A program made the translations under genes and the position numbers. From the NCBI GenBank assembly GCA_964398485.1, contig CAYNMD010000001.1:5072-69071 (forward strand): a stretch of 64,000 bases of DNA, in the 5' to 3' direction. Shown here in pieces: positions 1 through 64,000 of the stretch. Numbering within the stretch: position 1 is the stretch's first letter; each line of letters opens with the position of its first letter. Below the pieces are notes generated by a model. It did no database searches, had not been told where the DNA came from, and worked only from the letters and a program-made list of their open reading frames with translations. The stretch comes from an uncultured Bdellovibrionales bacterium (GTDB taxonomy: Bacteria > Patescibacteriota > Minisyncoccia > Moranbacterales > UBA1568).

Positions 1-103
1 ATTTGACTATCTTGAATACTTTGGTGAGGTGAACAAACTCAAGGATTGAAAACGGCGGGGAGCGCAGAGCGCACCTCGCCGTAGATAATTTTTTAAGAGA
101 GAG

Positions 104-2314
104 TTACTTACCGAGTTTGTGCGGATTATGATTGGGACAGGTTTTATCGCTGCACCGTTCTGGAATCGTTTTGGTACCTTCCATCATAAGCGCACCGCAC
201 TGCTTTCCATCTTTATCATCGCGCTTATAAGTACAGAGGCTGCCCGTCGGCTTGGCTTTAATGGCGTGCTTACAGTCAGGGTAATTGGAGCAGCTGTAGA
301 AGATTCCAAAGCGGCCACGACGTTCCGCCATTTCACCTTTATTGCAGACGGGACACTTTACACCAGTCGTTACCTGCGGAGCATTTTCATCCTTTTTGAT
401 AAATTTGCATTTTGGATAATTGTTGCAGGCAACAAATGATCCGAATCGTCCGCTGCGCTCGACGAGTTCGCCCTTGCCACACTGAGGGCAGGTTTCACCA
501 GTTCCTTTTGGTCCCTCAACTACTGTTCCTTCGAGAGTGAGCGCTCCTGTGCAATCAGGAAATTTGGAACAGCTATAAAATTTACCACTGCGGCCAAGCT
601 TGATAATCATACTACTTCCGCACACTGGACACTTCATGGTGTCTGGTGCTGGACCGAGGTTGGACATTTTTTCGAGTTTTTCTTTACTCTTTACTTCTTT
701 CGTAAATGGCCCGTAGAAGTTTTTGAGTGTTTTTTCGTATTCTCGTTTGCCCTCGGCGATTTCATCGAGCTCATCTTCCATTTCAGCAGTAAATGTATCC
801 GAAACAAAACGCTCGAAATGAGCAGAAAGAAAATCATCTACTACCTCACCGGTTTCAGTAGGAATAAGGGTACGGCCATCTTTGACGACATAATCACGGG
901 CTTGGATAGTCTGGATAATCGCTGCGTAGGTTGATGGGCGACCGATCCCACGCTTCTCCAGTTCCTTGACGAGCCCTGCTTCGGTATAACGTTTGGGTGG
1001 CTCAGTCCATTTTTCTTCACTGGTCATATCGAGGAGCGTCAGCGCCTCACCAACGGTTACCTTGGGAAGTTCGGTATCTTCACCACGGGCAGTGATATCT
1101 TCGGTGAGCCAACCAGGGAAAACGACGATTGAACCAGTAACAGCGAAAGATGGCACTGTTGTATCTTCAGCTTCGGCAACAATTTTGGTACGGATGAGTT
1201 CGGCATCGGCCATTTGCGAACTTATGGCACGAGTGCGAATCAGGGCGTAGAGGCGCTTCTCTTCATCGGTCCGACCATAGATTTTGGTATCAATATGAGT
1301 TGGTCTGATAGCCTCATGAGCCTCCTGGGCATTTTTACTTTTGGTCTTGAACGTGCGAGGCACAGCATATTTCTCGCCATATTGTTTTGAAATGAGAGCA
1401 AGAATACTGCTGGCAGCATCTTTACTCAAATTGGTTGAGTCGGTACGCATGTAGGTGATGTAACCAGCCTCGTAGAGTTTCTGGGCGATTTTCATGGTAC
1501 GACTGGGCGCAAAGCCAAGACGTGAACTGGCTGCCTGCTGGAGGGTAGAAGTAGTAAAGGGTGGATAGGGACTGCGTTTTCCGGGAGTCTCTTTGACATC
1601 AGCTACTTTCCAATGAGTTTTTTTGGATCGTTCTATGAGTGCTGCTGCCTCTTGTTGAACGGTGGCCTCATCCTTTTTTGGGCGAGGTTCAGTAGTATGG
1701 GTAAGGGTCAACTGAGCTTTGTGATCATTTTGAAATTGTCCAGTGAAGAGGAAGAAAATTTCAGGAATGAAAGCGCGAATCTCTTTTTCTCGCTCTACCA
1801 AAATATGGAGAGCGGGTGACTGGACGCGGCCAGCCGAAAGTCCATAGCGGAGTTTTTTCCAGATGAGACCGGAGAGATCGTAGCCGACAAGACGATCAAG
1901 TACGCGCCTCGCTTCTTGAGCCTTACGGAGATTGATATCGAGCGGTCTCGGATGCTGGATGGCTTCTTTGATGGCCGCTGGAGTGATCTCATAAAAGAGT
2001 ACTCGCGAAGGCTTCTTTAGCTTGGCCGTCTCTGCCACGTGCCAAGCAATCGCTTCTCCCTCACGGTCGGGGTCAGTAGCCAGGAGAACCTCTTTACTTT
2101 TTTTGGCGAGTCGACTAATTTCTTCAACGATGTGTTCTTTGCCGGGTGAAATCACGTAGTTTGGTTTGAAGCCGTTTTTGATGTCGATAGCTGATTTATT
2201 GCTTTTGGGAAGGTCTCGAACATGACCAACCGAAGCCACAACTTTGTATTCGCCATCCAAGTATTTTTCAATGGTCTTGGCTTTGGAGGGGGATTCGACA
2301 ATGAGAAGTTTCAT
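104..2314 (-). CDS. topA: DNA topoisomerase I (type IA) with C-terminal C4 zinc-ribbon repeats
   Basis: 736 aa; Toprim N-terminus (LIVESPSKAKTI..., DPDREGEAIAW); several CxxC...CxxC zinc ribbons at C-terminus. Confidence 0.9.
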   Translation of the reverse strand: MKLLIVESPSKAKTIEKYLDGEYKVVASVGHVRDLPKSNKSAIDIKNGFKPNYVISPGKEHIVEEISRLAKKSKEVLLATDPDREGEAIAWHVAETAKLKKPSRVLFYEITPAAIKEAIQHPRPLDINLRKAQEARRVLDRLVGYDLSGLIWKKLRYGLSAGRVQSPALHILVEREKEIRAFIPEIFFLFTGQFQNDHKAQLTLTHTTEPRPKKDEATVQQEAAALIERSKKTHWKVADVKETPGKRSPYPPFTTSTLQQAASSRLGFAPSRTMKIAQKLYEAGYITYMRTDSTNLSKDAASSILALISKQYGEKYAVPRTFKTKSKNAQEAHEAIRPTHIDTKIYGRTDEEKRLYALIRTRAISSQMADAELIRTKIVAEAEDTTVPSFAVTGSIVVFPGWLTEDITARGEDTELPKVTVGEALTLLDMTSEEKWTEPPKRYTEAGLVKELEKRGIGRPSTYAAIIQTIQARDYVVKDGRTLIPTETGEVVDDFLSAHFERFVSDTFTAEMEDELDEIAEGKREYEKTLKNFYGPFTKEVKSKEKLEKMSNLGPAPDTMKCPVCGSSMIIKLGRSGKFYSCSKFPDCTGALTLEGTVVEGPKGTGETCPQCGKGELVERSGRFGSFVACNNYPKCKFIKKDENAPQVTTGVKCPVCNKGEMAERRGRFGIFYSCSNYPDCKHAIKAKPTGSLCTYKRDDKDGKQCGALMMEGTKTIPERCSDKTCPNHNPHKLGK

Positions 2315-2355
2315 AATAGAGTCGGCAAAAACAGAAAACGATCAAAACGAAATTA

Positions 2356-3522
2356 TTATTTGATGCGGATGTATTGCATGTTACCAATATTTTTGATGAG
2401 TCCGCGCATTTCGAGTTTTGTGAGTAAGGCAGAACCCCTGGTCGTTTCTAGTCTAGAGACTTCTAACACCTTGTCAATGTGGAGCGGGTCACGTGAGAGG
2501 CAGTTAATAATTTTTTGCTCTTCTTCATTGAGATGAGTGAGTGGAGTGCTTGCTGTCTCAGCTTGAGATGGGAACGCTTCCAACTGTAGCTCATTCAAAA
2601 TATCTTGTACACCAGTGACGAGTTTGGCCCCTTGCTTCAGGAGATTGTTGGAACCAGTGGCGAGTGGTGAAAAAATTGATCCAGGGACGGCGAATACTTC
2701 CCGATTGAAATCGAGAGCGAGTCTGGCGGTGATGAGGCTGCCACTCTCTTCTTTGGCTTCGATAACCACGGTACCCAAAGTCATTCCGGCGATGATTCGA
2801 TTGCGGGCAGGAAAGGTGCCAGTCGTTGGTGGTGTTCCAGGAGCGTATTCGGAGATGAGGGTACCATGCTGCAAAATCGAATGAGCGAGACGGAGATGAC
2901 TTTGCGGAGCAAGAGAGGCATCATCAATACCACCACCGAGGATAGCGACAGTGGGCATTTCGGCCAGGAGTGCTCCTTCGTGAGCGAGAGAATCAATACC
3001 AAAAGCGAGACCCGAGATAATGGTGATGCCAGCACGTGAGAGCTCACGACTGAGTTCTTCGGCCACTTGTTTCCCATACGGCGAGTAGTCGCGTGAACCA
3101 ACGATAGCGATGCAGGGCTTTTCATTCCATTGTTTCCAGTGACCACGCAGGTAGAGGAGAGCCGGTGGACTCGGTATTTCTTGAAGGAGAATGGGGTAAT
3201 CGGGATCAGTAAAGGGGAGGAGGGTAATATCAGCTGCTGCTAGCTTTTGTTTTTCTTCCTCACAATCGATAGTGTGTCGCTTGGTGTCGATACCGGTAGG
3301 GTTAAAGCGACTGGCAAATTTTATGTCCTCCCACTCAGTTTCGCTGGCTTCCCAGGCGACTTTGGCCGATCCAAAGTGAGCCACTGCCTCTCGAAGAGTT
3401 TTGCTACCGCAGCCAGGGAGAGAATTGAGGAGATGAAAGTAAAAGGCTTCATTCATATAGAGAGAGGTCCGAAATGACCCCCATTCTAAGTGAAACAGGG
3501 TTTTCGTGCAAATGAGACACAT
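2356..3522 (-). CDS. dprA: DNA processing protein DprA (Smf)
   Basis: Rossmann-like core (IVGSRDYSPYG, GLAFGIDSLAHEGAL), N-terminal SAM-like segment (LLNSLPGCGSKTL). The true start may be the internal Met (MNEAFYF..., about 3456). Confidence 0.8.
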   Translation of the reverse strand: MCLICTKTLFHLEWGSFRTSLYMNEAFYFHLLNSLPGCGSKTLREAVAHFGSAKVAWEASETEWEDIKFASRFNPTGIDTKRHTIDCEEEKQKLAAADITLLPFTDPDYPILLQEIPSPPALLYLRGHWKQWNEKPCIAIVGSRDYSPYGKQVAEELSRELSRAGITIISGLAFGIDSLAHEGALLAEMPTVAILGGGIDDASLAPQSHLRLAHSILQHGTLISEYAPGTPPTTGTFPARNRIIAGMTLGTVVIEAKEESGSLITARLALDFNREVFAVPGSIFSPLATGSNNLLKQGAKLVTGVQDILNELQLEAFPSQAETASTPLTHLNEEEQKIINCLSRDPLHIDKVLEVSRLETTRGSALLTKLEMRGLIKNIGNMQYIRIK

Positions 3523-3590
3523 TTGACTCTTTCTCGCCTTCTCGCTAGGCTACCCTCAAGTTTGGCTGGAGTCCCTAGCTGAACAATGTT

Positions 3591-3980
3591 TTGAAACTGG
3601 AGCAAGTGATGCAATTAGTGACACCTGTTGCCTCTTTGTTTCAATTGAAGCAAGAAGACGATCGTTTTTACGCAGACAATGATGATAACTATCGGCGATA
3701 CGAAAGAGTTCTTCGTTCCTATTGCCGCATGGCATGGTTTTATCACCGCTGTGACTACTGTCGTGAGTCGATAAATCCAGGCGACTTCTATCAAGCTTGG
3801 GTGCATGTTTCCCACCCACCGAAAAAAGTGCCTGGTAAGAGAAGAAAAAGGCGTCTGTGGGTTGAGAAAAAGCATGATCCTGAGTGTCCTGATGAGCTCC
3901 GCAGAATGGAGGAAGAGATGTATCAGCAATGGGAGCGCGAAGATCAAGCTAGACGGGATGCAGAGCGGAAATCAGCGTAG
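3591..3980 (+). CDS. hypothetical small basic Cys-containing protein (possible Zn-binding)
   Basis: 129 aa; CRMAWFYHRCDYC and ECPDE motifs, KRRKRR basic patch; preferred over the overlapping minus-strand ORF because it is more protein-like. Confidence 0.35.
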   Translation: MKLEQVMQLVTPVASLFQLKQEDDRFYADNDDNYRRYERVLRSYCRMAWFYHRCDYCRESINPGDFYQAWVHVSHPPKKVPGKRRKRRLWVEKKHDPECPDELRRMEEEMYQQWEREDQARRDAERKSA

Positions 3981-4033
3981 TGCGCTGACACGGGCTCGGG
4001 GCTCTTCGCAAAGAGACTCGGGCCCAAAACATT

Positions 4034-4522
4034 TTGTATACTAAATTTATGAAACAAACCAAACAATACTGGCTCATGAAAAGTGAGCCAGATGAGTATT
4101 CGATTGATGATCTCGCACGTGATAAACAATCGCCTTGGTTTGGGGTACGCAATTATCAGGCGAGAAATTTTATGCGAGATACGATGCGAGTGGGGGATGA
4201 AGTACTCTTTTATCACTCGAGTTGTCCAGAGCCGGGAGTAGTGGGTCTCGCTCAAGTAGCGAGTGCACCCTATCCTGATGAGACTCAGTTTGACCAGAAA
4301 AGCCCGTACTATGATCCCAAAGCCACCAAAGAGAGTCCACGTTGGACGTTGGTAGAGGTAAAATTTGTCAGAAAATTCAAACGGACTGTCTCACTATTGG
4401 TACTTCGTCAAGAAAAATCTCTGAAAAATCTCGTCATCCTTCGACCAGGCAATCGTCTTTCGATTACCCCAGTCACGTTAGCCGAATATACGATGATTAC
4501 TCGCCTCGGCGAGAAGAACTAA
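4034..4522 (+). CDS. EVE (PUA-like) domain protein
   Basis: YWLMKSEPDEYSIDDL..., WFGVRNYQARNFMR, typical EVE domain signature. Confidence 0.7.
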   Translation: MYTKFMKQTKQYWLMKSEPDEYSIDDLARDKQSPWFGVRNYQARNFMRDTMRVGDEVLFYHSSCPEPGVVGLAQVASAPYPDETQFDQKSPYYDPKATKESPRWTLVEVKFVRKFKRTVSLLVLRQEKSLKNLVILRPGNRLSITPVTLAEYTMITRLGEKN

Positions 4523-4530
4523 ATGAATTT

Positions 4531-4764
4531 TTATAGGTGAGCTTCAGTAGAAGTATCAAGCCATTCATCACTTGCCCGGTGAAATTCTTTGGTGGCGGCA
4601 TCAATTTTTGATTGTAATTCTACAGGGATAGGTTGGCCAGACATGACTATTCGATCAGCTTGGTCTTGGAGCTCAGTGAGAGCCTGCTCAGCTTGGAGAT
4701 ATTCCTCTCTCGCGACGGAGACAATGCTGTGTTCATACTTCATTCCGGTTGGTTGTTCAATCAT
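4531..4764 (-). CDS. hypothetical protein
   Basis: 77-aa ORF only; no recognisable domain. Confidence 0.25.
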   Translation of the reverse strand: MIEQPTGMKYEHSIVSVAREEYLQAEQALTELQDQADRIVMSGQPIPVELQSKIDAATKEFHRASDEWLDTSTEAHL

Positions 4765-4797
4765 AGGCTTTTGTCTCAGAAATAAGGTATATCGAAA

Positions 4798-5808
4798 TTA
4801 CTTGGGTGTAACGACATTTTTACATTGGCCCAGGGCGTAGCATTCGATATTATCGATTGTGGTGGAGAGAATGCGTTCGAGTGCTTCTTTGGAATAGAAG
4901 GCAATGTGTGGAGTGTAGACGACATTATCTCGACCGAGAAGGGCGTGGTCCTTGGCGAGCATCTGCAGTTCTGGTGCGCCATCTTGTTTGTTGAGGAGCT
5001 CCTTCTCTTCTCGGACAAGTAGTTCGCCTTCGAGGACATCGATGCCTACTCCAGCGAGTATGCCTTGGTCGAGTCCCATCATGAGAGCATCGGTTTCGAC
5101 GAGTTCACCGCGGGCCGTATTGATGAGAATGGTGCCGGGCTTCATGAGATTGATATTGTGTTGATTGATGAGGTGGTGAGTCTCTTTGGTGTAGGGAGTG
5201 TGCAGAGAAATAATATCTGATGATTCGAGGAGTTTGTGCAGCGGCACATACTGGAAGTCGAGCACTTCGGAGAGAAATTGATTCGGAAAAGCATCGTAGG
5301 CGAGTACCTTCATACCAAAGCCTTTGGCAATTTTGATCACATGGAGGCCAATTTTGCCAGCGCCGACGACTCCGAGTGTCTTGCCTTTGAGATCAAATCC
5401 GCGCAGTCCTTCGATAGCAAAGTCACCGGCGAGTCTTCTCACGTGAGACTTGTGCACATTTCGGGAGAGTGCCAGGATGAGGGCAAAGGTGTGTTCGGCT
5501 ACCGTATTTTCTCCATACGAAGGAACATTGGAAACGAGGATAGCACGTTCTTTGGCAGCTTCGAGATCGATATGATCAAAGCCGGTAGAACGGGTGACGA
5601 TGAGTTTGAGTTTGGGGAGGGCGTGGATGACTTCCGCGGTAACCTTACTGTAAATAAAGACAGAGAGGACTTCGCACTCGGCGAGTGAGGCGAGGTCTTT
5701 TTCTTCGATCGTACGATCAAAGAAAAAAAGCTGATGTCCTGCAAACCGTTCTTTGAGGGTTTCTTCTTCCCACTTTTGGATTTCAAAAAAGGCGAGCTGC
5801 ATAAGCAA
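4798..5808 (-). CDS. D-isomer specific 2-hydroxyacid dehydrogenase (D-lactate/phosphoglycerate dehydrogenase family)
   Basis: NAD-binding GVVGAGKIGLHV, catalytic domain motifs of the D-2-hydroxyacid dehydrogenase family. Confidence 0.85.
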   Translation of the reverse strand: MLMQLAFFEIQKWEEETLKERFAGHQLFFFDRTIEEKDLASLAECEVLSVFIYSKVTAEVIHALPKLKLIVTRSTGFDHIDLEAAKERAILVSNVPSYGENTVAEHTFALILALSRNVHKSHVRRLAGDFAIEGLRGFDLKGKTLGVVGAGKIGLHVIKIAKGFGMKVLAYDAFPNQFLSEVLDFQYVPLHKLLESSDIISLHTPYTKETHHLINQHNINLMKPGTILINTARGELVETDALMMGLDQGILAGVGIDVLEGELLVREEKELLNKQDGAPELQMLAKDHALLGRDNVVYTPHIAFYSKEALERILSTTIDNIECYALGQCKNVVTPK

Positions 5809-5861
5809 ACTTTGAATCAGTTATCTCCTCCTAGTATACCCCGGAGAAGAGAGTGATTCAA

Positions 5862-6650
5862 TTATTTGTTTTTTGTCCCTGTAGTTTTTTGATTGCGGAG
5901 GCCGTGACGAATAATCCATTCGGTAGCTGGCGAAAGTCCTTCTTTTTTCCATGCTGCGATAATAGCCTGAGCAAATGATGGATCTTCTTTCATGAGGTCA
6001 TTGAGGTTGTTGCCGACTGACTTTTGGACAAACCGGTCTTCATCATGACGAAGGTTGGAGAGGATGTTTTGATAGAGTTCTGGATAGTGGAGTGCTACGA
6101 GTAATTTTTTGGCCCAAGGGAGTTTGGGTCTCAGTCCTTCGCTGGCAAGTCTTCGTACGTGGACGCTGTCATCTTGGCTCCAACGGAGCATGAGTCGCAT
6201 AGTTTTTTGTGGTTCATTTGCTAGAAGTGGACGAATAGCAAATTCGCCCGTGTAGCGTTGGGTAAGTTCATAAATAAATTGACTAGAGATACTCCAATGA
6301 TCAGCGCCATGCTGTTCCACGTATCGGCCGAGAGGAGCAAGCCACCAACCATAGAGAAACATACCGTTTGATTCGGCAAGCTTTGGTCCCAAAAGAGAGG
6401 TGAAGAGCTGGAGATGTTCATCATACGTACCGGGGAGATGATGATGGAAAGCAGCAGCGTAGGCGTCGAGTCTTTCGCTATAACTTTTCCCGCGTAGAGT
6501 CCGTCTCAGCTCGGTGAGAAATTCCTCGGACGCAAAATCAGGCGTGAGAGCTGTTAGTTTTTCGGCGATGAGTTTGGCACAGGTGAGACCATAGTAGTCT
6601 TTGATTTTCTTGGCCATAGAGTTTCTTGTTTTTCTTACTCTACCATACAA
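5862..6650 (-). CDS. DNA alkylation repair enzyme (AlkD-like HEAT-repeat glycosylase family)
   Basis: Family-typical N-terminus (AKKIKDYYG...TPDFASEEF) and all-alpha composition; probable start at the MAKKIKD Met (about 6617). Confidence 0.65.
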   Translation of the reverse strand: MYGRVRKTRNSMAKKIKDYYGLTCAKLIAEKLTALTPDFASEEFLTELRRTLRGKSYSERLDAYAAAFHHHLPGTYDEHLQLFTSLLGPKLAESNGMFLYGWWLAPLGRYVEQHGADHWSISSQFIYELTQRYTGEFAIRPLLANEPQKTMRLMLRWSQDDSVHVRRLASEGLRPKLPWAKKLLVALHYPELYQNILSNLRHDEDRFVQKSVGNNLNDLMKEDPSFAQAIIAAWKKEGLSPATEWIIRHGLRNQKTTGTKNK

Positions 6651-6686
6651 AAAACCGCTTCTCCCAGGGGAAGCGGTTTTTGAATT

Positions 6687-7328
6687 TTATCGCACTACCA
6701 AAGTTGCTTCCTCGAGTGGGCGTCGTACCTTTGGTCTTTTGGTCCATTCATCAGCTGGGCTGCGGTACCCAAGAGCGAGCAGGGTCGTAGCAGTAAGGTG
6801 CTGGTCACCGAGACCCAGGATGGTATCAACGGCCTGAGGATCAAATCCCTCCATGGCAGCATTATCAATTCCAAGGAGAGAAGCAGTTCCCATCATAATG
6901 CCGAGAGGGATGTAGGTTTGGCAAGCAATCCAGCGATCGAGTGAGGTATCATCTTTTGAAGCGATGACCCCGTCAAGCATTTGACGAAAACCAGTGAGTG
7001 ATTCTACTGGTTGTCCTTGAATTTTGGCCGTCCGGTCAATACGTTCAGCGGCTATCGATTGTCTTACATCGGTGCGACGAGCGATGACAATGAGATGAGA
7101 GGCTTCGGTCACTCGCGGTTGACCATAGCTTGCTTCCTGAATAGCTTGGCGGAGCGCTTGATTTTCGACCACAATAAATTTCCAGGCTTCGAGACCAAAA
7201 CTTGATGGAGCGAGTCGTCCGCTTTCGAGGATAGTTTCGAGATCAGTGGGGCTGATCTTTTTGGTTGGATCAAATGACTGCACGGCAGCACGCCAGTGTA
7301 GGGCGTCTAGGATATCCTTTGGTTGCAT
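6687..7328 (-). CDS. NAD(P)H nitroreductase family protein
   Basis: Nitroreductase fold motifs (RRAVQSFD, SSFGLEAWKFIVV). Confidence 0.8.
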   Translation of the reverse strand: MQPKDILDALHWRAAVQSFDPTKKISPTDLETILESGRLAPSSFGLEAWKFIVVENQALRQAIQEASYGQPRVTEASHLIVIARRTDVRQSIAAERIDRTAKIQGQPVESLTGFRQMLDGVIASKDDTSLDRWIACQTYIPLGIMMGTASLLGIDNAAMEGFDPQAVDTILGLGDQHLTATTLLALGYRSPADEWTKRPKVRRPLEEATLVVR

Positions 7329-7399
7329 AGGGGAGTATACTTATGATATAAATGGGGTCTATGCTTCGACATGCATAGTACTATATTTAGTATAGTGTT

Positions 7400-7741
7400 A
7401 TGAAAACGAGTCGTCAAGGAAAAGATGAGGAGGTAGTGATGACTTCTGGAGGGAGGTGTCCTAAGCGTGCCCTAAAAATTTTTGGTGACTTCCAGACACT
7501 CTCTATTGTTGAGGTACTTGGTCAGGGCGAACTCCGATACTGCGCTCTTCAAAGAGCACTTGGTGATATGAACCCAGTGACACTTACCAAGAGGCTCAAA
7601 ATGCTCGAAGGCGAAGGGATTATTGGACGACGGACGGAGGCAATGGATAAACTCTCAGTTTCTTATTACTTGGAGGAGAAGGGGAAGCGGATGCTCCCGA
7701 TACTCCGAAATATGAGGGATTTTGCGATGCAGTATCTCTAA
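7400..7741 (+). CDS. HxlR-family winged-helix transcriptional regulator
   Basis: CP...AL.I.GD.W...I...L..G..RY..L.R.L......LT.RLK.LE motif; divergent to the nitroreductase gene. Confidence 0.8.
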   Translation: MKTSRQGKDEEVVMTSGGRCPKRALKIFGDFQTLSIVEVLGQGELRYCALQRALGDMNPVTLTKRLKMLEGEGIIGRRTEAMDKLSVSYYLEEKGKRMLPILRNMRDFAMQYL

Positions 7742-7822
7742 AAAGGGGTGTTTGGGCGCTAGAGAGGTTGCTCCACTTGATTCTTTTTTGAGGATATTGT
7801 AGCATTCAGGGTGCTTTTTAAC

Positions 7823-7896
7823 GGGCGATTAGCTCAGGTGGTTAGAGCGCGTCACTGATAATGACGAGGTCCCAAGTTCGAGTCTTGGATCGCCCA
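7823..7896 (+). tRNA. tRNA-Ile (anticodon GAT)
   Basis: Cloverleaf folded by hand: acceptor GGGCGAT/ATCGCCC, anticodon stem CGTCA/TGACG, loop CTGATAA, T-arm CCAAG-TTCGAGT-CTTGG; no encoded CCA. Confidence 0.85.
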
Positions 7897-7928
7897 CATC
7901 TGGAAGGCAGCGTCCAGAAAGTATATAC

Positions 7929-8002
7929 AGCGGGGTAGAGCAGTCTGGCAGCTCGTCTGGCTCATAACCAGAAGGTCGGTGGTTCAAATCCACCCCCCGC
8001 AA
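7929..8002 (+). tRNA. initiator tRNA-fMet (anticodon CAT)
   Basis: Near-identical architecture to bacterial initiator tRNA (GCGGGG..GAGCAG..CTCATAA..GGTTCAAATCC..CCCCCGCAA); 1:72 mismatch (A x A), A11:U24 in the D-stem. Confidence 0.8.
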
Positions 8003-8072
8003 CAAACTTCGCATTCAGCAGGTGACAGATACTGAGGCATCTTCTCTTGCTTGGCTAAGTTGGGTATAATTT

Positions 8073-8146
8073 GCCAGGGTAGCTCAGTTGGTTAGAGCAC
8101 GGGACTCATAAGCCCGGGGTCGAGAGTTCGAATCTCTCCCCTGGTA
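8073..8146 (+). tRNA. tRNA with CAT anticodon (elongator Met or Ile-lysidine type), atypical
   Basis: Acceptor GCCAGGG/CCCTGGT with G1.U72 wobble, D-arm GCTC-AGTTGGTTA-GAGC, loop CTCATAA, anticodon stem CGGGA/GCCCG with an A31.G39 mismatch, T-arm GAGAG-TTCGAAT-CTCTC. Confidence 0.6.
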
Positions 8147-8162
8147 CTGGGCGAAAATTGAA

Positions 8163-8226
8163 TATCACGGGGGCGTACCCACCCGAACGACTGAGAGCCG
8201 TTCAGTCGGGCGGGGCTCAGCTGGCT
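8163..8226 (+). repeat. partial duplicate of the tRNA-Asp 5' region (ATATNACGGGGGCGTA...GCTCAGCTGG) interrupted by a 37-nt hairpin-forming insert
   Basis: Direct comparison with the start of the intact tRNA-Asp at 8457-8482: about 25 nt identical if the insert CCCACCCGAACGACTGAGAGCCGTTCAGTCGGGCGGG is removed. Confidence 0.6.
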
Positions 8227-8472
8227 ATGTACACTGTTTATGTTTTACAAGATAATCGGGGAAGGTTATACAAGGGCATGACCAATAACCTGGTTCGACG
8301 ACTTGCAGAACATAAAGGGGGTACAACAAAAACTACGCGTTCTATGAAGGATCTGCGTGTTGTATACTCCGAAGAGCATCCCGACAGAGTGTCAGCAAGA
8401 AAGCGAGAGATGTATTTAAAGTCTGCTGCTGGGAGGAGGTTTTTGAAGAAAATTTTATATACGGGGGCGTAG
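8227..8472 (+). CDS. GIY-YIG nuclease superfamily protein (UPF0213/YhbQ-like)
   Basis: YTVYVLQDNRGRLYKGMTNNLVRRLAEHK GIY-YIG motif; ATG at 8227 preferred over the tool's TTG at 8158; stop codon TAG overlaps the first 10 nt of tRNA-Asp. Confidence 0.7.
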   Translation: MYTVYVLQDNRGRLYKGMTNNLVRRLAEHKGGTTKTTRSMKDLRVVYSEEHPDRVSARKREMYLKSAAGRRFLKKILYTGA

Positions 8473-8539
8473 CTCAGCTGGTTAGAGCGACTGCCTGTCA
8501 CGCAGTAGGTCGCCGGTTCGAGTCCGGTCGTCCCCGCCA
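8463..8539 (+). tRNA. tRNA-Asp (anticodon GTC), CCA encoded
   Basis: Acceptor GGGGGCG/CGTCCCC (one G.U), D-arm GCTC-AGCTGGTTA-GAGC, anticodon stem ACTGC/GCAGT, loop CTGTCAC, T-arm GCCGG-TTCGAGT-CCGGT, discriminator G + CCA. Confidence 0.85.
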
Positions 8540-8690
8540 TTCGGGATAAGCAGGTACATTAGTATCTGTTTTTCCTTTTGTAGAAGCCTCAAACACCGGT
8601 TCGAGGGTACTCTTTTTCACCATGAGACTCTCCTCACTTTTACCAATCAGTAAAAAGATTCTATACTATTAAAAACTAATAATTTCAACT

Positions 8691-9341
8691 ATGGAACATA
8701 AACAAAGAGGTGCATTATATGTTGGCTTAGGTCTAGTTCTCATCTTTGGGCTAACCCTAGCTGTTACTTTTTATCTTGATCGGACGACTCCTTCTGAGAC
8801 ATCTACTAATAGCCAGAATCTTCCTCAATCAAAAGAAGGGCCTCGAGAGAGCAATCCTTGGATGAGTTTTGATAGCAAAAAAGACACGGGTCTAGCTTTA
8901 GGCGTGCAATTCAATTATCCAGCGGCTTGGCTTCAGAATGGGAGTCGCGATAGCGGTACCGTTTCAGTTGTCCCATTTTTTGATAAAGACAAATACTCAA
9001 AGAAATGTGAGACCGTAAGTAATGGATCTGTAAACTGTCCTGAGACGGGGTTAGTGGCACAAATTATTGTAAGCAACTCCTCTTACGCTGCTCCAAAGAC
9101 TACTTACAAAGATCAGAAAAATGAAAAAATTACTATCGGTGGACAAGTGGGTGTTAAAATTTCAGGCGTAGTAAAATCAGAAAGTCTCAGCCATGTTGCT
9201 TCGGTAGGGAAAAAAGAAACTCGAGTAATTGTCATGGGATTAGACAACCAGCAATATGAGTTTGTTATGATTACTGAAAACTCTGCACAAGATGAAATTT
9301 TCAATGAAATTATCAAAACTACAACGTTTGGAAATAAGTAA
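8691..9341 (+). CDS. hypothetical secreted/membrane-anchored protein
   Basis: N-terminal TM/signal (LYVGLGLVLIFGLTLAVTFYL); Ser/Thr-rich; AT-rich relative to neighbours. Confidence 0.5.
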   Translation: MEHKQRGALYVGLGLVLIFGLTLAVTFYLDRTTPSETSTNSQNLPQSKEGPRESNPWMSFDSKKDTGLALGVQFNYPAAWLQNGSRDSGTVSVVPFFDKDKYSKKCETVSNGSVNCPETGLVAQIIVSNSSYAAPKTTYKDQKNEKITIGGQVGVKISGVVKSESLSHVASVGKKETRVIVMGLDNQQYEFVMITENSAQDEIFNEIIKTTTFGNK

Positions 9342-9347
9342 AAGAAT

Positions 9348-9380
9348 GGGGGGCGCCTAAAAATATCTCAGGCACCCCCC
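9348..9380. terminator. hairpin between convergent genes (GGGGGGCGCC-loop-GGCACCCCCC)
   Basis: 10-bp near-perfect inverted repeat; no strong U-tract on either strand. Confidence 0.35.
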
Positions 9381-9406
9381 TGTCGTCACATCTCTGCTGC
9401 CGTGGT

Positions 9407-11008
9407 TTACTGCGTGTTGGTTGAGGCGTAGTACGCGTTGCAACCGACAGCGTACTCGTTCAGCGTGAGACCTTCCATGAGTACGAGGCCTAGCTCAGCA
9501 ACCGTACTGGCGCTGCTGCCGTTGTAGGACACCTGAAAATGAAGGTGTGTACCGGTTGAACTCCCTCCGGTACTACCAACCGTTCCCAGTTGATCCCCCT
9601 GGTTCACTGCCCCAGAAGTTATGAGGCTTTGAGCTGTCATGTGGCCATAAAGAGTCTTGTAGCCATTGCCATGGTTGACCCTTACCCAATGACCGTAGCC
9701 AGATGCGTCGTAACCGTAGTCACCGGTATCGACCGTACCACTTGCCGCAGCATAGATCGGCACATTGCTCTCCGAGCCATTCTGTTGGGAATAGTCGTCG
9801 AAGTCGAGCGAATAGTATCCGCTACCCGTATGGTAGGTATCGGTACCCCCGCCACAGAACACGGTACCGCCAGCTTGAACTGTCAACAGCCAGTTCTTTC
9901 CACCAGGCAGAGGAAGTTTCATAGCCAGAAGACTGCGGACCGGCCAGACATTCCTTGACACTGATTTGTTTTCGGCTGCCTTGTGACCAGCAGCAACACC
10001 AGAGGACCATGCCTTGGTGGGCGTACCCACCACTGTGGTCGATGACCACCGCGTACTTGTTGTATTGGTGAATGGGTGCCCAGTAGTCAGAGCTGGATTC
10101 AAGTTCTCGATATCCAACAAACTTCTCAGGTCAACGATGTTGGGAAGACGCCAGTCGGTGTAACCGAAGTTGGCATTACTGCCCGTATTCATGTTGGCCA
10201 CATAGTCCAAGGCCTGTTGCCAAGTGCCGCCGGAAAGACTGGAATTCTCCGTCCACATGAGACCAGTGAATCGATCAGTCACCGTGCCATTGCCATGGTT
10301 GATGAACCGAGATACAGGCGGGGTAACGCCAACTTCTAGGTCACCGTCATCTCGGGTGGCATAGCTCGTTGACTGACCAGTCTTTTGAAGGGTTATCTTC
10401 CCTCCACTTCCTGTCCTTACTGGCCACACATACCGTGTGCCCGCCTTACTGCCCGTTGCGAGACCTCCTGTTTCAAATTGGGCAAGCCATGCACCGCCAC
10501 CTGGACTACTTGCCCAGCCCGAGAAGGTGGTGGTGGAGGTGTAGTAATAGATAGTAGATCCGGACTGAACATTCGTAAATGGATGTCCACTAGTGATTGC
10601 GGGACCTGTACTTTCATGATTCACGAGACTTAGCAACTCAACCACATTCGGGAGTCGCCAGTCGGTGTAACCGAAGTTGGCATAGGTTCCTGCATTCATG
10701 CCCGCCACATAGTCAAGCGCCTGCTGCCAAGTTTTCGTGCCTGCAGGAAGGTTGGCACTCTGTGACCACATGAGGCCAGTCATGTTGTCCGTGACCGTGC
10801 CGTTCCCATGGCTCGTGAAGCGAGGGCTTACCAAGGGGACGCCAGCCAGGGTGGCGCCGTCGTGTCCGGTACCGGCGCAAGCAATGGATGACCCATATGC
10901 GTCGTAACAGGAAGTCTGGCCGGTTCTTGGCAGTTCCACTGCCCAAGATGAGATCATCAAGCAGGCAAGAAACCAGCCGATGACAAGGGTGCCGATACGA
11001 TTTCTCAT
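9407..11008 (-). CDS. secreted protein with two DUF1566 (Lcl C-terminal-like) repeats and a C-terminal M23 peptidase domain
   Basis: Signal peptide; two copies of ...HGNGTVTD..TGLMW...GYTDWRLPN(V/I)VEL..L; C-terminus HxxxD...GSTGGSSTGTHLHFQV typical of M23/LytM; GC about 56%, higher than the genome. Confidence 0.75.
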   Translation of the reverse strand: MRNRIGTLVIGWFLACLMISSWAVELPRTGQTSCYDAYGSSIACAGTGHDGATLAGVPLVSPRFTSHGNGTVTDNMTGLMWSQSANLPAGTKTWQQALDYVAGMNAGTYANFGYTDWRLPNVVELLSLVNHESTGPAITSGHPFTNVQSGSTIYYYTSTTTFSGWASSPGGGAWLAQFETGGLATGSKAGTRYVWPVRTGSGGKITLQKTGQSTSYATRDDGDLEVGVTPPVSRFINHGNGTVTDRFTGLMWTENSSLSGGTWQQALDYVANMNTGSNANFGYTDWRLPNIVDLRSLLDIENLNPALTTGHPFTNTTSTRWSSTTVVGTPTKAWSSGVAAGHKAAENKSVSRNVWPVRSLLAMKLPLPGGKNWLLTVQAGGTVFCGGGTDTYHTGSGYYSLDFDDYSQQNGSESNVPIYAAASGTVDTGDYGYDASGYGHWVRVNHGNGYKTLYGHMTAQSLITSGAVNQGDQLGTVGSTGGSSTGTHLHFQVSYNGSSASTVAELGLVLMEGLTLNEYAVGCNAYYASTNTQ

Positions 11009-11170
11009 CGATTACTCCAAAAGTTAACAAAACCATAAAACACTAAACTGGTTAAGGTAGCTGCTCTATAGGAGGTCTCCCAAGTTGTTAATGAGCATAA
11101 TTATCCTGGTGTCTTTTGATCGTTTTGTCAATAATACAACAAATAGTATCCTTGTTATTGTACAGACAAT

Positions 11171-11186
11171 ATGTTCTAACTTCGTC
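11171..11186 (+). repeat. 16-nt direct repeat ATGTTCTAACTTCGTC (copy 1)
   Basis: Exact repeat with 11828-11843, flanking the 11204-11800 gene. Confidence 0.7.
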
Positions 11187-11203
11187 CCAGCATCCCCGCC
11201 ATT

Positions 11204-11800
11204 ATGTTTACACTTCAAAAAAGAATACTATTCGTTATCCTTTTCTTGTTTTCTACCGGGATTTTTTTATACATTCTTAACAAGGAAAGAGTTCCTCAAA
11301 ATCCAGAAAGTATCAGCGAGGAATTGCCAATAACACAATCAACAACAGATCTAGGAGACCTCTATAAAGACTGGGTGACTTATCAGAATAGGCAGTTAGG
11401 ATTTCAAACTCTTATCCCAGATAAGAGCCCTCTCACGGAAGAACTGGATGAAAACTTTATATATTTCCCCTTCGATGATAAAGAAATCCCTAGCTTAGGT
11501 AATTTTAGAAGTTCAGTCACAATTGGGATTGCTCAAGGAAATTTTATCAATCGAGGTACACGATATAACCCAAACGAAACAGCCACTAGTAAATATCTAG
11601 GTGAAATAAATGGTTTAAAGGCTTATGAAATTATCCATGAAACAGATACTGGCGAAATCGAAGGGATGTTGACTATGTTTATTGGACCTACTTTTGACTA
11701 CTACATAGACATGTCTGGTGGGGAATTTCCAAAAACATATACACCAGAGGAACAAACAGCCTATCGCATAGTAGTTAAAAACTTTAGACTTATCCCTTGA
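11204..11800 (+). CDS. hypothetical membrane-anchored protein (AT-rich gene)
   Basis: N-terminal TM (ILFVILFLFSTGIFLYIL); no recognisable domain; about 35% GC. Confidence 0.5.
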   Translation: MFTLQKRILFVILFLFSTGIFLYILNKERVPQNPESISEELPITQSTTDLGDLYKDWVTYQNRQLGFQTLIPDKSPLTEELDENFIYFPFDDKEIPSLGNFRSSVTIGIAQGNFINRGTRYNPNETATSKYLGEINGLKAYEIIHETDTGEIEGMLTMFIGPTFDYYIDMSGGEFPKTYTPEEQTAYRIVVKNFRLIP

Positions 11801-11827
11801 ATTCAAAAGATTGGGAGTTAATAAACC

Positions 11828-11843
11828 ATGTTCTAACTTCGTC
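11828..11843 (+). repeat. 16-nt direct repeat ATGTTCTAACTTCGTC (copy 2)
   Basis: Exact repeat of 11171-11186; followed by an extended -10-like TGTATAAT. Confidence 0.7.
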
Positions 11844-11902
11844 TCAACATGTCTAAAAAACTTGTATAATATACAAAGTCCAATAGTTAAAAACTCATAC
11901 GT

Positions 11903-12328
11903 ATGCCAACAATAAACCCCTACATTAACTTCAATGGTAATGCCGAAGAGGCGTTCAAGTTTTATCAATCTGTTTTTGGTGGAGAGTTTGCCGAGGTTAT
12001 CCGCTTTAAAGATATCGCGAGTGCCGAGTTTCCCGTACCTGAAAAAGAGGCGGATAAAATAATGCGTATCGCTCTTCCTATTGGTGGTAATGTTTTGATT
12101 GCTAACGATGTACCCGAAGCGATGGGACGGGTCAACGAAAACGAAAACCGCTCAAAAATTGCTGTTGTGACAGAGAGCCAAGAAGAGGCTGATAGAATCT
12201 TTAGTGGTCTTTCGGTAGGGGGAACAGTAGAAATGCCTATGACGGCAAGTCCTTGGGGAACCTCTTTTGCTATGTTCCGGGACAAGTATGGGATCGAATG
12301 GACTGTAGAATTCGCTGCCAAAAAATAA
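11903..12328 (+). CDS. VOC/glyoxalase-like protein (PhnB/YjdN-type)
   Basis: 141 aa; family-typical N-terminus (INPYINFNGNAEEAFKFYQSVFGGEF) and C-terminal EMPM...WG..FAM..D.YGIEW. Confidence 0.7.
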   Translation: MPTINPYINFNGNAEEAFKFYQSVFGGEFAEVIRFKDIASAEFPVPEKEADKIMRIALPIGGNVLIANDVPEAMGRVNENENRSKIAVVTESQEEADRIFSGLSVGGTVEMPMTASPWGTSFAMFRDKYGIEWTVEFAAKK

Positions 12329-12376
12329 TTGATGGAGCAAATGTTTCATTTGATCCCGCTTGTTTATTGCTGAAGT

Positions 12377-13114
12377 ATGCTCAAAATTATTTCTCTCAAT
12401 CTCGAACGATCGAAACACCTCCATCTCAACCTCCCATTTTTTCAACGAGAAAATCCTGATGTGCTCTGTCTCCAAGAAGTATTGGAAGCCGATATCGACC
12501 GTATCGCCCAAGAAACAGGCCTGGGGCATCATCTTTGGCTGCGGGATATATTGACCGATGCGCCGGCTAATAGCGATGGCAAAACTGGATACTCTGGCCC
12601 AGCTCTATTTGCTCGTAGTCCCTTTATTGCTTCCGGGAGCGAGTATTACTATATGCCCCAAAACGGTATTCAGCTTGAGCGAGAGTCCGAGTTTTATTCG
12701 GAGACTAACGCTCATGGTATCGTCTGGGCTACGGTGGAGAAAGGGGATGAGCAGTACACCTTGGTAACCACTCATTTTACTTGGTCAGAAGATGGTAGAG
12801 CTACTGAGAAACAAAAATCTGATTTTGAACATTTGAAAAAAATTTTGGATACGCTCCCGCCGCATATTTTGACGGGCGATCTCAATGCTCCTCGTGGTTT
12901 TGGTATATGGGAAAAATTTGTTGCTTATTATGGTAGAGACTATATCCCACAAGGAATCACCTCTACTATCGACCCCAATCTTCATCGAGTGAAAAATCTC
13001 CAGTTGGTGGTGGATGGCATATTTGCTCACCCGATGTATCATGTCGATGAAGTAGCCATGGTTGAAGGAGTGAGTGATCACAAAGCGCTCGTCGCTTCTA
13101 TCACACAGCATTGA
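12377..13114 (+). CDS. endonuclease/exonuclease/phosphatase (EEP) family protein
   Basis: LCLQEV..., GDLNAPRG, SDHKAL motifs. Confidence 0.75.
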   Translation: MLKIISLNLERSKHLHLNLPFFQRENPDVLCLQEVLEADIDRIAQETGLGHHLWLRDILTDAPANSDGKTGYSGPALFARSPFIASGSEYYYMPQNGIQLERESEFYSETNAHGIVWATVEKGDEQYTLVTTHFTWSEDGRATEKQKSDFEHLKKILDTLPPHILTGDLNAPRGFGIWEKFVAYYGRDYIPQGITSTIDPNLHRVKNLQLVVDGIFAHPMYHVDEVAMVEGVSDHKALVASITQH

Positions 13115-13149
13115 GCAGCGTAGATAATTTTTTTTGGCGGGAATGTCTG

Positions 13150-13190
13150 TATAAAAAAGAAAACGGGCACTGTTCGTTGAACAGTGCCCG
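13150..13190 (-). terminator. rho-independent terminator for the minus-strand GC-rich gene
   Basis: Perfect 12-bp stem CGGGCACTGTTC/GAACAGTGCCCG with a 4-nt loop, followed on the minus strand by a U-rich tract (plus-strand A-run 13152-13163). Confidence 0.6.
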
Positions 13191-13209
13191 GGCGGGTCAG
13201 GTGTGACCC

Positions 13210-14016
13210 TTACTTGTTGGAGCGGCGTCCGCTGCGGCGAGCGGTACCGCCGAGAGCGAACAGGGCCAGTGCGGCGAGCGACAGCGAGGCTGGCGTCGGC
13301 ACGGACGAGGTCACCGTGTTGGACCAGTGGGCCGTGTAGTCCTGGCATTTCGCACCGGCGATGCTCGTGTCACCGCAGAAGTTGTACGCCTGCATGATGG
13401 TGGCCGAGAAGCCGGTGGAGCCGTTGATGGTGTTGTCCGTGTACTTCACCACGCCGTTCACCCGGTACTCGTAGGCTGAGCCAGTGAAGCTGATCGAGAG
13501 ATCGGTCCAGGCGTCGTAGTCGATGGCCACGCCGAGGTCCACCCACGCCAAGCCTTCCCAGATGCGGAGGCGCGCGCCGCCGTCACCGTAGTTGGTGAAG
13601 CCGATGATGGGGTAGTCAGTGACGGCTGAACCATTGGTCATGACGCCCCACATGTCGGTGCGGACGTGCCCGTTCTGGGTATTGGCCCACTCCTCGGGGA
13701 TCCAGAGCGCTGCCGAGAGCACCGATCCAGCACCGCCCGAGATGGCATGTTGCTGCCCCTGGGTGTTGTAGAAGGTGCTCTGGTAGGCGGCCGGGCGGTT
13801 GCTCAGCCCATCGGCTTCGGAGATGCCGATGGCGAGGACATCGTTGCGGCCCTGGTAGGTGCCGATGTCACCGAAGCTGTGCGGGTCGTAGCGGTCCGTC
13901 ACCCAGCCCACGGGGGCGTTGTCGAAACTCGGCATCACCAGCGCCGCCTGTGCGGGGAGAATCCCCAGCAAGAGACCAGTCAAGCCGGCCAGGAAAGTCA
14001 GAAACCTCTTCGTCAT
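13210..14016 (-). CDS. secreted protein with PEP-CTERM-like C-terminal sorting signal; very GC-rich
   Basis: ATG at 14014-16 with RBS ACAGGAG (the tool's start is an upstream TTG); signal peptide ...GILPAQA; C-terminus VPTPASLSLAALALFALGG-TARRSGRRSNK (PxP motif + TM + Arg-rich tail); GC about 65% with near-saturated GC3. Confidence 0.55.
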   Translation of the reverse strand: MTKRFLTFLAGLTGLLLGILPAQAALVMPSFDNAPVGWVTDRYDPHSFGDIGTYQGRNDVLAIGISEADGLSNRPAAYQSTFYNTQGQQHAISGGAGSVLSAALWIPEEWANTQNGHVRTDMWGVMTNGSAVTDYPIIGFTNYGDGGARLRIWEGLAWVDLGVAIDYDAWTDLSISFTGSAYEYRVNGVVKYTDNTINGSTGFSATIMQAYNFCGDTSIAGAKCQDYTAHWSNTVTSSVPTPASLSLAALALFALGGTARRSGRRSNK

Positions 14017-14069
14017 GTCGCGAACTCCTGTTGTCAACGAAACACACCCACCACGGGTGCGTTCTGAGG

Positions 14070-14098
14070 AGGATAGAATATTTTTGTACTTTTGTCAA
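14070..14098 (-). promoter_or_regulatory. sigma70-like promoter (TTGACA-N17-TATCCT) for the PEP-CTERM-like gene
   Basis: Read on the minus strand: TTGACAAAAGTACAAAAATATTCTATCCT, about 50 nt upstream of the ATG. Confidence 0.4.
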
Positions 14099-14143
14099 CC
14101 AATTCTTGCGAAGAATCCTTTTTGGAAAACGAATGAGTGATCT

Positions 14144-14806
14144 CTAGATTGAAAGAAGAAGGAACATAACGATTGAGTGGAGAGTGCTCCCCAGAAGGAC
14201 AAAGACATGGAAGATCTCATGCATCCAAAAGTATCGCTTGGGAGGGAAGTGATCCTCCAGAACGAAGAAGAGAACACCAAGGGTGTAAGCAATCCCACCA
14301 CTTGCGAGGAGGATAAGCATGAGAGAAGTGAGATTCTCTCGCAGGGGTTGGAAAGCGATGAGGATCAGCCATCCCATGGCGAGATAGAGTGTCACAGAGA
14401 GGAAAGAGGGGCGTCGGAGATCAAAAAGTTTGATGCCAAAACTTACGAGCGCCAATCCCCAGATAACGCCAAAGAGTGACCAGCGCCAGCCACCATCTAG
14501 CCCAATAAAAAGAACCGGGGTATAGGTCGCTGCAATGAGAATGGAAATGAGGGCATGATCGAGTCTTTGTGCCCAGGCTTTGGTGCGAGGCCACCGTGGC
14601 GATAGGAGGTGGTAGCTGGTACTGCCGAGATAGAGGAGTATCATCCCACTGCCAAAAAGAGTGTACCCAGTGATATGCCAACCATCGAGTGAAGAGGATT
14701 GGATCAAGAGAAGAACGAGAATAGTGATAGCGCCAGCTGTTCCAACGAGATGGAGGAGTCCGCTGACAATGTCGTTGGAGCGGTCGCGAAGCGAGGTGAA
14801 TTCCAT
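14144..14806 (-). CDS. hemolysin III family channel protein (HlyIII/PAQR/YqfA)
   Basis: 7-TM protein, 220 aa, with HlyIII-family conserved His residues (YHL..., MHEIFH). Confidence 0.85.
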   Translation of the reverse strand: MEFTSLRDRSNDIVSGLLHLVGTAGAITILVLLLIQSSSLDGWHITGYTLFGSGMILLYLGSTSYHLLSPRWPRTKAWAQRLDHALISILIAATYTPVLFIGLDGGWRWSLFGVIWGLALVSFGIKLFDLRRPSFLSVTLYLAMGWLILIAFQPLRENLTSLMLILLASGGIAYTLGVLFFVLEDHFPPKRYFWMHEIFHVFVLLGSTLHSIVMFLLLSI

Positions 14807-14823
14807 ACTATGATGGAGAAAGG

Positions 14824-14897
14824 TGGACCGTATCGGATTCGAACCGATGACCCCCGCTTTGCAAAAGCGGTGCTCTAGCCAACTGAGCTAACGGCCC
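14824..14897 (-). tRNA. tRNA-Ala (anticodon TGC)
   Basis: Reverse complement GGGCCGTTAGCTCAGTTGGCTAGAGCACCGCTTTTGCAAAGCGGGGGTCATCGGTTCGAATCCGATACGGTCCA; G3.U70 Ala identity pair; anticodon loop TTTGCAA. Confidence 0.85.
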
Positions 14898-14975
14898 TAG
14901 GACATTCGTGAGTATAGGGGATAATGCTTTGTCTGTCGAGAGTGCTATACTAGAGATACTTTTTATCTATACTGT

Positions 14976-15380
14976 ATGGGACTTTTTTCTCTCTATACCA
15001 ACAAAAAAGCTGCCGGAGATGCAGCGGGTATTTCTGGTGGTGGTAATCCTGATGATCGTCCGAGGCCAGTCGTGCGCCCTCGAGATGATGAGGGGAGCGA
15101 AAAGAAAAGGATTTGGCGTGATTCCGAGGGACACATATCCACTTGGGAGATTCCCAAGGTTTTGAGCCGATTGAGAGGTCGACACGGTTTTAGTCAGCGT
15201 AAGGCAGCTATTGTTGATGCGGTAACTCATAATGCTCTTGATGAGCGAGGAGGGCAAAAGGGTATGAATGCTGGTGAACTCAATGAAACCATGGAAGCAC
15301 TGGAACAAGATGCTCATAAACTTGGTCTTACAAAAGATGACCTTGCCGCTGTTCGCACGGAGCTGGAAGAGAAACTCTAA
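14976..15380 (+). CDS. hypothetical protein
   Basis: 134-aa ORF, Gly/Arg-rich N-terminus, acidic helical C-terminus; no domain recognised. Confidence 0.35.
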   Translation: MGLFSLYTNKKAAGDAAGISGGGNPDDRPRPVVRPRDDEGSEKKRIWRDSEGHISTWEIPKVLSRLRGRHGFSQRKAAIVDAVTHNALDERGGQKGMNAGELNETMEALEQDAHKLGLTKDDLAAVRTELEEKL

Positions 15381-15391
15381 TATTTTCTGAC

Positions 15392-16084
15392 ATGGAACTC
15401 TTTATTGATCGAGCACAGCAGTTTATTGTCTTTATTTCCGACAAAGTACCGTTGGAACTTTTTGTGTTTGTAGGGGCTTTGCTCGAAGAAATCATTGCCC
15501 CTATTCCATCTATGTTGGTAATGACCACCGCCGGGCTGCTTTCTCATGCCGAGGGGCACACGGTGTTTTTTCTCTTCTGGCTGGTGTTTATAGGAAATCT
15601 CGGCAAAATTCTTGGTTCACTTGGTTGGTACGTTGTAGGAGACAAAATAGAGGATGTGGTGGTGGGCCGATTCGGGAGATTTTTTGGACTAACACATGAA
15701 GATATCGAGCGGGTTGGTAAGAAGTTTACCGGGAAGGTATGGCAAGATGGAGCGCTTATTTTCTTGTTACGAGCGATTCCTTTCTTCCCTAGTCTCGCGG
15801 TTTCACTTGCCTGTGGTGTGATCAAAATCGAGCTGAAAACTTTTGTGCTTGCCTCCTACTTGGGGAACGTGGTCAAAGATACTCTCTATATCATGATGGG
15901 ATATTTTGGTGCTCAGGCTTTCCGGACACTCCTCCTTGAAATGGAGAGAGTTCGGTTTGGCCTTGGTTTCCTGATTATCATAGGAGTAGTAGGAGTACTC
16001 GTTCTCGGGTATCGTCAGCGTCACCAGGGCATTCATCTCCTGGTTCGCTTCTGGGGGTGGATACGAAAACTGCTTGCTCGCTAG
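15392..16084 (+). CDS. DedA/SNARE-associated (VTT domain) membrane protein
   Basis: EEIIAPIPS..., G..LG...G, F.LRAIPF.P motif pattern. Confidence 0.8.
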   Translation: MELFIDRAQQFIVFISDKVPLELFVFVGALLEEIIAPIPSMLVMTTAGLLSHAEGHTVFFLFWLVFIGNLGKILGSLGWYVVGDKIEDVVVGRFGRFFGLTHEDIERVGKKFTGKVWQDGALIFLLRAIPFFPSLAVSLACGVIKIELKTFVLASYLGNVVKDTLYIMMGYFGAQAFRTLLLEMERVRFGLGFLIIIGVVGVLVLGYRQRHQGIHLLVRFWGWIRKLLAR

Positions 16085-16141
16085 TTCTCTTTTGTGTTAC
16101 AACCGATGAGTATTTGTTGAGGTGTACTTGAATTTTATCTT

Positions 16142-18175
16142 ATGTCTTCTTTTGTTCTAAAGTCTTCGTGGCCACCAGCTGGGGATCAACCTCAAGCGAT
16201 CGCCTCTCTCATGCAGGGGCTCAATACAGGGCAACGTTTTCAGACACTTCTCGGAGTGACTGGATCAGGTAAGACATTTACCATGGCTAACTGTATAGCC
16301 AAGAGCCAGAAACCAGCCTTGGTCATTGCTCACAATAAAACCTTGGCAGCACAGCTTGCTCAAGAGTTTGAAGAATTTTTTCCTGATGCTGCGGTCCATT
16401 ACTTTGTTTCATACTATGATTTCTATCAGCCGGAGGCCTATGTACCAATTACGGATACCTACATAGAAAAAGATGCGTCGATCAATGAGGAGATTGATCG
16501 GTTGCGTCATGCCTCGACTCAGTCACTCCTTACGCGGCGTGATGTGATCATTGTCGCTTCAGTTTCTTGTATCTACGGTCTGGGGAGTCCTGAGGAGTAT
16601 CTCCGGGAAAATATGAAGCTAGCTGTCGGTGATTCAGTCACACGGCAGGACTTGATGCAGCGCCTCGTCTCTATTTTCTTCGAACGAACCAATGCTGATC
16701 TGACACCGGGCACCTTCCGTTCTATTGGCAATCGTCTAGAAATTATGCCGATCTCAGAAAAGATCCTGTACTCGATCGAGATCGGTGCCAATCGAATTGA
16801 GGCGATTACCAAAATTGATCCGGTTTCCCAAACTATTCTTGGCGAGGAGCAGTTCGTGTTCTTTTTTCCAGCCAAGCATTTTATTACAGACAAAGACAAA
16901 CAGGAGCGAGCGCTCGAAAATATCAGACTCGAACTCTCGGAACAGCTGAAGAAATTTGAACGTGAAGGAAAACTGCTGGAGGCAGAGCGGATCAAGCGAC
17001 GGACGCAGTATGATACTGCGATGATTGATGAGATTGGCTACTGTTCGGGAATCGAAAACTATTCTCGGCATCTTTCGGGGAAGGAGGCGGGTGAGCCGCC
17101 CGAAACACTTCTCTCCTATTTCCCTCATCTCCCAGATGGTACCCCAGATTTTCTCACGATTATCGATGAGTCTCATGTAACTTTGCCACAGCTTCGAGCG
17201 ATGTATAACGGTGACCAGGCGAGAAAGAAGACCTTGGTGGAATACGGATTCCGCCTGCCGAGCGCTTTGGACAATCGACCTCTTCGATACGAAGAGTTCC
17301 TCGAGCGAGTAGGGCCAGTGATGTTTACCTCGGCCACACCAGGTGAATATGAGCGTGAGGTGAGTGGCAATATTGTTGAACAGGTGATTCGCCCGACCGG
17401 ACTCATCGATCCAGAGCTCACTATTAAAGGAGTCAAGGCGACAGATGAATACCCTGGTCAAATCCAAGATTTTATTCACGAGGCTACACAAGAGATTGAG
17501 CGGGGTGGTCGCGTCATTGCCACGACACTGACCAAAAAGATGGCCGAAGACTTATCGCAGTACCTCAAGGATAAGGGAGTCAAGGCTGAATATCTTCATA
17601 GTGATGTGAAGACAATTGATCGAATCAAAATCCTCACCCAGTTTCGAAAAGGAGAATTTGACTGTCTGGTAGGGGTTAACCTCTTACGAGAGGGTCTTGA
17701 TCTTCCAGAGGTATCTTTCATTGGTGTCTTGGATGCTGACAAAGAGGGATTCCTCCGTTCAGAAACTTCTCTCATACAGATCATTGGACGAGCAGCGCGC
17801 AATGTTTTGGGAAGAGTGATCCTCTACGCTGATGTACTCACGGGATCAATCGATGCAGCGCTCAAGGAAACCAATCGTCGCCGAGAAAAACAGCTTGCCT
17901 ATAATAAGGAGCATGGTATTACGCCAAAGACGGTGCAGAAAAATATTCATGATATTACCGAGAGACTGCAGAGTGAACACGACAAAGCCGTGGCCATTTC
18001 ACTAGCGCTTGATGCCAAGGGTTTTGCCAAGAATCCCAATAAAATTATCAAAGCGAAAGAGCGAGAAATGAAGGCGGCTGTAAAGATTCTTGATTTTGAA
18101 ACAGCAGCAATTTTGCGCGATGAAATTCAGGCGCTTGAGGCCAAACTGGGTAAACGAAGAGAGAAAAAGTCATAG
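16142..18175 (+). CDS. uvrB: excinuclease ABC subunit B
   Basis: GVTGSGKTFTMAN Walker A, DESH box, beta-hairpin region, C-terminal UVR domain (ILRDEIQALE). Confidence 0.95.
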   Translation: MSSFVLKSSWPPAGDQPQAIASLMQGLNTGQRFQTLLGVTGSGKTFTMANCIAKSQKPALVIAHNKTLAAQLAQEFEEFFPDAAVHYFVSYYDFYQPEAYVPITDTYIEKDASINEEIDRLRHASTQSLLTRRDVIIVASVSCIYGLGSPEEYLRENMKLAVGDSVTRQDLMQRLVSIFFERTNADLTPGTFRSIGNRLEIMPISEKILYSIEIGANRIEAITKIDPVSQTILGEEQFVFFFPAKHFITDKDKQERALENIRLELSEQLKKFEREGKLLEAERIKRRTQYDTAMIDEIGYCSGIENYSRHLSGKEAGEPPETLLSYFPHLPDGTPDFLTIIDESHVTLPQLRAMYNGDQARKKTLVEYGFRLPSALDNRPLRYEEFLERVGPVMFTSATPGEYEREVSGNIVEQVIRPTGLIDPELTIKGVKATDEYPGQIQDFIHEATQEIERGGRVIATTLTKKMAEDLSQYLKDKGVKAEYLHSDVKTIDRIKILTQFRKGEFDCLVGVNLLREGLDLPEVSFIGVLDADKEGFLRSETSLIQIIGRAARNVLGRVILYADVLTGSIDAALKETNRRREKQLAYNKEHGITPKTVQKNIHDITERLQSEHDKAVAISLALDAKGFAKNPNKIIKAKEREMKAAVKILDFETAAILRDEIQALEAKLGKRREKKS

Positions 18176-18296
18176 AGGGATTTGCTGTGGTCAATTTTCT
18201 TGCAAAGCAGACCGAGAGTTTCTATACTAGAAAGGTATTTTTTCCTTTGGTCAAGAGAAAAATAATAACCAATAATTAAAATATATTTCAATTTAT

Positions 18297-18695
18297 ATGG
18301 ATACTACGCCAAATCCTTCCTCGGTACCATCAGGAGAGTCGGCTCCTGCCACGACGCTCGATACCAGTACTCATAAAATATTTGGTGTCCCGCGCCGAGC
18401 TATTGCGTTTGGGTTCGGACTTCTTTTGATGCTTATTGTTCTGGCAGTTCTATACGCTCAGTTCACTCGTCAGCCAATGCCAATGCCACAGGAGCCTATG
18501 GCTGGATCAAAAAATATGATGCCAAAAGAACAGCAGGTGATGGCGCCTCAGGGTCAATCTGCAGCAGCAACAGGAACCGTTACTCCTGATCAGGTTGCTG
18601 ACGATCTTATCGATGAGGCTTTATCAGATCGCGATGATCTTTCGGGATATGATGCTGATGAGATGGCTGATGTAGAGGATGGAAGTAATAATTAA
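18297..18695 (+). CDS. hypothetical membrane-anchored protein with Met/Pro-rich and acidic C-terminal segments
   Basis: TM helix AFGFGLLLMLIVLAVLYA; low complexity. Confidence 0.4.
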   Translation: MDTTPNPSSVPSGESAPATTLDTSTHKIFGVPRRAIAFGFGLLLMLIVLAVLYAQFTRQPMPMPQEPMAGSKNMMPKEQQVMAPQGQSAAATGTVTPDQVADDLIDEALSDRDDLSGYDADEMADVEDGSNN

Positions 18696-18708
18696 TTCAT
18701 GTACGCAT

Positions 18709-19587
18709 ATGACACTTCGATTTATCTCGATAGCGCTCCTGGCAATTGTGTTGGTGCTTCCAGTGGGAGCGTTGGCTGAATCCGGAGCCAATACCAATGC
18801 TACCAAGCGGGCAGAGGCAATGAAACAGAAAATGGAAGAACGCCAGGCTAAAACTGAGGCTCGTATTGAGGAGAGAACGGCTAAGATGGAAGAACGCCAG
18901 GCTGCTTGGGCTGAAAAAAAAGAAGAGATGCAAGAGAAACGGCAGGCTGCTTTTTGTGAGCGTTTTACAACGCGGATGGATGCTCGAGCGGATCGTATGG
19001 AGGAGCGAGCTAGTACTGTGAGTAGTAGGCTGAGTAATCGCTCTGAGCGACGCACTGATCGAAGGGATAACCGTGATGACCTTCTTGATGGAAAACGAGA
19101 TAGTCAGGATGAAAAGCGGACAGCGCTCTATGCTAAGTTAGAAGGCCAGGCTGATTCTGATGAGGAGAAAGCAGCAGTAGCAGACTTTAAAGAAGCTGTT
19201 GATAAGGCAGTAGCTACACGGCGAGCAGCGGTTGACGCAGCTATTAGTTCTTTTCGCTCGGGCGTGGATGCCCTGGTAGATGCTCGGAAGAATAGCGCTT
19301 CTGAAGTTTACGGTGATTTCAAAGAAGCAGCCGATGCGGCTGCTAGTCAGGCGAAATCTGATTGTGAAGCAGGAAAAAGTGTTGAAGAAGTACGCTCTGT
19401 CTATGAATCTGCCATGAAGACGGCTCGGGAAAAGCTCAAGGAAGACAAGAATGGTACGGATAAGATTCGTGATGATGTAGAGAAACTTGCCGAGGTCAAA
19501 AAGAGTGCTATTGAGAAGGCAATGAGTGATTTCAAGGCAGCTGTCGAGGCAGCTAGAGCTGATTTGAAAAAGGTTATGTCAGCCTAG
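18709..19587 (+). CDS. hypothetical secreted coiled-coil protein (Glu/Arg/Ala/Lys-rich)
   Basis: Signal peptide MTLRFISIALLAIVLVLPVGALA from the internal ATG; repetitive charged helical sequence. Confidence 0.45.
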   Translation: MTLRFISIALLAIVLVLPVGALAESGANTNATKRAEAMKQKMEERQAKTEARIEERTAKMEERQAAWAEKKEEMQEKRQAAFCERFTTRMDARADRMEERASTVSSRLSNRSERRTDRRDNRDDLLDGKRDSQDEKRTALYAKLEGQADSDEEKAAVADFKEAVDKAVATRRAAVDAAISSFRSGVDALVDARKNSASEVYGDFKEAADAAASQAKSDCEAGKSVEEVRSVYESAMKTAREKLKEDKNGTDKIRDDVEKLAEVKKSAIEKAMSDFKAAVEAARADLKKVMSA

Positions 19588-19613
19588 GTGTGATACTGAC
19601 CATTTCTGAGTAG

Positions 19614-19645
19614 AAAACCCCCTCGTTCGAGGGGTTTTTCTTTTT
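19614..19645 (+). terminator. rho-independent terminator
   Basis: AAAACCCCCTCG-TTC-CGAGGGGTTTTTCTTTTTC directly after the stop at 19587. Confidence 0.6.
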
Positions 19646-19675
19646 CTTTCTTTTCCAGATGATATACTGAGTTTT

Positions 19676-20635
19676 ATGGAGCATAGATACAAATGGATTA
19701 TAGTGGGAGTGGTTGGATGTGTCCTGGTGGGCAGTTTGACTTTTTGGTTTTCTGTATCGAAAAAGACAGTGGACACCCCAGATGTTTTTGGTGAAGGGGA
19801 CGCGGAGGAATTTGCCGAGATCCCACAAGGAGATTTCGGAGCAGCATTGGAAGCTATGCCGACGATTCTGAATTTTTCGGATCTGGCTCAGGGAGAGCTT
19901 CAGGCAGATGCTGAGGCCGAGCTTGCTCTGTTTGATGAGCGGATGATGCAGCCTCTTAAAGAGCTAATACTGTTTGCTGAGGCGGTTCAGGTTGGCCTGG
20001 AACAAAACAAATATCAATGGTGCTCAATATATCATTCACTGGAGGGTCGTTATGCATTACCAGCTGAATCGTCAGAGATGGTCTTGGCAGCCTATCGGGA
20101 GCAGATGGAGAGTGAACGATCAATACGAGCAGAGGAGCGACTCGCCAAGCGATATGCGGACTGGAATATGTGGCTGCTACGTTTGGCTGAAGCAAGTGTC
20201 GATAAGAAAAAGATTAAGAAATCAGTTGAAGAGCTGCAAGAAGATTTCAATGATATAACAGATGCCTATGATGCAGTGCTCCTCAGTGAACGAGAAAGAA
20301 TGTTTGAAGGAATTGATAAACAAATACTCAGTTATCCTGAGAGGCTGAGTTGGCCACGAATGCTTTATAGTAAACTCGACCTCTCTTTGCCAGAGAAGTC
20401 AGCGGTGTGTACTGAAAATTGGCCAATTGATGCTGGAGAAGTCCAACAGCTCAAAAGCCGAGTTATTTCCTGGCGAGCGCTCTTGAAGCGGGCTTTGGTA
20501 GATGCAGAAGAGATGCGTTTATCGATTGAACAATTTTCTAAAGGAGGGAATAGTGCTTTTCAGAAAGAGCTTGTTACTTTGAACGGAGAATTAGAGAAGA
20601 TAGTATCTCAGTTTCAATTACGGATGAAGGAGTAA
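19676..20635 (+). CDS. hypothetical membrane-anchored protein
   Basis: N-terminal TM (WIIVGVVGCVLVGSLTFWF), acidic helical remainder. Confidence 0.45.
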   Translation: MEHRYKWIIVGVVGCVLVGSLTFWFSVSKKTVDTPDVFGEGDAEEFAEIPQGDFGAALEAMPTILNFSDLAQGELQADAEAELALFDERMMQPLKELILFAEAVQVGLEQNKYQWCSIYHSLEGRYALPAESSEMVLAAYREQMESERSIRAEERLAKRYADWNMWLLRLAEASVDKKKIKKSVEELQEDFNDITDAYDAVLLSERERMFEGIDKQILSYPERLSWPRMLYSKLDLSLPEKSAVCTENWPIDAGEVQQLKSRVISWRALLKRALVDAEEMRLSIEQFSKGGNSAFQKELVTLNGELEKIVSQFQLRMKE

Positions 20636-20639
20636 ATTC

Positions 20640-20954
20640 ATGGCATCATCTTCACAGACAAAGCAAAGTTCTTTTCGTGAACGAGTATACGATATTGTCG
20701 CCCAGATCAGAAAAGGGAGCGTGCTTACGTATGGCGAAGTTGCAAAGCGGGCGGGAAGACCTGGAGCGGCCAGGGCAGTGGGTACGGCGATGAAAGAAAA
20801 TCCTTATCCAAAACGTGTACCGTGTCATCGGGTTGTCCGAGCTGATGGTAGTATTGGTGAATACGCCTTTGGTGGTCCCAAGGTTAAACTGAGGAAACTT
20901 CAATCCGAAGGGGTGCCTTTTTTGAATGCTGACCGAGTACAGATAGGTGTCTAA
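20640..20954 (+). CDS. MGMT-family protein (methylated-DNA-protein-cysteine methyltransferase, DNA-binding/active-site domain only)
   Basis: 104 aa; YGEVA...G...ARAVG.A...NP....VPCHRVV..DGS.GEY.FGG; active-site PCHRV retained; no N-terminal domain. Confidence 0.75.
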
Positions 20955-21004
20955 GCTTGAAAGCTGATGGTATTTGTGGTACTATCAGAACTTGTATATT
21001 TTTT

Positions 21005-23593
21005 ATGACAGAGAAGAAAAAAGGTACTAGAAAAAGCATTGAACCAATAGATGAAATTATCGTCAAAGGGGCTCGGACGCATAATCTCAAAAATATTACC
21101 GTTTCGATGCCACGTAATAAGATGGTGGTGTTTACGGGACTTTCCGGATCAGGGAAGTCATCGCTTGCTTTTGACACCATTTTTGCTGAGGGACAAAGGC
21201 GGTATGTCGAAAGTCTTTCGGCCTACGCTCGGCAATTTCTCAACACCATGCAGAAGCCAGATGTGGATGAAATTGTGGGGCTTTCGCCAGCTATTTCTAT
21301 TGATCAGAAATCAGCGAGTCGGAATCCTCGTTCTACCGTAGCTACCGTAACGGAAATATATGACTATCTGCGAGTCCTCTATGCTCGGCTCGGGCGGCCA
21401 CATTGTCTCGAATGTGGACGGGAAATTAGCAAACTCTCGAGCGAGGAGATGCTTGAGGTGGTCAAAGAAAAAGTCCATGCACTGCTTAAGGATCCCAAGA
21501 AACAAGATCTGCCGGTAATGGTCCTGGCGCCGGTGGTGCGAGGGCGTAAAGGGGAGTACTATCAAATGCTGTACCATGCGCTTGGTCGTGGGTTTACCTC
21601 TATCTATCTTGATGGAGCAAGGAAGAGTCTCCGTGAACAGGTGGTCCTCAAGAAAAATTTCAAACACAATATTGATCTCGTGGTCGACGAATTTTTGGCT
21701 CGTGATTTTAAGCAGTATCAGGCTGATACCGAAGTACGTCTCTCGGAATCAGTTCAGCGAGCACTTGAAGAGGCAGAGAATATCGTCAAAATTCGAATTG
21801 GGGAAGAAGAGTTTCTTCTCTCAGCCAAGTTTACTTGTCCGTATGATGGGTTCTCCTATCCCGAAGTAGAACCGAGACTGTTTTCTTTCAATTCTCCGTA
21901 TGGAGCCTGTCAGGCTTGTAATGGTCTTGGGACCAAGCATTTTTTTGGCGATGAGCCCTGTGAAGTATGTAATGGGACTAGACTAAGGGAAGAGGCCCAA
22001 CACATTCTTGTAGGTGGCAAGAACGTTATTGATCTTACTCGACTGACGACAGAGGCAGCCTATGACTTTTTTATTGAGCTCGATCTTACTGAACGGGAAA
22101 AACAGATTGCGGCGGTGGTCCTCCGTGAGATCGAGAGTAGACTGCAGTTCCTCCTCAATGTTGGTCTCAATTATCTCACTCTTGATCGACGTGCTAATAC
22201 GCTGTCTGGTGGTGAGGCCCAGCGCATTCGTCTCGCGAGTCAGCTTGGGTCACAACTGGTAGGAGCACTCTATGTGCTGGATGAACCAACTATTGGTCTT
22301 CATCAAAGAGATAATCAGCGACTTATCAAGACTCTCGAGGCTCTCAGGGATCTTGGTAATACGATTATTGTTGTTGAACATGATGAGGATACTATTTTTG
22401 CTTCCGACTATATCGTAGATATTGGTCCTGGGGCAGGAGTGCATGGAGGTGAGGTGGTAGTGGCGGGAGATTTGGAGACACTCCTCACTGCGAAAAAAAA
22501 TACTTCTGGTTCGCTGACACTGGCGTATCTCCGTGGTGAAGAAAAAATTCCTGTACCAGAACGGCGTACGAAGGATAAGGGGACAATTCGGATCCGGGGT
22601 GGCCGAGTTTTCAATATCAAGAATCTGAGTGTTGATGTCCCCCTGGGCCGATTTATAACCGTAACGGGAGTATCAGGATCAGGAAAATCTTCTTTCTTAT
22701 ACGAAATTCTCCATAAGAATTTACAGGCACGTTTTGATCGACGGTATAAATCCAATCGAGTGGAAAATTGCGACAGCATCACTGGGACGGAATACCTCTC
22801 ACGAGTAGTGATGATTGATCAGAGTCCGATTGGTCGCACCCCACGGTCCAATCCTGCTACTTATACCGGTGCCTTTGGCCACATTCGTGACCTGTTTGCG
22901 GCCACCGAAGAGGCAAGGGTCCGCGGCTGGAAACCAGGACGATTTTCCTTTAACCGCCCAGGGGGACGCTGTGAAACGTGTGAGGGCAATGGTTTTATAG
23001 CGGTCGAGATGCACTTTCTTCCAACGGTATATGTGCCATGTGATGTGTGTGATGGGAAGCGTTTTACCAAAGAGACACTGGAGGTGACTTACAAGGACAA
23101 GAATATTCACCAGGTGCTTGCTATGACGATCGAGGAAGCGTATCAATTTTTCTATGATATTCCAGCGATTGCCGATCGACTCAAGACACTCAATGAAGTT
23201 GGTCTCGGGTACCTTGAACTTGGTCAATCAGCGACGACACTTTCGGGTGGTGAAGCACAACGAGTAAAGATTGCGAGCGAACTCTATCGCCAGTCAACAG
23301 AACGAACGATCTATCTTTTGGATGAACCTACTATTGGTCTTCACTACGCTGATGTTCGAAAGCTCATTGAGATTCTCGATCGGTTGGTAGTTAAGGGCAA
23401 TACAGTGATGGTGATTGAGCACAATATGGATCTTATTAAGAGTGCTGATTATATTATTGATATTGGTCCAGAAGGAGGAGTGGGGGGTGGAAAGCTTGTC
23501 GCGAGTGGCACGCCTGAGGAAGTTGCTAAAGCACCTGGTTCACATACAGGGGAATATCTCAAAAAAGTGTTACGAGCGAGCCAGTCGAAATAG
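21005..23593 (+). CDS. uvrA: excinuclease ABC subunit A
   Basis: Two ABC modules ([18 protein letters not shown]; LSGGEAQR x2), zinc-finger Cys clusters, UvrB-binding-like segment ([14 protein letters not shown]); the tool ORF starts at an upstream TTG (20957), ATG at 21005 preferred. Confidence 0.9.
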
Positions 23594-23658
23594 CTGTTGC
23601 CTTCCTTTATAGGGAGACAGCCATGATACTATAGGAAAGGAAATCCTTTCTAGAGGGT

Positions 23659-24393
23659 TTGGTTACCAGAAGCGATATGTATATAAAAGTGGAAAATTTC
23701 TGGTCTCTTCTACTTCGGCCGGGACGTGCAGTCTCTGTTCCTGACGGAACTCTTGAAGCACTAAAATGGCTAGCTTTGGCCTCCATGTTTTATGATCATG
23801 GTGTGCGCTTGCTTGGGGCAGGAGGAACAGTTGGTAATGCAACTTCTTTTGGAAGACTTGCTTTCCCGCTGTTTGCGTTTATTATTGCCTATAATTTGTC
23901 ACGAGCTGGATCTGGGCGAGCGGTGTATGAGAGAACGATAAAACGACTGATCTCTTTTGGGCTATTATCTTTGCCAGTCACGTACTATTTTTTTGGGGCA
24001 GAATTTTTGAACATTCTTTTTACCTTCGCCTTGGCCATAGGGATTGTTTGGTTGTTGGAGGGATGGCGCTCTTGGTGGAGAGTATTACTCGCAGCAGGAA
24101 TTCTTGGATTCAGTCCTTGGGTGGAATATGGTTTCCCTGGCGTACTCCTTATTCTTAGTTTTTTTGCTTGGCAACGTTTCGGATTACGTATCCCCGTGAT
24201 CTTTTTTTTGGTTGGGGCGTTTTCACTACTGAATATGGCTAATGGAAGCTTCTGGGCTCTTGCCGTGTTACCAATTATTTGGTTGGCTTCGGTGATAAGT
24301 CTAGATATTAAACGATCAAAGTGGCTTTTTTATGTTGTTTACCCTTTGCATCTGTGGATACTGATGGGAATTCATTGGTTTTTTGCACGGTAG
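23659..24393 (+). CDS. polytopic membrane protein, TraX-family-like
   Basis: LKWLALASMFYDHGV near the N-terminus resembles the TraX LK.IA..M..DH motif; about 7 TM. Confidence 0.4.
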   Translation: MVTRSDMYIKVENFWSLLLRPGRAVSVPDGTLEALKWLALASMFYDHGVRLLGAGGTVGNATSFGRLAFPLFAFIIAYNLSRAGSGRAVYERTIKRLISFGLLSLPVTYYFFGAEFLNILFTFALAIGIVWLLEGWRSWWRVLLAAGILGFSPWVEYGFPGVLLILSFFAWQRFGLRIPVIFFLVGAFSLLNMANGSFWALAVLPIIWLASVISLDIKRSKWLFYVVYPLHLWILMGIHWFFAR

Positions 24394-24421
24394 ACTCAAT
24401 ATAAATGTTTGACTTGAAGAT

Positions 24422-24925
24422 ATGAAAACTATTCTGGTTCGTGATCGTATGCAGCAAGGCTACAGCTATACTTGTACCGAACCAGTAGGGAAAAATTTTC
24501 GGGATGATTTCAAGCCAGATCTCACACCACAGGAGATGCTCGCTCTCGGGGTATTTGGCGGGAAATATATGACTGACTGTCAGAAAGAATTTCCCAAAGA
24601 ATGGTTTTCCAAAGCCAAACTCTCACCAGAAAAATCTGATCCAAAAATCAATTATTTTGGGGTCGCTGCCTCACAGCCACTCTCGGTGTGGCAGACCAAA
24701 GGCTGGATTTACCAGGATGATCCACGTGGCTGGTTTCAGTGGTACTGCCGTTACTATATGGGGAGGCGTTTACCAGAGGAGGATGATCGGCAAATCAAGC
24801 GCTGGCAGGCTATCAGGCGGCATGTAGCACAAATAGTTCACCATTGTCGCCGTGGTGACCTACACTGTCGTCCACGCCAACGTCAGGCATTACTTCACTG
24901 GGCGTATGACAGTCGAAATCTTTAA
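24422..24925 (+). CDS. hypothetical protein (Trp/Tyr-rich, Cys/His-rich C-terminus)
   Basis: 167-aa ORF with good coding character; no domain assigned with confidence. Confidence 0.4.
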   Translation: MKTILVRDRMQQGYSYTCTEPVGKNFRDDFKPDLTPQEMLALGVFGGKYMTDCQKEFPKEWFSKAKLSPEKSDPKINYFGVAASQPLSVWQTKGWIYQDDPRGWFQWYCRYYMGRRLPEEDDRQIKRWQAIRRHVAQIVHHCRRGDLHCRPRQRQALLHWAYDSRNL

Positions 24926-24936
24926 AAGACTCTAGA

Positions 24937-25224
24937 CTAGTTATTATGAAAGCCTGGTCTGCGACGATCAGCATCGTCCTCTTCCCTTTCTTCAGCTAGA
25001 AGAGCATCTCGTTCTCGCTCCGAATTGAGGATAGCTTGAATGATGCTTTCACGGTCGTATTCCCCATTTTGTAATACGTATCTTCCTGGCTTGAGAGGCA
25101 CCCTTACCCTTTCAGTGTATGCAGCCAAAAGCTCGTTGTCCGGAAGTTGTCTATAAGTATCTTCCGGAGTGGCATCAAAATTGAGTGAGAGCTGTTCGTG
25201 TCTGGGGAGTTGTTCTAGATTCAT
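24937..25224 (-). CDS. hypothetical acidic protein
   Basis: 95-aa ORF convergent with the previous gene; weak RBS. Confidence 0.25.
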   Translation of the reverse strand: MNLEQLPRHEQLSLNFDATPEDTYRQLPDNELLAAYTERVRVPLKPGRYVLQNGEYDRESIIQAILNSERERDALLAEEREEDDADRRRPGFHNN

Positions 25225-25313
25225 AAAGGTAATAAAAATCAGTACTTACACTCTGAGTATATCATTTGAAAAACGGATAAAAAAGAAGCCCTGAGTACTA
25301 ATTATTCTGGTGG

Positions 25314-25766
25314 TTACTCTAGTAAATCTTCGGTTACCCTAACCTGGCAAGCTTTACGGAGGCTCTTGTCGGTGATGGCGTCACAGCCGGAGAGATTCCC
25401 TTCTTTGATAGCCGTATCTTTTTGCTCAATATCTTTTGATAGATTGGGATCGGTGAGTGTGGGAGCGGAGGTAGCGGGATCAGGTGAGAGTCCGCAGACA
25501 TTTTGACAGTATACATACTGATCAGGTGATGCCTCAAAAGCGGCGCACTCATTAGTACAGTCTATGGGGAGAATTTCGACAAAAGACGGAGAGGTCAAGG
25601 TTGGTGTGGTGGTCTCTTCTGAGGGATCTTCTTTGGTACTTTCCAGCTTATTCTCTTGGTTCTTTTGTTCAAAAACAGTCCTGCCTTCTTGTTGCAGGGT
25701 AAGGAAGATAATTCCCCCCAAAGTTAAACAGCTAATGAGAGTTAGCCAAAGAGCTGAGCGATGCAT
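25314..25766 (-). CDS. hypothetical membrane-anchored Cys-containing protein
   Basis: N-terminal TM (LWLTLISCLTLGGIIFL); immediately downstream of the SpoIID-like gene on the same strand. Confidence 0.4.
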   Translation of the reverse strand: MHRSALWLTLISCLTLGGIIFLTLQQEGRTVFEQKNQENKLESTKEDPSEETTTPTLTSPSFVEILPIDCTNECAAFEASPDQYVYCQNVCGLSPDPATSAPTLTDPNLSKDIEQKDTAIKEGNLSGCDAITDKSLRKACQVRVTEDLLE

Positions 25767-25771
25767 AGGTA

Positions 25772-27568
25772 TTAGTAGGCGCGGATGAGGTCGACGCCGG
25801 GGTAATAGTGCTGGAGCATGCTGTCCCAGGTAGCATTATCATATTTGGCCATACGAACCGCTCCATTGGCTGAAAGCCCTACCATATGGTTGCCTCGTGA
25901 GGCGAGAGAACAAGTTGATTCGCTCTCATGTTTGCCACGTGTATCACTAGCACTGGAGAGCCAAGGATAGAGCGTAGAAGTTTTTCCCGTTTCTGTTTTA
26001 CAGCTTCTTCCCCAGTGGCCATCTTCGAAGCGGCGGGTAGTACCATCTGTCCATGAGCTGTAAGGAGTCAGCGCTACCTCACGTTCATACATGACGAGCG
26101 TTCCTTTGGTAGCTTCTGCTCCTTTTCTGATATCTGGATGATTTACTTCCCAATCGTAACCAAGGTAGACTTGATTACCAGCTGTGGCGTCAACTTTGAA
26201 GCCTTGATCGGCGTATTTGGTGCTCCATTTGAGTTTCCAGTAGCCATAGGTACGGAAAATGGTAGTCATGAGTTTGTCGTATTCATCGGGACCGCTCCCA
26301 GTAATCTCACCCATGCCCCAGACATAGTGCTCGAGGGGGAGAGTATTGATCACCCAGATGCGGTCACCATCAGACTCGGGTGAATCATAGAAACGGAGTT
26401 TGATATTGCCACGATAGCGGTCAAACGAAGAATTGGGTCGGTTGACATTAAAAATAGTATTCACACTTTCGGCTTCAAAACGAACTTCTTTGGATGTTTC
26501 AGCCAGGGTAGTATCAGTGTCAGGCTCATAGACCCTGAAACGTTTATCACCAATATATTTGACGCGGATGCTTTTATTGGCAGCAATCTGAGCAAGCATC
26601 TCGCCATTACGATGAACGACCTTCCAATCGCCATCAGCTTTGATCTTGAAGGCTGACTCACGAAGATCACCAGGAACAAAATTGAAAATACCCACAGAAA
26701 TATTGGGACCGAGTTCACTCGTGTCAAGATCGGCATCGCCCGTGTCAGTTACCTTACCTTCCTCGAGGGCTTTTTTATATCGTTCATAGCCGAGTCTGTG
26801 AGTATCGCTCCCATAGTCTTTGTAGGCTTCATATTCTGGACGATTAAAACGAAGGAGGTGCCCATAACCAGCAAATGGTTTGTGGGAGAAGTAGGTGTTT
26901 TTGTCATCACCATAACTGGTGTACTCTCTTGCGATAGGCGCGAGCGAAGCATAGCGAGTGGGATTTTTAGCCCACTTTTTATATTTTTTTGCGAGCGACT
27001 TGAGGTATTTCTTCTCAGCTTTACGGTTCTCAAAATATTTAGCACGCCATGAAACACTCACGTAGCGTTCATATTTCTTGTAGAGCTGATACTGTTCGTA
27101 TTTTTGGAATAAGAGATACTGCTTATAGAGAGGGTAGTCAGCGCTATAGTCCTCGGTAGGGGGTACTTCTTCCACTGGTGGTTCATCTGCTTCTACAGCT
27201 TCAGGCGAGGGAGTATTTTCAAGAGTAGTGGTGTCGGGAGTGGCGGGCAAGGCCGTGTCAGGGACGACTGGTTGTTCGGATGGGGGAGTCACTGGCGTTT
27301 CTACTGGGATAGGGAGTGGCTGATCCGACGGGAGAGGGAGAGGTGTTTCTGTGGTGACTGGTTCGGTTGGTGGCCCAGTCGGTGTTTCCAAAGTTCCGCT
27401 AGGAGAAACAGTCTCGGAAGGGTTAGTAATTTCAGTGGTGGTGACAGGGGGAATAGTTTCGGGGGATGATTCCTCTGCTTGAGCCACCAAAAAAACAGCG
27501 AAAAAAGCGACGCTTAGTCCAAAGGCTATTGACGAATGTGAAAAAAAGGAAAAAACAGATCGTGACAC
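25772..27568 (-). CDS. SpoIID/LytB domain protein with signal peptide and Thr/Pro-rich linker
   Basis: C-terminus EHYVWGMGE...FRTYGY...KVDATAGNQVYLGYD matches the SpoIID amidase-enhancer domain; N-terminal signal peptide; PT-rich low-complexity linker. Confidence 0.75.
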   Translation of the reverse strand: MSRSVFSFFSHSSIAFGLSVAFFAVFLVAQAEESSPETIPPVTTTEITNPSETVSPSGTLETPTGPPTEPVTTETPLPLPSDQPLPIPVETPVTPPSEQPVVPDTALPATPDTTTLENTPSPEAVEADEPPVEEVPPTEDYSADYPLYKQYLLFQKYEQYQLYKKYERYVSVSWRAKYFENRKAEKKYLKSLAKKYKKWAKNPTRYASLAPIAREYTSYGDDKNTYFSHKPFAGYGHLLRFNRPEYEAYKDYGSDTHRLGYERYKKALEEGKVTDTGDADLDTSELGPNISVGIFNFVPGDLRESAFKIKADGDWKVVHRNGEMLAQIAANKSIRVKYIGDKRFRVYEPDTDTTLAETSKEVRFEAESVNTIFNVNRPNSSFDRYRGNIKLRFYDSPESDGDRIWVINTLPLEHYVWGMGEITGSGPDEYDKLMTTIFRTYGYWKLKWSTKYADQGFKVDATAGNQVYLGYDWEVNHPDIRKGAEATKGTLVMYEREVALTPYSSWTDGTTRRFEDGHWGRSCKTETGKTSTLYPWLSSASDTRGKHESESTCSLASRGNHMVGLSANGAVRMAKYDNATWDSMLQHYYPGVDLIRAY

Positions 27569-27644
27569 AGTGTTTGTTTCTTATCCTAGTATAGCATAAA
27601 ATAGCTGCTTGCCGAGATGATTCTCTGGTATACTGAGAGGGCTT

Positions 27645-28262
27645 ATGCCTTCTCCACTAAAAACTTTTTCTTGGTTAACTATTGGGTACCTTGTGCTTTG
27701 TTTGGTGCTCTCGGTCAATCCAGTTGATCGCACAACGTGGTTTGTTGAAAATCTTACGGTTTGGATTATTATTGGTGCCATGTGGGTACTTTGGCGTTTG
27801 GATATTCGTTTCTCCTCGCTGGCGTATGGACTCATGTTTGTCTTGGTATATCTCCATACCATTGGAGGACACTATACTTTTGCTCAGGTGCCGTTTGATT
27901 GGGTGACAAATTGGTTTGGATTTGAACGCAATCACTTTGATCGAGTAGCTCATTTTACGGTTGGCTTCTATGCTTTTGCTATTGCCGAATGGCTTTTCAT
28001 AAAACGTCTCGTAGCGAATCACTTCCTTCTTTTTACATATCCTGTATGTGTGATTGCTACTGTAGCGATGAGTTATGAGCTGATTGAGTGGGTATACGCC
28101 GCGCTCGCCAATCCTGAGGCGGGCATTGCTTATCTGGGGAGTCAGGGAGATATTTGGGACGCTCAGAAGGATATGTTGGCTGATACTTTGGGGGCAATTG
28201 TAGCAACAGCACTGTTTTTTGTCGTTCGCCGACCGAGAGTCTCTCGAGTGGAACAAGAGTAA
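27645..28262 (+). CDS. membrane protein (DUF2238/YjdF-like)
   Basis: 6-TM, 205 aa; weak recollection of the family; low certainty. Confidence 0.4.
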   Translation: MPSPLKTFSWLTIGYLVLCLVLSVNPVDRTTWFVENLTVWIIIGAMWVLWRLDIRFSSLAYGLMFVLVYLHTIGGHYTFAQVPFDWVTNWFGFERNHFDRVAHFTVGFYAFAIAEWLFIKRLVANHFLLFTYPVCVIATVAMSYELIEWVYAALANPEAGIAYLGSQGDIWDAQKDMLADTLGAIVATALFFVVRRPRVSRVEQE

Positions 28263-28267
28263 ACTCT

Positions 28268-28555
28268 ATGAAGTTTCAGTTTACTGCTAAGATGTTTCGA
28301 TATACCGTGGAGCCAGCTAGTTGGTACTTTGTGGAAACAGACAAGGAACTTGCTGCTACTCTGAAGCAGTCAGCTAAACGTACTAAGGGTTTTGGATTTA
28401 TCCCAGTTGAGGTAACGGTAGGGAAAACGATTTGGCGGACTACCTTCTTTCCTACGAAAAAGAAAACCTACCTTTTGGCGATCAAGGCGATTGTTCGGCG
28501 TAAGGAGGATATCCGTGAGGGGGATTATGTTTCGGCAGATGTCAAATTAATCTAG
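28268..28555 (+). CDS. DUF1905 domain protein
   Basis: 95 aa; W.FV..P......GFG.IPV.V.VG...W.TS.FP pattern typical of DUF1905. Confidence 0.55.
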   Translation: MKFQFTAKMFRYTVEPASWYFVETDKELAATLKQSAKRTKGFGFIPVEVTVGKTIWRTTFFPTKKKTYLLAIKAIVRRKEDIREGDYVSADVKLI

Positions 28556-28567
28556 TAATGCGGTATC

Positions 28568-29323
28568 ATGTTTTTTAAAAAGGAAAAAAAATTAAAGAAT
28601 CATTCTGAGGAAATCACTGATTTTCCTATGCGGCTCAATCGATTTATGGCGTTGCGAGGTTTGGCTACGCGGAGGGGGGCAGACGAGCTTATTGCCGCTG
28701 GCTTGGTTCGAGTTGATGGTCGAGTGGCTCGGGTGGGAGAGAGGATTGAGAGTCCTCAGGCGATAGTCGAACTTACTGAAGGGGCTGGTATGTTACAGAA
28801 AGACTATATTTACATTGCTTACTACAAGCCGAGAGGTATCATTACTCATTCTCCAAAGCGGAGCGAAAGGTCTATCCAGGATATTAGCAAGATTAAAGGG
28901 GTGTTTCCGGTAGGTCGACTTGATAAGGATTCTGAGGGACTTATTATATTGACCAATGATGGTCGAGTTACTGAACGACTTTTAAGTCCACGATTTGAAC
29001 ATGAGAAAGAGTACCTTGTTTCCATCAATGAACATTGGCCACGTACTATCCAGCAGGAATTGGAACGTGGTATTGAAGAAAATGGTGAAAAACTTCACGC
29101 AAAGAAATTTTTACCAATCAATAAAAATCAAGCCACCATTGTTCTTACCGAAGGAAAGAAGCATGAGATTCGTCGTATGCTTGCCTATTTTGATTTATCA
29201 GTAAATGAACTAAGGCGAGTTCGTATTATGAATGTCCATGTGGGTTCACTCAGACCGGGTGAGGGCCGGGAACTCAGCGGGAGAGCTCGCGCTGGATTTC
29301 TCAAGGATCTTGGATTGAATTAG
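28568..29323 (+). CDS. rRNA pseudouridine synthase (RsuA/RluB family; S4 + PseudoU_synth_2)
   Basis: S4 RNA-binding domain (RLNRFMALRGLATRR) and catalytic VGRLDKDSEGLIILTNDG; probable start at internal Met about 28628. Confidence 0.85.
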   Translation: MFFKKEKKLKNHSEEITDFPMRLNRFMALRGLATRRGADELIAAGLVRVDGRVARVGERIESPQAIVELTEGAGMLQKDYIYIAYYKPRGIITHSPKRSERSIQDISKIKGVFPVGRLDKDSEGLIILTNDGRVTERLLSPRFEHEKEYLVSINEHWPRTIQQELERGIEENGEKLHAKKFLPINKNQATIVLTEGKKHEIRRMLAYFDLSVNELRRVRIMNVHVGSLRPGEGRELSGRARAGFLKDLGLN

Positions 29324-29330
29324 TAGATCT

Positions 29331-30008
29331 ATGGCAAGTTTTCGAGCTCATGTTTCATTGGGGATGGCTACGGGCGTACTTGGAGTGATGGCACTTGGCT
29401 CGGTTCTCGTGACACATGATATGTTTTTGGCGCTCAGTCTTTTTTTGGCTGCGGCACTTGGTTCAGTATTGCCTGACATTGATAGTGACTCAGGAATTCC
29501 TTTTCATGTTGCTTTTGGTTCTTTTTCTTTGGTGGGTGCTGCACTCACCGGTTCTCGAGTATATCAAGACGATCCGACGAATGTGACCAATGTTCTTAGT
29601 TGGTCTCTTGGTGCCTTCTTCTTTATCTATGTCTTTATTGGTTGGTGTTTCAAACGTTTTACGCGACATCGTGGCATGGCTCATTCACTCCCGGCTGCAC
29701 TTTTGGCGGGACTCCTCTTGTTTTTTGTAGTGGTCAGATTTGCCTATAGTGATGAAGAAGCCTTCTTACTTGCTCTCGCTCTTGTTGCTGGGTATATTGG
29801 CCATCTGGTACTTGATGAACTCTATGCGGCTACAAATTTTCATGGGCGACCCTTTATTCCAAATAAAGCTCTGGGGAGCGCGCTAAAACTTACTTCAGAT
29901 AACACTATAATTAATCTGACCGTCTATGGTGCTCTTCTTTTTTTGCTAGCTGGGAACGTTGGTCGTTTCTCCCTTCTTTTCGAGAAATTTTGGGAGACAG
30001 TCCAGTAG
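29331..30008 (+). CDS. membrane-bound metal-dependent hydrolase-like protein (YdjM/DUF457 family)
   Basis: Polytopic membrane protein with LPDIDS motif. Confidence 0.5.
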   Translation: MASFRAHVSLGMATGVLGVMALGSVLVTHDMFLALSLFLAAALGSVLPDIDSDSGIPFHVAFGSFSLVGAALTGSRVYQDDPTNVTNVLSWSLGAFFFIYVFIGWCFKRFTRHRGMAHSLPAALLAGLLLFFVVVRFAYSDEEAFLLALALVAGYIGHLVLDELYAATNFHGRPFIPNKALGSALKLTSDNTIINLTVYGALLFLLAGNVGRFSLLFEKFWETVQ

Positions 30009-30036
30009 GAGTTTGCTAGTATATGGGGGATGATGC

Positions 30037-30636
30037 TTGAAAAATAATTCTATGCGAACATACGGAAAAATTATTCCCGATCTTATCATCGATGGTGTCC
30101 CGGCTCCCTACGGTGTTGTGAATGAGCGTGAAATTCGGGCGACAGCAGGAATTATGCTAGTTCTTGGTCTTTCTGCCTTTTACAGTGTTGTTTATGATAA
30201 AAATGTTGAGTTTGCTTTTTGGGTTGTTCTGGCTTTTTGGATAGACTTTGTTTTGAAAGTGGTAATTGACCCAGAGTGGTCATATATCGGTCGAATCGGT
30301 GCTTGGATCGTACGTCGTCAGAAACCAGAATATGTCGGAGCGATTCAGAAACGCTTTGCTTGGTCAATTGGCCTGATACTTTCGAGTATCGTCCTTGTCC
30401 TTATTGCTCGGATCAACTTTTTTTCCGGAGCGACCTGCAGTGCGACGGTATTGTCGCCTTGCTTTGTCCCGATGATTCTTTGCGGTATCTGCCTGTTTTT
30501 TATGTGGTTGGAATCAGCTGGTGGTATTTGTGTTGGGTGTCAGATATATTCTTGGCTGCTTAAAAAGGGATGGATACAGGAACCTATTTACAGACCAGCC
30601 TGTCCTGGAGGAGTCTGCTCGCTTGAAAAGCATTAA
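30037..30636 (+). CDS. membrane protein with C-terminal Cys cluster (possibly DUF4395-like)
   Basis: 4 TM; CGICLF...CVGC. Confidence 0.35.
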   Translation: MKNNSMRTYGKIIPDLIIDGVPAPYGVVNEREIRATAGIMLVLGLSAFYSVVYDKNVEFAFWVVLAFWIDFVLKVVIDPEWSYIGRIGAWIVRRQKPEYVGAIQKRFAWSIGLILSSIVLVLIARINFFSGATCSATVLSPCFVPMILCGICLFFMWLESAGGICVGCQIYSWLLKKGWIQEPIYRPACPGGVCSLEKH

Positions 30637-30655
30637 TTTTTTAGAGAATAAACAT

Positions 30656-31072
30656 ATGGATATTAACTATTGGGCTGTGTTTGTGTGCGCGATACTTTCA
30701 ATGGCGATCGGTTTTCTTTGGTATGGACCGCTCTTCGAAAAGAAGTGGATGGAAGTCAATGAGCTTTCTCCTAATGACCTCGCCAAACGAGAATCAATGC
30801 AAAAAAGTGCCGGACCGCTGTATGTTGTCCAGTTTATGCTTTCTCTCCTGCAGATTTATATTTTGGCACATTTTATTAAAGGGTGGGCAGAAGTTTCTGG
30901 AGTGGAAAGTGCTCTTTGGATTTGGCTTGGCTTTGTGATGCCGACCGTGGCTGGACTTTCGATGTGGAACGCAAAACCCGCCAAGGTTCGTTGGATGTTA
31001 TTTGGTCTCTCGACTGGCTATCAACTGGTGAGCTTTGTTGTTTTTGGTCTCGTTTTAAGTATCTGGAAGTAG
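30656..31072 (+). CDS. DUF1761 family membrane protein
   Basis: MDINYWAVFVCAILSMAIGFLWYGPLFEKKW... typical DUF1761 N-terminus; internal ATG of the tool ORF 30521..31072. Confidence 0.5.
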   Translation: MDINYWAVFVCAILSMAIGFLWYGPLFEKKWMEVNELSPNDLAKRESMQKSAGPLYVVQFMLSLLQIYILAHFIKGWAEVSGVESALWIWLGFVMPTVAGLSMWNAKPAKVRWMLFGLSTGYQLVSFVVFGLVLSIWK

Positions 31073-31084
31073 TATAGGAAGAAT

Positions 31085-31468
31085 ATGCGTTCACGTTCTC
31101 TCCGCCAGCTCAGGAAGCTTCTCGATGGGTGGTCAGTGCCACATTTTCTTTTTGGAGTAGTAGTAGCTACGGCGGCTATTGCTTTTGAGTGGTCTCTGGT
31201 AGTAGCTTTTGTCACGATGCTCGTCGTAGCAGTTGCTTGGGAGTATTTTGAGAGACGTATCAATATTAAGGAAGCATTCGGAAATCCGTGGATGGATATT
31301 GTTCTTCCTATCATGGCTTTTGGCCTCACACTTCTTTTGGTTGATCAGAAGCCACTTCACCAAGAGGAGCATATTGGCCTTTTTGTTTGTGCAACCGGCC
31401 TTTTTTTGTTTGTGAATGGAGCTGCTTGGAAGGCTCGTTTTGAACGTGATCGAGATTTTTTGAGCTAA
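31085..31468 (+). CDS. hypothetical membrane protein
   Basis: 3-4 TM helices; no domain. Confidence 0.35.
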   Translation: MRSRSLRQLRKLLDGWSVPHFLFGVVVATAAIAFEWSLVVAFVTMLVVAVAWEYFERRINIKEAFGNPWMDIVLPIMAFGLTLLLVDQKPLHQEEHIGLFVCATGLFLFVNGAAWKARFERDRDFLS

Positions 31469-31510
31469 GGCCGCGACCAGATCGCTTATTGAGGGTAGGG
31501 GATGATATTC

Positions 31511-31539
31511 TTGACATAAATTAGGTATTTGTGTACACT
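31511..31539 (+). promoter_or_regulatory. sigma70-like promoter TTGACA-N17-TACACT
   Basis: Sequence motif upstream of the GC-rich ORF. Confidence 0.35.
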
Positions 31540-31632
31540 TCGCAATTGTCTACGGTCAGGCATGACCAAAGAACGTGCAGAAGGGGTCCACCGGATCTCG
31601 CACGCGCCCCAACCCAATGAAGGAGGCACCCA

Positions 31633-31982
31633 TGCAACAACCTCAAGCCCAGATGACCGCCGGTGGCAAGCCCTCGCGCCGCAGCGGCCGTGGCAGCAAG
31701 CGCTTCACGATTGTCCGCAATGGCCAGAAGATCGAGGGCCTGAACGAGAGCCAGCTGCGCGGCCTGATCGACTGGGAGCACTGCGACGGCGAGCACAAGG
31801 GCGAGAAGGTCGCAAGCCTGTTCATCGGTCAGGCCGGTGACGACCAGATCGCCATCGCTCAGGGCGACGACAAGCGTGGCATCACGCTCTACAAGCCGGC
31901 CGAGGTGTTGGTCGCCATGAGCCGCCTGGACGCCCTGTGCCACAAGGTGTTCGACAAGCAGCGCGCCGCCGGCAAGATCTGA
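31633..31982 (+). CDS. hypothetical protein encoded by an extremely GC3-rich ORF (likely horizontally acquired)
   Basis: ATG at 31633 preceded by AAGGAGG; 116 aa; almost every codon ends in G/C, unlike all neighbouring genes. Confidence 0.5.
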
Positions 31983-32379
31983 TCGCTGGCGCGCCGCCGG
32001 CTACAACTGAAACTGCTCACCGCGGAACCCACGGTTGAGCCCAACCCACCCGAGCATCCAGAAAGGAGATGACTCGGGTGAATTATTTTTTAGAAAAATT
32101 TACAACAAAAAAACTGACCAAAAGCCAGTGATGATTTCTCTTATGCTGCTTGAAAAACCGAAAGCCCTCAATGCGGGAGGATGGGTCTGGATCCCCGTAA
32201 ATGAGCTTGTCGGAAAAATTCATTTTCCCGGTAAACCAGGTGGGTTCCAATTTTCGCCCTCCGTTCTGAAGGCTCTGGGGTCATTATAGCACGTTTTTAT
32301 TTCTGTCAATAGCCTGATCAAAAAATTTTGATAAATGAGGGGGCGCTCGATGCTATACTACAGTTACTCATGCTGCAAC

Positions 32380-33312
32380 ATGGCATTTTTCAAGAACAAA
32401 CATCACTCAGATCTTTCTATTGGCGTTCTTACCCTTGCTCTTTTGGCAGGTATTTCCTTGCCTGAGCTTCTCGCGCCTCTTCAGATATGGAGCACCATCT
32501 TGCTACAGATTATTTTTTTTCTCACGAGCCTTCGTATTGAGCTGCGTGGGTTGTGGCAAGAGTTTCGAGACGTACGCGCGATAGTAGTGGTGACATGCTT
32601 CATGTTGGTGATCCTTCCGCTCTTGGCCTATGTCAGTATGCGTCCTTTGGGGGAGGACTTGGCTCTGGCTCTCTTTCTGTTAGCGGCGATGCCAGTCGGT
32701 ATGACAACCCCACTTTTAGCGCAGCTTCTGGGGCTGAATGTGTCATTAGCGTTGGTGTTTACACTCTCAACCTCCCTACTGCTTCCTGTGACGCTCCCGC
32801 TCCTCTTTGGGGTAGCGCTTCCCCAATCAGTGGCAATTGATCTCTCACACCTTTTTGTAACCCTTGTTCAGGTAATTCTCTTCCCGTTTCTTTTGGCACA
32901 AATAGTACGACGATTTCTACCAAGTGCAATCGAGCGTGCTTCTGCAACTATCAAAAAACTTGGTCTATTCTCTATGTGTCTTCTGATGGCGGGGATTGCA
33001 GCACGATATCATGAAGAGCTTGTTGGTCGTTTTTCTCTCGAATATCTTTTTGGACTCTTGGTGTTGACTGGATTTTTTATTATTGTTCATGTACTGAGTT
33101 ACTGGCTCCTCTGGTGGCGTAATGTTTCGGATCGAATGACCGTGGTACTGTCAGTGGTGTATATGAATTTTACTCTGGCTATCTACATCGCCCAGCAGTT
33201 TTTCCCCGATCCGGAGATTCTCCTCTATACTATTCTTTCAATTATTCCTTGGAATATTGGTATGCTCCTGTTTCGCCAAATGCTTGGCAAACAAAAAAAT
33301 AGCTTTGTGTAA
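32380..33312 (+). CDS. sodium-dependent transporter, bile acid:sodium symporter (BASS/SBF)-like family
   Basis: About 9-10 TM, 310 aa, family-like segments (AAMPVGMTTPLLAQLLGLN); start at internal Met of the tool ORF. Confidence 0.45.
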   Translation: MAFFKNKHHSDLSIGVLTLALLAGISLPELLAPLQIWSTILLQIIFFLTSLRIELRGLWQEFRDVRAIVVVTCFMLVILPLLAYVSMRPLGEDLALALFLLAAMPVGMTTPLLAQLLGLNVSLALVFTLSTSLLLPVTLPLLFGVALPQSVAIDLSHLFVTLVQVILFPFLLAQIVRRFLPSAIERASATIKKLGLFSMCLLMAGIAARYHEELVGRFSLEYLFGLLVLTGFFIIVHVLSYWLLWWRNVSDRMTVVLSVVYMNFTLAIYIAQQFFPDPEILLYTILSIIPWNIGMLLFRQMLGKQKNSFV

Positions 33313-33317
33313 TCACT

Positions 33318-34364
33318 ATGACAAAAAAACGAGCACTCACAATTTGTTTCTTGATGATAATACTCAGTGGAAGAGTAGTACTGATTACTCGTCTCCAGCT
33401 GTCCCATTCAACCGATATCATCTTGGAAGAGTCGAGCGATAGAGAGGGTGATCAAGAGAGGCTTACAGCGGATCAAAAAATTGAGTCAGTACCACATTCG
33501 GTTTCACTCCCAGCATTGATGGAGAAGAATTTTACAGGTAGTGATCTCAAGCTTGTGTCGGTGCTTGATCGCGGCAGTGCTTATACTCGGTATCGCATGA
33601 GCTATACCAGTGGAGCTTTTACTATCTCGGGAATCGCCAATATTCCCCATGGAGAAGGGCCATTTCCAGTACTCCTCCTCAATCACGGCTATATTGATCC
33701 AAAAATTTATACCAACGGTCGGGGTCTAAAGCGAGAACAAGATTATCTCGCTCGGCGAGGGTACGCTGTTTTTCATTCTGATTATCGCAATCACGCAGAA
33801 TCGGATGATGATCCGGAGAATGAATTAAATTTTCGTTTGGGGTATACCGAAGATGTTATTAATTTGGTGTATGCTCTACAGTCGGCAAAATTACCTTTTC
33901 TTGATGCCGAGCGAGTGGGCATGTTGGGCCACTCTATGGGTGGTGGGGTGACGATCAACACACTGGTTGTGCAGCCAGATTTGGTTGATGCAGCAGTTTT
34001 GTTTGCTCCAGTTTCGGCAAACTATGAACGGAACTATGAACGTTGGACAAAACGTGAGAGTGAAACGGGCAAGAAAATTATTGAGCGCTATGGTACCCCG
34101 GAGACGAATCCAGATTTTTGGCACGGGGTCTCGGCAAAGAATTATTTTGATCGCATACAGTCTCCCATTCAAAACCATCATGGTACCAAGGATGATTCGG
34201 TTGAGATCAAATGGTCTGATGAGCTAGCTGTTTGGTTGAAAGAGGCAGGTAAGAGTTTGGATTATCATGTTTACCCAGGTGAGCCACACGAGTTTACCCT
34301 AGCATGGCCGACCGTGATGCAGCGGACAGTTGAATTTTTTGATCAACATCTGAAATCATCTTGA
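33318..34364 (+). CDS. alpha/beta hydrolase (S9 prolyl oligopeptidase/dienelactone hydrolase-like)
   Basis: GHSMGG nucleophile elbow; Asp and His in the C-terminal half; N-terminal signal/anchor. Confidence 0.7.
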   Translation: MTKKRALTICFLMIILSGRVVLITRLQLSHSTDIILEESSDREGDQERLTADQKIESVPHSVSLPALMEKNFTGSDLKLVSVLDRGSAYTRYRMSYTSGAFTISGIANIPHGEGPFPVLLLNHGYIDPKIYTNGRGLKREQDYLARRGYAVFHSDYRNHAESDDDPENELNFRLGYTEDVINLVYALQSAKLPFLDAERVGMLGHSMGGGVTINTLVVQPDLVDAAVLFAPVSANYERNYERWTKRESETGKKIIERYGTPETNPDFWHGVSAKNYFDRIQSPIQNHHGTKDDSVEIKWSDELAVWLKEAGKSLDYHVYPGEPHEFTLAWPTVMQRTVEFFDQHLKSS

Positions 34365-34368
34365 AATT

Positions 34369-35571
34369 ATGCAAAGAATTTGGTGGATAATTGGAATTGT
34401 ATTGACCCTTGTCCTTTTTTGGATTGGTGCTCAATGGTTGGCGCTTTTTGAAGGGGGTTGGGCGCCTGGTGAAGTTCGTCAAATCTCGCCCCAGTCTCCA
34501 AATCCCGTTCCACTTTTAGAAAAACAAACGGCAGTAGAGCGGCGTTTGGTCATTGAGGCAGTAGCTACTGGATTGGATACCCCATGGAGTCTCGTTTTTA
34601 CGGATAGTGACCGTATATTGGTTGCAGAACGTCCCGGGCGGATTCGAGTGGTGAGCAAAGGAGAACTTAGAGAGAAGCCGCTCTATACTTTTGCTGAGGT
34701 TTCTGAAACTGGCGAAGAGGGGCTTATGTCCATGGTGCTTGATCCAAACTACAGAGAGAATCGATGGCTCTATGTAGCACTGGCGTATCCAGGAAGCACT
34801 GGGCTTTTGGTTCGAGTAATGCGCTTTACTGATAAGGGGGATTCTTTCATTGAGCCGAAGATTATTCTCGATCAGATTCCAGCCGCCAAGTACCATGCTG
34901 GATCGGCTATGATCTTTGGACCAGACGGGAAACTCTATATTACCACTGGTGATGCGACAGAAAAAAAATTAGCTCAAGATCTTGGATCGCTAGCAGGTAA
35001 AGTGCTTCGGATAAATGCTGATGGGAGTATCCCGAGTGATAATCCGTTCTCGGGGAGTCTTGTTTGGTCATACGGTCATCGGAATTCACAGGGGATCGCT
35101 TGGCATCCGTTGATGGAGAAATTTTATGCAAGTGAACACGGCCCGTCAGTATTTGACGGCCCAGCTGGTGGGGATGAGATCAACTTGATAGAAAGGGGTA
35201 AGAATTATGGTTGGCCGCTCGTTTCACATGAGAATTCATATGAAGGAACAGAAGCTCCCCTTATTAGCTTTACACCCGCGGAAGCCCCGGCATCCATGAT
35301 GGTTTATTCAGGAAGGGGGAATCAAAAATGGCAGGGAAATCTTTTCTTCGGAGCGCTTCGTGGAGAGGGGATAGTACGTATAGAGCTCGACCAATCTGAT
35401 CCGAAAAAAATTATTCGTGTCGAGAAATTATCAGAGGTGCGGTTCGGGCGGATTCGTGCAATAGTAGAAGCACCTGATGGTTCGATCTATTTCACTACCT
35501 CCAATCGTGATGGGCGCGGTAAGCCAGTACATGATGATGATAGAATAATGCGGATACGATTTGTGGAGTAA
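34369..35571 (+). CDS. PQQ-dependent glucose/sorbosone dehydrogenase family (soluble aldose sugar dehydrogenase-like beta-propeller)
   Basis: GLDTPWSLVFTDSDRILVAERPGRIRVV and repeated propeller blades; signal peptide. Confidence 0.8.
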   Translation: MQRIWWIIGIVLTLVLFWIGAQWLALFEGGWAPGEVRQISPQSPNPVPLLEKQTAVERRLVIEAVATGLDTPWSLVFTDSDRILVAERPGRIRVVSKGELREKPLYTFAEVSETGEEGLMSMVLDPNYRENRWLYVALAYPGSTGLLVRVMRFTDKGDSFIEPKIILDQIPAAKYHAGSAMIFGPDGKLYITTGDATEKKLAQDLGSLAGKVLRINADGSIPSDNPFSGSLVWSYGHRNSQGIAWHPLMEKFYASEHGPSVFDGPAGGDEINLIERGKNYGWPLVSHENSYEGTEAPLISFTPAEAPASMMVYSGRGNQKWQGNLFFGALRGEGIVRIELDQSDPKKIIRVEKLSEVRFGRIRAIVEAPDGSIYFTTSNRDGRGKPVHDDDRIMRIRFVE

Positions 35572-35590
35572 TTTTTTGAAGAACACAACA

Positions 35591-35956
35591 ATGAATGTCA
35601 AAGAACTTTTTAAGGTTGCCTCACTACCAGTAATACTTGCTTCACTTTGTTGTCTCTCACCCCTCATCCTGGTCATGTTGGGACTTTCTACGGTCGGGTT
35701 TGCTGCCTCACTTGCAGACTCGTTTTATGGTGAATACAAATGGTATTTTCGATTGGTAGGACTCCTGGCTCTTGCGGGGGCGTATTTTGTCTATTTACGC
35801 AAACAAGGGGTGTGTACTCTCGATCAGGCCCGACGTGAACGCAACAAAATCATTAATCAATTTCTCCTCCTCGTTATCACGGGCATTGTTGGGTATCTTT
35901 TCTTTCTTTATGTGGTGGTTCATTATGTGGGGGTGTGGTTCAAAATTTGGGAGTAA
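35591..35956 (+). CDS. hypothetical membrane protein
   Basis: Hydrophobic segments, CC pair; no domain. Confidence 0.35.
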   Translation: MNVKELFKVASLPVILASLCCLSPLILVMLGLSTVGFAASLADSFYGEYKWYFRLVGLLALAGAYFVYLRKQGVCTLDQARRERNKIINQFLLLVITGIVGYLFFLYVVVHYVGVWFKIWE

Positions 35957-36025
35957 ATAACTAATTCTCTTGACAGATGAGTTAAAAATTGATAGTCTTC
36001 GTATTCAATCATTATCCTATCATTC

Positions 36026-37216
36026 ATGAATTTTCATACGCTTGGTATTCCACCGAGCCTTCTCAATATCCTTGATCAGTTCAAGCTTACTGAACCAACC
36101 CCGATTCAGGCTCAGGCTATTCCGGTTGCTCTTCAGGGCAAGGACGTGATGGGTATCGCCCAGACGGGGACAGGAAAGACACTGGCTTTTGGTGTCCCCC
36201 TTCTTGCTCAAGTTTTGGCTGATCGAACCAAACAAGGCCTGGTGCTGCTCCCGACCCGTGAGCTTGCGCTACAGGTTCATGAATCGCTCATGCGTTTTGG
36301 AAAACCACTTGGTTTCCGTGCCGCCGTTCTTATTGGTGGAGATAATATGGAGAAACAGAAGCGCCAACTGCGGGCCAATCCCCATATTCTCATTGCAACC
36401 CCAGGTCGTCTCAATGACCATCTGATGCAAAAGACGGTTTCACTCGATCGAGTAAAAATTCTTGTTCTCGATGAAGCTGACCATATGCTCGATATGGGGT
36501 TTGCACCGCAGATTGCTCAGATAGTGAAACATGTACCACGAGAGCGACAGACCATGCTTTTTTCGGCTACGATGCCCCAAGAGGTTATCGCACTGGCCAC
36601 TTCATATATGAAGCTTCCGCTTCGAGTAGAGGTGTCGCCGCCCGGGAAAACGGCTGATAAGATTGCTCAGGAAATTTTCTTTGTGCCTCACATGGAGAAG
36701 TTGGAACTCTTGGTAAAGCTCTTGAATGAAAATGTGGGGAGTACACTCGTCTTTACTCGGACCAAGTATATTGCTAAGCGGATAGCACTTTCTCTTCGTA
36801 ACAAAGGATTTACCTCGGCTGAGATTCACTCTAATCGCTCGCTCTCGCAGCGGCGCGAAGCTCTTGATGGTTTTAAGACTGGACGTTATCGCGTTTTGGT
36901 GGCAACCGATATCGCTGCGCGAGGAATTGATGTTTCCGGTATTGCTCTAGTTATTAATTATGACCTTCCAGAAAAGCCAGAAGACTATGTTCATCGTATC
37001 GGTCGTACCGCGAGAGCTGGTCGTGAAGGGAAGGCTATTTCACTCGCTACTCCTGATCAGCGCGGTCATGTGAAATCAATTGAGCGTCTGATTAGCATGT
37101 CACTCCCTGTTAGTGGAGGACATGATTTGGTGGCTGGTATGAGTGATGCAGCTGCTATTCGTCGTCCACGATCCAGTCGTCCTCGTGGCTCTCGTCATTT
37201 TGGTCGCCGGCGATAG
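36026..37216 (+). CDS. DEAD-box ATP-dependent RNA helicase
   Basis: Q-motif, AQTGTGKT, PTRELA, DEAD, SAT, HRIGRTARAG motifs. Confidence 0.9.
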   Translation: MNFHTLGIPPSLLNILDQFKLTEPTPIQAQAIPVALQGKDVMGIAQTGTGKTLAFGVPLLAQVLADRTKQGLVLLPTRELALQVHESLMRFGKPLGFRAAVLIGGDNMEKQKRQLRANPHILIATPGRLNDHLMQKTVSLDRVKILVLDEADHMLDMGFAPQIAQIVKHVPRERQTMLFSATMPQEVIALATSYMKLPLRVEVSPPGKTADKIAQEIFFVPHMEKLELLVKLLNENVGSTLVFTRTKYIAKRIALSLRNKGFTSAEIHSNRSLSQRREALDGFKTGRYRVLVATDIAARGIDVSGIALVINYDLPEKPEDYVHRIGRTARAGREGKAISLATPDQRGHVKSIERLISMSLPVSGGHDLVAGMSDAAAIRRPRSSRPRGSRHFGRRR

Positions 37217-37239
37217 AGTGATCGCTTGGTGTAAGGTGT

Positions 37240-38022
37240 ATGTGGAAATATTTCTTTGGAACTCTTTTTTTGGTGGGGTTTTTGGGAGCCTGGTTTTGGT
37301 TTGATCAAAAAAGTGACCATGTTCAACCGACGACTTTTGAAAACACCTATTCTCGTACTACGCCGGAAGAGACTTCGAAAAATGTAGAACCGATACCAGT
37401 GTCCCCCGTAGAGCCTCCGAAGCCAATCATCCAAGACATTGCGTATCCCGTTCCCTTTACCTCACAGGCTCCGACTGGGGAATGGAATTTGAGTGCGTTC
37501 CAAGACGGCTGCGAAGAAGCGTCGACCCTTATGGTGTGGATGGCCCGAGAGAAGAAAACGCTGACATCGGTAGAAGTAAAGGCCGAGCTCTTGGATATGG
37601 CTTCATTTCAGACGAAGATCATTGGCCATGGTGTGGATACAGATGTGAGTGATACCAATGCGTATCTCTTGAAGGAGTATTTTGGAATTACAGACGGAGA
37701 GGTGGTGTATGACTTCATGCTCGATGAGCTCAAAGAAGCAGTGATGAAGGGCATAGTAATCGTTCCTACTAATGGTCGGGCTTTACATAATCCCAATTTT
37801 ACGGCGCCCGGACCACTCCAGCACATGCTCGTCATCACGGGTTATGATGTGACAACCAAAGAATTTATTACCAATGATCCGGGAACAAGAAAAGGGGACG
37901 GATACCGATATCCAGAGCAAGTTTTGTTTGATGCTATTCGTGAATATCCAACTGGAAAGCACCTCCCTATCACCACCGAACGTAAAGCAATGATACTGAT
38001 TCCGTTCACAACGAAGGATTGA
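37240..38022 (+). CDS. secreted/anchored papain-like cysteine peptidase domain protein (Peptidase_C39_2-like)
   Basis: N-terminal TM; VPFTSQ...WNLSAFQDGCEEASTLMVW (Cys) and later HMLVITGYD (His) fit the C39-like fold. Confidence 0.45.
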   Translation: MWKYFFGTLFLVGFLGAWFWFDQKSDHVQPTTFENTYSRTTPEETSKNVEPIPVSPVEPPKPIIQDIAYPVPFTSQAPTGEWNLSAFQDGCEEASTLMVWMAREKKTLTSVEVKAELLDMASFQTKIIGHGVDTDVSDTNAYLLKEYFGITDGEVVYDFMLDELKEAVMKGIVIVPTNGRALHNPNFTAPGPLQHMLVITGYDVTTKEFITNDPGTRKGDGYRYPEQVLFDAIREYPTGKHLPITTERKAMILIPFTTKD

Positions 38023-38084
38023 TTTTTTGAGTATTTATGGTAGGGTAAGCCTATCGTTTTCCTGCTTACCATTGGAGGTTTCAC

Positions 38085-38447
38085 ATGGCTACTGAACGGA
38101 AGACTTTGTTTTTTGCTGAACCGATTACGACGGAAGCAGCTGAACGAATTGGTTCCTATCTTGCAGAGCGTCAGATCGCCTGCAACTGGCGTGAAGGTGT
38201 TGAAGATACCGAGGGAAAACCTCATCAAGGCTGGGACGGGCTTGATCTCAGGACAATGCGACTCATCCGGTCGATGCAGCGACAGGACACCCGAGTCCTT
38301 GTCGGTTACTGGGAACATGAGGATTCGGGTGGGGCCAGGCTGAAGTCAGCGAATTTCATCGTGATTACGGCACCTGGTCTCAAACTGCGTCGCTCAGCCA
38401 AATACAAGCAGGCTGCTGGGCAGATTCCGAAGCGAACCACTACCTGA
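38085..38447 (+). CDS. hypothetical protein
   Basis: 120-aa ORF; no domain. Confidence 0.35.
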   Translation: MATERKTLFFAEPITTEAAERIGSYLAERQIACNWREGVEDTEGKPHQGWDGLDLRTMRLIRSMQRQDTRVLVGYWEHEDSGGARLKSANFIVITAPGLKLRRSAKYKQAAGQIPKRTTT

Positions 38448-38518
38448 ATCTATGCCGGCCCTTAGGAAACCCTCGGGCCGGCACGATCATTTTTTGAGGA
38501 GTATATAATAGAAAGACT

Positions 38519-39262
38519 ATGGCAATAGTTCGATCGAGAAATATTTTTGACCCAGCGAGCGAGACAGCGTTTAAGTTGTCACGCTCCAAACTGGAACTCT
38601 TCCTCGAGTGTCCGCGGTGTTTTTATATTGATCGCAGGCTGGGCATTGGTCGGCCGACAGGGCCACCGTTTAATCTCAATAAAGCTGTGGATACACTCCT
38701 CAAGAAGGAATTTGATATTCATCGATCAGCGGGGACGCAGCATCCTCTCTTAGAAAAGTATGACGTTGATGTGCGGCCAGTGTCTCATGAAGAGCTCGAT
38801 ATTTGGCGGGAGAATTTTCAGGGTGTGCAATATCACCACCAGCCAACACATTTAATCATTACCGGTGCAATCGATGACCTCTGGATCAATTCTCGTGAGG
38901 AATATATCGTCGTAGATTACAAAGCAACCAGTAAGGATGAAGTAATTGATAAGCTCAATGATACTTGGCACCATCAGTATCGTCGTCAGATGGAAATCTA
39001 TCAGTGGCTCCTCCGAGCAAATGGCTATCGTGTTTCGCCAACTGGGTATTTTGTCTACTGTAATGCAGGCACAGATAAAACGGCTTTTGATGGGAAACTT
39101 GAATTCGATGTTCGTCTTATTGCTTATGAAGGGAATGATGATTGGGTGGAAGGGGTTATTTATCGAGCCAAAGAGTGTCTGATGGGAAGTGCTTTGCCTC
39201 AAGCCTCGCCTAATTGTGACTACTGTACTTTTGCTGAAGCGAGGGCAAGAGTTGAAAGGTGA
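38519..39262 (+). CDS. PD-(D/E)XK nuclease, Cas4/RecB-like with Cys cluster (standalone)
   Basis: IDDLW...EEYIVVDYK (D...E.K core), QxxxY-type C-terminus, Cys residues CPRC near the N-terminus and C...CDYC at the C-terminus as in Cas4 Fe-S nucleases. Confidence 0.6.
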   Translation: MAIVRSRNIFDPASETAFKLSRSKLELFLECPRCFYIDRRLGIGRPTGPPFNLNKAVDTLLKKEFDIHRSAGTQHPLLEKYDVDVRPVSHEELDIWRENFQGVQYHHQPTHLIITGAIDDLWINSREEYIVVDYKATSKDEVIDKLNDTWHHQYRRQMEIYQWLLRANGYRVSPTGYFVYCNAGTDKTAFDGKLEFDVRLIAYEGNDDWVEGVIYRAKECLMGSALPQASPNCDYCTFAEARARVER

Positions 39263-39330
39263 TAAAAAAAGCGCCGCGAGCCTGTTGGCTCTTGGTGCTT
39301 GAGGTGGTCTGAATGATGGTTTCCAACAGA

Positions 39331-39711
39331 TCAGATAAGTGCTGGTTGTTTCTGCTTCAGGCTTTTTCGTCTAGGACGTTGGGTAGGTGGAGTAGTTGCT
39401 TTTAGCAGCTGAGCGAGTGCGGGGGTTATCGGCCAACCGGAGCTGTTGTTAACTGAATCTATCTGGAGGTGTTCTCTGGCTGCTTCCAGCAGAAGGCCAG
39501 GCTTCACACTTGGATGTTGCCGGAGTCTACCACATTCTGCTTTCACTGTACGGAAGTTCGTACTCAAGCTTCCATCGTAATTTGCGATCAGTATTGAAAT
39601 TGCTCCGCCTAAAGCAAAACCTTTTCGGCGTTCCAGGATAGTTTTCTGCTGGAACAAAATGAGGGCTTGCAGTGCGATCACACGAACAGCATTAGCGCTG
39701 AGATGGGCCAT
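39331..39711 (-). CDS. hypothetical protein
   Basis: 126 aa; perfect SD AGGAGGT 6 nt upstream of the ATG; no family recognised. Confidence 0.5.
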   Translation of the reverse strand: MAHLSANAVRVIALQALILFQQKTILERRKGFALGGAISILIANYDGSLSTNFRTVKAECGRLRQHPSVKPGLLLEAAREHLQIDSVNNSSGWPITPALAQLLKATTPPTQRPRRKSLKQKQPALI

Positions 39712-39797
39712 TGCCTACCTCCTGTAGTTTGGAAATTTACTGATTGATATTATATACACTTTACATTTATTAGTCAAGATGTTAGAATGGAGCGCGT

Positions 39798-41069
39798 ATG
39801 ACTCATCCTTGGATCAAAAAAGTAAGTATTGCGAATTTTCTCAAAGAAAACCCGTTGCCGGAAATGCCGGGGGTGTATTTTTTCTTGGATCAAAAGGACA
39901 CAATCCTCTATATAGGGAAGGCGACAGTACTCGCTGATCGAGTGAAGAGTTATTTTGGTGATGACCTCGATGCTGCGCGCGGACCAAAGCTTGTCCTCAT
40001 GCGAGAGCGAGCGACACAGATTGCTTGGTGGCCACTCGACTCAGTTCTCGAAGCGCTTCTTCTTGAGGGTCAACTTATCAAAAAGTACCAGCCAGTTTTT
40101 AATACCGATGCCAAAGACGATAAAAGTTATAACTATCTCGTGATTACTGATGAGGCCTTTCCGAGGATCTTGGTGGCGCGTGAGCGAGATATTATCGCTG
40201 GAAAGATTTCTTACAAAATAAAAGAACAGTTTGGACCGTATCCACGAGGAGGAGCACTTCAGACAGCTCTCAAAATTGTGCGGCACATTTTTCCCTATCG
40301 GGATAAATGTATTCCCTACACCGAAATCAGTGAAGGAGAACGCTCTCGGATAAAGCCTTGTTTTCATGCACAGATCGGCCTTTGTCCGGGGGTATGTATC
40401 GGAACTATGACCAAAACTGATTATCGGAAACAGGTGCGACGTATTAGTCTGTTTTTTTCAGGCAAGAAAGCAGACCTGGTGAAACGACTGGAGAAGGAAA
40501 TGCATATGGCGGCTAAGGCACTTCAGTTTGAAAAGGCGAGTGAAATCAAAAAACTTTTGTTTGATCTTGGTCATATTCGTGATGTAGCGTTGATGAAAGC
40601 TGATCGAGATGAAAGTTCAGCAGCTCGAATCGAAGCTTATGATGCCGCTCATTTTCAGGGGGGAGCAAGTGTGGGAGTGATGACGGTAGTGCAGCATGCT
40701 ATTGTCAAAAAAAGTGAGTATCGACTCTTTAAGCTCCGCGGCGAACACAATGGGAATGATCTCTCGGCTCTGGAAGAAATTTTGACGAGACGTTTTGCTC
40801 ATAAGGAATGGACACTTCCTGAGCTGGTGGTAGTGGATGGAGCACTCCTTCAGTCGGAAGTAGCAGCCAAGGTTTTAAAACGGAATAAGTTAACTATCCC
40901 GATTGTGGGGGTGGTCAAAGATGAGAGGCATCGACCCAAGAAGGTGATTGGTCCACGCTCACTGGTGAAGCGATTTGAACAGGATATTCTCTTGGCGAAT
41001 GCTGAGGCTCATCGCTTTGCTATTGGCTTTCATCGTAAGAAAAAGCGTGAAGCATTTCTTTTGGGGTAA
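39798..41069 (+). CDS. uvrC: excinuclease ABC subunit C, short form (GIY-YIG + UVR + RNase H-like endonuclease domains; no C-terminal HhH)
   Basis: GVYFFLDQKDTILYIGKA GIY-YIG, UVR motif (LEKEMHMAAKALQFEKASEIKKLL), C-terminal EAYDAAHFQG...VVDGA endonuclease domain; 423 aa versus about 600 for canonical UvrC. Confidence 0.85.
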   Translation: MTHPWIKKVSIANFLKENPLPEMPGVYFFLDQKDTILYIGKATVLADRVKSYFGDDLDAARGPKLVLMRERATQIAWWPLDSVLEALLLEGQLIKKYQPVFNTDAKDDKSYNYLVITDEAFPRILVARERDIIAGKISYKIKEQFGPYPRGGALQTALKIVRHIFPYRDKCIPYTEISEGERSRIKPCFHAQIGLCPGVCIGTMTKTDYRKQVRRISLFFSGKKADLVKRLEKEMHMAAKALQFEKASEIKKLLFDLGHIRDVALMKADRDESSAARIEAYDAAHFQGGASVGVMTVVQHAIVKKSEYRLFKLRGEHNGNDLSALEEILTRRFAHKEWTLPELVVVDGALLQSEVAAKVLKRNKLTIPIVGVVKDERHRPKKVIGPRSLVKRFEQDILLANAEAHRFAIGFHRKKKREAFLLG

Positions 41070-41132
41070 AGTACGGACTGCCTTGAGTAGGTCTTTACCT
41101 CACGTGGGAAACCTGGTACACTGGAAAACAAC

Positions 41133-43976
41133 TTGTCTTTTTTCTTAGCGCTTCCAGTCCTGCTTATGCCTACGAGTCACGGCAAAAAGAATGTCATTGA
41201 AATTCGGGGAGCTCGGGTCAATAATCTCAAAAATATCGATATCGATATCCCGCGTGATGCCTTTGTCGTCGTGACGGGACTGTCGGGATCAGGGAAATCA
41301 TCACTCGCTTTTGATACGTTGTATGCGGAGGCAAACCGACGTTACGTCGAGAGTCTCTCTTCGTATGCTCGGAATTTTATGGAGGGATACGACAAACCCG
41401 ATGTCGATTCCATCAAGAATCTCTCCCCAGCCATTTCGATCGATCAAAAAAGTGTATCGAGGAGCCCACGATCAACAGTGGGTACTATGACTGAGGTGTA
41501 TGATTACCTCCGGATTCTCTTTGCTAAAGTCGGAACCCCGTGTTGCCCAAGTTGTCACCAGATTTTGTCACGCACCTCGCCGTTAGTTATCTTGGAGCGC
41601 CTGCTTCTTTTGCCAGCAGAGTCCAATGTAGCGGTGCTGGCCGAAAACAAGCAGTGTGAAGGAAAGACACTTGGTGATATGCTCGATCTTATTTCTGATT
41701 GGGGATACGTACGAGTGTTGTGGAAGGATGAGATGTTTCTTATTAGTGAATTGAGATTGCGAGCAAATCTCAGTGAACGAGGTCCTATTGCTATTGTGGT
41801 TGATCGCTTTAATCTTGATCCAGCTCGGCCTGATAAGGAGCGCATACTGGATTCTCTTCACTCAGCTTTTCATAGCGGCGAAGGGATTTTGAAAATCCGA
41901 GTAGACGGGGAATATTGGCATACCTTTTATGAAAAGTTTCGTTGCGAAAAATGTCAGATAGAATTGCCAGAATTTACCCCGGCTCATTTTTCTTTTAATA
42001 ATCCAGAAGGCGCCTGTGGGCATTGTGGTGGCCTCGGGGTGACACTTAAGTTTGATCCGAAGCTAGTGATCCCCAACGAAAATCTTTCATTGGCCGAAGG
42101 TGCTATACGTCCCTGGAGTAAAATGAATGGCGGTCGTGGAGGCAATCATGGCCCCTATCTTATTTTGGAAGCAGTAGCTAAGCGTGAGAAGATTCCGCTC
42201 AATGTTCCAATCAAAAAACTATCAGCCAAGCAGAAACAGTTTCTACTCTATGGTGAAACAAATACCACAAAGGATGGGGTATTTACTGGAGTTATTGGGA
42301 TGCTGGAAGAAAAGTATCAAGATACCAAATCTGATCACTTACGAGGAGAAATTGAGACTTATATGTACACGGAGACTTGTCCTGATTGTCGAGGGAAACG
42401 TCTCAAACCGGCATCGTTATCAGTCTTGGTAGCTGATCAATCGATAGACCAGATTGTTGATCAAAGTGTGGAACTCCTTCTTGAGTGTTTTGATAAGCTC
42501 AAAACAAAATTGTTGACTGATGGTCACCCTCAGAATTTGGTGGATACTTTATTTCAGGAAATGGATACAAGGCTCTCGGCGGTTGATAAAGTTGGTCTGG
42601 GGTACCTGACTCTTTCTCGAGGAGCGGATACTCTTTCGGGTGGCGAGGCTCAACGAATTCGACTTTCGGTACAAATCAAGTCAGGACTTTCCGGTATCAT
42701 CTATGTTTTGGATGAGCCATCAGTAGGTCTTCATAGTCGAGATACAGATCGTCTCATTAGGGCTCTCGATGAACTTCGAGGTGCTGATAACTCGCTGGTG
42801 GTTGTTGAGCATGATGTAGCTATTATGCGTAAGGCTGACTGGATTATTGATCTAGGTCCCGGTGCTGGTAAGGAGGGTGGCGAAATAATTTTTTCTGGCC
42901 CCCCAGAGAAGCTTTTCAAATCAAAAATTCTTACCGGCGAGTACCTTTGTGGGAAGCGTTCGGTTGTTGAGCCTGCCAAACCTCGTAGTGGTAATGGAAA
43001 CAATCTTGTTATAGTAGGGGCTACTGAACATAATTTGCAGGGGGTAACAGTAGAAATTCCTCTAGCAAAATTTATTGCTGTAGCTGGTGTCTCTGGTTCT
43101 GGGAAATCAACCTTGGTCCATGATATTCTGGCTCGCGCTCTGGCAAAGCGCTTTTATCAAGCTAAAACTCCCCCGGGTGCCCATCAAGAGATTTGTGGTC
43201 TAGAACATATAGATAAGGTGATTACGGTGAATCAGGATCCGATTGGTCGTACCCCCAGATCGAATGCTGCTACGTACACAGGAGTATTCGGCCATATTCG
43301 TGAGGTGTTTGCTGATACGCCAGAGGCCAAAAAAGAACGTTATACTGCGAGTTCCTTTAGTTTTAATATGCGAGGTGGACGATGTGAGATCTGTCAGGGA
43401 GGAGGATTGAAGAAGATTGAGATGTATCTTTTGCCTGATGTCTATATTCCTTGTGAGGCATGCAGCGGAACGCGCTATAACCAAAAAACTCTCTCACTAC
43501 AGTATCGAGGAAAAAATATTGCAGAAGTTTTGAGCATGACCGTAACCGAGGCAAGGGGATTCTTTCTCGACCAACCAATGATTGAGGAAAAACTCAGAGT
43601 GCTTGAGGAGGTTGGATTAGGTTATTTGGTGCTGGGACAGAGTGCCCCAAATCTTTCTGGTGGCGAGGCTCAACGTATCAAGCTCGCTACTGAACTTGCT
43701 CGAAAATCAACTGGCAATACACTGTATATCCTTGATGAGCCTACGATCGGTCTTCACTTTGAAGATGTGCGGAGATTGCTTGAGGTCTTGAATGCATTGG
43801 TTGATCGAGGCAATACAGTCTTGGTTGTGGAGCATAATATAGATGTTATTCGAGCGGCTGACTGGGTGATTGAGATGGGTCCAGATGGCGGGTCGCGTGG
43901 TGGACAAGTCTTGTTCTCTGGTACGCCAGATAAATTGAAGAAAATAAAAAATAGCCCTACCGCCAAGTATCTCTAA
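41133..43976 (+). CDS. UvrA paralog (second full-length excinuclease ABC subunit A-like protein)
   Basis: Two ABC modules, zinc-finger cysteines, long insertion domain; divergent from the uvrA at 21005. Confidence 0.85.
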
Positions 43977-43984
43977 AAAATAGT

Positions 43985-44902
43985 ATGCTCTCAAAATTTG
44001 TCTTAGCAACGATTGTTTACTACGACACGCTCGAGTATCCGATGACAGCATTTGAGATGTGGAAGCATTTGCTTATCCCTGATGGGGTTACCAATATTCC
44101 CAAGGCGTCCCTCCGAGCTATTGAACAAACACTAGAGTCGCTCCAGTCCCGCGGTTCGGTGGAACAACATCATGGTTTTTGGGTATTGCCTCGCCGTGGG
44201 AAGCTCGTTTTGGATCGGATTCAGCGAGAAAAACGAGCAGTAGAAAAAATAAAACGAGCAGTAAAACTTATCCGGCGGTGTAGCTGGATTCCTTTTATCA
44301 GGATGATTGCCCTCACAGGGAGTCTCTCTATGAAACAAGGTGATCGATTAAGCGATTGGGATCTTTTGGTGGTCATGAAGAGTGGGGCTATTTGGACTGG
44401 TCGTTTCTTGCTTACATTTTGGTTAACGATACTGGGTCAACGGCGGCATGGACAGCACATTACTGATAGGGCTTGTCTGAATTGCTATCTAGCTGATTCA
44501 GCGCTGGAAGTTCCTCTAAAAGACGTTTTTTCTTCTCATGAGTATCGATTTATGTATCCTGTTACGGGCGAAGACACCTTTCGATCTTTTGAATTAGCTA
44601 ATCGTTGGATGGCACGTTACCGTCCCCATTTTCTGCCAACGACAGTTCCATCGCTTTTTCTCACTTCACCACAAAGATGGGTAGGGATATCTCAGTCTGT
44701 CCTGGAGCAGTTGTTTACCCATCGATGGCTCGAAAAATATCTTGGGCAGTATCAAAGGCAGCGCATCGAACAAAATCCAAAAACCCAGATTTCTGGTGGG
44801 TTTATCTTGGCTAACGATGAAGCACTTGTTTTTCTTCCCGAACCAAAAGGCCCAAAAGTGTTTGACCGTTTTAAAGAGAGTCTTTCTCAGAATTCTTTGT
44901 AG
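43985..44902 (+). CDS. nucleotidyltransferase-fold protein (Pol beta-like GS...DxD motif)
   Basis: ALTGSLSMKQGDRLSDWDLLVV. Confidence 0.5.
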   Translation: MLSKFVLATIVYYDTLEYPMTAFEMWKHLLIPDGVTNIPKASLRAIEQTLESLQSRGSVEQHHGFWVLPRRGKLVLDRIQREKRAVEKIKRAVKLIRRCSWIPFIRMIALTGSLSMKQGDRLSDWDLLVVMKSGAIWTGRFLLTFWLTILGQRRHGQHITDRACLNCYLADSALEVPLKDVFSSHEYRFMYPVTGEDTFRSFELANRWMARYRPHFLPTTVPSLFLTSPQRWVGISQSVLEQLFTHRWLEKYLGQYQRQRIEQNPKTQISGGFILANDEALVFLPEPKGPKVFDRFKESLSQNSL

Positions 44903-45002
44903 AATCAGCACGGATTATTTCTAGTAATGAAGACCTGTTTTTTAGCGACTGAAAAGTTGGTGTATACTGAGAGTAAACCAATATCAATATTCAAACGGCG
45001 TT

Positions 45003-46226
45003 ATGCCAAAGTTTTTGTATACAGCCAAACATGTTACCACGGGTGAAACCAGAGGCGGTGAAGTGATAGCTAAGGATGAGAAAGAGCTTGCTCAAGGGTT
45101 ACGATCTGAAGGGTATCTGGTGACATCAGTGGAGCAGACAGAAAAAGAAGCCGGCACTGTCCAGGTTCGTTTCATGGACCGGTTTCTTTCGGTGCCACTC
45201 AAAGAGAAAATGATTTTTGCAAGAAATCTGGCGGTTATGGTTTCGTCTGGTCTTACGGTCTCGAAATCTATTTATAATTTGAGCATCCAAACCCCGAATG
45301 CTCGTTTTAAGAAAATTCTTCAGAGTATTCACGAAGATGTTCAATCTGGGAAGCAGCTTTCTGAAGGGTTAGCTAAGTATCCTGGAGTGTTCAATGAACT
45401 GTTTGTAAACATGGTTTCTGTTGGTGAAATTTCCGGAAATCTGGAAGAAGTACTCGATATCTTGGCGCTTCAGCTTGAAAAAGAGCATGATCTTCTCTCC
45501 AAGGTGCGAGGGGCAATGACATATCCGGCAGTTATAGTAGTGGCTATGATTGGTATTGGAATTCTGATGCTTACCTATATCCTCCCAAAGATTACTCAAG
45601 TATTCGTTGATATGGATGTGGAGCTTCCCAAGACAACGCTCTTTATTATTGCAATGAGTAATTTTGTACGAGATCACTGGCTGATTACTATCGGTATCGT
45701 AGTTGGATCTGTCCTCTCAATTCGTTTTTTTGGAAAGACTGATACGGGGCGTCATTTTTTTCACTGGCTTTTCTTGAAATTGCCAGTGGTGGGTAATATC
45801 ATCATCAAGGTAAATTCAGCCCGTTTTGCCCGTATCTATAGTTCTCTTCTCAAGAGTGGTGTCTCAGTTGTGAATGCTTTGGCTATTGTGGCCAGGACGC
45901 TGGGGAATATTTATTACAAGGAGGCACTTACCGCTGGGATTGACGAAGTACAAAAGGGGACTGAACTCTCAAAGATAATTGAGAAGTACCCAAAAATTTT
46001 TCCAGTGATGGTAGCGCAAATCATTCAAGTAGGTGAGGAGACAGGGAAAACAGAAGACGTGCTCCAACGATTGGCAGAATTTTATGAAGAAGAGGTTTCT
46101 CAGATTACCAAGAATATGTCATCTATCGTGGAACCGATACTAATGCTCTTGATCGGTGGATCAGTTGGTTTTTTTGCTGTAGCGATGCTTCAGCCAATGT
46201 ATAGTGTTTTGGAAAATATCAAATAA
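45003..46226 (+). CDS. pilC: type IV pilus assembly platform protein PilC (GspF family)
   Basis: Two GspF repeats, 3 TM; family-typical motifs. Confidence 0.9.
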   Translation: MPKFLYTAKHVTTGETRGGEVIAKDEKELAQGLRSEGYLVTSVEQTEKEAGTVQVRFMDRFLSVPLKEKMIFARNLAVMVSSGLTVSKSIYNLSIQTPNARFKKILQSIHEDVQSGKQLSEGLAKYPGVFNELFVNMVSVGEISGNLEEVLDILALQLEKEHDLLSKVRGAMTYPAVIVVAMIGIGILMLTYILPKITQVFVDMDVELPKTTLFIIAMSNFVRDHWLITIGIVVGSVLSIRFFGKTDTGRHFFHWLFLKLPVVGNIIIKVNSARFARIYSSLLKSGVSVVNALAIVARTLGNIYYKEALTAGIDEVQKGTELSKIIEKYPKIFPVMVAQIIQVGEETGKTEDVLQRLAEFYEEEVSQITKNMSSIVEPILMLLIGGSVGFFAVAMLQPMYSVLENIK

Positions 46227-47640
46227 TTCTTTTTGCTTTGTGAAGCAATCAGATATCTTTCTTAAGAAGAATAAAAGAGAAGCGTCTCGAGGTTTTACCC
46301 TCATCGAGGCCCTGATGTTTCTTTTTCTTTTTTCTGTTATCACCCTTTCTTTTTATCAGACATGGATTTTGGCAACCGGACATATTGTAAATGTCAAGAG
46401 TCGATTGGGGGCAATTGCTGTAGCAAATCAGCAGATGGAGATAATTCGGAGTATTATTTTTGACGACATTGGTACCACTACGGGTATTCCGGTAGGGACG
46501 TTAGCTGAAAATCAAACTCTTTCTGTGAATAATGCTGTTTTTAACGTGCACACACTTGTACAATTTGTAGATAATCCGACAGATGGCACTCTTGGGGCGG
46601 GTACAGACATTGCTCCAAATGATTACAAACAAGTCACGATTACGGTATCTTGGGGAGGTGGCACTGATGCGGAGAAGATATCTACCACATCAATTTTTTC
46701 TCTTGATGGTGTTGAATCGGTAGCAGCAGGTACAGGAATTCTCTCCGTTAATGTACTCGATGGTACTGGTGCCGGGGTGTCGGGGGCATCTGTTCATATT
46801 GTAAACAGTAGTGTCGCGCCCGCTGTTAATATTACTGCTTCTACTGATACCAATGGTAATCTGACATTTCCTGGAGCTCCAGCTTCAGTTCAGGGATATC
46901 AGATTAGTGTAAGTAAGTCTGGTTATTATCCTAATACTACCTATCCACCGTATCCAACCTCTACCTTTAACCCAGTAAATATTCATACCACGGTAGTAGC
47001 TGGTAGTCTCACTGCTACTACTTTAGTGAGCGATGCTGATTCGGATATTAGTTTTCGAACACAGGATCCTTTTGGTACTGATGTTGCTGATGTTGATTTC
47101 GAGATTACCGGTGGATTAGTTATTGGTAACGAAATTTCCGATGCCTCACCAGTTTATGACTATACACAGTCACTCACCACTAATGGAAGTGGAGAAGAAA
47201 ATATCACCAATAGAAGTGCTGGAGTGTATACAGTAGTGCTTGATGCTAGTGAAACTACTTATAGGTTTCTTCGACTTTCTCCGGAGGAAGTCGATTTTGG
47301 GACTATTAACCTATCGGCAGGTACCAATAAATCAGTGACAATGGTCTTGGCTGACAAATCTTTCAGCTCTGCTTTGATCACAGCTGTAAATTCAGCTGAT
47401 AATCAACCTATTGCTGGGGCTAGTATCCGACTTACCAATGTTGGAATTGGTTATGATACAACCGTTACCACGGATACATATGGACAGGCTTTCTTTCATA
47501 CTGCGAACACCCCTTTAGTAGCAGGGACATATGATGTAGAAATTACTGCAGCAAGTTATGTCACTAAGACAGGAACGATAGATATTGCTGGGGACAAACT
47601 TGAGGAAAAACAGTTTGCGCTTGTGTTTATTCCAGGCTAG
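46204..47640 (+). CDS. large type IV pilin/pseudopilin with prepilin-type N-terminus and two CarboxypepD_reg-like beta-sandwich domains
   Basis: Class III signal ...RG/FTLIEALMFLFLF; probable real start at GTG about 46240; repeats SGASVHIVNSS...TDTNGNLTF / AGASIRLTNVG...TDTYGQAFF. Confidence 0.65.
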   Translation: MFWKISNNSFCFVKQSDIFLKKNKREASRGFTLIEALMFLFLFSVITLSFYQTWILATGHIVNVKSRLGAIAVANQQMEIIRSIIFDDIGTTTGIPVGTLAENQTLSVNNAVFNVHTLVQFVDNPTDGTLGAGTDIAPNDYKQVTITVSWGGGTDAEKISTTSIFSLDGVESVAAGTGILSVNVLDGTGAGVSGASVHIVNSSVAPAVNITASTDTNGNLTFPGAPASVQGYQISVSKSGYYPNTTYPPYPTSTFNPVNIHTTVVAGSLTATTLVSDADSDISFRTQDPFGTDVADVDFEITGGLVIGNEISDASPVYDYTQSLTTNGSGEENITNRSAGVYTVVLDASETTYRFLRLSPEEVDFGTINLSAGTNKSVTMVLADKSFSSALITAVNSADNQPIAGASIRLTNVGIGYDTTVTTDTYGQAFFHTANTPLVAGTYDVEITAASYVTKTGTIDIAGDKLEEKQFALVFIPG

Positions 47641-47653
47641 TCAAAAAATACCT

Positions 47654-48265
47654 ATGAGAATTGTTCGAGGGATGTCTTTTATAGAAATGATTGTAGCTAT
47701 TCTTATCATGCTACTCGGGATGAGCGGATTTACGTATCTTTTTGTGGATAGTTGGAGATCGAATAAGTTTATCATTGAGATGGGTAATGCTTCACTTCTT
47801 GCATCACGATCCGTAAACAATTTGGTTGCAGATTTACGAAAAGTTCGTCAGGCAGATAATGGTGACTATCCCATTGAGTCCGGCGATGATTTTGACATCA
47901 AAGTATATATTGATATTGATAATGATGGTGTTACTGAGAGAGTACATTATTACCTGCAGAGCGGATCTCTCTATCGGGGAGTAAGAGAGCCAGTCGGCAA
48001 TCTTCCGGTTAACTATCCCAATGGTGACGGTACCACTACTTTGCTGGCTAACTCCATCATCAATTCAAATACACAGCCTGTTTTTTCTTATTATAATGAT
48101 GAATATCCTTCTGACACAACGAATAACCCATTAGCGACCCCAGTAAATGTAGCTGAAGTAAAGATGGTGAAAGTACATCTTATGGTCAATATTGATCCAC
48201 TCAATGTTCCTGAGCATATCAATGTTGAATCATTTGCTGAGCTCAGGAATCTTAATGGTTACTAA
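47654..48265 (+). CDS. minor pilin/pseudopilin (prepilin-type N-terminal domain)
   Basis: MRIVRG/MSFIEMIVAILIMLL. Confidence 0.6.
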   Translation: MRIVRGMSFIEMIVAILIMLLGMSGFTYLFVDSWRSNKFIIEMGNASLLASRSVNNLVADLRKVRQADNGDYPIESGDDFDIKVYIDIDNDGVTERVHYYLQSGSLYRGVREPVGNLPVNYPNGDGTTTLLANSIINSNTQPVFSYYNDEYPSDTTNNPLATPVNVAEVKMVKVHLMVNIDPLNVPEHINVESFAELRNLNGY

Positions 48266-48274
48266 TGTATTTGT

Positions 48275-49696
48275 ATGAGAGTGGTACGTGGATCAGCTTT
48301 AGCCTATGGCCTTGTGATCATGACAGTAGTCATGATACTTCTGACGTCTATTGTGACTTTTGTAAGTTCGTATCTTCAATATAGCTTGAAACAGCGTGAT
48401 CGAGAACAGGCGTTACATATTGCCGAGGCCGGTATACACTTTTATCGCTGGTATCTTGCTCATCAACTCGACGGGCGGACAGCGAGTCAGATTCAGACTT
48501 TTTGGGATGCCGGGACGGCTTTGGGCCAATCAACGCCCTACGTCAGTTCCTTTGGCGGGGGTGAGTACTCAATCACAGTCACTCCTCCAAGCTCTGGACA
48601 AACAATTGTATACATAACCTCAACTGGTCAGACAAATCGCTATCCAGACCAGTCTCGAACCATTCGGGTGAGGTTGCGAAGGCCTTCTTGGAGTGAGTAT
48701 GCTGCACTTACTGATGAAGCAGTACGCTTTGGTACTGGGACAGAAGTTTTTGGGAAGCTTCATTCTAATAATGGGATTCGTTTTGATGGCCTTGCTCACA
48801 ATGTGGTCTCAAGTGCAGTTGATGAGTATAATGACCCCGATCATACTGGCGCCAATGAATTTGGTGTCCATACTCACGTTAATACTCCGCCATCATCAGG
48901 GATTAATAATGCTTTTCGTGCAGCCGAGGCTCCGCCGAGTACTGTTGCTACCAGGACAGATGTTTTTGAGGCAGGGCGCGTATTTCCTGTGGTCCCACTT
49001 GATTTCAGTGGCCTTCTCGGTGATTTGAGTTTGATGAAGAGTGAAGCTCAATCGGGAACGAATGGAAGCAGATATTTTGATAACACGAGACAGGGGAGGC
49101 ATATTATTCTGAAATCAAATGATACTTTTGATATTCGAACAGTGCAGAGTTTTAATGCGTCTACCAATGAAATCATCAATTATAATGGTGGTTGGTCAAA
49201 TTATCCGATTCCAAATGGGGGGGTTATTTTTGTAGAAAACAATGTGTGGCTTGAAGGAACGGTTAATGGTCGTAGAGTCACGGTAGTGGCAGCCAACCTT
49301 ATTTCTGCCTCACAAAAAACTGTATATTTAGGAAAAGATCTTCGATATACCAACTATGATTGCACTGATATGATTGGAGTTATTGGACAGAATGATGTTG
49401 AAGTTTATCGACAGAGTAATGACATCTTGCGCCTAGATGCTGCTCTTTTAGCGCAATCTGGTAGGGTGGGCAGGGCAAATTATACCGGAGCATATGCTAT
49501 TCGGGATACGATTACTGTCTATGGGTCGATTGTGAGTAATCAGCGGTATGGATTTGCTTGGGCAGATACGATGGGGAACCATGTTTCAGGATATCAGACT
49601 CGTAATTTATATTACGATAACAATCTTTTGTATTGTCCGCCGCCATATTTTCCTACAGGGACACAGTATGAACTTGATCTCTGGGAAGAGCTCTAG
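48275..49696 (+). CDS. PilX-like minor pilin/pilus-associated protein
   Basis: N-terminal hydrophobic helix plus ALHIAEAG motif of the PilX N-terminal domain; 473 aa. Confidence 0.5.
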   Translation: MRVVRGSALAYGLVIMTVVMILLTSIVTFVSSYLQYSLKQRDREQALHIAEAGIHFYRWYLAHQLDGRTASQIQTFWDAGTALGQSTPYVSSFGGGEYSITVTPPSSGQTIVYITSTGQTNRYPDQSRTIRVRLRRPSWSEYAALTDEAVRFGTGTEVFGKLHSNNGIRFDGLAHNVVSSAVDEYNDPDHTGANEFGVHTHVNTPPSSGINNAFRAAEAPPSTVATRTDVFEAGRVFPVVPLDFSGLLGDLSLMKSEAQSGTNGSRYFDNTRQGRHIILKSNDTFDIRTVQSFNASTNEIINYNGGWSNYPIPNGGVIFVENNVWLEGTVNGRRVTVVAANLISASQKTVYLGKDLRYTNYDCTDMIGVIGQNDVEVYRQSNDILRLDAALLAQSGRVGRANYTGAYAIRDTITVYGSIVSNQRYGFAWADTMGNHVSGYQTRNLYYDNNLLYCPPPYFPTGTQYELDLWEEL

Positions 49697-49776
49697 TGTT
49701 GTTTGATAAATGTTTGTAGCCAGGTGTGTTATTATAGTAAAGAAGAAAAAATAGAAAGCAAAAACAAACGCTCGGT

Positions 49777-50871
49777 ATGAGCTTGCTTTATAAGAAAATT
49801 TTTAATCTTTTCCCGCAGTCTTTTGGACTGGATCTCTCGGACCTTTCTTTAAAGGCTCTTTGGCTTGAACGTGAGGGAAAAGAAGAAATTGTGACAAGCT
49901 TTGGATCAGTACCCCTTTCTTTGGGGAGTGTTGTTGACGGTGAGATTATCAAAGAGGAAGTGGTGGTACAGGCTATACATGACATCATGGCAAAGACGGA
50001 GCCGTCGCCGATCCGTACGAAAAAGGTTATTTGTTCGCTTCCAGAAACAAAGGCTTTCTTACGTATCATTGGTTTACCTGAGATGGCTCCAGACGAGGTA
50101 AAAGAAGCCATTAAATGGGAGATCGAGGCAAATATCCCACTTACTCTTGATCAGGTTTATTACGATTATCAAATTCTTGAAAAGAAACTGATACCAGAAA
50201 AAGGGAAAATGAGTATTCTGGTGGTGGCGGTAGCTCGTAACATGGTGGATCAGTTTCAGGGGGTGCTTGAAAAAGCTGGTTTGGAAGTGGCTGGTTTTGA
50301 GACAGAATCAATTGCACAAGCTCGGAGTCTTCTTTCGGAGAAGGATGAGGATAAGACAAGGCTCATCATCGATATTGGCGATCGAAGAACAAGTTTTTTG
50401 GTAGCGATAGGTAATACTCCCTGTTTTACATCTAGTGTCCCGCTGTCTTCTCAAATGATTACAGATGCTATTTCCAAGGAAATGAAGATATCTTTTGATG
50501 AAGCAGAGGCAATGAAGATAAAATACGGTCTAGGATCCCTTGCTCTCAAAAGTCCTCTGTTTAAGGCTGCTCAACCGGTTTTGGAAAATATCGCTGTTGA
50601 AGTTGAGCGATCAATAAACTTCTATCTTTCGAATCTACGATATTCAAAGTCAATTGATAGTATTGTCCTCTGTGGTGGTGGGTCAAACATGAAAGGTCTA
50701 TTGCCGTATCTTACAAAACGTCTCAACCAGTCAATTGAATTTGGTAATCCTTGGGTTAATGTCCACCTGGGACGGATGCTCCCGCCGATTGATAGAGGAC
50801 ACTCAGTTCAGTATTCAACAGTGATCGGCCTCGCTCTGCGTGGTCTTGATGAGTATGCGGATTTTGCTTAA
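49777..50871 (+). CDS. pilM: type IV pilus assembly protein PilM (actin-like ATPase fold)
   Basis: GLDLSDLSLKAL..., IDIGDRRTSF, actin-fold motifs. Confidence 0.8.
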   Translation: MSLLYKKIFNLFPQSFGLDLSDLSLKALWLEREGKEEIVTSFGSVPLSLGSVVDGEIIKEEVVVQAIHDIMAKTEPSPIRTKKVICSLPETKAFLRIIGLPEMAPDEVKEAIKWEIEANIPLTLDQVYYDYQILEKKLIPEKGKMSILVVAVARNMVDQFQGVLEKAGLEVAGFETESIAQARSLLSEKDEDKTRLIIDIGDRRTSFLVAIGNTPCFTSSVPLSSQMITDAISKEMKISFDEAEAMKIKYGLGSLALKSPLFKAAQPVLENIAVEVERSINFYLSNLRYSKSIDSIVLCGGGSNMKGLLPYLTKRLNQSIEFGNPWVNVHLGRMLPPIDRGHSVQYSTVIGLALRGLDEYADFA

Positions 50872-51415
50872 TCTTCTTCCTAAAGAAAAACAACAAGAGC
50901 TTTCGCGGAAATTTTATTCTCGGTTTTTTCTTTGGCAAACTTGTCTCATATTAGTCCTGGTTATTTTTTATGCGACTGTTCTTGGGGGTATTTATTTCTT
51001 ACTCAATTATCAAGTGAAGGGAGCTCAATTGGCTCTGGATAGTTTCAATCAATACAATCAGGAGTCAAGGAAACTCACTGAATACCAAGAGGCTTTTCGA
51101 CAAGCCAATAACCTGAGTGCGGACATAAACCGATATTTGGATCAACATCATCAATGGGGAAAATTATTCTCCCTGCTAGAGAAACTAACCCCAGTAGGGG
51201 TATCTCTGACTGGTTTGAGTACTAAGGACTATACGGTTTCTGTCGCTGGGCGAGCTGATACTCGTGATCAGTTTTTGGCTTTTGAAGCAGCTCTTAAAGC
51301 GGCTGAGTGTACCAGTGATGTCAAAGTCCCGCTCTCTAATCTCTTTGCTCAGACCGAACTAGATTTTCAGATTGACTTTAATATCAAGAAGGAGTGTCTT
51401 TTGAATCGTAATTAG
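50855..51415 (+). CDS. PilN-like inner-membrane pilus assembly protein
   Basis: Short cytoplasmic N-terminus, one TM, periplasmic domain; position after pilM. Confidence 0.55.
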   Translation: MRILLNLLPKEKQQELSRKFYSRFFLWQTCLILVLVIFYATVLGGIYFLLNYQVKGAQLALDSFNQYNQESRKLTEYQEAFRQANNLSADINRYLDQHHQWGKLFSLLEKLTPVGVSLTGLSTKDYTVSVAGRADTRDQFLAFEAALKAAECTSDVKVPLSNLFAQTELDFQIDFNIKKECLLNRN

Positions 51416-51420
51416 GATGT

Positions 51421-52197
51421 ATGGCGAACAACACTCAATGGAACAAGGTAAAACCATGGCTCATTCAAGGAGGGCTTTTGCTTGGAATGGGTATGCTTTT
51501 TTGGTTTGGGATAAAGCCACTTCATACGATGATTTCTGCGCGGATGGATACGATACAGCAGCTTGATGTGATGCGGGAATTTCGATCTAGTGAAATCAAA
51601 AAACTTCCTGATCTCGAGAAACAGAATGAACTCATTCAATCATACAAGAAGGATCTCATGATTGTGCTTGCTAAAGATGATTTAGTTGGATTTATCCAGA
51701 AATTGGAGGAACTAGCAGTAAGTGAAGGAGTAAAAATAGAAATTGTCTCGAGAGATAACACTCTTTTGGAGAGTAAAATAACAAAGTCGGAAAATACCAA
51801 GGAAAAAAAAGTAAGTAGTGAGACGGGTTCTTCTAGTGAGGCAGCTCCACCGGTGTCAGCTGATAAACGTAAGGCCAAGAATTCGACGGAAATATTGGAC
51901 AAGCTTCCGCTGAAGCATTATATTCGATTGACGTTGATTGTTGATGCTCCCTATGAGTCGTTGGTACGGTATCTAGCAAAAGTTGAAACGATGCCATATG
52001 CTCTAGAAATACTTGGCCTTGTTATTAAAGAATCTGAAAAGAAATCTGACGAATCAGGACCATCATTTAGTGGGGATTTTGTTCAGAGTGATATTTCTCA
52101 AGTGGACAATGGGGGAGGGGAAGCGTTGGCACCTATCCCACTATCGCCACTGATTCTTTCTGGGGAGTTTGATTTAGTGGTCTATACCAAGGAGTAG
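51421..52197 (+). CDS. PilO-like pilus assembly protein
   Basis: One TM then coiled-coil then C-terminal domain; position after pilN. Confidence 0.5.
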   Translation: MANNTQWNKVKPWLIQGGLLLGMGMLFWFGIKPLHTMISARMDTIQQLDVMREFRSSEIKKLPDLEKQNELIQSYKKDLMIVLAKDDLVGFIQKLEELAVSEGVKIEIVSRDNTLLESKITKSENTKEKKVSSETGSSSEAAPPVSADKRKAKNSTEILDKLPLKHYIRLTLIVDAPYESLVRYLAKVETMPYALEILGLVIKESEKKSDESGPSFSGDFVQSDISQVDNGGGEALAPIPLSPLILSGEFDLVVYTKE

Positions 52198-52209
52198 CTT
52201 CATTGCAGT

Positions 52210-52533
52210 ATGAAAATGAAAATAAAAAAAATAAATTGGGTGAATATAGTGAAGTACGGTTTCTCCGTGTGGCTGCGTCATTATAAGCTACTCTTTTTTA
52301 TCTCATTTCTTGTGGTAGCAGGATTGGGTGGATACGAGTGGAGGAGAAGCCTTTTTACTTACAGTTGGACTCCGGAGCAGCGAAAGGCATATCTTGATGC
52401 CACTATTAAAGAAACGGTTTTTCAGGAACAGCAGTTTCTTGGGTCTCTCAAGAAAATTGATGTTCTTCGCAGTGAACACGCAAAGAGGGTTAGTCCTAGT
52501 GAAGAACTCTTCATTTCAGGAAAAGAGGACTAG
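52210..52533 (+). CDS. hypothetical membrane-anchored protein (possible PilP-like)
   Basis: One TM; position only. Confidence 0.3.
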   Translation: MKMKIKKINWVNIVKYGFSVWLRHYKLLFFISFLVVAGLGGYEWRRSLFTYSWTPEQRKAYLDATIKETVFQEQQFLGSLKKIDVLRSEHAKRVSPSEELFISGKED

Positions 52534-52583
52534 TCAGGCAATAATTATTGACAAAATACTACAAGTCTGGTATTTTGACATTT

Positions 52584-53624
52584 ATGCCTGCACTACTTTC
52601 AATGTATCTCAAGAATCTCGGAGATTCTCTCCCTCGTTATCGTCAGGAGCAGATTTGGCAAGCGCTGTTTTCTCCAAGGTATCATTCCTGGGAGGAAGTT
52701 TCATCGTTACCAAAAATGCTACGCGATGAATTAATGCGAGAGGTGTCATGGATTAGTTTGAAAGAAAAATATGTTTTGTCGAGTAAGCAACAAGATACTT
52801 ATAAGGCCCTCCTTGAGACGAATGATCATAAAATGGTGGAGACAGTGCTTATGAAGAATGCTCGGGGGCATTTTAGTATTTGTGTATCGTCTCAGGTTGG
52901 ATGTGCTATGGCTTGCACCTTTTGCGCTACTGGAAAAATGGGTTTTACGAGGAATTTAACTGCCCATGAAATTGTAGATCAATACCGTTTCTGGATGTAT
53001 TTTTTGAGGGAGCATCCCGCGTTAGATCAGCAGATCACCAATGTTGTTTACATGGGCATGGGTGAGCCCCTGGCTAATTACGATAACGTAAAAAGTTCTT
53101 TACAGACTCTTTTGAAATATACAGAGATGGGACCCACTCGCCTTACTGTTTCGACAGTTGGCCTAATTCCAATGCTCAGAAAAATTTTGTCTGATACTGA
53201 TTGGCCGCCAGTAAAAATCGCAGTGTCGCTCCACAGTGCTGATGGTGAGACTCGGCGGAATATTATGCCATCTTCCTATCAAGGATTTCTGGAGGATCTG
53301 GCTCAGTGGACAAAAGAGTATTTTGCTCAATTTGATTCTCGTCGACGGCACCTAACTTTTGAGTATGTGATGTTAGCTGGAATAAATGATACCTCATCTC
53401 ATGCAGAGAAATTAATTAAGTTTGCTCGGCGGGTGGGTAAGGTAAAAGTAAATCTTATTCCTTACAACGATACGAAAAGCAAGTATGAAACGAGCGAAAG
53501 TGAAGCGCTTATATATTTTGAAGAAAAATTGCGTCAGGCTGGCGTTGATGTTACTCGTCGTCGAACTATGGGAGCCGATATTGCTGCTGCCTGCGGTCAG
53601 TTGATAGTTGAAAATAAATCATGA
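52584..53624 (+). CDS. rlmN: 23S rRNA (adenine2503-C2)-methyltransferase RlmN (radical SAM, RlmN/Cfr family)
   Basis: CVSSQVGCAMACTFCATG, GMGEPL, downstream Cys; -35/-10-like TTGACA...TATTTT just upstream. Confidence 0.85.
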   Translation: MPALLSMYLKNLGDSLPRYRQEQIWQALFSPRYHSWEEVSSLPKMLRDELMREVSWISLKEKYVLSSKQQDTYKALLETNDHKMVETVLMKNARGHFSICVSSQVGCAMACTFCATGKMGFTRNLTAHEIVDQYRFWMYFLREHPALDQQITNVVYMGMGEPLANYDNVKSSLQTLLKYTEMGPTRLTVSTVGLIPMLRKILSDTDWPPVKIAVSLHSADGETRRNIMPSSYQGFLEDLAQWTKEYFAQFDSRRRHLTFEYVMLAGINDTSSHAEKLIKFARRVGKVKVNLIPYNDTKSKYETSESEALIYFEEKLRQAGVDVTRRRTMGADIAAACGQLIVENKS

Positions 53625-54616
53625 TGAAAGAAAAGCTTCTTTGGATATCTTTCTGTAGTGTAGCAATTGTCAGTTTGATTATTTGGCTTTTTTTCGATCT
53701 AACCAATAGATCAACTATCTCTCTTGATTATTTCCATCAAAACGAATCTAGAAAGACAGAAGTAGCCCATCAAGAGTTGCCTGAAGTGAAGGTGCTATTT
53801 GGTGGAGATGTCATGCTGGATCGTTATATTCGGACGGTCATGAATCGCAGAGGAGAAGATTATCCCCTGGTTCCTCTCCAGACAGTGCTTGCTGAAAACG
53901 ATAGAGTTGTAGCGAATCTCGAGGGGCCAATTACTGAACATACGTCAGTAAGTGAGGGAAGCGCTATAGGAGAGAAAAAAAATTATGTATTCACTTTTGC
54001 ACCAGGAAGTGCTAGTTTTTTGAAACGTAATCATATCAATATTGTAAATATTGGTAACAATCATATATTAAATTTTGGCAAGGGGGGAGTGCAATCGACG
54101 AAAAATTTTTTGGATACAGCAGGGGTAAGATATTTCGGTGATCCACTATCCGAAAAAAGAACGCTCATAGAAACTATACATAATACAAAGATTGGTTTTG
54201 TAAACTATAATGAGTTTATTGCTGAAGGAAAAGAGAAGGTAATGCAGGATATTCAGAAAGTAAGAGGAGTGGTTGATATTCTCGTAGTCTACGCTCATTG
54301 GGGAAAAGAATATGTTGGAGTGCCTTCGTCAGTGAGAGACTTGGCCCATGAATTTATTGAGGGTGGCGCTGATGTGATCATCGGGTCGCATCCACACATT
54401 ATCCAGGAGAAAGAAGTATATCAGGGGAAGGTGATATATTATTCTCTAGGAAATTTTATTTTTGACCAGTATCAAGATTGGTCGACCCGACAGGGACTCC
54501 TTGTGAAGATGAAAATACATCCAACAACTCACGAACTTCGGTTTGAAGAAATTCCAATTATACTCAATCGTAGTGGTCAAACTGAAGTAAAATCAAAGAC
54601 TATTGTGGAAGAATAG
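53621..54616 (+). CDS. CapA-family metallophosphatase (poly-gamma-glutamate synthesis CapA/YwtB-like)
   Basis: FGGDVMLDR, NLEGPIT, GNNH, HWGKEY, GSHPH motifs. Confidence 0.7.
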   Translation: MMKEKLLWISFCSVAIVSLIIWLFFDLTNRSTISLDYFHQNESRKTEVAHQELPEVKVLFGGDVMLDRYIRTVMNRRGEDYPLVPLQTVLAENDRVVANLEGPITEHTSVSEGSAIGEKKNYVFTFAPGSASFLKRNHINIVNIGNNHILNFGKGGVQSTKNFLDTAGVRYFGDPLSEKRTLIETIHNTKIGFVNYNEFIAEGKEKVMQDIQKVRGVVDILVVYAHWGKEYVGVPSSVRDLAHEFIEGGADVIIGSHPHIIQEKEVYQGKVIYYSLGNFIFDQYQDWSTRQGLLVKMKIHPTTHELRFEEIPIILNRSGQTEVKSKTIVEE

Positions 54617-54659
54617 TGGTTGATTTTTCTTTTCTTTCTTAGTACACTAGCAGGACTTT

Positions 54660-55850
54660 ATGTCTAATACTTACTTTATTCAAACATTTGGCTGTCAGCA
54701 GAACACAGCTGATTCCGAACGATTGGCGAGCTATTATGAGGCTCGCGGTTTTATGCCGGCTGAAAATCTTGAGACTGCTTCAACTCTTATTATCAATACT
54801 TGTATCGTCCGAGATCGAGCCGAAGAAAAAGTCTACGGATTAGTACAGAATCTTCGCGAAAAATCAAAACGACATAAAGATGATCTGCATATTGTTGTGA
54901 CAGGATGCTTGGTGGGAGCAGCTACCCGAGAGCCGTCGGGAAAACTCATTAAACGGATGCAGGCAAGGCTTCCGGATGCAGAGTTTCTTCCTCTGGAAGA
55001 AGTTGGTTTTGAGCATGCCCCAAAACGTCAGCAAGGAAAATTAGCTTCTATAGTTATTTCTAATGGGTGCAATAATTATTGTGCCTTTTGCATTGTGCCA
55101 TTTTCTCGTGGCAAAGAGCGTTCACGACCATTCCAGGATATTCTTGCTGAAGTGAGGCAGGCAGTATCAGCTGGGAAGACGGAGATTATGCTTCTGGGGC
55201 AGAATGTGAACTCTTATGGGGCAGATATTCTCTTTGAGGCTATGAAGAACAAGGGGAAATATGAACTTCCGAGTGGTGATCTGGTAGAGCCAGTGATGGT
55301 AAAGCATCTTGGTCGCCATCGTATCCCTACCATTTTCCCAAAGCTTCTCGAAGCGGTAGCTATCATTCCTGGAGTCGAAAAAGTTTCATTTCTGTCTTCA
55401 AATCCTTGGGATTTTTCTGATGCCCTTATCGAAACCATTGCTAAACATAAAAATATTGATCGCTTGCTCCATCTGCCGATACAGGCGGGGAGCAATAAAA
55501 TAATCAAGGCTATGAATCGTTGGTACACACGTGAGGAATACCTTGACCTTATTGAGCGTATTCGATCCAAGGTCCCTGAAGTAAAATTTACGACTGACAT
55601 TATCGTCGGCTTCCCCGGGGAAACAAGAGAGGATTTTGAGGAGACGCTTGATATCGCAAAGAGGGTAAAGTTTGATCGGGCGTACATTGCCTGGTACTCA
55701 CCGCGTCATGGCACGGCGGCGCTCAAAATGAAAGAAGAAATAGATATTCATGAAAAAAAGCGCCGCTATACTGAGTTAGATCATCTTGTTTTGCGTCTTG
55801 CTGGCCGAGAGCATTTGATTGGGAAAACATCGCTCACACCGAAAGAGTAA
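54660..55850 (+). CDS. MiaB/RimO-family radical SAM methylthiotransferase
   Basis: MTTase N-domain (FGCQQN...INTCIVR), radical SAM CNNYCAFC; short/absent TRAM domain. Confidence 0.8.
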   Translation: MSNTYFIQTFGCQQNTADSERLASYYEARGFMPAENLETASTLIINTCIVRDRAEEKVYGLVQNLREKSKRHKDDLHIVVTGCLVGAATREPSGKLIKRMQARLPDAEFLPLEEVGFEHAPKRQQGKLASIVISNGCNNYCAFCIVPFSRGKERSRPFQDILAEVRQAVSAGKTEIMLLGQNVNSYGADILFEAMKNKGKYELPSGDLVEPVMVKHLGRHRIPTIFPKLLEAVAIIPGVEKVSFLSSNPWDFSDALIETIAKHKNIDRLLHLPIQAGSNKIIKAMNRWYTREEYLDLIERIRSKVPEVKFTTDIIVGFPGETREDFEETLDIAKRVKFDRAYIAWYSPRHGTAALKMKEEIDIHEKKRRYTELDHLVLRLAGREHLIGKTSLTPKE

Positions 55851-55964
55851 GGAAAAATGCCTTAAGAGAGGCAAAATTATACCCTCTGCGGGAGATATTT
55901 TTTGTGGTATAGTCGAGATAAGTAATCGCCATAGGTGCGGTTATGATTCCTCAAGGAGGATGTC

Positions 55965-56207
55965 ATGGATCGCTTTATTTCCGAGTTCATCCTGATGGGT
56001 CTGGTACTTTTCGCTCTCAAGCAACTTGAACCAGTCGCCCTGCGTCTCTTTGGTGTCTTCTGCAGCTGGGTGGCTAGCTGGCCATGGGTGCAGCACCTCG
56101 AGACACGATGGAAGGCGCGCCAGTTGCGGAAACGAGCAGAGGAAGCTTGGGGTACTCGACAGGCGGCTGATGCCTGGGAAAGACGCTTCGGGAAAGACGC
56201 CTCCTAG
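55965..56207 (+). CDS. hypothetical small membrane protein
   Basis: AAGGAGG 5 nt upstream of the ATG; one TM; preferred over the overlapping minus-strand ORF. Confidence 0.3.
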   Translation: MDRFISEFILMGLVLFALKQLEPVALRLFGVFCSWVASWPWVQHLETRWKARQLRKRAEEAWGTRQAADAWERRFGKDAS

Positions 56208-56317
56208 TCGTCCTCGGAGGACTCTCTCTATACCGTCTTTGGTTTCGATAAACCCGAGGCGGTGTTCTTTTTTGAAAAAGGAAAAAGTGCTAGGATGGGG
56301 GCAATTATTGAAATGGT

Positions 56318-57112
56318 ATGCAAAACACGTATACACTTATCTCTTGGAATGTAAATGGACTCAGGGCAGCTGGGCGAAAAGGATTTATTGATTGGATGCA
56401 GGCAGGAAAATATCCGGTGGTGGGAGTTCAGGAGACTAAGGTGTCTCATCCTGATCAGCTCGACGAAACATTGAGGCATCCCGATGGTTATACGAGTTAC
56501 TTTCATTCAGCTACCGAAAAAAAAGGGTATAGCGGCGTTGGGATCTATACCAAGATTAAGCCTATAAGTGTTAAGACGTTTTTTGGAAATAATTTACTGT
56601 CGCGAGAGGGTCGGGTGATTGAGATGGAATTTCGTGAATTCATTCTCCTGAATATTTATTTTCCTAATGGTGGATCTGGTGATTTGCGTCTCCAATACAA
56701 GCTTGAGTTCTATGAGGAGTTCTTGCACTACATTGAACATTTGAAAGGGCAGGGGAAGCCAGTGATATTTTGTGGTGATGTAAATACGGCACATCAAGAA
56801 ATTGATCTGGCCAGGCCAAAGGAGAATGAAAACACCTCTGGTTTCATGCCCAAAGAACGTGTTTGGATTGATCAGTTCATCAAGGCAGGTTTTATTGATA
56901 GTTTTCGATATCTAAACCCGTCTCTAACACAGTACAGCTGGTGGGATATGAAAACAAAAGCTCGTGAACGAAATGTTGGTTGGCGGATTGATTATTTTTT
57001 TGTCGATGATCGACTCAAAAACAATATTAAGGATGCCTTTATACTCGATACGGTTCCAGGATCAGACCATGCCCCAACAGGACTCTCTTTGGTTTTTTCG
57101 GATGCTCTGTAA
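56318..57112 (+). CDS. xth: exodeoxyribonuclease III (AP endonuclease, Xth family)
   Basis: SWNVNGLRA, QETK, GDVN, SDHAP motifs. Confidence 0.85.
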   Translation: MQNTYTLISWNVNGLRAAGRKGFIDWMQAGKYPVVGVQETKVSHPDQLDETLRHPDGYTSYFHSATEKKGYSGVGIYTKIKPISVKTFFGNNLLSREGRVIEMEFREFILLNIYFPNGGSGDLRLQYKLEFYEEFLHYIEHLKGQGKPVIFCGDVNTAHQEIDLARPKENENTSGFMPKERVWIDQFIKAGFIDSFRYLNPSLTQYSWWDMKTKARERNVGWRIDYFFVDDRLKNNIKDAFILDTVPGSDHAPTGLSLVFSDAL

Positions 57113-57135
57113 CGATCTTCATCTTTGCATTTTAT

Positions 57136-58350
57136 ATGATAAGTACCCCACGAGAGCCTCTGGCAGAGCGGCGGCGTCCTAAGGCGCTCGAGCAGTTTCT
57201 TGGGCAGGAAAAACTTCTGGGCAAAGGGGCCTATTTACGCCAGATGATAGAACGCGATACGGTTCCCTCGCTTATTTTCTGGGGTCCTCCCGGCTCTGGC
57301 AAAACAACTCTAGCGAGGCTAATAGCTTCTGAGACATCAGCTCATTTTGTTTCGTTGTCGGCGGTTACCAGTGGGAAAAAAGATTTACAACAAGTTCTCG
57401 AACAGGCTGACGTGGCAAGGCGTCTTGGAGAACGGACGATTCTTTTTGTAGATGAAATTCATCGTTGGAATAAGGCTCAGCAGGATGCTTTACTCCCTCA
57501 GGTTGAGAACGGTGTCGTTACTCTGATCGGAGCTACGACCGAAAATCCAAGCTTTGAGGTAAATGCTGCTTTACTTTCACGGGCTCGGGTGGTGGTCTTT
57601 ACCAGACATACTGAAGCGACGACAGTAAAACTTCTTCATGACGCTCTCAGAGAGGATATATATCTCAGTAAAAAGGGCATTGTTTGTACTGAAGAGGGAA
57701 TTGGTTTTATCGCCGCTTTATCAGGTGGGGATGCTCGTGCGGCTTATTCTCTCCTTGAGGCAGTAAGCGAAACAGGTAAGGAAATTACACCAGAGCTAGT
57801 GGGCGAAATCGCTGAAAGGTCACATCTTCTTTACGATAAAGGAGGGGAGGAGCACTACAATTTGATTTCGGCACTTCATAAAGCTATGCGAGGGAGTGAT
57901 GCTGATGCGAGTCTCTACTACCTGGCTCGTATGCTCGAGGCTGGTGAGGATCCGCTTTATATAGCTCGGCGCATTGTACGGTTTGCTTCCGAAGATATTG
58001 GCGTGGCCAATTCTTTGGCTCTCCCGCAGGCAGTGGCAGCCTTGCAAGCCTGCCAAATGCTTGGAATGCCGGAGTGTGAGGTACATTTAGCGCAAGCAGT
58101 AGTCTATATGGCTCTTTCCAAGAAATCAAATGCTCTTTATACCGCTTACGGTAAGGCTAAACAGGATGTCAGGGATTATCCTAATGAGCCAGTACCTCTT
58201 CATCTTCGTAATGCTCCCACCAAGCTTATGAAGACTCTCGAGTATGGTAAAGGATACAAGTATACGCCTGACTACAAAAACAAAAAAGAGGCCGAACAAG
58301 AGTATTTTCCTCAGAAGCTAAAAGGGAGAAAGTATTTGTCTCAGGTTTGA
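57136..58350 (+). CDS. rarA: replication-associated recombination protein A (RarA/MgsA AAA+ ATPase)
   Basis: [32 protein letters not shown]-terminal MgsA helical domain. Confidence 0.9.
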
Positions 58351-58365
58351 TTTTTTCGAAAAAAC

Positions 58366-58484
58366 TTTTTTCTCCCTGAAAGAGGATATGTTTGCGGGCG
58401 TGAAAACAACAGGTCTTTTTATGAGTAATGTAACAAGAGAATTTTCTCTTCCTGAAGCAGGATAGCTTTGCGGTCGAGAGAAAT
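58366..58484 (+). repeat. two tandem copies of an approx. 45-nt motif (TTTTCTCYCCTGAARSAGGATAKSTTTGCGGKCGWGARAA)
   Basis: Hand alignment gives about 75% identity between 58366-58411 and 58442-58484; each contains a short CCTG...CAGG hairpin. Confidence 0.5.
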
Positions 58485-58822
58485 TCACTTGTTAAAGTTT
58501 AATTTTGGTTAAAAAAGAATCAAGGCGCTGCGAGTGATATCGCAAGCGCCGAGATAGGAAGGGGTGATCTTGGTCGCGTTGGACCTTAATCGCCATCAGG
58601 ATTCCAAAGACAGTGCCAGACCAGCCTTTCTACAGGCTTTTGTGGTGGTTGTGGAGCGTTTGGTTTATCAGCTTTCACAACTGATGCTTGTCCCTGGAGG
58701 GGTAATGTAGCGACGTGACTCGCGCTACTCACCAGGTGCCGGTATCCCGGATTTTCCATGGCGAGGCGTTCTCGTAAGTTTGCTCCGTTGAGCATCACAT
58801 TCTCCCAATTGTTGCACAAATG

Positions 58823-58864
58823 AAGAAGCCGGTTCCTTAAGGGGGGAGACCGGCTTCTTTTTGC
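58823..58864 (+). terminator. rho-independent terminator with no upstream ORF >= 60 aa
   Basis: AGAAGCCGGT-loop-ACCGGCTTCTTTTTGCTTT. Confidence 0.6.
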
Positions 58865-59057
58865 TTTCGAAAGTGGAATTCTAGCGTCTACATTCAAGGG
58901 CAAAAACAAAACGGTCTCCTTCGCTCCAGAGGAGGAAGGTGCACATAAGACCCATAAAGATGCGACCGTTTTGTTGCATATGGGAAAAGTATAAAAACTC
59001 TCAAAGAGGATGTCAAATAGGTTTTTGGTCATATGAGTATTGTTTTGGAGTAATTAT

Positions 59058-59086
59058 TTGACATACCAAAAAAAGTGTGTTACCAT
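59058..59086 (+). promoter_or_regulatory. sigma70-like promoter TTGACA-N17-TACCAT
   Basis: Motif about 110 nt upstream of the 59195 ORF. Confidence 0.3.
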
Positions 59087-59194
59087 CCTCAAGCGGTTCT
59101 CGGCCAAGCTAGAGGCGAGAGCTTGAGGTGATGGAGCTGATGGAAATCAGTTTTGTCTATACAACGAACCCGTCAATTTAGGAGATGTGCAAAC

Positions 59195-59458
59195 ATGACG
59201 GATCAACGATTGGGCGGATTCTGCCCGCGAGTACTTGGGGCTTTTCTGCTCAAGGCGGAGGCTTTTCTTCGGAGTTCGGAGAGTGTCTATAGCGGCCTCC
59301 TCAAGATCGCCGAAGAGGTGGCGGCATACAACTTGGCCTATGCGACTGTCCTCATCAAGATGGCCCGGGGTTCCCCCCTCTGCCAAAGCTGGTTCTTCTA
59401 TGCTTTCGAGAAGATGGTCTACACGGCGATGGCTTCTCCGAGTCGGTTGAAATCATGA
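59195..59458 (+). CDS. hypothetical small protein (first of two translationally coupled ORFs)
   Basis: TAGGAGA 8 nt upstream of the ATG; 87 aa; stop overlaps the next start (ATGA). Confidence 0.35.
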   Translation: MTDQRLGGFCPRVLGAFLLKAEAFLRSSESVYSGLLKIAEEVAAYNLAYATVLIKMARGSPLCQSWFFYAFEKMVYTAMASPSRLKS

Positions 59459-59640
59459 AGTCGAAGCTCACAGAGGATGAGGCTTGGCGACTCGCTCGAT
59501 TGATCGCTGGTCTGAAGCGTGCCGGAAGAGGTGCCAAGGCCACAAGGCTTTCCGCGATGCTTCAACCGCTAGCCTGTAGGCGTTTCAAGCCTTCCAATAG
59601 CCATGGCGTCAAGACCCGTCTGAGGACCCGCCCTCGCTAA
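59455..59640 (+). CDS. hypothetical small basic protein (second coupled ORF)
   Basis: ATGA overlap with the upstream ORF; 61 aa, Arg/Lys-rich. Confidence 0.3.
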   Translation: MKSKLTEDEAWRLARLIAGLKRAGRGAKATRLSAMLQPLACRRFKPSNSHGVKTRLRTRPR

Positions 59641-59745
59641 CCTGTACGTTCTCGGCAAGGCCCGAGATCAAGAGACCCTGCTGCGCATTGTCGTGGTAGG
59701 GTCTCAAAATTTTTTATGCTACACTAAGGTCTGAACTTTTTATTT

Positions 59746-60219
59746 ATGCCATATCCAGCCCTGAGAAAAATAGCTCCAGATTTTTGCCTCTTAGATCAGG
59801 AGGGGAAAGAACATACTTTGAAGCAATATCGCGACCGATGGGTTATTCTCTATTTTTACCCAAAAGATGATACGCCAGGCTGTACGGTCGAAGCTTGTAG
59901 TTTTCGGGATAACTTCGCAGCACTCAGGCGATCCGGCGTTGTTGTGTTGGGTGTTTCGGTGGACCCGGTGAAAAAACATGCCAAGTTTGTCGAGAAATAT
60001 GATCTCCCGTTTACGCTACTCGCTGATGAAGAGAAAACAGTGGTCAATCTCTACGGTGTGTGGGGGAAGAAAAAATTTATGGGCCGTGAGTATATGGGGA
60101 CCAATCGAGTATCATTTCTTATTGATCCCAAGGGGAAGCTCGTCAAAATTTATGATTCAGTGAAGCCAGCCGAACACGTAGAAGAAGTTCTCTCTGATAT
60201 GAAATCACTCAATAAATAG
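59746..60219 (+). CDS. bcp: peroxiredoxin Bcp (thiol peroxidase)
   Basis: FYPKDDTPGCTVEACSFRD peroxidatic Cys motif. Confidence 0.85.
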   Translation: MPYPALRKIAPDFCLLDQEGKEHTLKQYRDRWVILYFYPKDDTPGCTVEACSFRDNFAALRRSGVVVLGVSVDPVKKHAKFVEKYDLPFTLLADEEKTVVNLYGVWGKKKFMGREYMGTNRVSFLIDPKGKLVKIYDSVKPAEHVEEVLSDMKSLNK

Positions 60220-60223
60220 AGCT

Positions 60224-61597
60224 ATGAGATTTTTTGTTACTGATACCAAACCTGTTGATGTTGTGGTACAACTCGTCTCCGGTTCAGCCGAGTACTTTAT
60301 CCGGGAAGGCAAACAACTTACGCTCGTGCTTGGTTTTGGGGAAAAAGACAAGCTTACTTTGAGAGTCCTGCGCTTGTTGGTTCGTAAGGCGGTACAGAGT
60401 ATCAAGCAGAAACAGTGTCGAGAGGTAGGATTTGTTCTCCCTGAGTGGCAGATCGGTCCATTTTCAATGAATGAAGAAGAGTTGGGGGAGATGTTGGTAG
60501 TCAACGTACTTTTGGCAAACTACGCATTTCATTCTTATAAAACTCCTCCAAAAGAAGGATTCCCTTCTCTCGAGAAGGTGTATTTTTTCGGTGCTCAGAA
60601 CAAGAAAGTTTTTATTGACGTAATCAAAAAAGCCCAGATTATTGGTGAGGAGGTTAATAGGGCCCGATCGATCGCCAATGAGCCAGCAGGCAACATGACA
60701 CCCGAACACTTGGTGCACCATGCCAAGCGTTGTCTTGAAAAACTCCCTATCAGAGTAACGGTATTTGATGAGAAACGACTGATCAAGGAAAATATGGCGG
60801 GAATACTTGCTGTGGGTAAGGGATCAGAGGCCAAGCCTCGTTTTATTGTTGCCGAATATCGCCAGGGTAAAAAAACAGAGGCGCCTATCGTACTTATCGG
60901 TAAGGGGGTAACGTTTGATTCTGGTGGTATCAATCTCAAGCCTTCCGATGCTATTTTGGGGATGAACATGGATATGTCTGGGGCTGCCACTGCTCTCCAT
61001 GTTCTCTCTGCAGTTGCTCGACTCAAAATAAAGAAGAATATTATCGTTCTTATTCCAGCAGTAGAGAATATGATCTCTGGGCGCAGTTATCGTCCTGGAG
61101 ATATTATTCGCACGGCGTCTGGCAAGACTATCGAAGTGCAGAATACTGATGCTGAGGGACGAATTATTCTTGCTGATGCTCTTCATTATGCAAAGCGTTA
61201 TAAGCCGGGCTTAGTTATTGATGTAGCTACACTGACTGGTGCAGCTATGGTTGCATTGGGGGAGCGAGCTGCAGCACTTTTTACTGAGGATGAAAAACTT
61301 GAGAGTACCTTGCGTCATATTGGTATGTGGGTGGGCGACCCAGTTTGGCCGATGCCACTTTGGGATGAATACCTCGAAGATATTCGGGGGATTTATGCTG
61401 ATATTGGTAATGTAGGAACCACTCGATATGGTGGGGCGGTTACGGCAGCCATTTTTTTGAAACAGTTTGTTGATTATCCCTGGGTTCATCTCGATATCGC
61501 ACCGAGAATGACAGCGACCGCCAGTGAACAACTTGCAAAGGGATCTCTTGGTGCAGGCGTCCAACTTATAGTACGATTCTTGTCGGCTAAACAATAA
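60224..61597 (+). CDS. pepA: leucyl aminopeptidase (M17 family)
   Basis: VGKGVTFDSGGINLKP, NTDAEGRIILADAL motifs. Confidence 0.85.
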   Translation: MRFFVTDTKPVDVVVQLVSGSAEYFIREGKQLTLVLGFGEKDKLTLRVLRLLVRKAVQSIKQKQCREVGFVLPEWQIGPFSMNEEELGEMLVVNVLLANYAFHSYKTPPKEGFPSLEKVYFFGAQNKKVFIDVIKKAQIIGEEVNRARSIANEPAGNMTPEHLVHHAKRCLEKLPIRVTVFDEKRLIKENMAGILAVGKGSEAKPRFIVAEYRQGKKTEAPIVLIGKGVTFDSGGINLKPSDAILGMNMDMSGAATALHVLSAVARLKIKKNIIVLIPAVENMISGRSYRPGDIIRTASGKTIEVQNTDAEGRIILADALHYAKRYKPGLVIDVATLTGAAMVALGERAAALFTEDEKLESTLRHIGMWVGDPVWPMPLWDEYLEDIRGIYADIGNVGTTRYGGAVTAAIFLKQFVDYPWVHLDIAPRMTATASEQLAKGSLGAGVQLIVRFLSAKQ

Positions 61598-61610
61598 ACC
61601 TGTAGGAGAT

Positions 61611-61790
61611 ATGTCTTCTCGATACTTGGATACTAAGGCTATTGAACGAGAGCTCGAATCTGCTTTGGAGGAATTTCAGATTGCTATACAGGAAATTGAG
61701 CAAAGAACGGGTGATTTAGAGCGAGACTTTATTCAAGCTCTTGAGGCAGAAAAAATTAAAACGGTAAAAAAGAAACTTGGAACGGTATGA
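61611..61790 (+). CDS. hypothetical small coiled-coil protein (59 aa), translationally coupled to the next gene
   Basis: TAGGAGAT then ATG; TGA overlaps the ATG of 61787; below the 60-aa ORF-track threshold. Confidence 0.4.
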   Translation: MSSRYLDTKAIERELESALEEFQIAIQEIEQRTGDLERDFIQALEAEKIKTVKKKLGTV

Positions 61791-63118
61791 GTCGCCTTGA
61801 AGATTTTTCTGAAGTAGCTTGTGATGAGGAAATAGAAAAGAATTTTTCATTGGAGCAAAGTCGATCCCTGAGTGTTTTGCAGAAGATTCTAGAAGAAATT
61901 GAGATTCTCCAGCAGGAAGGTAAGTCTCCTATAAAAAAAAGATTGGAAACAATAATAAGGGGGTTAGTATCTGACGAAGAAGTACAGAGAATTAAAGAAA
62001 AGATAGGCTATTTTGATCGATTGGCAGCAATAGAAAAACAAAGGGAAGGAGCTCAAATAAAACTCCGAGAGCGGATGCGTCGAGTGCTCCTTTCAGTGGT
62101 GACAGCTGCTACGCTTCAGGGTGTTCCGAGCAAGGCTGAGGTTACCCCGGCCACTGCCAAAGTGGTCGTGGCTAGTCAAAATTCTACAGAGGCGAGTGAG
62201 TCAGTCAGTCTTTCTGAAAAATTGCGTTCCCCAGAACTTACTCATCAAGATATTTTTGATACCCAGTCACCTCTTAATGTCACATCAAAAAAACTGAATA
62301 AAGAGTCTCTTTCTCCCGGAGAGTTGGTAATAGTGCATGAACTAGCTAAAAAAGTACGAATGAGTAAGGAGGAATGGGCGGTAGTTTTAGGTAAAAATAC
62401 GACTGGTCGTCTGACCTTTGAGTTATTTCGAGGTACCGAAGATGGTATATTTTTTTCTCTCGAGTCTATGAGGAAAATGGGTGTGACACGTTTTGATGTT
62501 GCGCACACACATCCTCTTTCAGCTGAAGATCTAGAGAGCCATGATCATGAGCTAGGTACCCACAAGCGTTTCCTTTATCCTCCGAGTGCAACTGATATCA
62601 GAACCTGTCTGGTGAATCAAAACCCCTTTAAAGTACACCGAGTAATTGATGCTAGTGGAATGTGGGAATATCAGTGTGATAGACAGAGTCCTCTTGTGGT
62701 TGAAACTGTAACCTCTTTGCAACGTTTAGGAGAAACCTTCGATCAGTTGAGTCAAGAACATAAGCTGACAACTAAAGAGAAACAACAGTTATTGAGAATA
62801 GTAGAAACTTTGTATACTAACTCATTTGCGGTAGTTGCTTTGGCCCAATACTTTACTGCTCTTGAGGAACGTTATCCTGGAATAGATGCGGCAGGGACAC
62901 GAGCTCTCAATGAGCATGCTGAACGAGTCAAAAAACTGTCTGTTGTCTTGATGTCCAATGACTTATACGTCGAGTGGATTAGGAGAAATATGAATAAGTG
63001 GACAGACAGTGAGTTAGCTACACGTCTGCAGTTCTTTGTGCAAGAGGTTGAAAAAAATGGAATATTTATGTCGTATACTCCTTTTAAAGAACTGCCAAAA
63101 CGAGAGGGGGAGAAATAA
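61787..63118 (+). CDS. hypothetical 443-aa protein with HTHP...PSATD (JAMM-like?) motif
   Basis: Long ORF with good coding character; N-terminal coiled-coil region, Ser/Thr linker, C-terminal globular part. Confidence 0.55.
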   Translation: MSRLEDFSEVACDEEIEKNFSLEQSRSLSVLQKILEEIEILQQEGKSPIKKRLETIIRGLVSDEEVQRIKEKIGYFDRLAAIEKQREGAQIKLRERMRRVLLSVVTAATLQGVPSKAEVTPATAKVVVASQNSTEASESVSLSEKLRSPELTHQDIFDTQSPLNVTSKKLNKESLSPGELVIVHELAKKVRMSKEEWAVVLGKNTTGRLTFELFRGTEDGIFFSLESMRKMGVTRFDVAHTHPLSAEDLESHDHELGTHKRFLYPPSATDIRTCLVNQNPFKVHRVIDASGMWEYQCDRQSPLVVETVTSLQRLGETFDQLSQEHKLTTKEKQQLLRIVETLYTNSFAVVALAQYFTALEERYPGIDAAGTRALNEHAERVKKLSVVLMSNDLYVEWIRRNMNKWTDSELATRLQFFVQEVEKNGIFMSYTPFKELPKREGEK

Positions 63119-63462
63119 GACGTAGATTAACTACTCTGCCTGGTTCTTGTCAGGATGGGTAGTTATGGTAGAATTAGTATGTCATCCTTCCACGTAAGTA
63201 TCCATCATCTTTGGTTTGACGCCCCTAGATTTTGGTCCATATCTTGTGGAAGGACCGACACTCGCGAGCAGGCCACGCAACGACGCGGCCGCTTTTTTAT
63301 TTACCGAAAGAACAAGTTTGTATTTTTTCTCTGGAGCACTCTTTTTATGGAAGGTGTTTTTTATTTTTTCTAGGAAGTTGTCTTGGAATTGGATGATAGA
63401 CGATCTCCATTCTTTCGGGAAAGAAACCCTTTGTTCAAGCCAATGTTGCGTTCTGTACGAGA

Positions 63463-63512
63463 GTGGTATAAAATGGTGATTAAGGACAGAAAAGTGGTGA
63501 AAAGTGGTGATT
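63463..63512 (+). promoter_or_regulatory. mraZ promoter/operator region with three direct (A/G)TGGTGA repeats
   Basis: GTGGTATAAAATGGTGA ... AGTGGTGAAAAGTGGTGA; the last two repeats are 10 bp apart; TATAAAAT -10-like element overlaps the first. Confidence 0.4.
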
Positions 63513-63567
63513 TTCACGTAAAAACTTTATCTGCCCGGCTTTCACTTCTCATTTCTCGAGGACGCTT

Positions 63568-64000
63568 ATGTTCATCGGTGAGTACCAACATTCCATCGAT
63601 CCCAAGAAGCGTCTCGCTCTTCCATCGAAGTTTCGAGGAGAGCTTGGGAGTCGAGTCATTGTTACTCGAGGCCTCGACGGTGCCCTTATTATTTATCCGA
63701 TGAAAGTGTGGGAAGAACTAGCTGCAAAACTTGGCAGTCTTCCTATCGGAGAAAATGGGAAACGTAGTTTTACGAGACTGATGCTTGCAGGGGCGAGTGA
63801 TGTCGAACTTGACGGACAAGGAAGAGTGCTTCTTCCTGAATACCTCAAGGAATCTGCGGGTCTCAAAAAAGAGGTGACGGTAGTTGGTCTCTATAACCGA
63901 TTGGAAATTTGGGACAGTGCTCAGTGGAAGCGATACAAACACCAAGCTGAAAAAAATACCGAAAAAATTGCCAACGAACTTGGGGCACTCGGTATTTATT
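63568..64000 (+). CDS. mraZ: division/cell wall cluster transcriptional regulator MraZ (partial, runs off the window end)
   Basis: MFIGEYQHSIDPKKRLALPSKFR...VVTRGLDGALIIYP...LDGQGRVLLPEYL; not in the ORF track because there is no stop in the window. Confidence 0.85.
   Translation, partial: MFIGEYQHSIDPKKRLALPSKFRGELGSRVIVTRGLDGALIIYPMKVWEELAAKLGSLPIGENGKRSFTRLMLAGASDVELDGQGRVLLPEYLKESAGLKKEVTVVGLYNRLEIWDSAQWKRYKHQAEKNTEKIANELGALGIY

Follow-up and report, generated by a model that had tools for sequence, protein, structure and literature searches.

The 1395-nt spacer between rarA (57136-58350) and bcp (59746-60219) is best read, in our judgment, as two divergent small-gene units that are vertically inherited and lineage-specific within a narrow uncultivated clade; we hold this view with some confidence. 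Coordinates refer to the window, the whole 64,000-nt stretch of DNA that was analyzed. As far as sequence comparison can tell, the spacer appears to hold four genuine and uncharacterized small genes or RNAs, placed back-to-back in two transcription units (Table 1). The reading draws on the observed anatomy of the spacer, its conservation, its coding and RNA signatures, its synteny, and its absence from known families. The host clade is probably Patescibacteria, a placement made solely from the best matches of RarA, the identity of which to a Moraniibacteriota MAG does not exceed 70%. Gene callers annotate the stretch with either one spurious 148-aa ORF or ORF1 alone.

Table 1. Predicted features of the rarA-bcp spacer, in window coordinates
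Feature	Position	Strand	Details
ORF3-unit intrinsic terminator	58511..58550	-	hairpin GGCGCTTGCGA/TCGCAGCGCC 58550-58524, then TTGATTCTTTTTT 58523-58511
ORF3	58795-58586	-	69 aa; coding signature vs L097
Shine-Dalgarno site of ORF3	58801..58806	-	GGGAGA, 5 nt upstream of ATG
Hairpin	58823..58870	both	perfect 11-bp arms 58823-33/58849-59, extendable to about 17 bp
ORF4	58979-58881	-	leaderless, 32 codons; overlaps ~80-nt RNA
~80-nt structured RNA	58981-58898	-	starts at or near its own AUG; fold and covariation
Minus-strand promoter	59016-58988	-	TTGACA-17-TATACT, 11/12 consensus matches
Plus-strand promoter	59058..59086	+	TTGACA-17-TACCAT with upstream TG; drives ORF1-ORF2; sequence scan and alignment
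5' UTR	59093..59194	+	~100 nt; leader folds
5'-terminal leader hairpin	59095-59123	+	
Second leader hairpin	59130-59165	+	followed by U-rich tract
Shine-Dalgarno site of ORF1	59180-59184	+	AGGAG
ORF1	59195..59458	+	87 aa; N-terminal GFCP motif, C-terminal FERMVY.AM.P motif
ORF2	59455..59640	+	61 aa; start overlaps ORF1 stop (ATGA)
ORF1-ORF2 intrinsic terminator	59672..59715	+	14-bp stem, then AAAATTTTTT
bcp promoter, extended -10	59717..59725	+	TGCTACACT; right-hand boundary of ORF1-ORF2 unit

Distribution and composition of the spacer

We examined how widely the two units are distributed. Homologs of ORF1 formed 9-11 clusters in all, and an exhaustive ORF1 profile search of 1.84 billion representative proteins returned only 6 matches. 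Every contig that was fetched had its ORF1 homolog between rarA and bcp. The ORF1 unit is single-copy and occupies this same chromosomal site even where synonymous sites are saturated, and its divergence tracks that of rarA and bcp. As ORF1 is fixed beside these two genes, it probably matters to these organisms. The second gene is less constant: L104, L106, L108, and L109 have ORF1 with an unrelated 67-aa protein in place of ORF2, and L101 has ORF1 with no ORF2 called. The 67-aa protein (type B) was rejected as a diverged ORF2 homolog, with an hhalign probability of 0.2%. The minus-strand unit is restricted to a sub-clade made up of the window, L093, and L097. In one sister lineage, an IS element adjoins the ORF1-ORF2 promoter.

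The initial annotation had treated the segment as a single GC-rich islet. GC-rich patches are indeed present, at about 0.50 in 58500-58800 and 0.54-0.57 in 59100-59700, against 0.457 for the whole window, but GC dips to 0.41 between them (58800-59100); the supposed islet is a pair of transcription units separated by a promoter region richer in AT. Codon usage is also atypical, with GC3 of 0.67 in ORF1 and 0.60 in ORF2 versus 0.415 ± 0.05 (maximum, 0.57) in 23 long genes of the window.

Such GC-rich and atypical codon usage could be accounted for if the segment were a small, horizontally acquired islet or what is left of a mobile element. This origin would fit with a relative outside the clade, L006, in which the rarA-bcp spacer is only ~230 nt and carries a different small ORF, with the confinement of the left module to a sub-clade, and with the adjacent IS insertion in the sister lineage. 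We nonetheless consider it very improbable, as the ORF1 unit lies at one site in all lineages and diverges along with its neighbors, and as ORF1 GC3 holds at 0.55-0.67 across lineages whether that of neighboring genes is 0.40 or 0.68. Independence from the neighbors ties the composition to the gene itself, as opposed to a recent transfer; being common to all lineages, it is therefore not a mark of recent arrival either, and a foreign origin of the islet is not supported. Among the features that would define a genomic islet, atypical composition was the one observed; absence from close relatives or occurrence at varied sites, mobility genes, a tRNA, and flanking repeats were not. Neither an integrase nor an adjoining tRNA occurs in the window, and flanking repeats are limited to a single 14-nt pair of 86% identity (58542/59655). 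We judged this pair to be a chance match and not an insertion scar, given that it is short and imperfect and has one copy inside a conserved terminator; it is of the short two-copy kind that, according to the warning of the repeat-finding tool, often arises by chance. The 48-nt repeats were likewise dismissed as a genome-wide element, having no further copy in the window. Plasmid, phage, and viral-contig collections held no relatives of ORF1-ORF2. The unit may possibly have been acquired once, long ago, by the ancestor of the clade.

The plus-strand unit

The promoter first proposed for the plus strand, TTGACA-N17-TACCAT, was recovered here in a TG-extended form. The motif alone is no better than chance, with 2 sites found versus 1.6 ± 1.5 in shuffles; the -35, the -10, and the first transcribed bases are kept in 8/8 aligned lineages, and the block at 59052-59100 is 93% identical to L093. 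The hairpin-containing leader was also borne out (hairpin at 59130-59157). All seven of the leaders that were folded begin with a 5'-terminal stem-loop, the sequences of which differ among lineages, and several have a hairpin and T-run ahead of the Shine-Dalgarno site. A regulatory role for the leader is conceivable.

Downstream, a GC-rich hairpin followed by a T-run occurs at the position of the ORF1-ORF2 terminator in 7/7 lineages, and in L093 the stem has changed in a compensatory manner (GAGACC/GGTCTC to GAGGAC/GTCCTC). As this conserved terminator closes the unit, ORF1-ORF2 would be insulated from bcp, which has a promoter of its own; the extended -10 of that promoter is kept as TGCTACACT, TGCTAGACT, TGCTACAAT, TGCTAGAAT, or TGGTAAAAT in seven lineages. 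In the whole clade, then, a sigma-70-type promoter would yield an mRNA with a ~100-nt leader, from which ORF1 and ORF2 would be translated, with the ATGA overlap coupling translation of ORF2 to that of ORF1.

The two overlapping ORFs of 87 and 61 aa were as initially described, and their overlap is kept in L093, L097, L104, and L106. Both show protein-like evolution, with pN/pS of about 0.4-0.5. ORF1 is under steady purifying selection (dN/dS of 0.18-0.39). For ORF2, pN is 0.35-0.42 versus pS of 0.71-0.81; its N-terminal ~35 aa are kept in L093, L097, and L100, and a 26-aa tail occurs in the window lineage alone. A GC-rich structured RNA was discounted as the identity of this region, since its folding z is only -0.84 and the coding signal is clear.

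Neither protein belongs to a recognized family, in agreement with the initial annotation: ORF1, ORF2, and their homologs gave no Pfam, NCBIfam, PADLOC, or PHROG match at E ≤ 0.01. The ORF1 sequence also had no PDB match. AlphaFold2 predicted a four-helix bundle for ORF1 (pLDDT 76, pTM 0.61), with which Foldseek retrieved nothing at E < 3. The modeled bundle is comparable to generic up-down four-helix bundles (Rop-like, de novo designed, and the RPN9 N-terminal domain) at 4-12% identity, a likeness of fold class only that carries no functional information. An AhpD/CMD-like redox partner of Bcp, an identity that the neighboring bcp gene had suggested for ORF1, was rejected, with no CMD match at E ≤ 1; ORF1 has one conserved Cys, in GFCP, and no CxxC, and ORF1 and bcp are separate transcription units. 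ORF1 defines a small new protein family.

The AlphaFold2 model of ORF2 is a helical hairpin (H7-22/H26-41) with core pLDDT of >90 and a disordered basic tail rich in Arg and Lys. A single 35-residue repeat unit from designer PPR proteins can be aligned to the ORF2 core, LI.GLKRAGR..KA.RL. The hairpin is alike in shape to a PPR/TPR-type motif, but ORF2 has a single unit. The per-unit score is ~9 bits (i-Evalue of 8 against PDB targets), the low whole-sequence E-values arising because nine identical repeats of the target are summed. Pfam PPR matches one of five ORF2 members, at E = 0.06. With one unit only, below the Pfam threshold, ORF2 was rejected as a PPR repeat protein.

ORF1 and ORF2 could be produced at a constant ratio and associate as a small helical heteromer, a proposal to which we give about even odds. 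Replacement of ORF2, or the lack of a called ORF2, in some lineages weakens the case for an obligate complex. More tentatively, such a complex might act as a regulator or adaptor peculiar to the clade, with the basic helix and tail of ORF2 as a possible site of nucleic acid binding.

This pair had initially been taken to have the layout of a toxin-antitoxin module. In a type II toxin-antitoxin system, or a similar addiction or defense pair, one small product would poison the growth of the cell, and the partner coupled to it in translation would neutralize this toxin and repress the promoter. ORF1 and ORF2 are small and co-directional, share the ATGA overlap, and have their own promoter and terminator; ORF2 is modeled as basic and helical, resembling some DNA-binding antitoxins. 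The swapping of the second gene in some lineages and the IS element beside the promoter in the sister lineage could be viewed in the same light. Against this, the searches of Pfam, NCBIfam, and PADLOC gave no toxin, antitoxin, or defense match, the site is strictly conserved and single-copy across lineages, synonymous saturation included, and no relatives were found in plasmids, phages, or viral contigs. Moreover, ORF1 is steadily maintained by purifying selection and persists in L101 without a called ORF2. What was found of a type II system is an adjacent, overlapping, co-directional pair with a single promoter; membership of a known superfamily, a patchy, mobile, or multi-copy distribution, and co-conservation of the partners were not found. 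The pair resembles HigBA- and MqsRA-like operons, which have the larger gene first, in its overlap, its own promoter and terminator, and the short, basic, helical second product. It is unlike them in having no family similarity, a fixed single-copy position, vertical inheritance, no mobile-element relatives, and a second gene that can be replaced or dispensed with. We therefore regard an addiction or defense function as a poor prospect, and the locus does not reveal a new defense or toxin system.

The minus-strand unit

The first 300 nt of the segment had been described as free of ORFs of at least 60 aa. This is true of the plus strand, but the minus strand has a 148-aa ORF with a conserved 69-aa gene, ORF3, inside it. 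The 148-aa ORF of the gene callers was itself rejected, as its frame is lost across the terminator/sRNA region in L093 and L097; only the distal 69-aa part is conserved. A tblastn comparison of ORF3 against L097 gave 45.6% identity over 68 aa (E = 3.7e-12), the first 27 codons have mismatches distributed 7/6/18 by codon position, and pN is 0.38 versus pS of 0.78. Conservation is found at the N-terminus (MLN.A..R.R.AME.P..RHL.S.AS) and C-terminus (ERLVWHCLW), with a variable, Pro/Gln-rich middle. A GGAGA(G) block is kept at the Shine-Dalgarno position in both L093 and L097. Little of ORF3 is recognizable in L093 beyond the Shine-Dalgarno site, the start region, and 12 or so residues of the N-terminus, and the gene may be frameshifted there. 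A minus-strand ORF with a coding signature in the left half is the very outcome that the initial annotation had named as contrary to its own plus-strand reading.

Both hexamers of the minus-strand promoter are invariant in L093 and L097, with a spacer sequence that diverges, and the stretch separating the ORF3 Shine-Dalgarno site from the 58823 hairpin is too short for a promoter. That hairpin (58823-58864), with its plus-strand T-run at 58860-58870, is nearly invariant in the window, L093, and L097, and in the two relatives an A-run and a T-run lie on either side of it. The minus-strand tail in the window is weaker (CUUCUUCAUUUG). Given that relatives have a T-run on the minus strand too, the hairpin is interpreted as a bidirectional terminator in the 5' region of ORF3. 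The orphan terminator of the initial annotation is thus a conserved hairpin with a T-run that lies inside the minus-strand unit and is no orphan. Beyond ORF3, the terminator at 58550-58511 is the best-conserved block of the left half, at 87-93% identity to L093 in 30-nt windows; L097 has a one-sided change there, U-A to U-G, that keeps the pair, and the T-run is kept in L093 and L097. Judged from sequence, 58823-58870, 58550-58511, and 59672-59715 are all candidate terminators with a hairpin and U-run. Conservation extends to the two promoters and the three terminators alike, and such changes as they have are compensatory or limited to spacers.

Between the minus-strand promoter and this bidirectional hairpin lies the ~80-nt RNA. 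It has an outer 12-bp stem (58975-58964/58916-58905) and an inner pyrimidine/purine hairpin, followed by a U-run, and folds at -30.3 kcal/mol (z = -3.55). Pairing is kept in 95% of the cells of its 21 pairs, and both sides have changed in 5 of these pairs among three diverged lineages; none of 500 shuffles reached this pairing score, and slid controls were 38-66% paired. A CCUCCU motif was tried as an anti-Shine-Dalgarno regulator of ORF1 and rejected, the motif being CUUC or UUUUC in relatives.

The short transcript might instead serve mainly as a leaderless mRNA for the 32-aa ORF4 (MQ..G..F...M..F..W..G.RF.FALE), a reading that we hold possible but doubtful. ORF4 is open in L093 and L097, at equal length in all three diverged lineages, its ATG is invariant and stands 2 nt from the predicted transcription start, and conservation runs beyond the U-run into TTCAAG.GC, which codes for FALE. 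The pN/pS of 0.38 between L093 and L097 is also in its favor, but the ratio is 0.7-0.85 between the window and L093 or L097, and synonymous sites are unusually conserved, with pS of 0.33-0.37 versus 0.64-0.76 for rarA and bcp. Compensatory changes keep the RNA pairing, and the terminator-like U-run falls within the ORF, such that terminated transcripts would be without a stop codon. ORF4 had no family match. A dual function, as sRNA and as ORF4 mRNA, is possible.

We then considered the plus strand of this left segment, for which a non-coding RNA or a peptide of up to 48 aa had been anticipated. The 48-aa ORF (58564-58710) is unconserved, and its GTG start is missing in L097. Rfam gave no match at E ≤ 1 on either strand of 57800-60200, and nothing relevant at E ≤ 5 in six related loci; tmRNA, RNase P, or another known RNA in 58560-58870 was rejected after ARAGORN and Rfam returned no match. 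The segment 58560-58864 could still be expressed from the plus strand, as a non-coding RNA or a long rarA 3' UTR that regulates ORF3 in antisense. Read on the plus strand, the 58823-58864 hairpin has the textbook form of a terminator, long T-run included, a simple scan found no terminator for rarA, and the left segment folds at z = -2.83 versus shuffles, largely from its terminal hairpins. However, in addition to the lack of an Rfam match, the alignment shows no conserved upstream plus-strand promoter, the interior (58560-58790) is unconserved in nucleotides and in every plus frame, its ~35-40% identity to L093 being alignment noise, and the coding signal of the segment is on the minus strand. 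We consider plus-strand expression unlikely and do not retain the non-coding RNA; a rarA read-through antisense transcript may possibly coexist with the minus-strand gene.

For the minus-strand unit, we propose that the promoter would give a short structured RNA ending in a terminator-like hairpin, and that read-through past the second, bidirectional hairpin would lead to expression of the fast-evolving ORF3 with its own Shine-Dalgarno site and terminator. The two hairpins may in this way form an attenuating leader for ORF3, and the plus-strand face of the 58823 hairpin would stop read-through from rarA.

Significance and relation to known systems

Comparison across lineages indicates that this spacer encodes no fewer than three genuine small proteins along with a structured RNA, which corrects the annotation of an uncultivated clade. 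The locus also offers a compact system of promoters, leaders, and bidirectional terminators in which gene regulation in unculturable bacteria can be studied. A bolder account, which we think has little chance of being right, would pair an undescribed, clade-restricted, two-protein helical module with a recently evolved, attenuator-gated ORF3. Its component claims seem equally long shots: that the ORF1-ORF2 mRNA is selected at synonymous sites, giving GC3 of 0.55-0.67 whatever the genome composition, is improbable on present grounds, as is a dedicated regulatory circuit, hinted at by the greater conservation of promoter and leader relative to the coding sequence, and we would not expect that a dual-function leaderless RNA/peptide with tandem terminators gates the fast-evolving orphan ORF3. 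If true, this account would exemplify the birth of a gene, and its control by an attenuator, within the streamlined genome of a candidate-phyla bacterium.

The arrangement of the minus-strand unit is like that of tandem-terminator attenuators, with two terminator-like hairpins between the promoter and the ORF3 Shine-Dalgarno site. The second hairpin is like bidirectional terminators in being GC-rich and, in L093 and L097, bordered by an A-run on one side and a T-run on the other, with a weak minus-strand U-tract in the window. Lineage-specific unknown genes are very common in Patescibacteria, with 54,343 clusters cataloged (PMC9132574), and as such genes are the rule in these lineages, the locus is not surprising. 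Like those cataloged lineage-specific families, its products are small, unannotated, taxonomically restricted, and conserved inside their clade.

The locus and its relatives

The spacer between rarA and bcp comprises two lineage-specific small-gene units of unassigned function: unit 1, the plus-strand pair ORF1 and ORF2, and unit 2, a left module on the minus strand. Several metagenome assemblies carried the window sequence at at least 99.9% identity. Among GTDB species representatives, the best RarA matches came from Candidatus Moraniibacteriota and other Patescibacteria MAGs, the closest at most 70% identical. Judged by this one protein, the organism is probably an uncultivated member of the Patescibacteria. 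Searching 5.8 billion proteins with ORF1 gave 2 clusters, a 3-sequence ORF1 profile run exhaustively against 1.84 billion proteins gave 6 representatives, and a 9-sequence profile gave 9 clusters; ORF2 returned 1 near-identical cluster. The synteny set consisted of the contigs fetched for ORF1 and ORF2 matches plus two loci added by a metagenome scan (L-numbers below denote relatives' loci). An ORF1 homologue lay between rarA and bcp in all fetched loci, in the order xth-rarA-ORF1-(ORF2)-bcp-pepA; in the window, too, xth lies upstream of the flanking genes and pepA downstream. An ORF1 paralogue was absent from the window and related loci, spacer DNA and ORF1 had no match in plasmid and phage collections, and none of the viral contigs coded for a relative.

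Positions of features in the window and in relatives' loci
Feature	Position	Strand	Remarks
rarA/mgsA	57136-58350		Pfam MgsA_C, AAA; left flank of spacer
bcp	59746-60219		Pfam AhpC-TSA; right flank of spacer
Unit 1 promoter	59058-59086	plus	
ORF1	59195-59458	plus	87 aa
ORF2	59455-59640	plus	61 aa
Unit 1 terminator	59672-59715		apical part 59684-59696
Unit 2 promoter	59016-58988	minus	TTGACA-17-TATACT
Unit 2 transcription start (predicted)	~58981	minus	
Bidirectional hairpin	58823-58864		
ORF3	ATG 58795, stop 58586	minus	downstream of bidirectional hairpin; Shine-Dalgarno 58806-58801
Leftward terminator (predicted)	58550-58524	minus	followed by TTGATTCTTTTTT
Direct repeats	58359-58406, 58435-58482		48 nt
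Transposase 3' end (EYNFRRPHQALGYQTPI)	L087:1-140, L089:1-142		abuts window 59052; Pfam rve_3, E=3e-8
TPR-like helical protein	L104:3492-3695, L106:4261-4464, L108, L109		67 aa; 4-nt overlap with ORF1
Hydrophobic ORF (MMTKKEDTYSYKGWLVSDFIIKRAF...)	L006:6203-6385		
Trp-rich ORF	55965-56207	plus	80 aa
Coupled pair	61611-61790, 61787-63118	plus	59 aa, 443 aa; 4-nt overlap

In L006, which lies outside the ORF1 set (RarA 65%), the rarA-bcp spacer is only ~230 nt and codes for a different, strongly hydrophobic ORF of roughly 60 aa. The position seems to be a recurrent site of small lineage-specific genes. A second translationally coupled pair sits just 3' of pepA, an acidic helical ORF followed by a protein without a Pfam domain, and was also called in L085, L086, and L101.

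Unit 1: a small protein family and its control elements

Substitution patterns indicate protein-like evolution of ORF1. Against L093, pN was 0.24 and pS 0.64, and dN/dS was 0.18-0.39 over pairs; rarA and bcp had a pS of 0.64-0.76 over the same lineage pairs. The motifs GFCP, K55, R58, and FERMVY.A were kept in homologues as low as 27% identity, and an AlphaFold2 model built on a 10-sequence alignment predicted a four-helix bundle (pLDDT 76, pTM 0.61).

The promoter, leader hairpin, overlapping ORFs, and hairpin at 58823-58864 described in the initial annotation were all present, and we found a second strong terminator after unit 1. The promoter scan alone performed at chance level (2 sites vs 1.6±1.5 in shuffles), and the case that it is functional comes from conservation. 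The block 59052-59100, which takes in the -35 and -10 elements and the initial bases of the transcript, was 93% identical to L093, above any nearby coding segment, and 8 of 8 aligned lineages carried TTGAC(A/G)-N17-TA(C/T)(C/T)AT followed by yCTyAAr. The leader sequences diverge, yet when folded each opened with a 5'-terminal stem-loop, and several had a hairpin and T-run ahead of the Shine-Dalgarno site, structures that suggest mRNA stabilisation or attenuation. A GC-rich hairpin with a T-run followed unit 1 in all seven lineages, stem differences from L093 being compensatory, and bcp has its own extended -10 downstream.

The apical part of this terminator resembles the loops of L101, L104, and L106 (GCATTGTCGTGG, GCATCGTTCGTGG), a similarity across distant lineages exceeding what a plain terminator loop needs. 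Separately, in a sister lineage 95.5% identical from 59052 on, a transposase gene ends just upstream of the -35; its TGA stop codon falls within the TTGACA box, and the promoter stays intact. Eight independent contigs (L085-L092) end ~40-280 nt from window 59052, which fits a multi-copy IS.

An ATGA overlap joins the ORF1 stop to the next start in the window, L096, L093, L097, L104, and L106; in L100 the two genes overlap by 17 nt. The first ~35 residues of ORF2 are conserved (pN 0.35-0.42 vs pS 0.71-0.81) and were modeled as a helical hairpin (H7-22 and H26-41), while its 26-residue basic tail occurs in the window lineage only. The second gene of four more distant loci encodes an unrelated protein (hhalign probability 0.2% vs ORF2), and L101 (4274-4377) has no second ORF after ORF1.

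Unit 2: a minus-strand RNA element and ORF3

The initial annotation had read the left half as an orphan terminator ending a non-coding RNA or a peptide of at most 48 aa; its account of the right half stands as far as anatomy goes, but the left half lies on the opposite strand. An Rfam scan of the window region gave no family (E<=1) for the proposed RNA, six relatives' loci contained no relevant Rfam family, and no tmRNA was found. Profiled against L093, the left half was conserved at 58510-58559 and 58790-59020; the interior (58560-58790) showed alignment-noise identity and no tblastx match in any frame. In the window, L096, L093, and L097, 767-846 nt separate the rarA stop from the ORF1 start, against only 106-322 nt in L100, L101, L104, and L106. 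As the longer distance is confined to the former, the left module is a sub-clade innovation.

In the minus-strand promoter the hexamers are invariant and the sequence between them has diverged. The first ~80 nt of its RNA fold into a long and an inner hairpin with a terminal U-run (-30.3 kcal/mol, z = -3.55). In a 4-sequence alignment, 95% of cells were paired and 5 pairs had both sides changed; the covariation score was reached in 0 of 500 shuffles, and slid controls were 38-66% paired. Coming from only three diverged lineages, this covariation is supportive, not conclusive. ORF4, an open frame of 32-33 codons over the same RNA in all three lineages, begins 2 nt away from where transcription is predicted to start. 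Synonymous sites in this frame (pS 0.33-0.37) are far better conserved than those of neighbouring genes; pN/pS was 0.38 for L093 versus L097 and 0.7-0.85 in comparisons with the window. We read this stretch as probably mainly an RNA element, with a peptide possible.

The 58823-58864 hairpin has an A-run on one side and a T-run on the other in L093 and L097, and is therefore bidirectional. ORF3, preceded by a conserved Shine-Dalgarno site (GGAGA), matched L097 at 45.6% identity over 68 residues (E=3.7e-12; pN 0.38 vs pS 0.78). Mismatches in its first 27 codons were distributed 7/6/18 by codon position, and the C-terminal ERLVWHCLW was preserved despite synonymous changes (AGG/CGA, TGT/TGC). L093 retains the Shine-Dalgarno site, start region, and ~12 residues and is divergent beyond, possibly through a frameshift. 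Because the interval between hairpin and Shine-Dalgarno site is too short for a promoter, ORF3 must be transcribed through one or both hairpins, which may serve as an attenuating leader.

The segment from the rarA stop to the ORF3 terminator contains a pair of direct repeats that share 75% identity and lie 76 nt apart. L097 has one copy, L093 none recognisable, and the 64-kb window no further copy; folding of the region was unremarkable (z = -0.77).

Composition of the spacer

The spacer had initially been taken for a compositionally distinct, GC-rich islet. GC is indeed raised at 58500-58800 (about 0.50) and 59100-59700 (0.54-0.57; window mean 0.457), as is GC3 in ORF1 (0.67) and ORF2 (0.60) against 23 long window genes (mean 0.415±0.05, maximum 0.57), but an AT-richer promoter region (GC 0.41) separates the two patches. 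ORF1 GC3 is ~5 SD above window genes, yet lower than that of its neighbours in GC-rich lineages: across the window, L093, L097, L100, L101, L104, and L106, it stayed at 0.55-0.67 with rarA and bcp ranging over 0.40-0.68. This steadiness beside neighbours at 0.40 or 0.68, together with fixed synteny, counters a foreign origin. High GC3 is thus a stable property of ORF1, and suggests that synonymous sites or codon choice are constrained.

A GC-rich patch also occurs at 55900-56300 (0.54-0.55). The Trp-rich, partly hydrophobic ORF there, between a radical-SAM (UPF0004) gene and xth, was called as a gene without a Pfam match in the window contig, L093, L096, L100, L103, and L104, and has no similarity to ORF1.

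Comparison with known families

ORF1-4 matched no Pfam, NCBIfam, PADLOC, or PHROG family. Three of four testable points went against the toxin-antitoxin label first proposed for ORF1-ORF2, which we do not uphold. The ORF2 profile aligned to single units of designer PPR proteins at ~9 bits per unit, with small E-values because these targets hold nine identical repeats; we regard this as motif likeness, not family membership. The analysis is useful mainly in correcting the annotation, defining a new small protein family whose promoter is unusually conserved, and pointing to a tidy candidate for an attenuator. Lineage-specific gene clusters without known function are abundant in Patescibacteria, with 54,343 clusters reported (PMC9132574).
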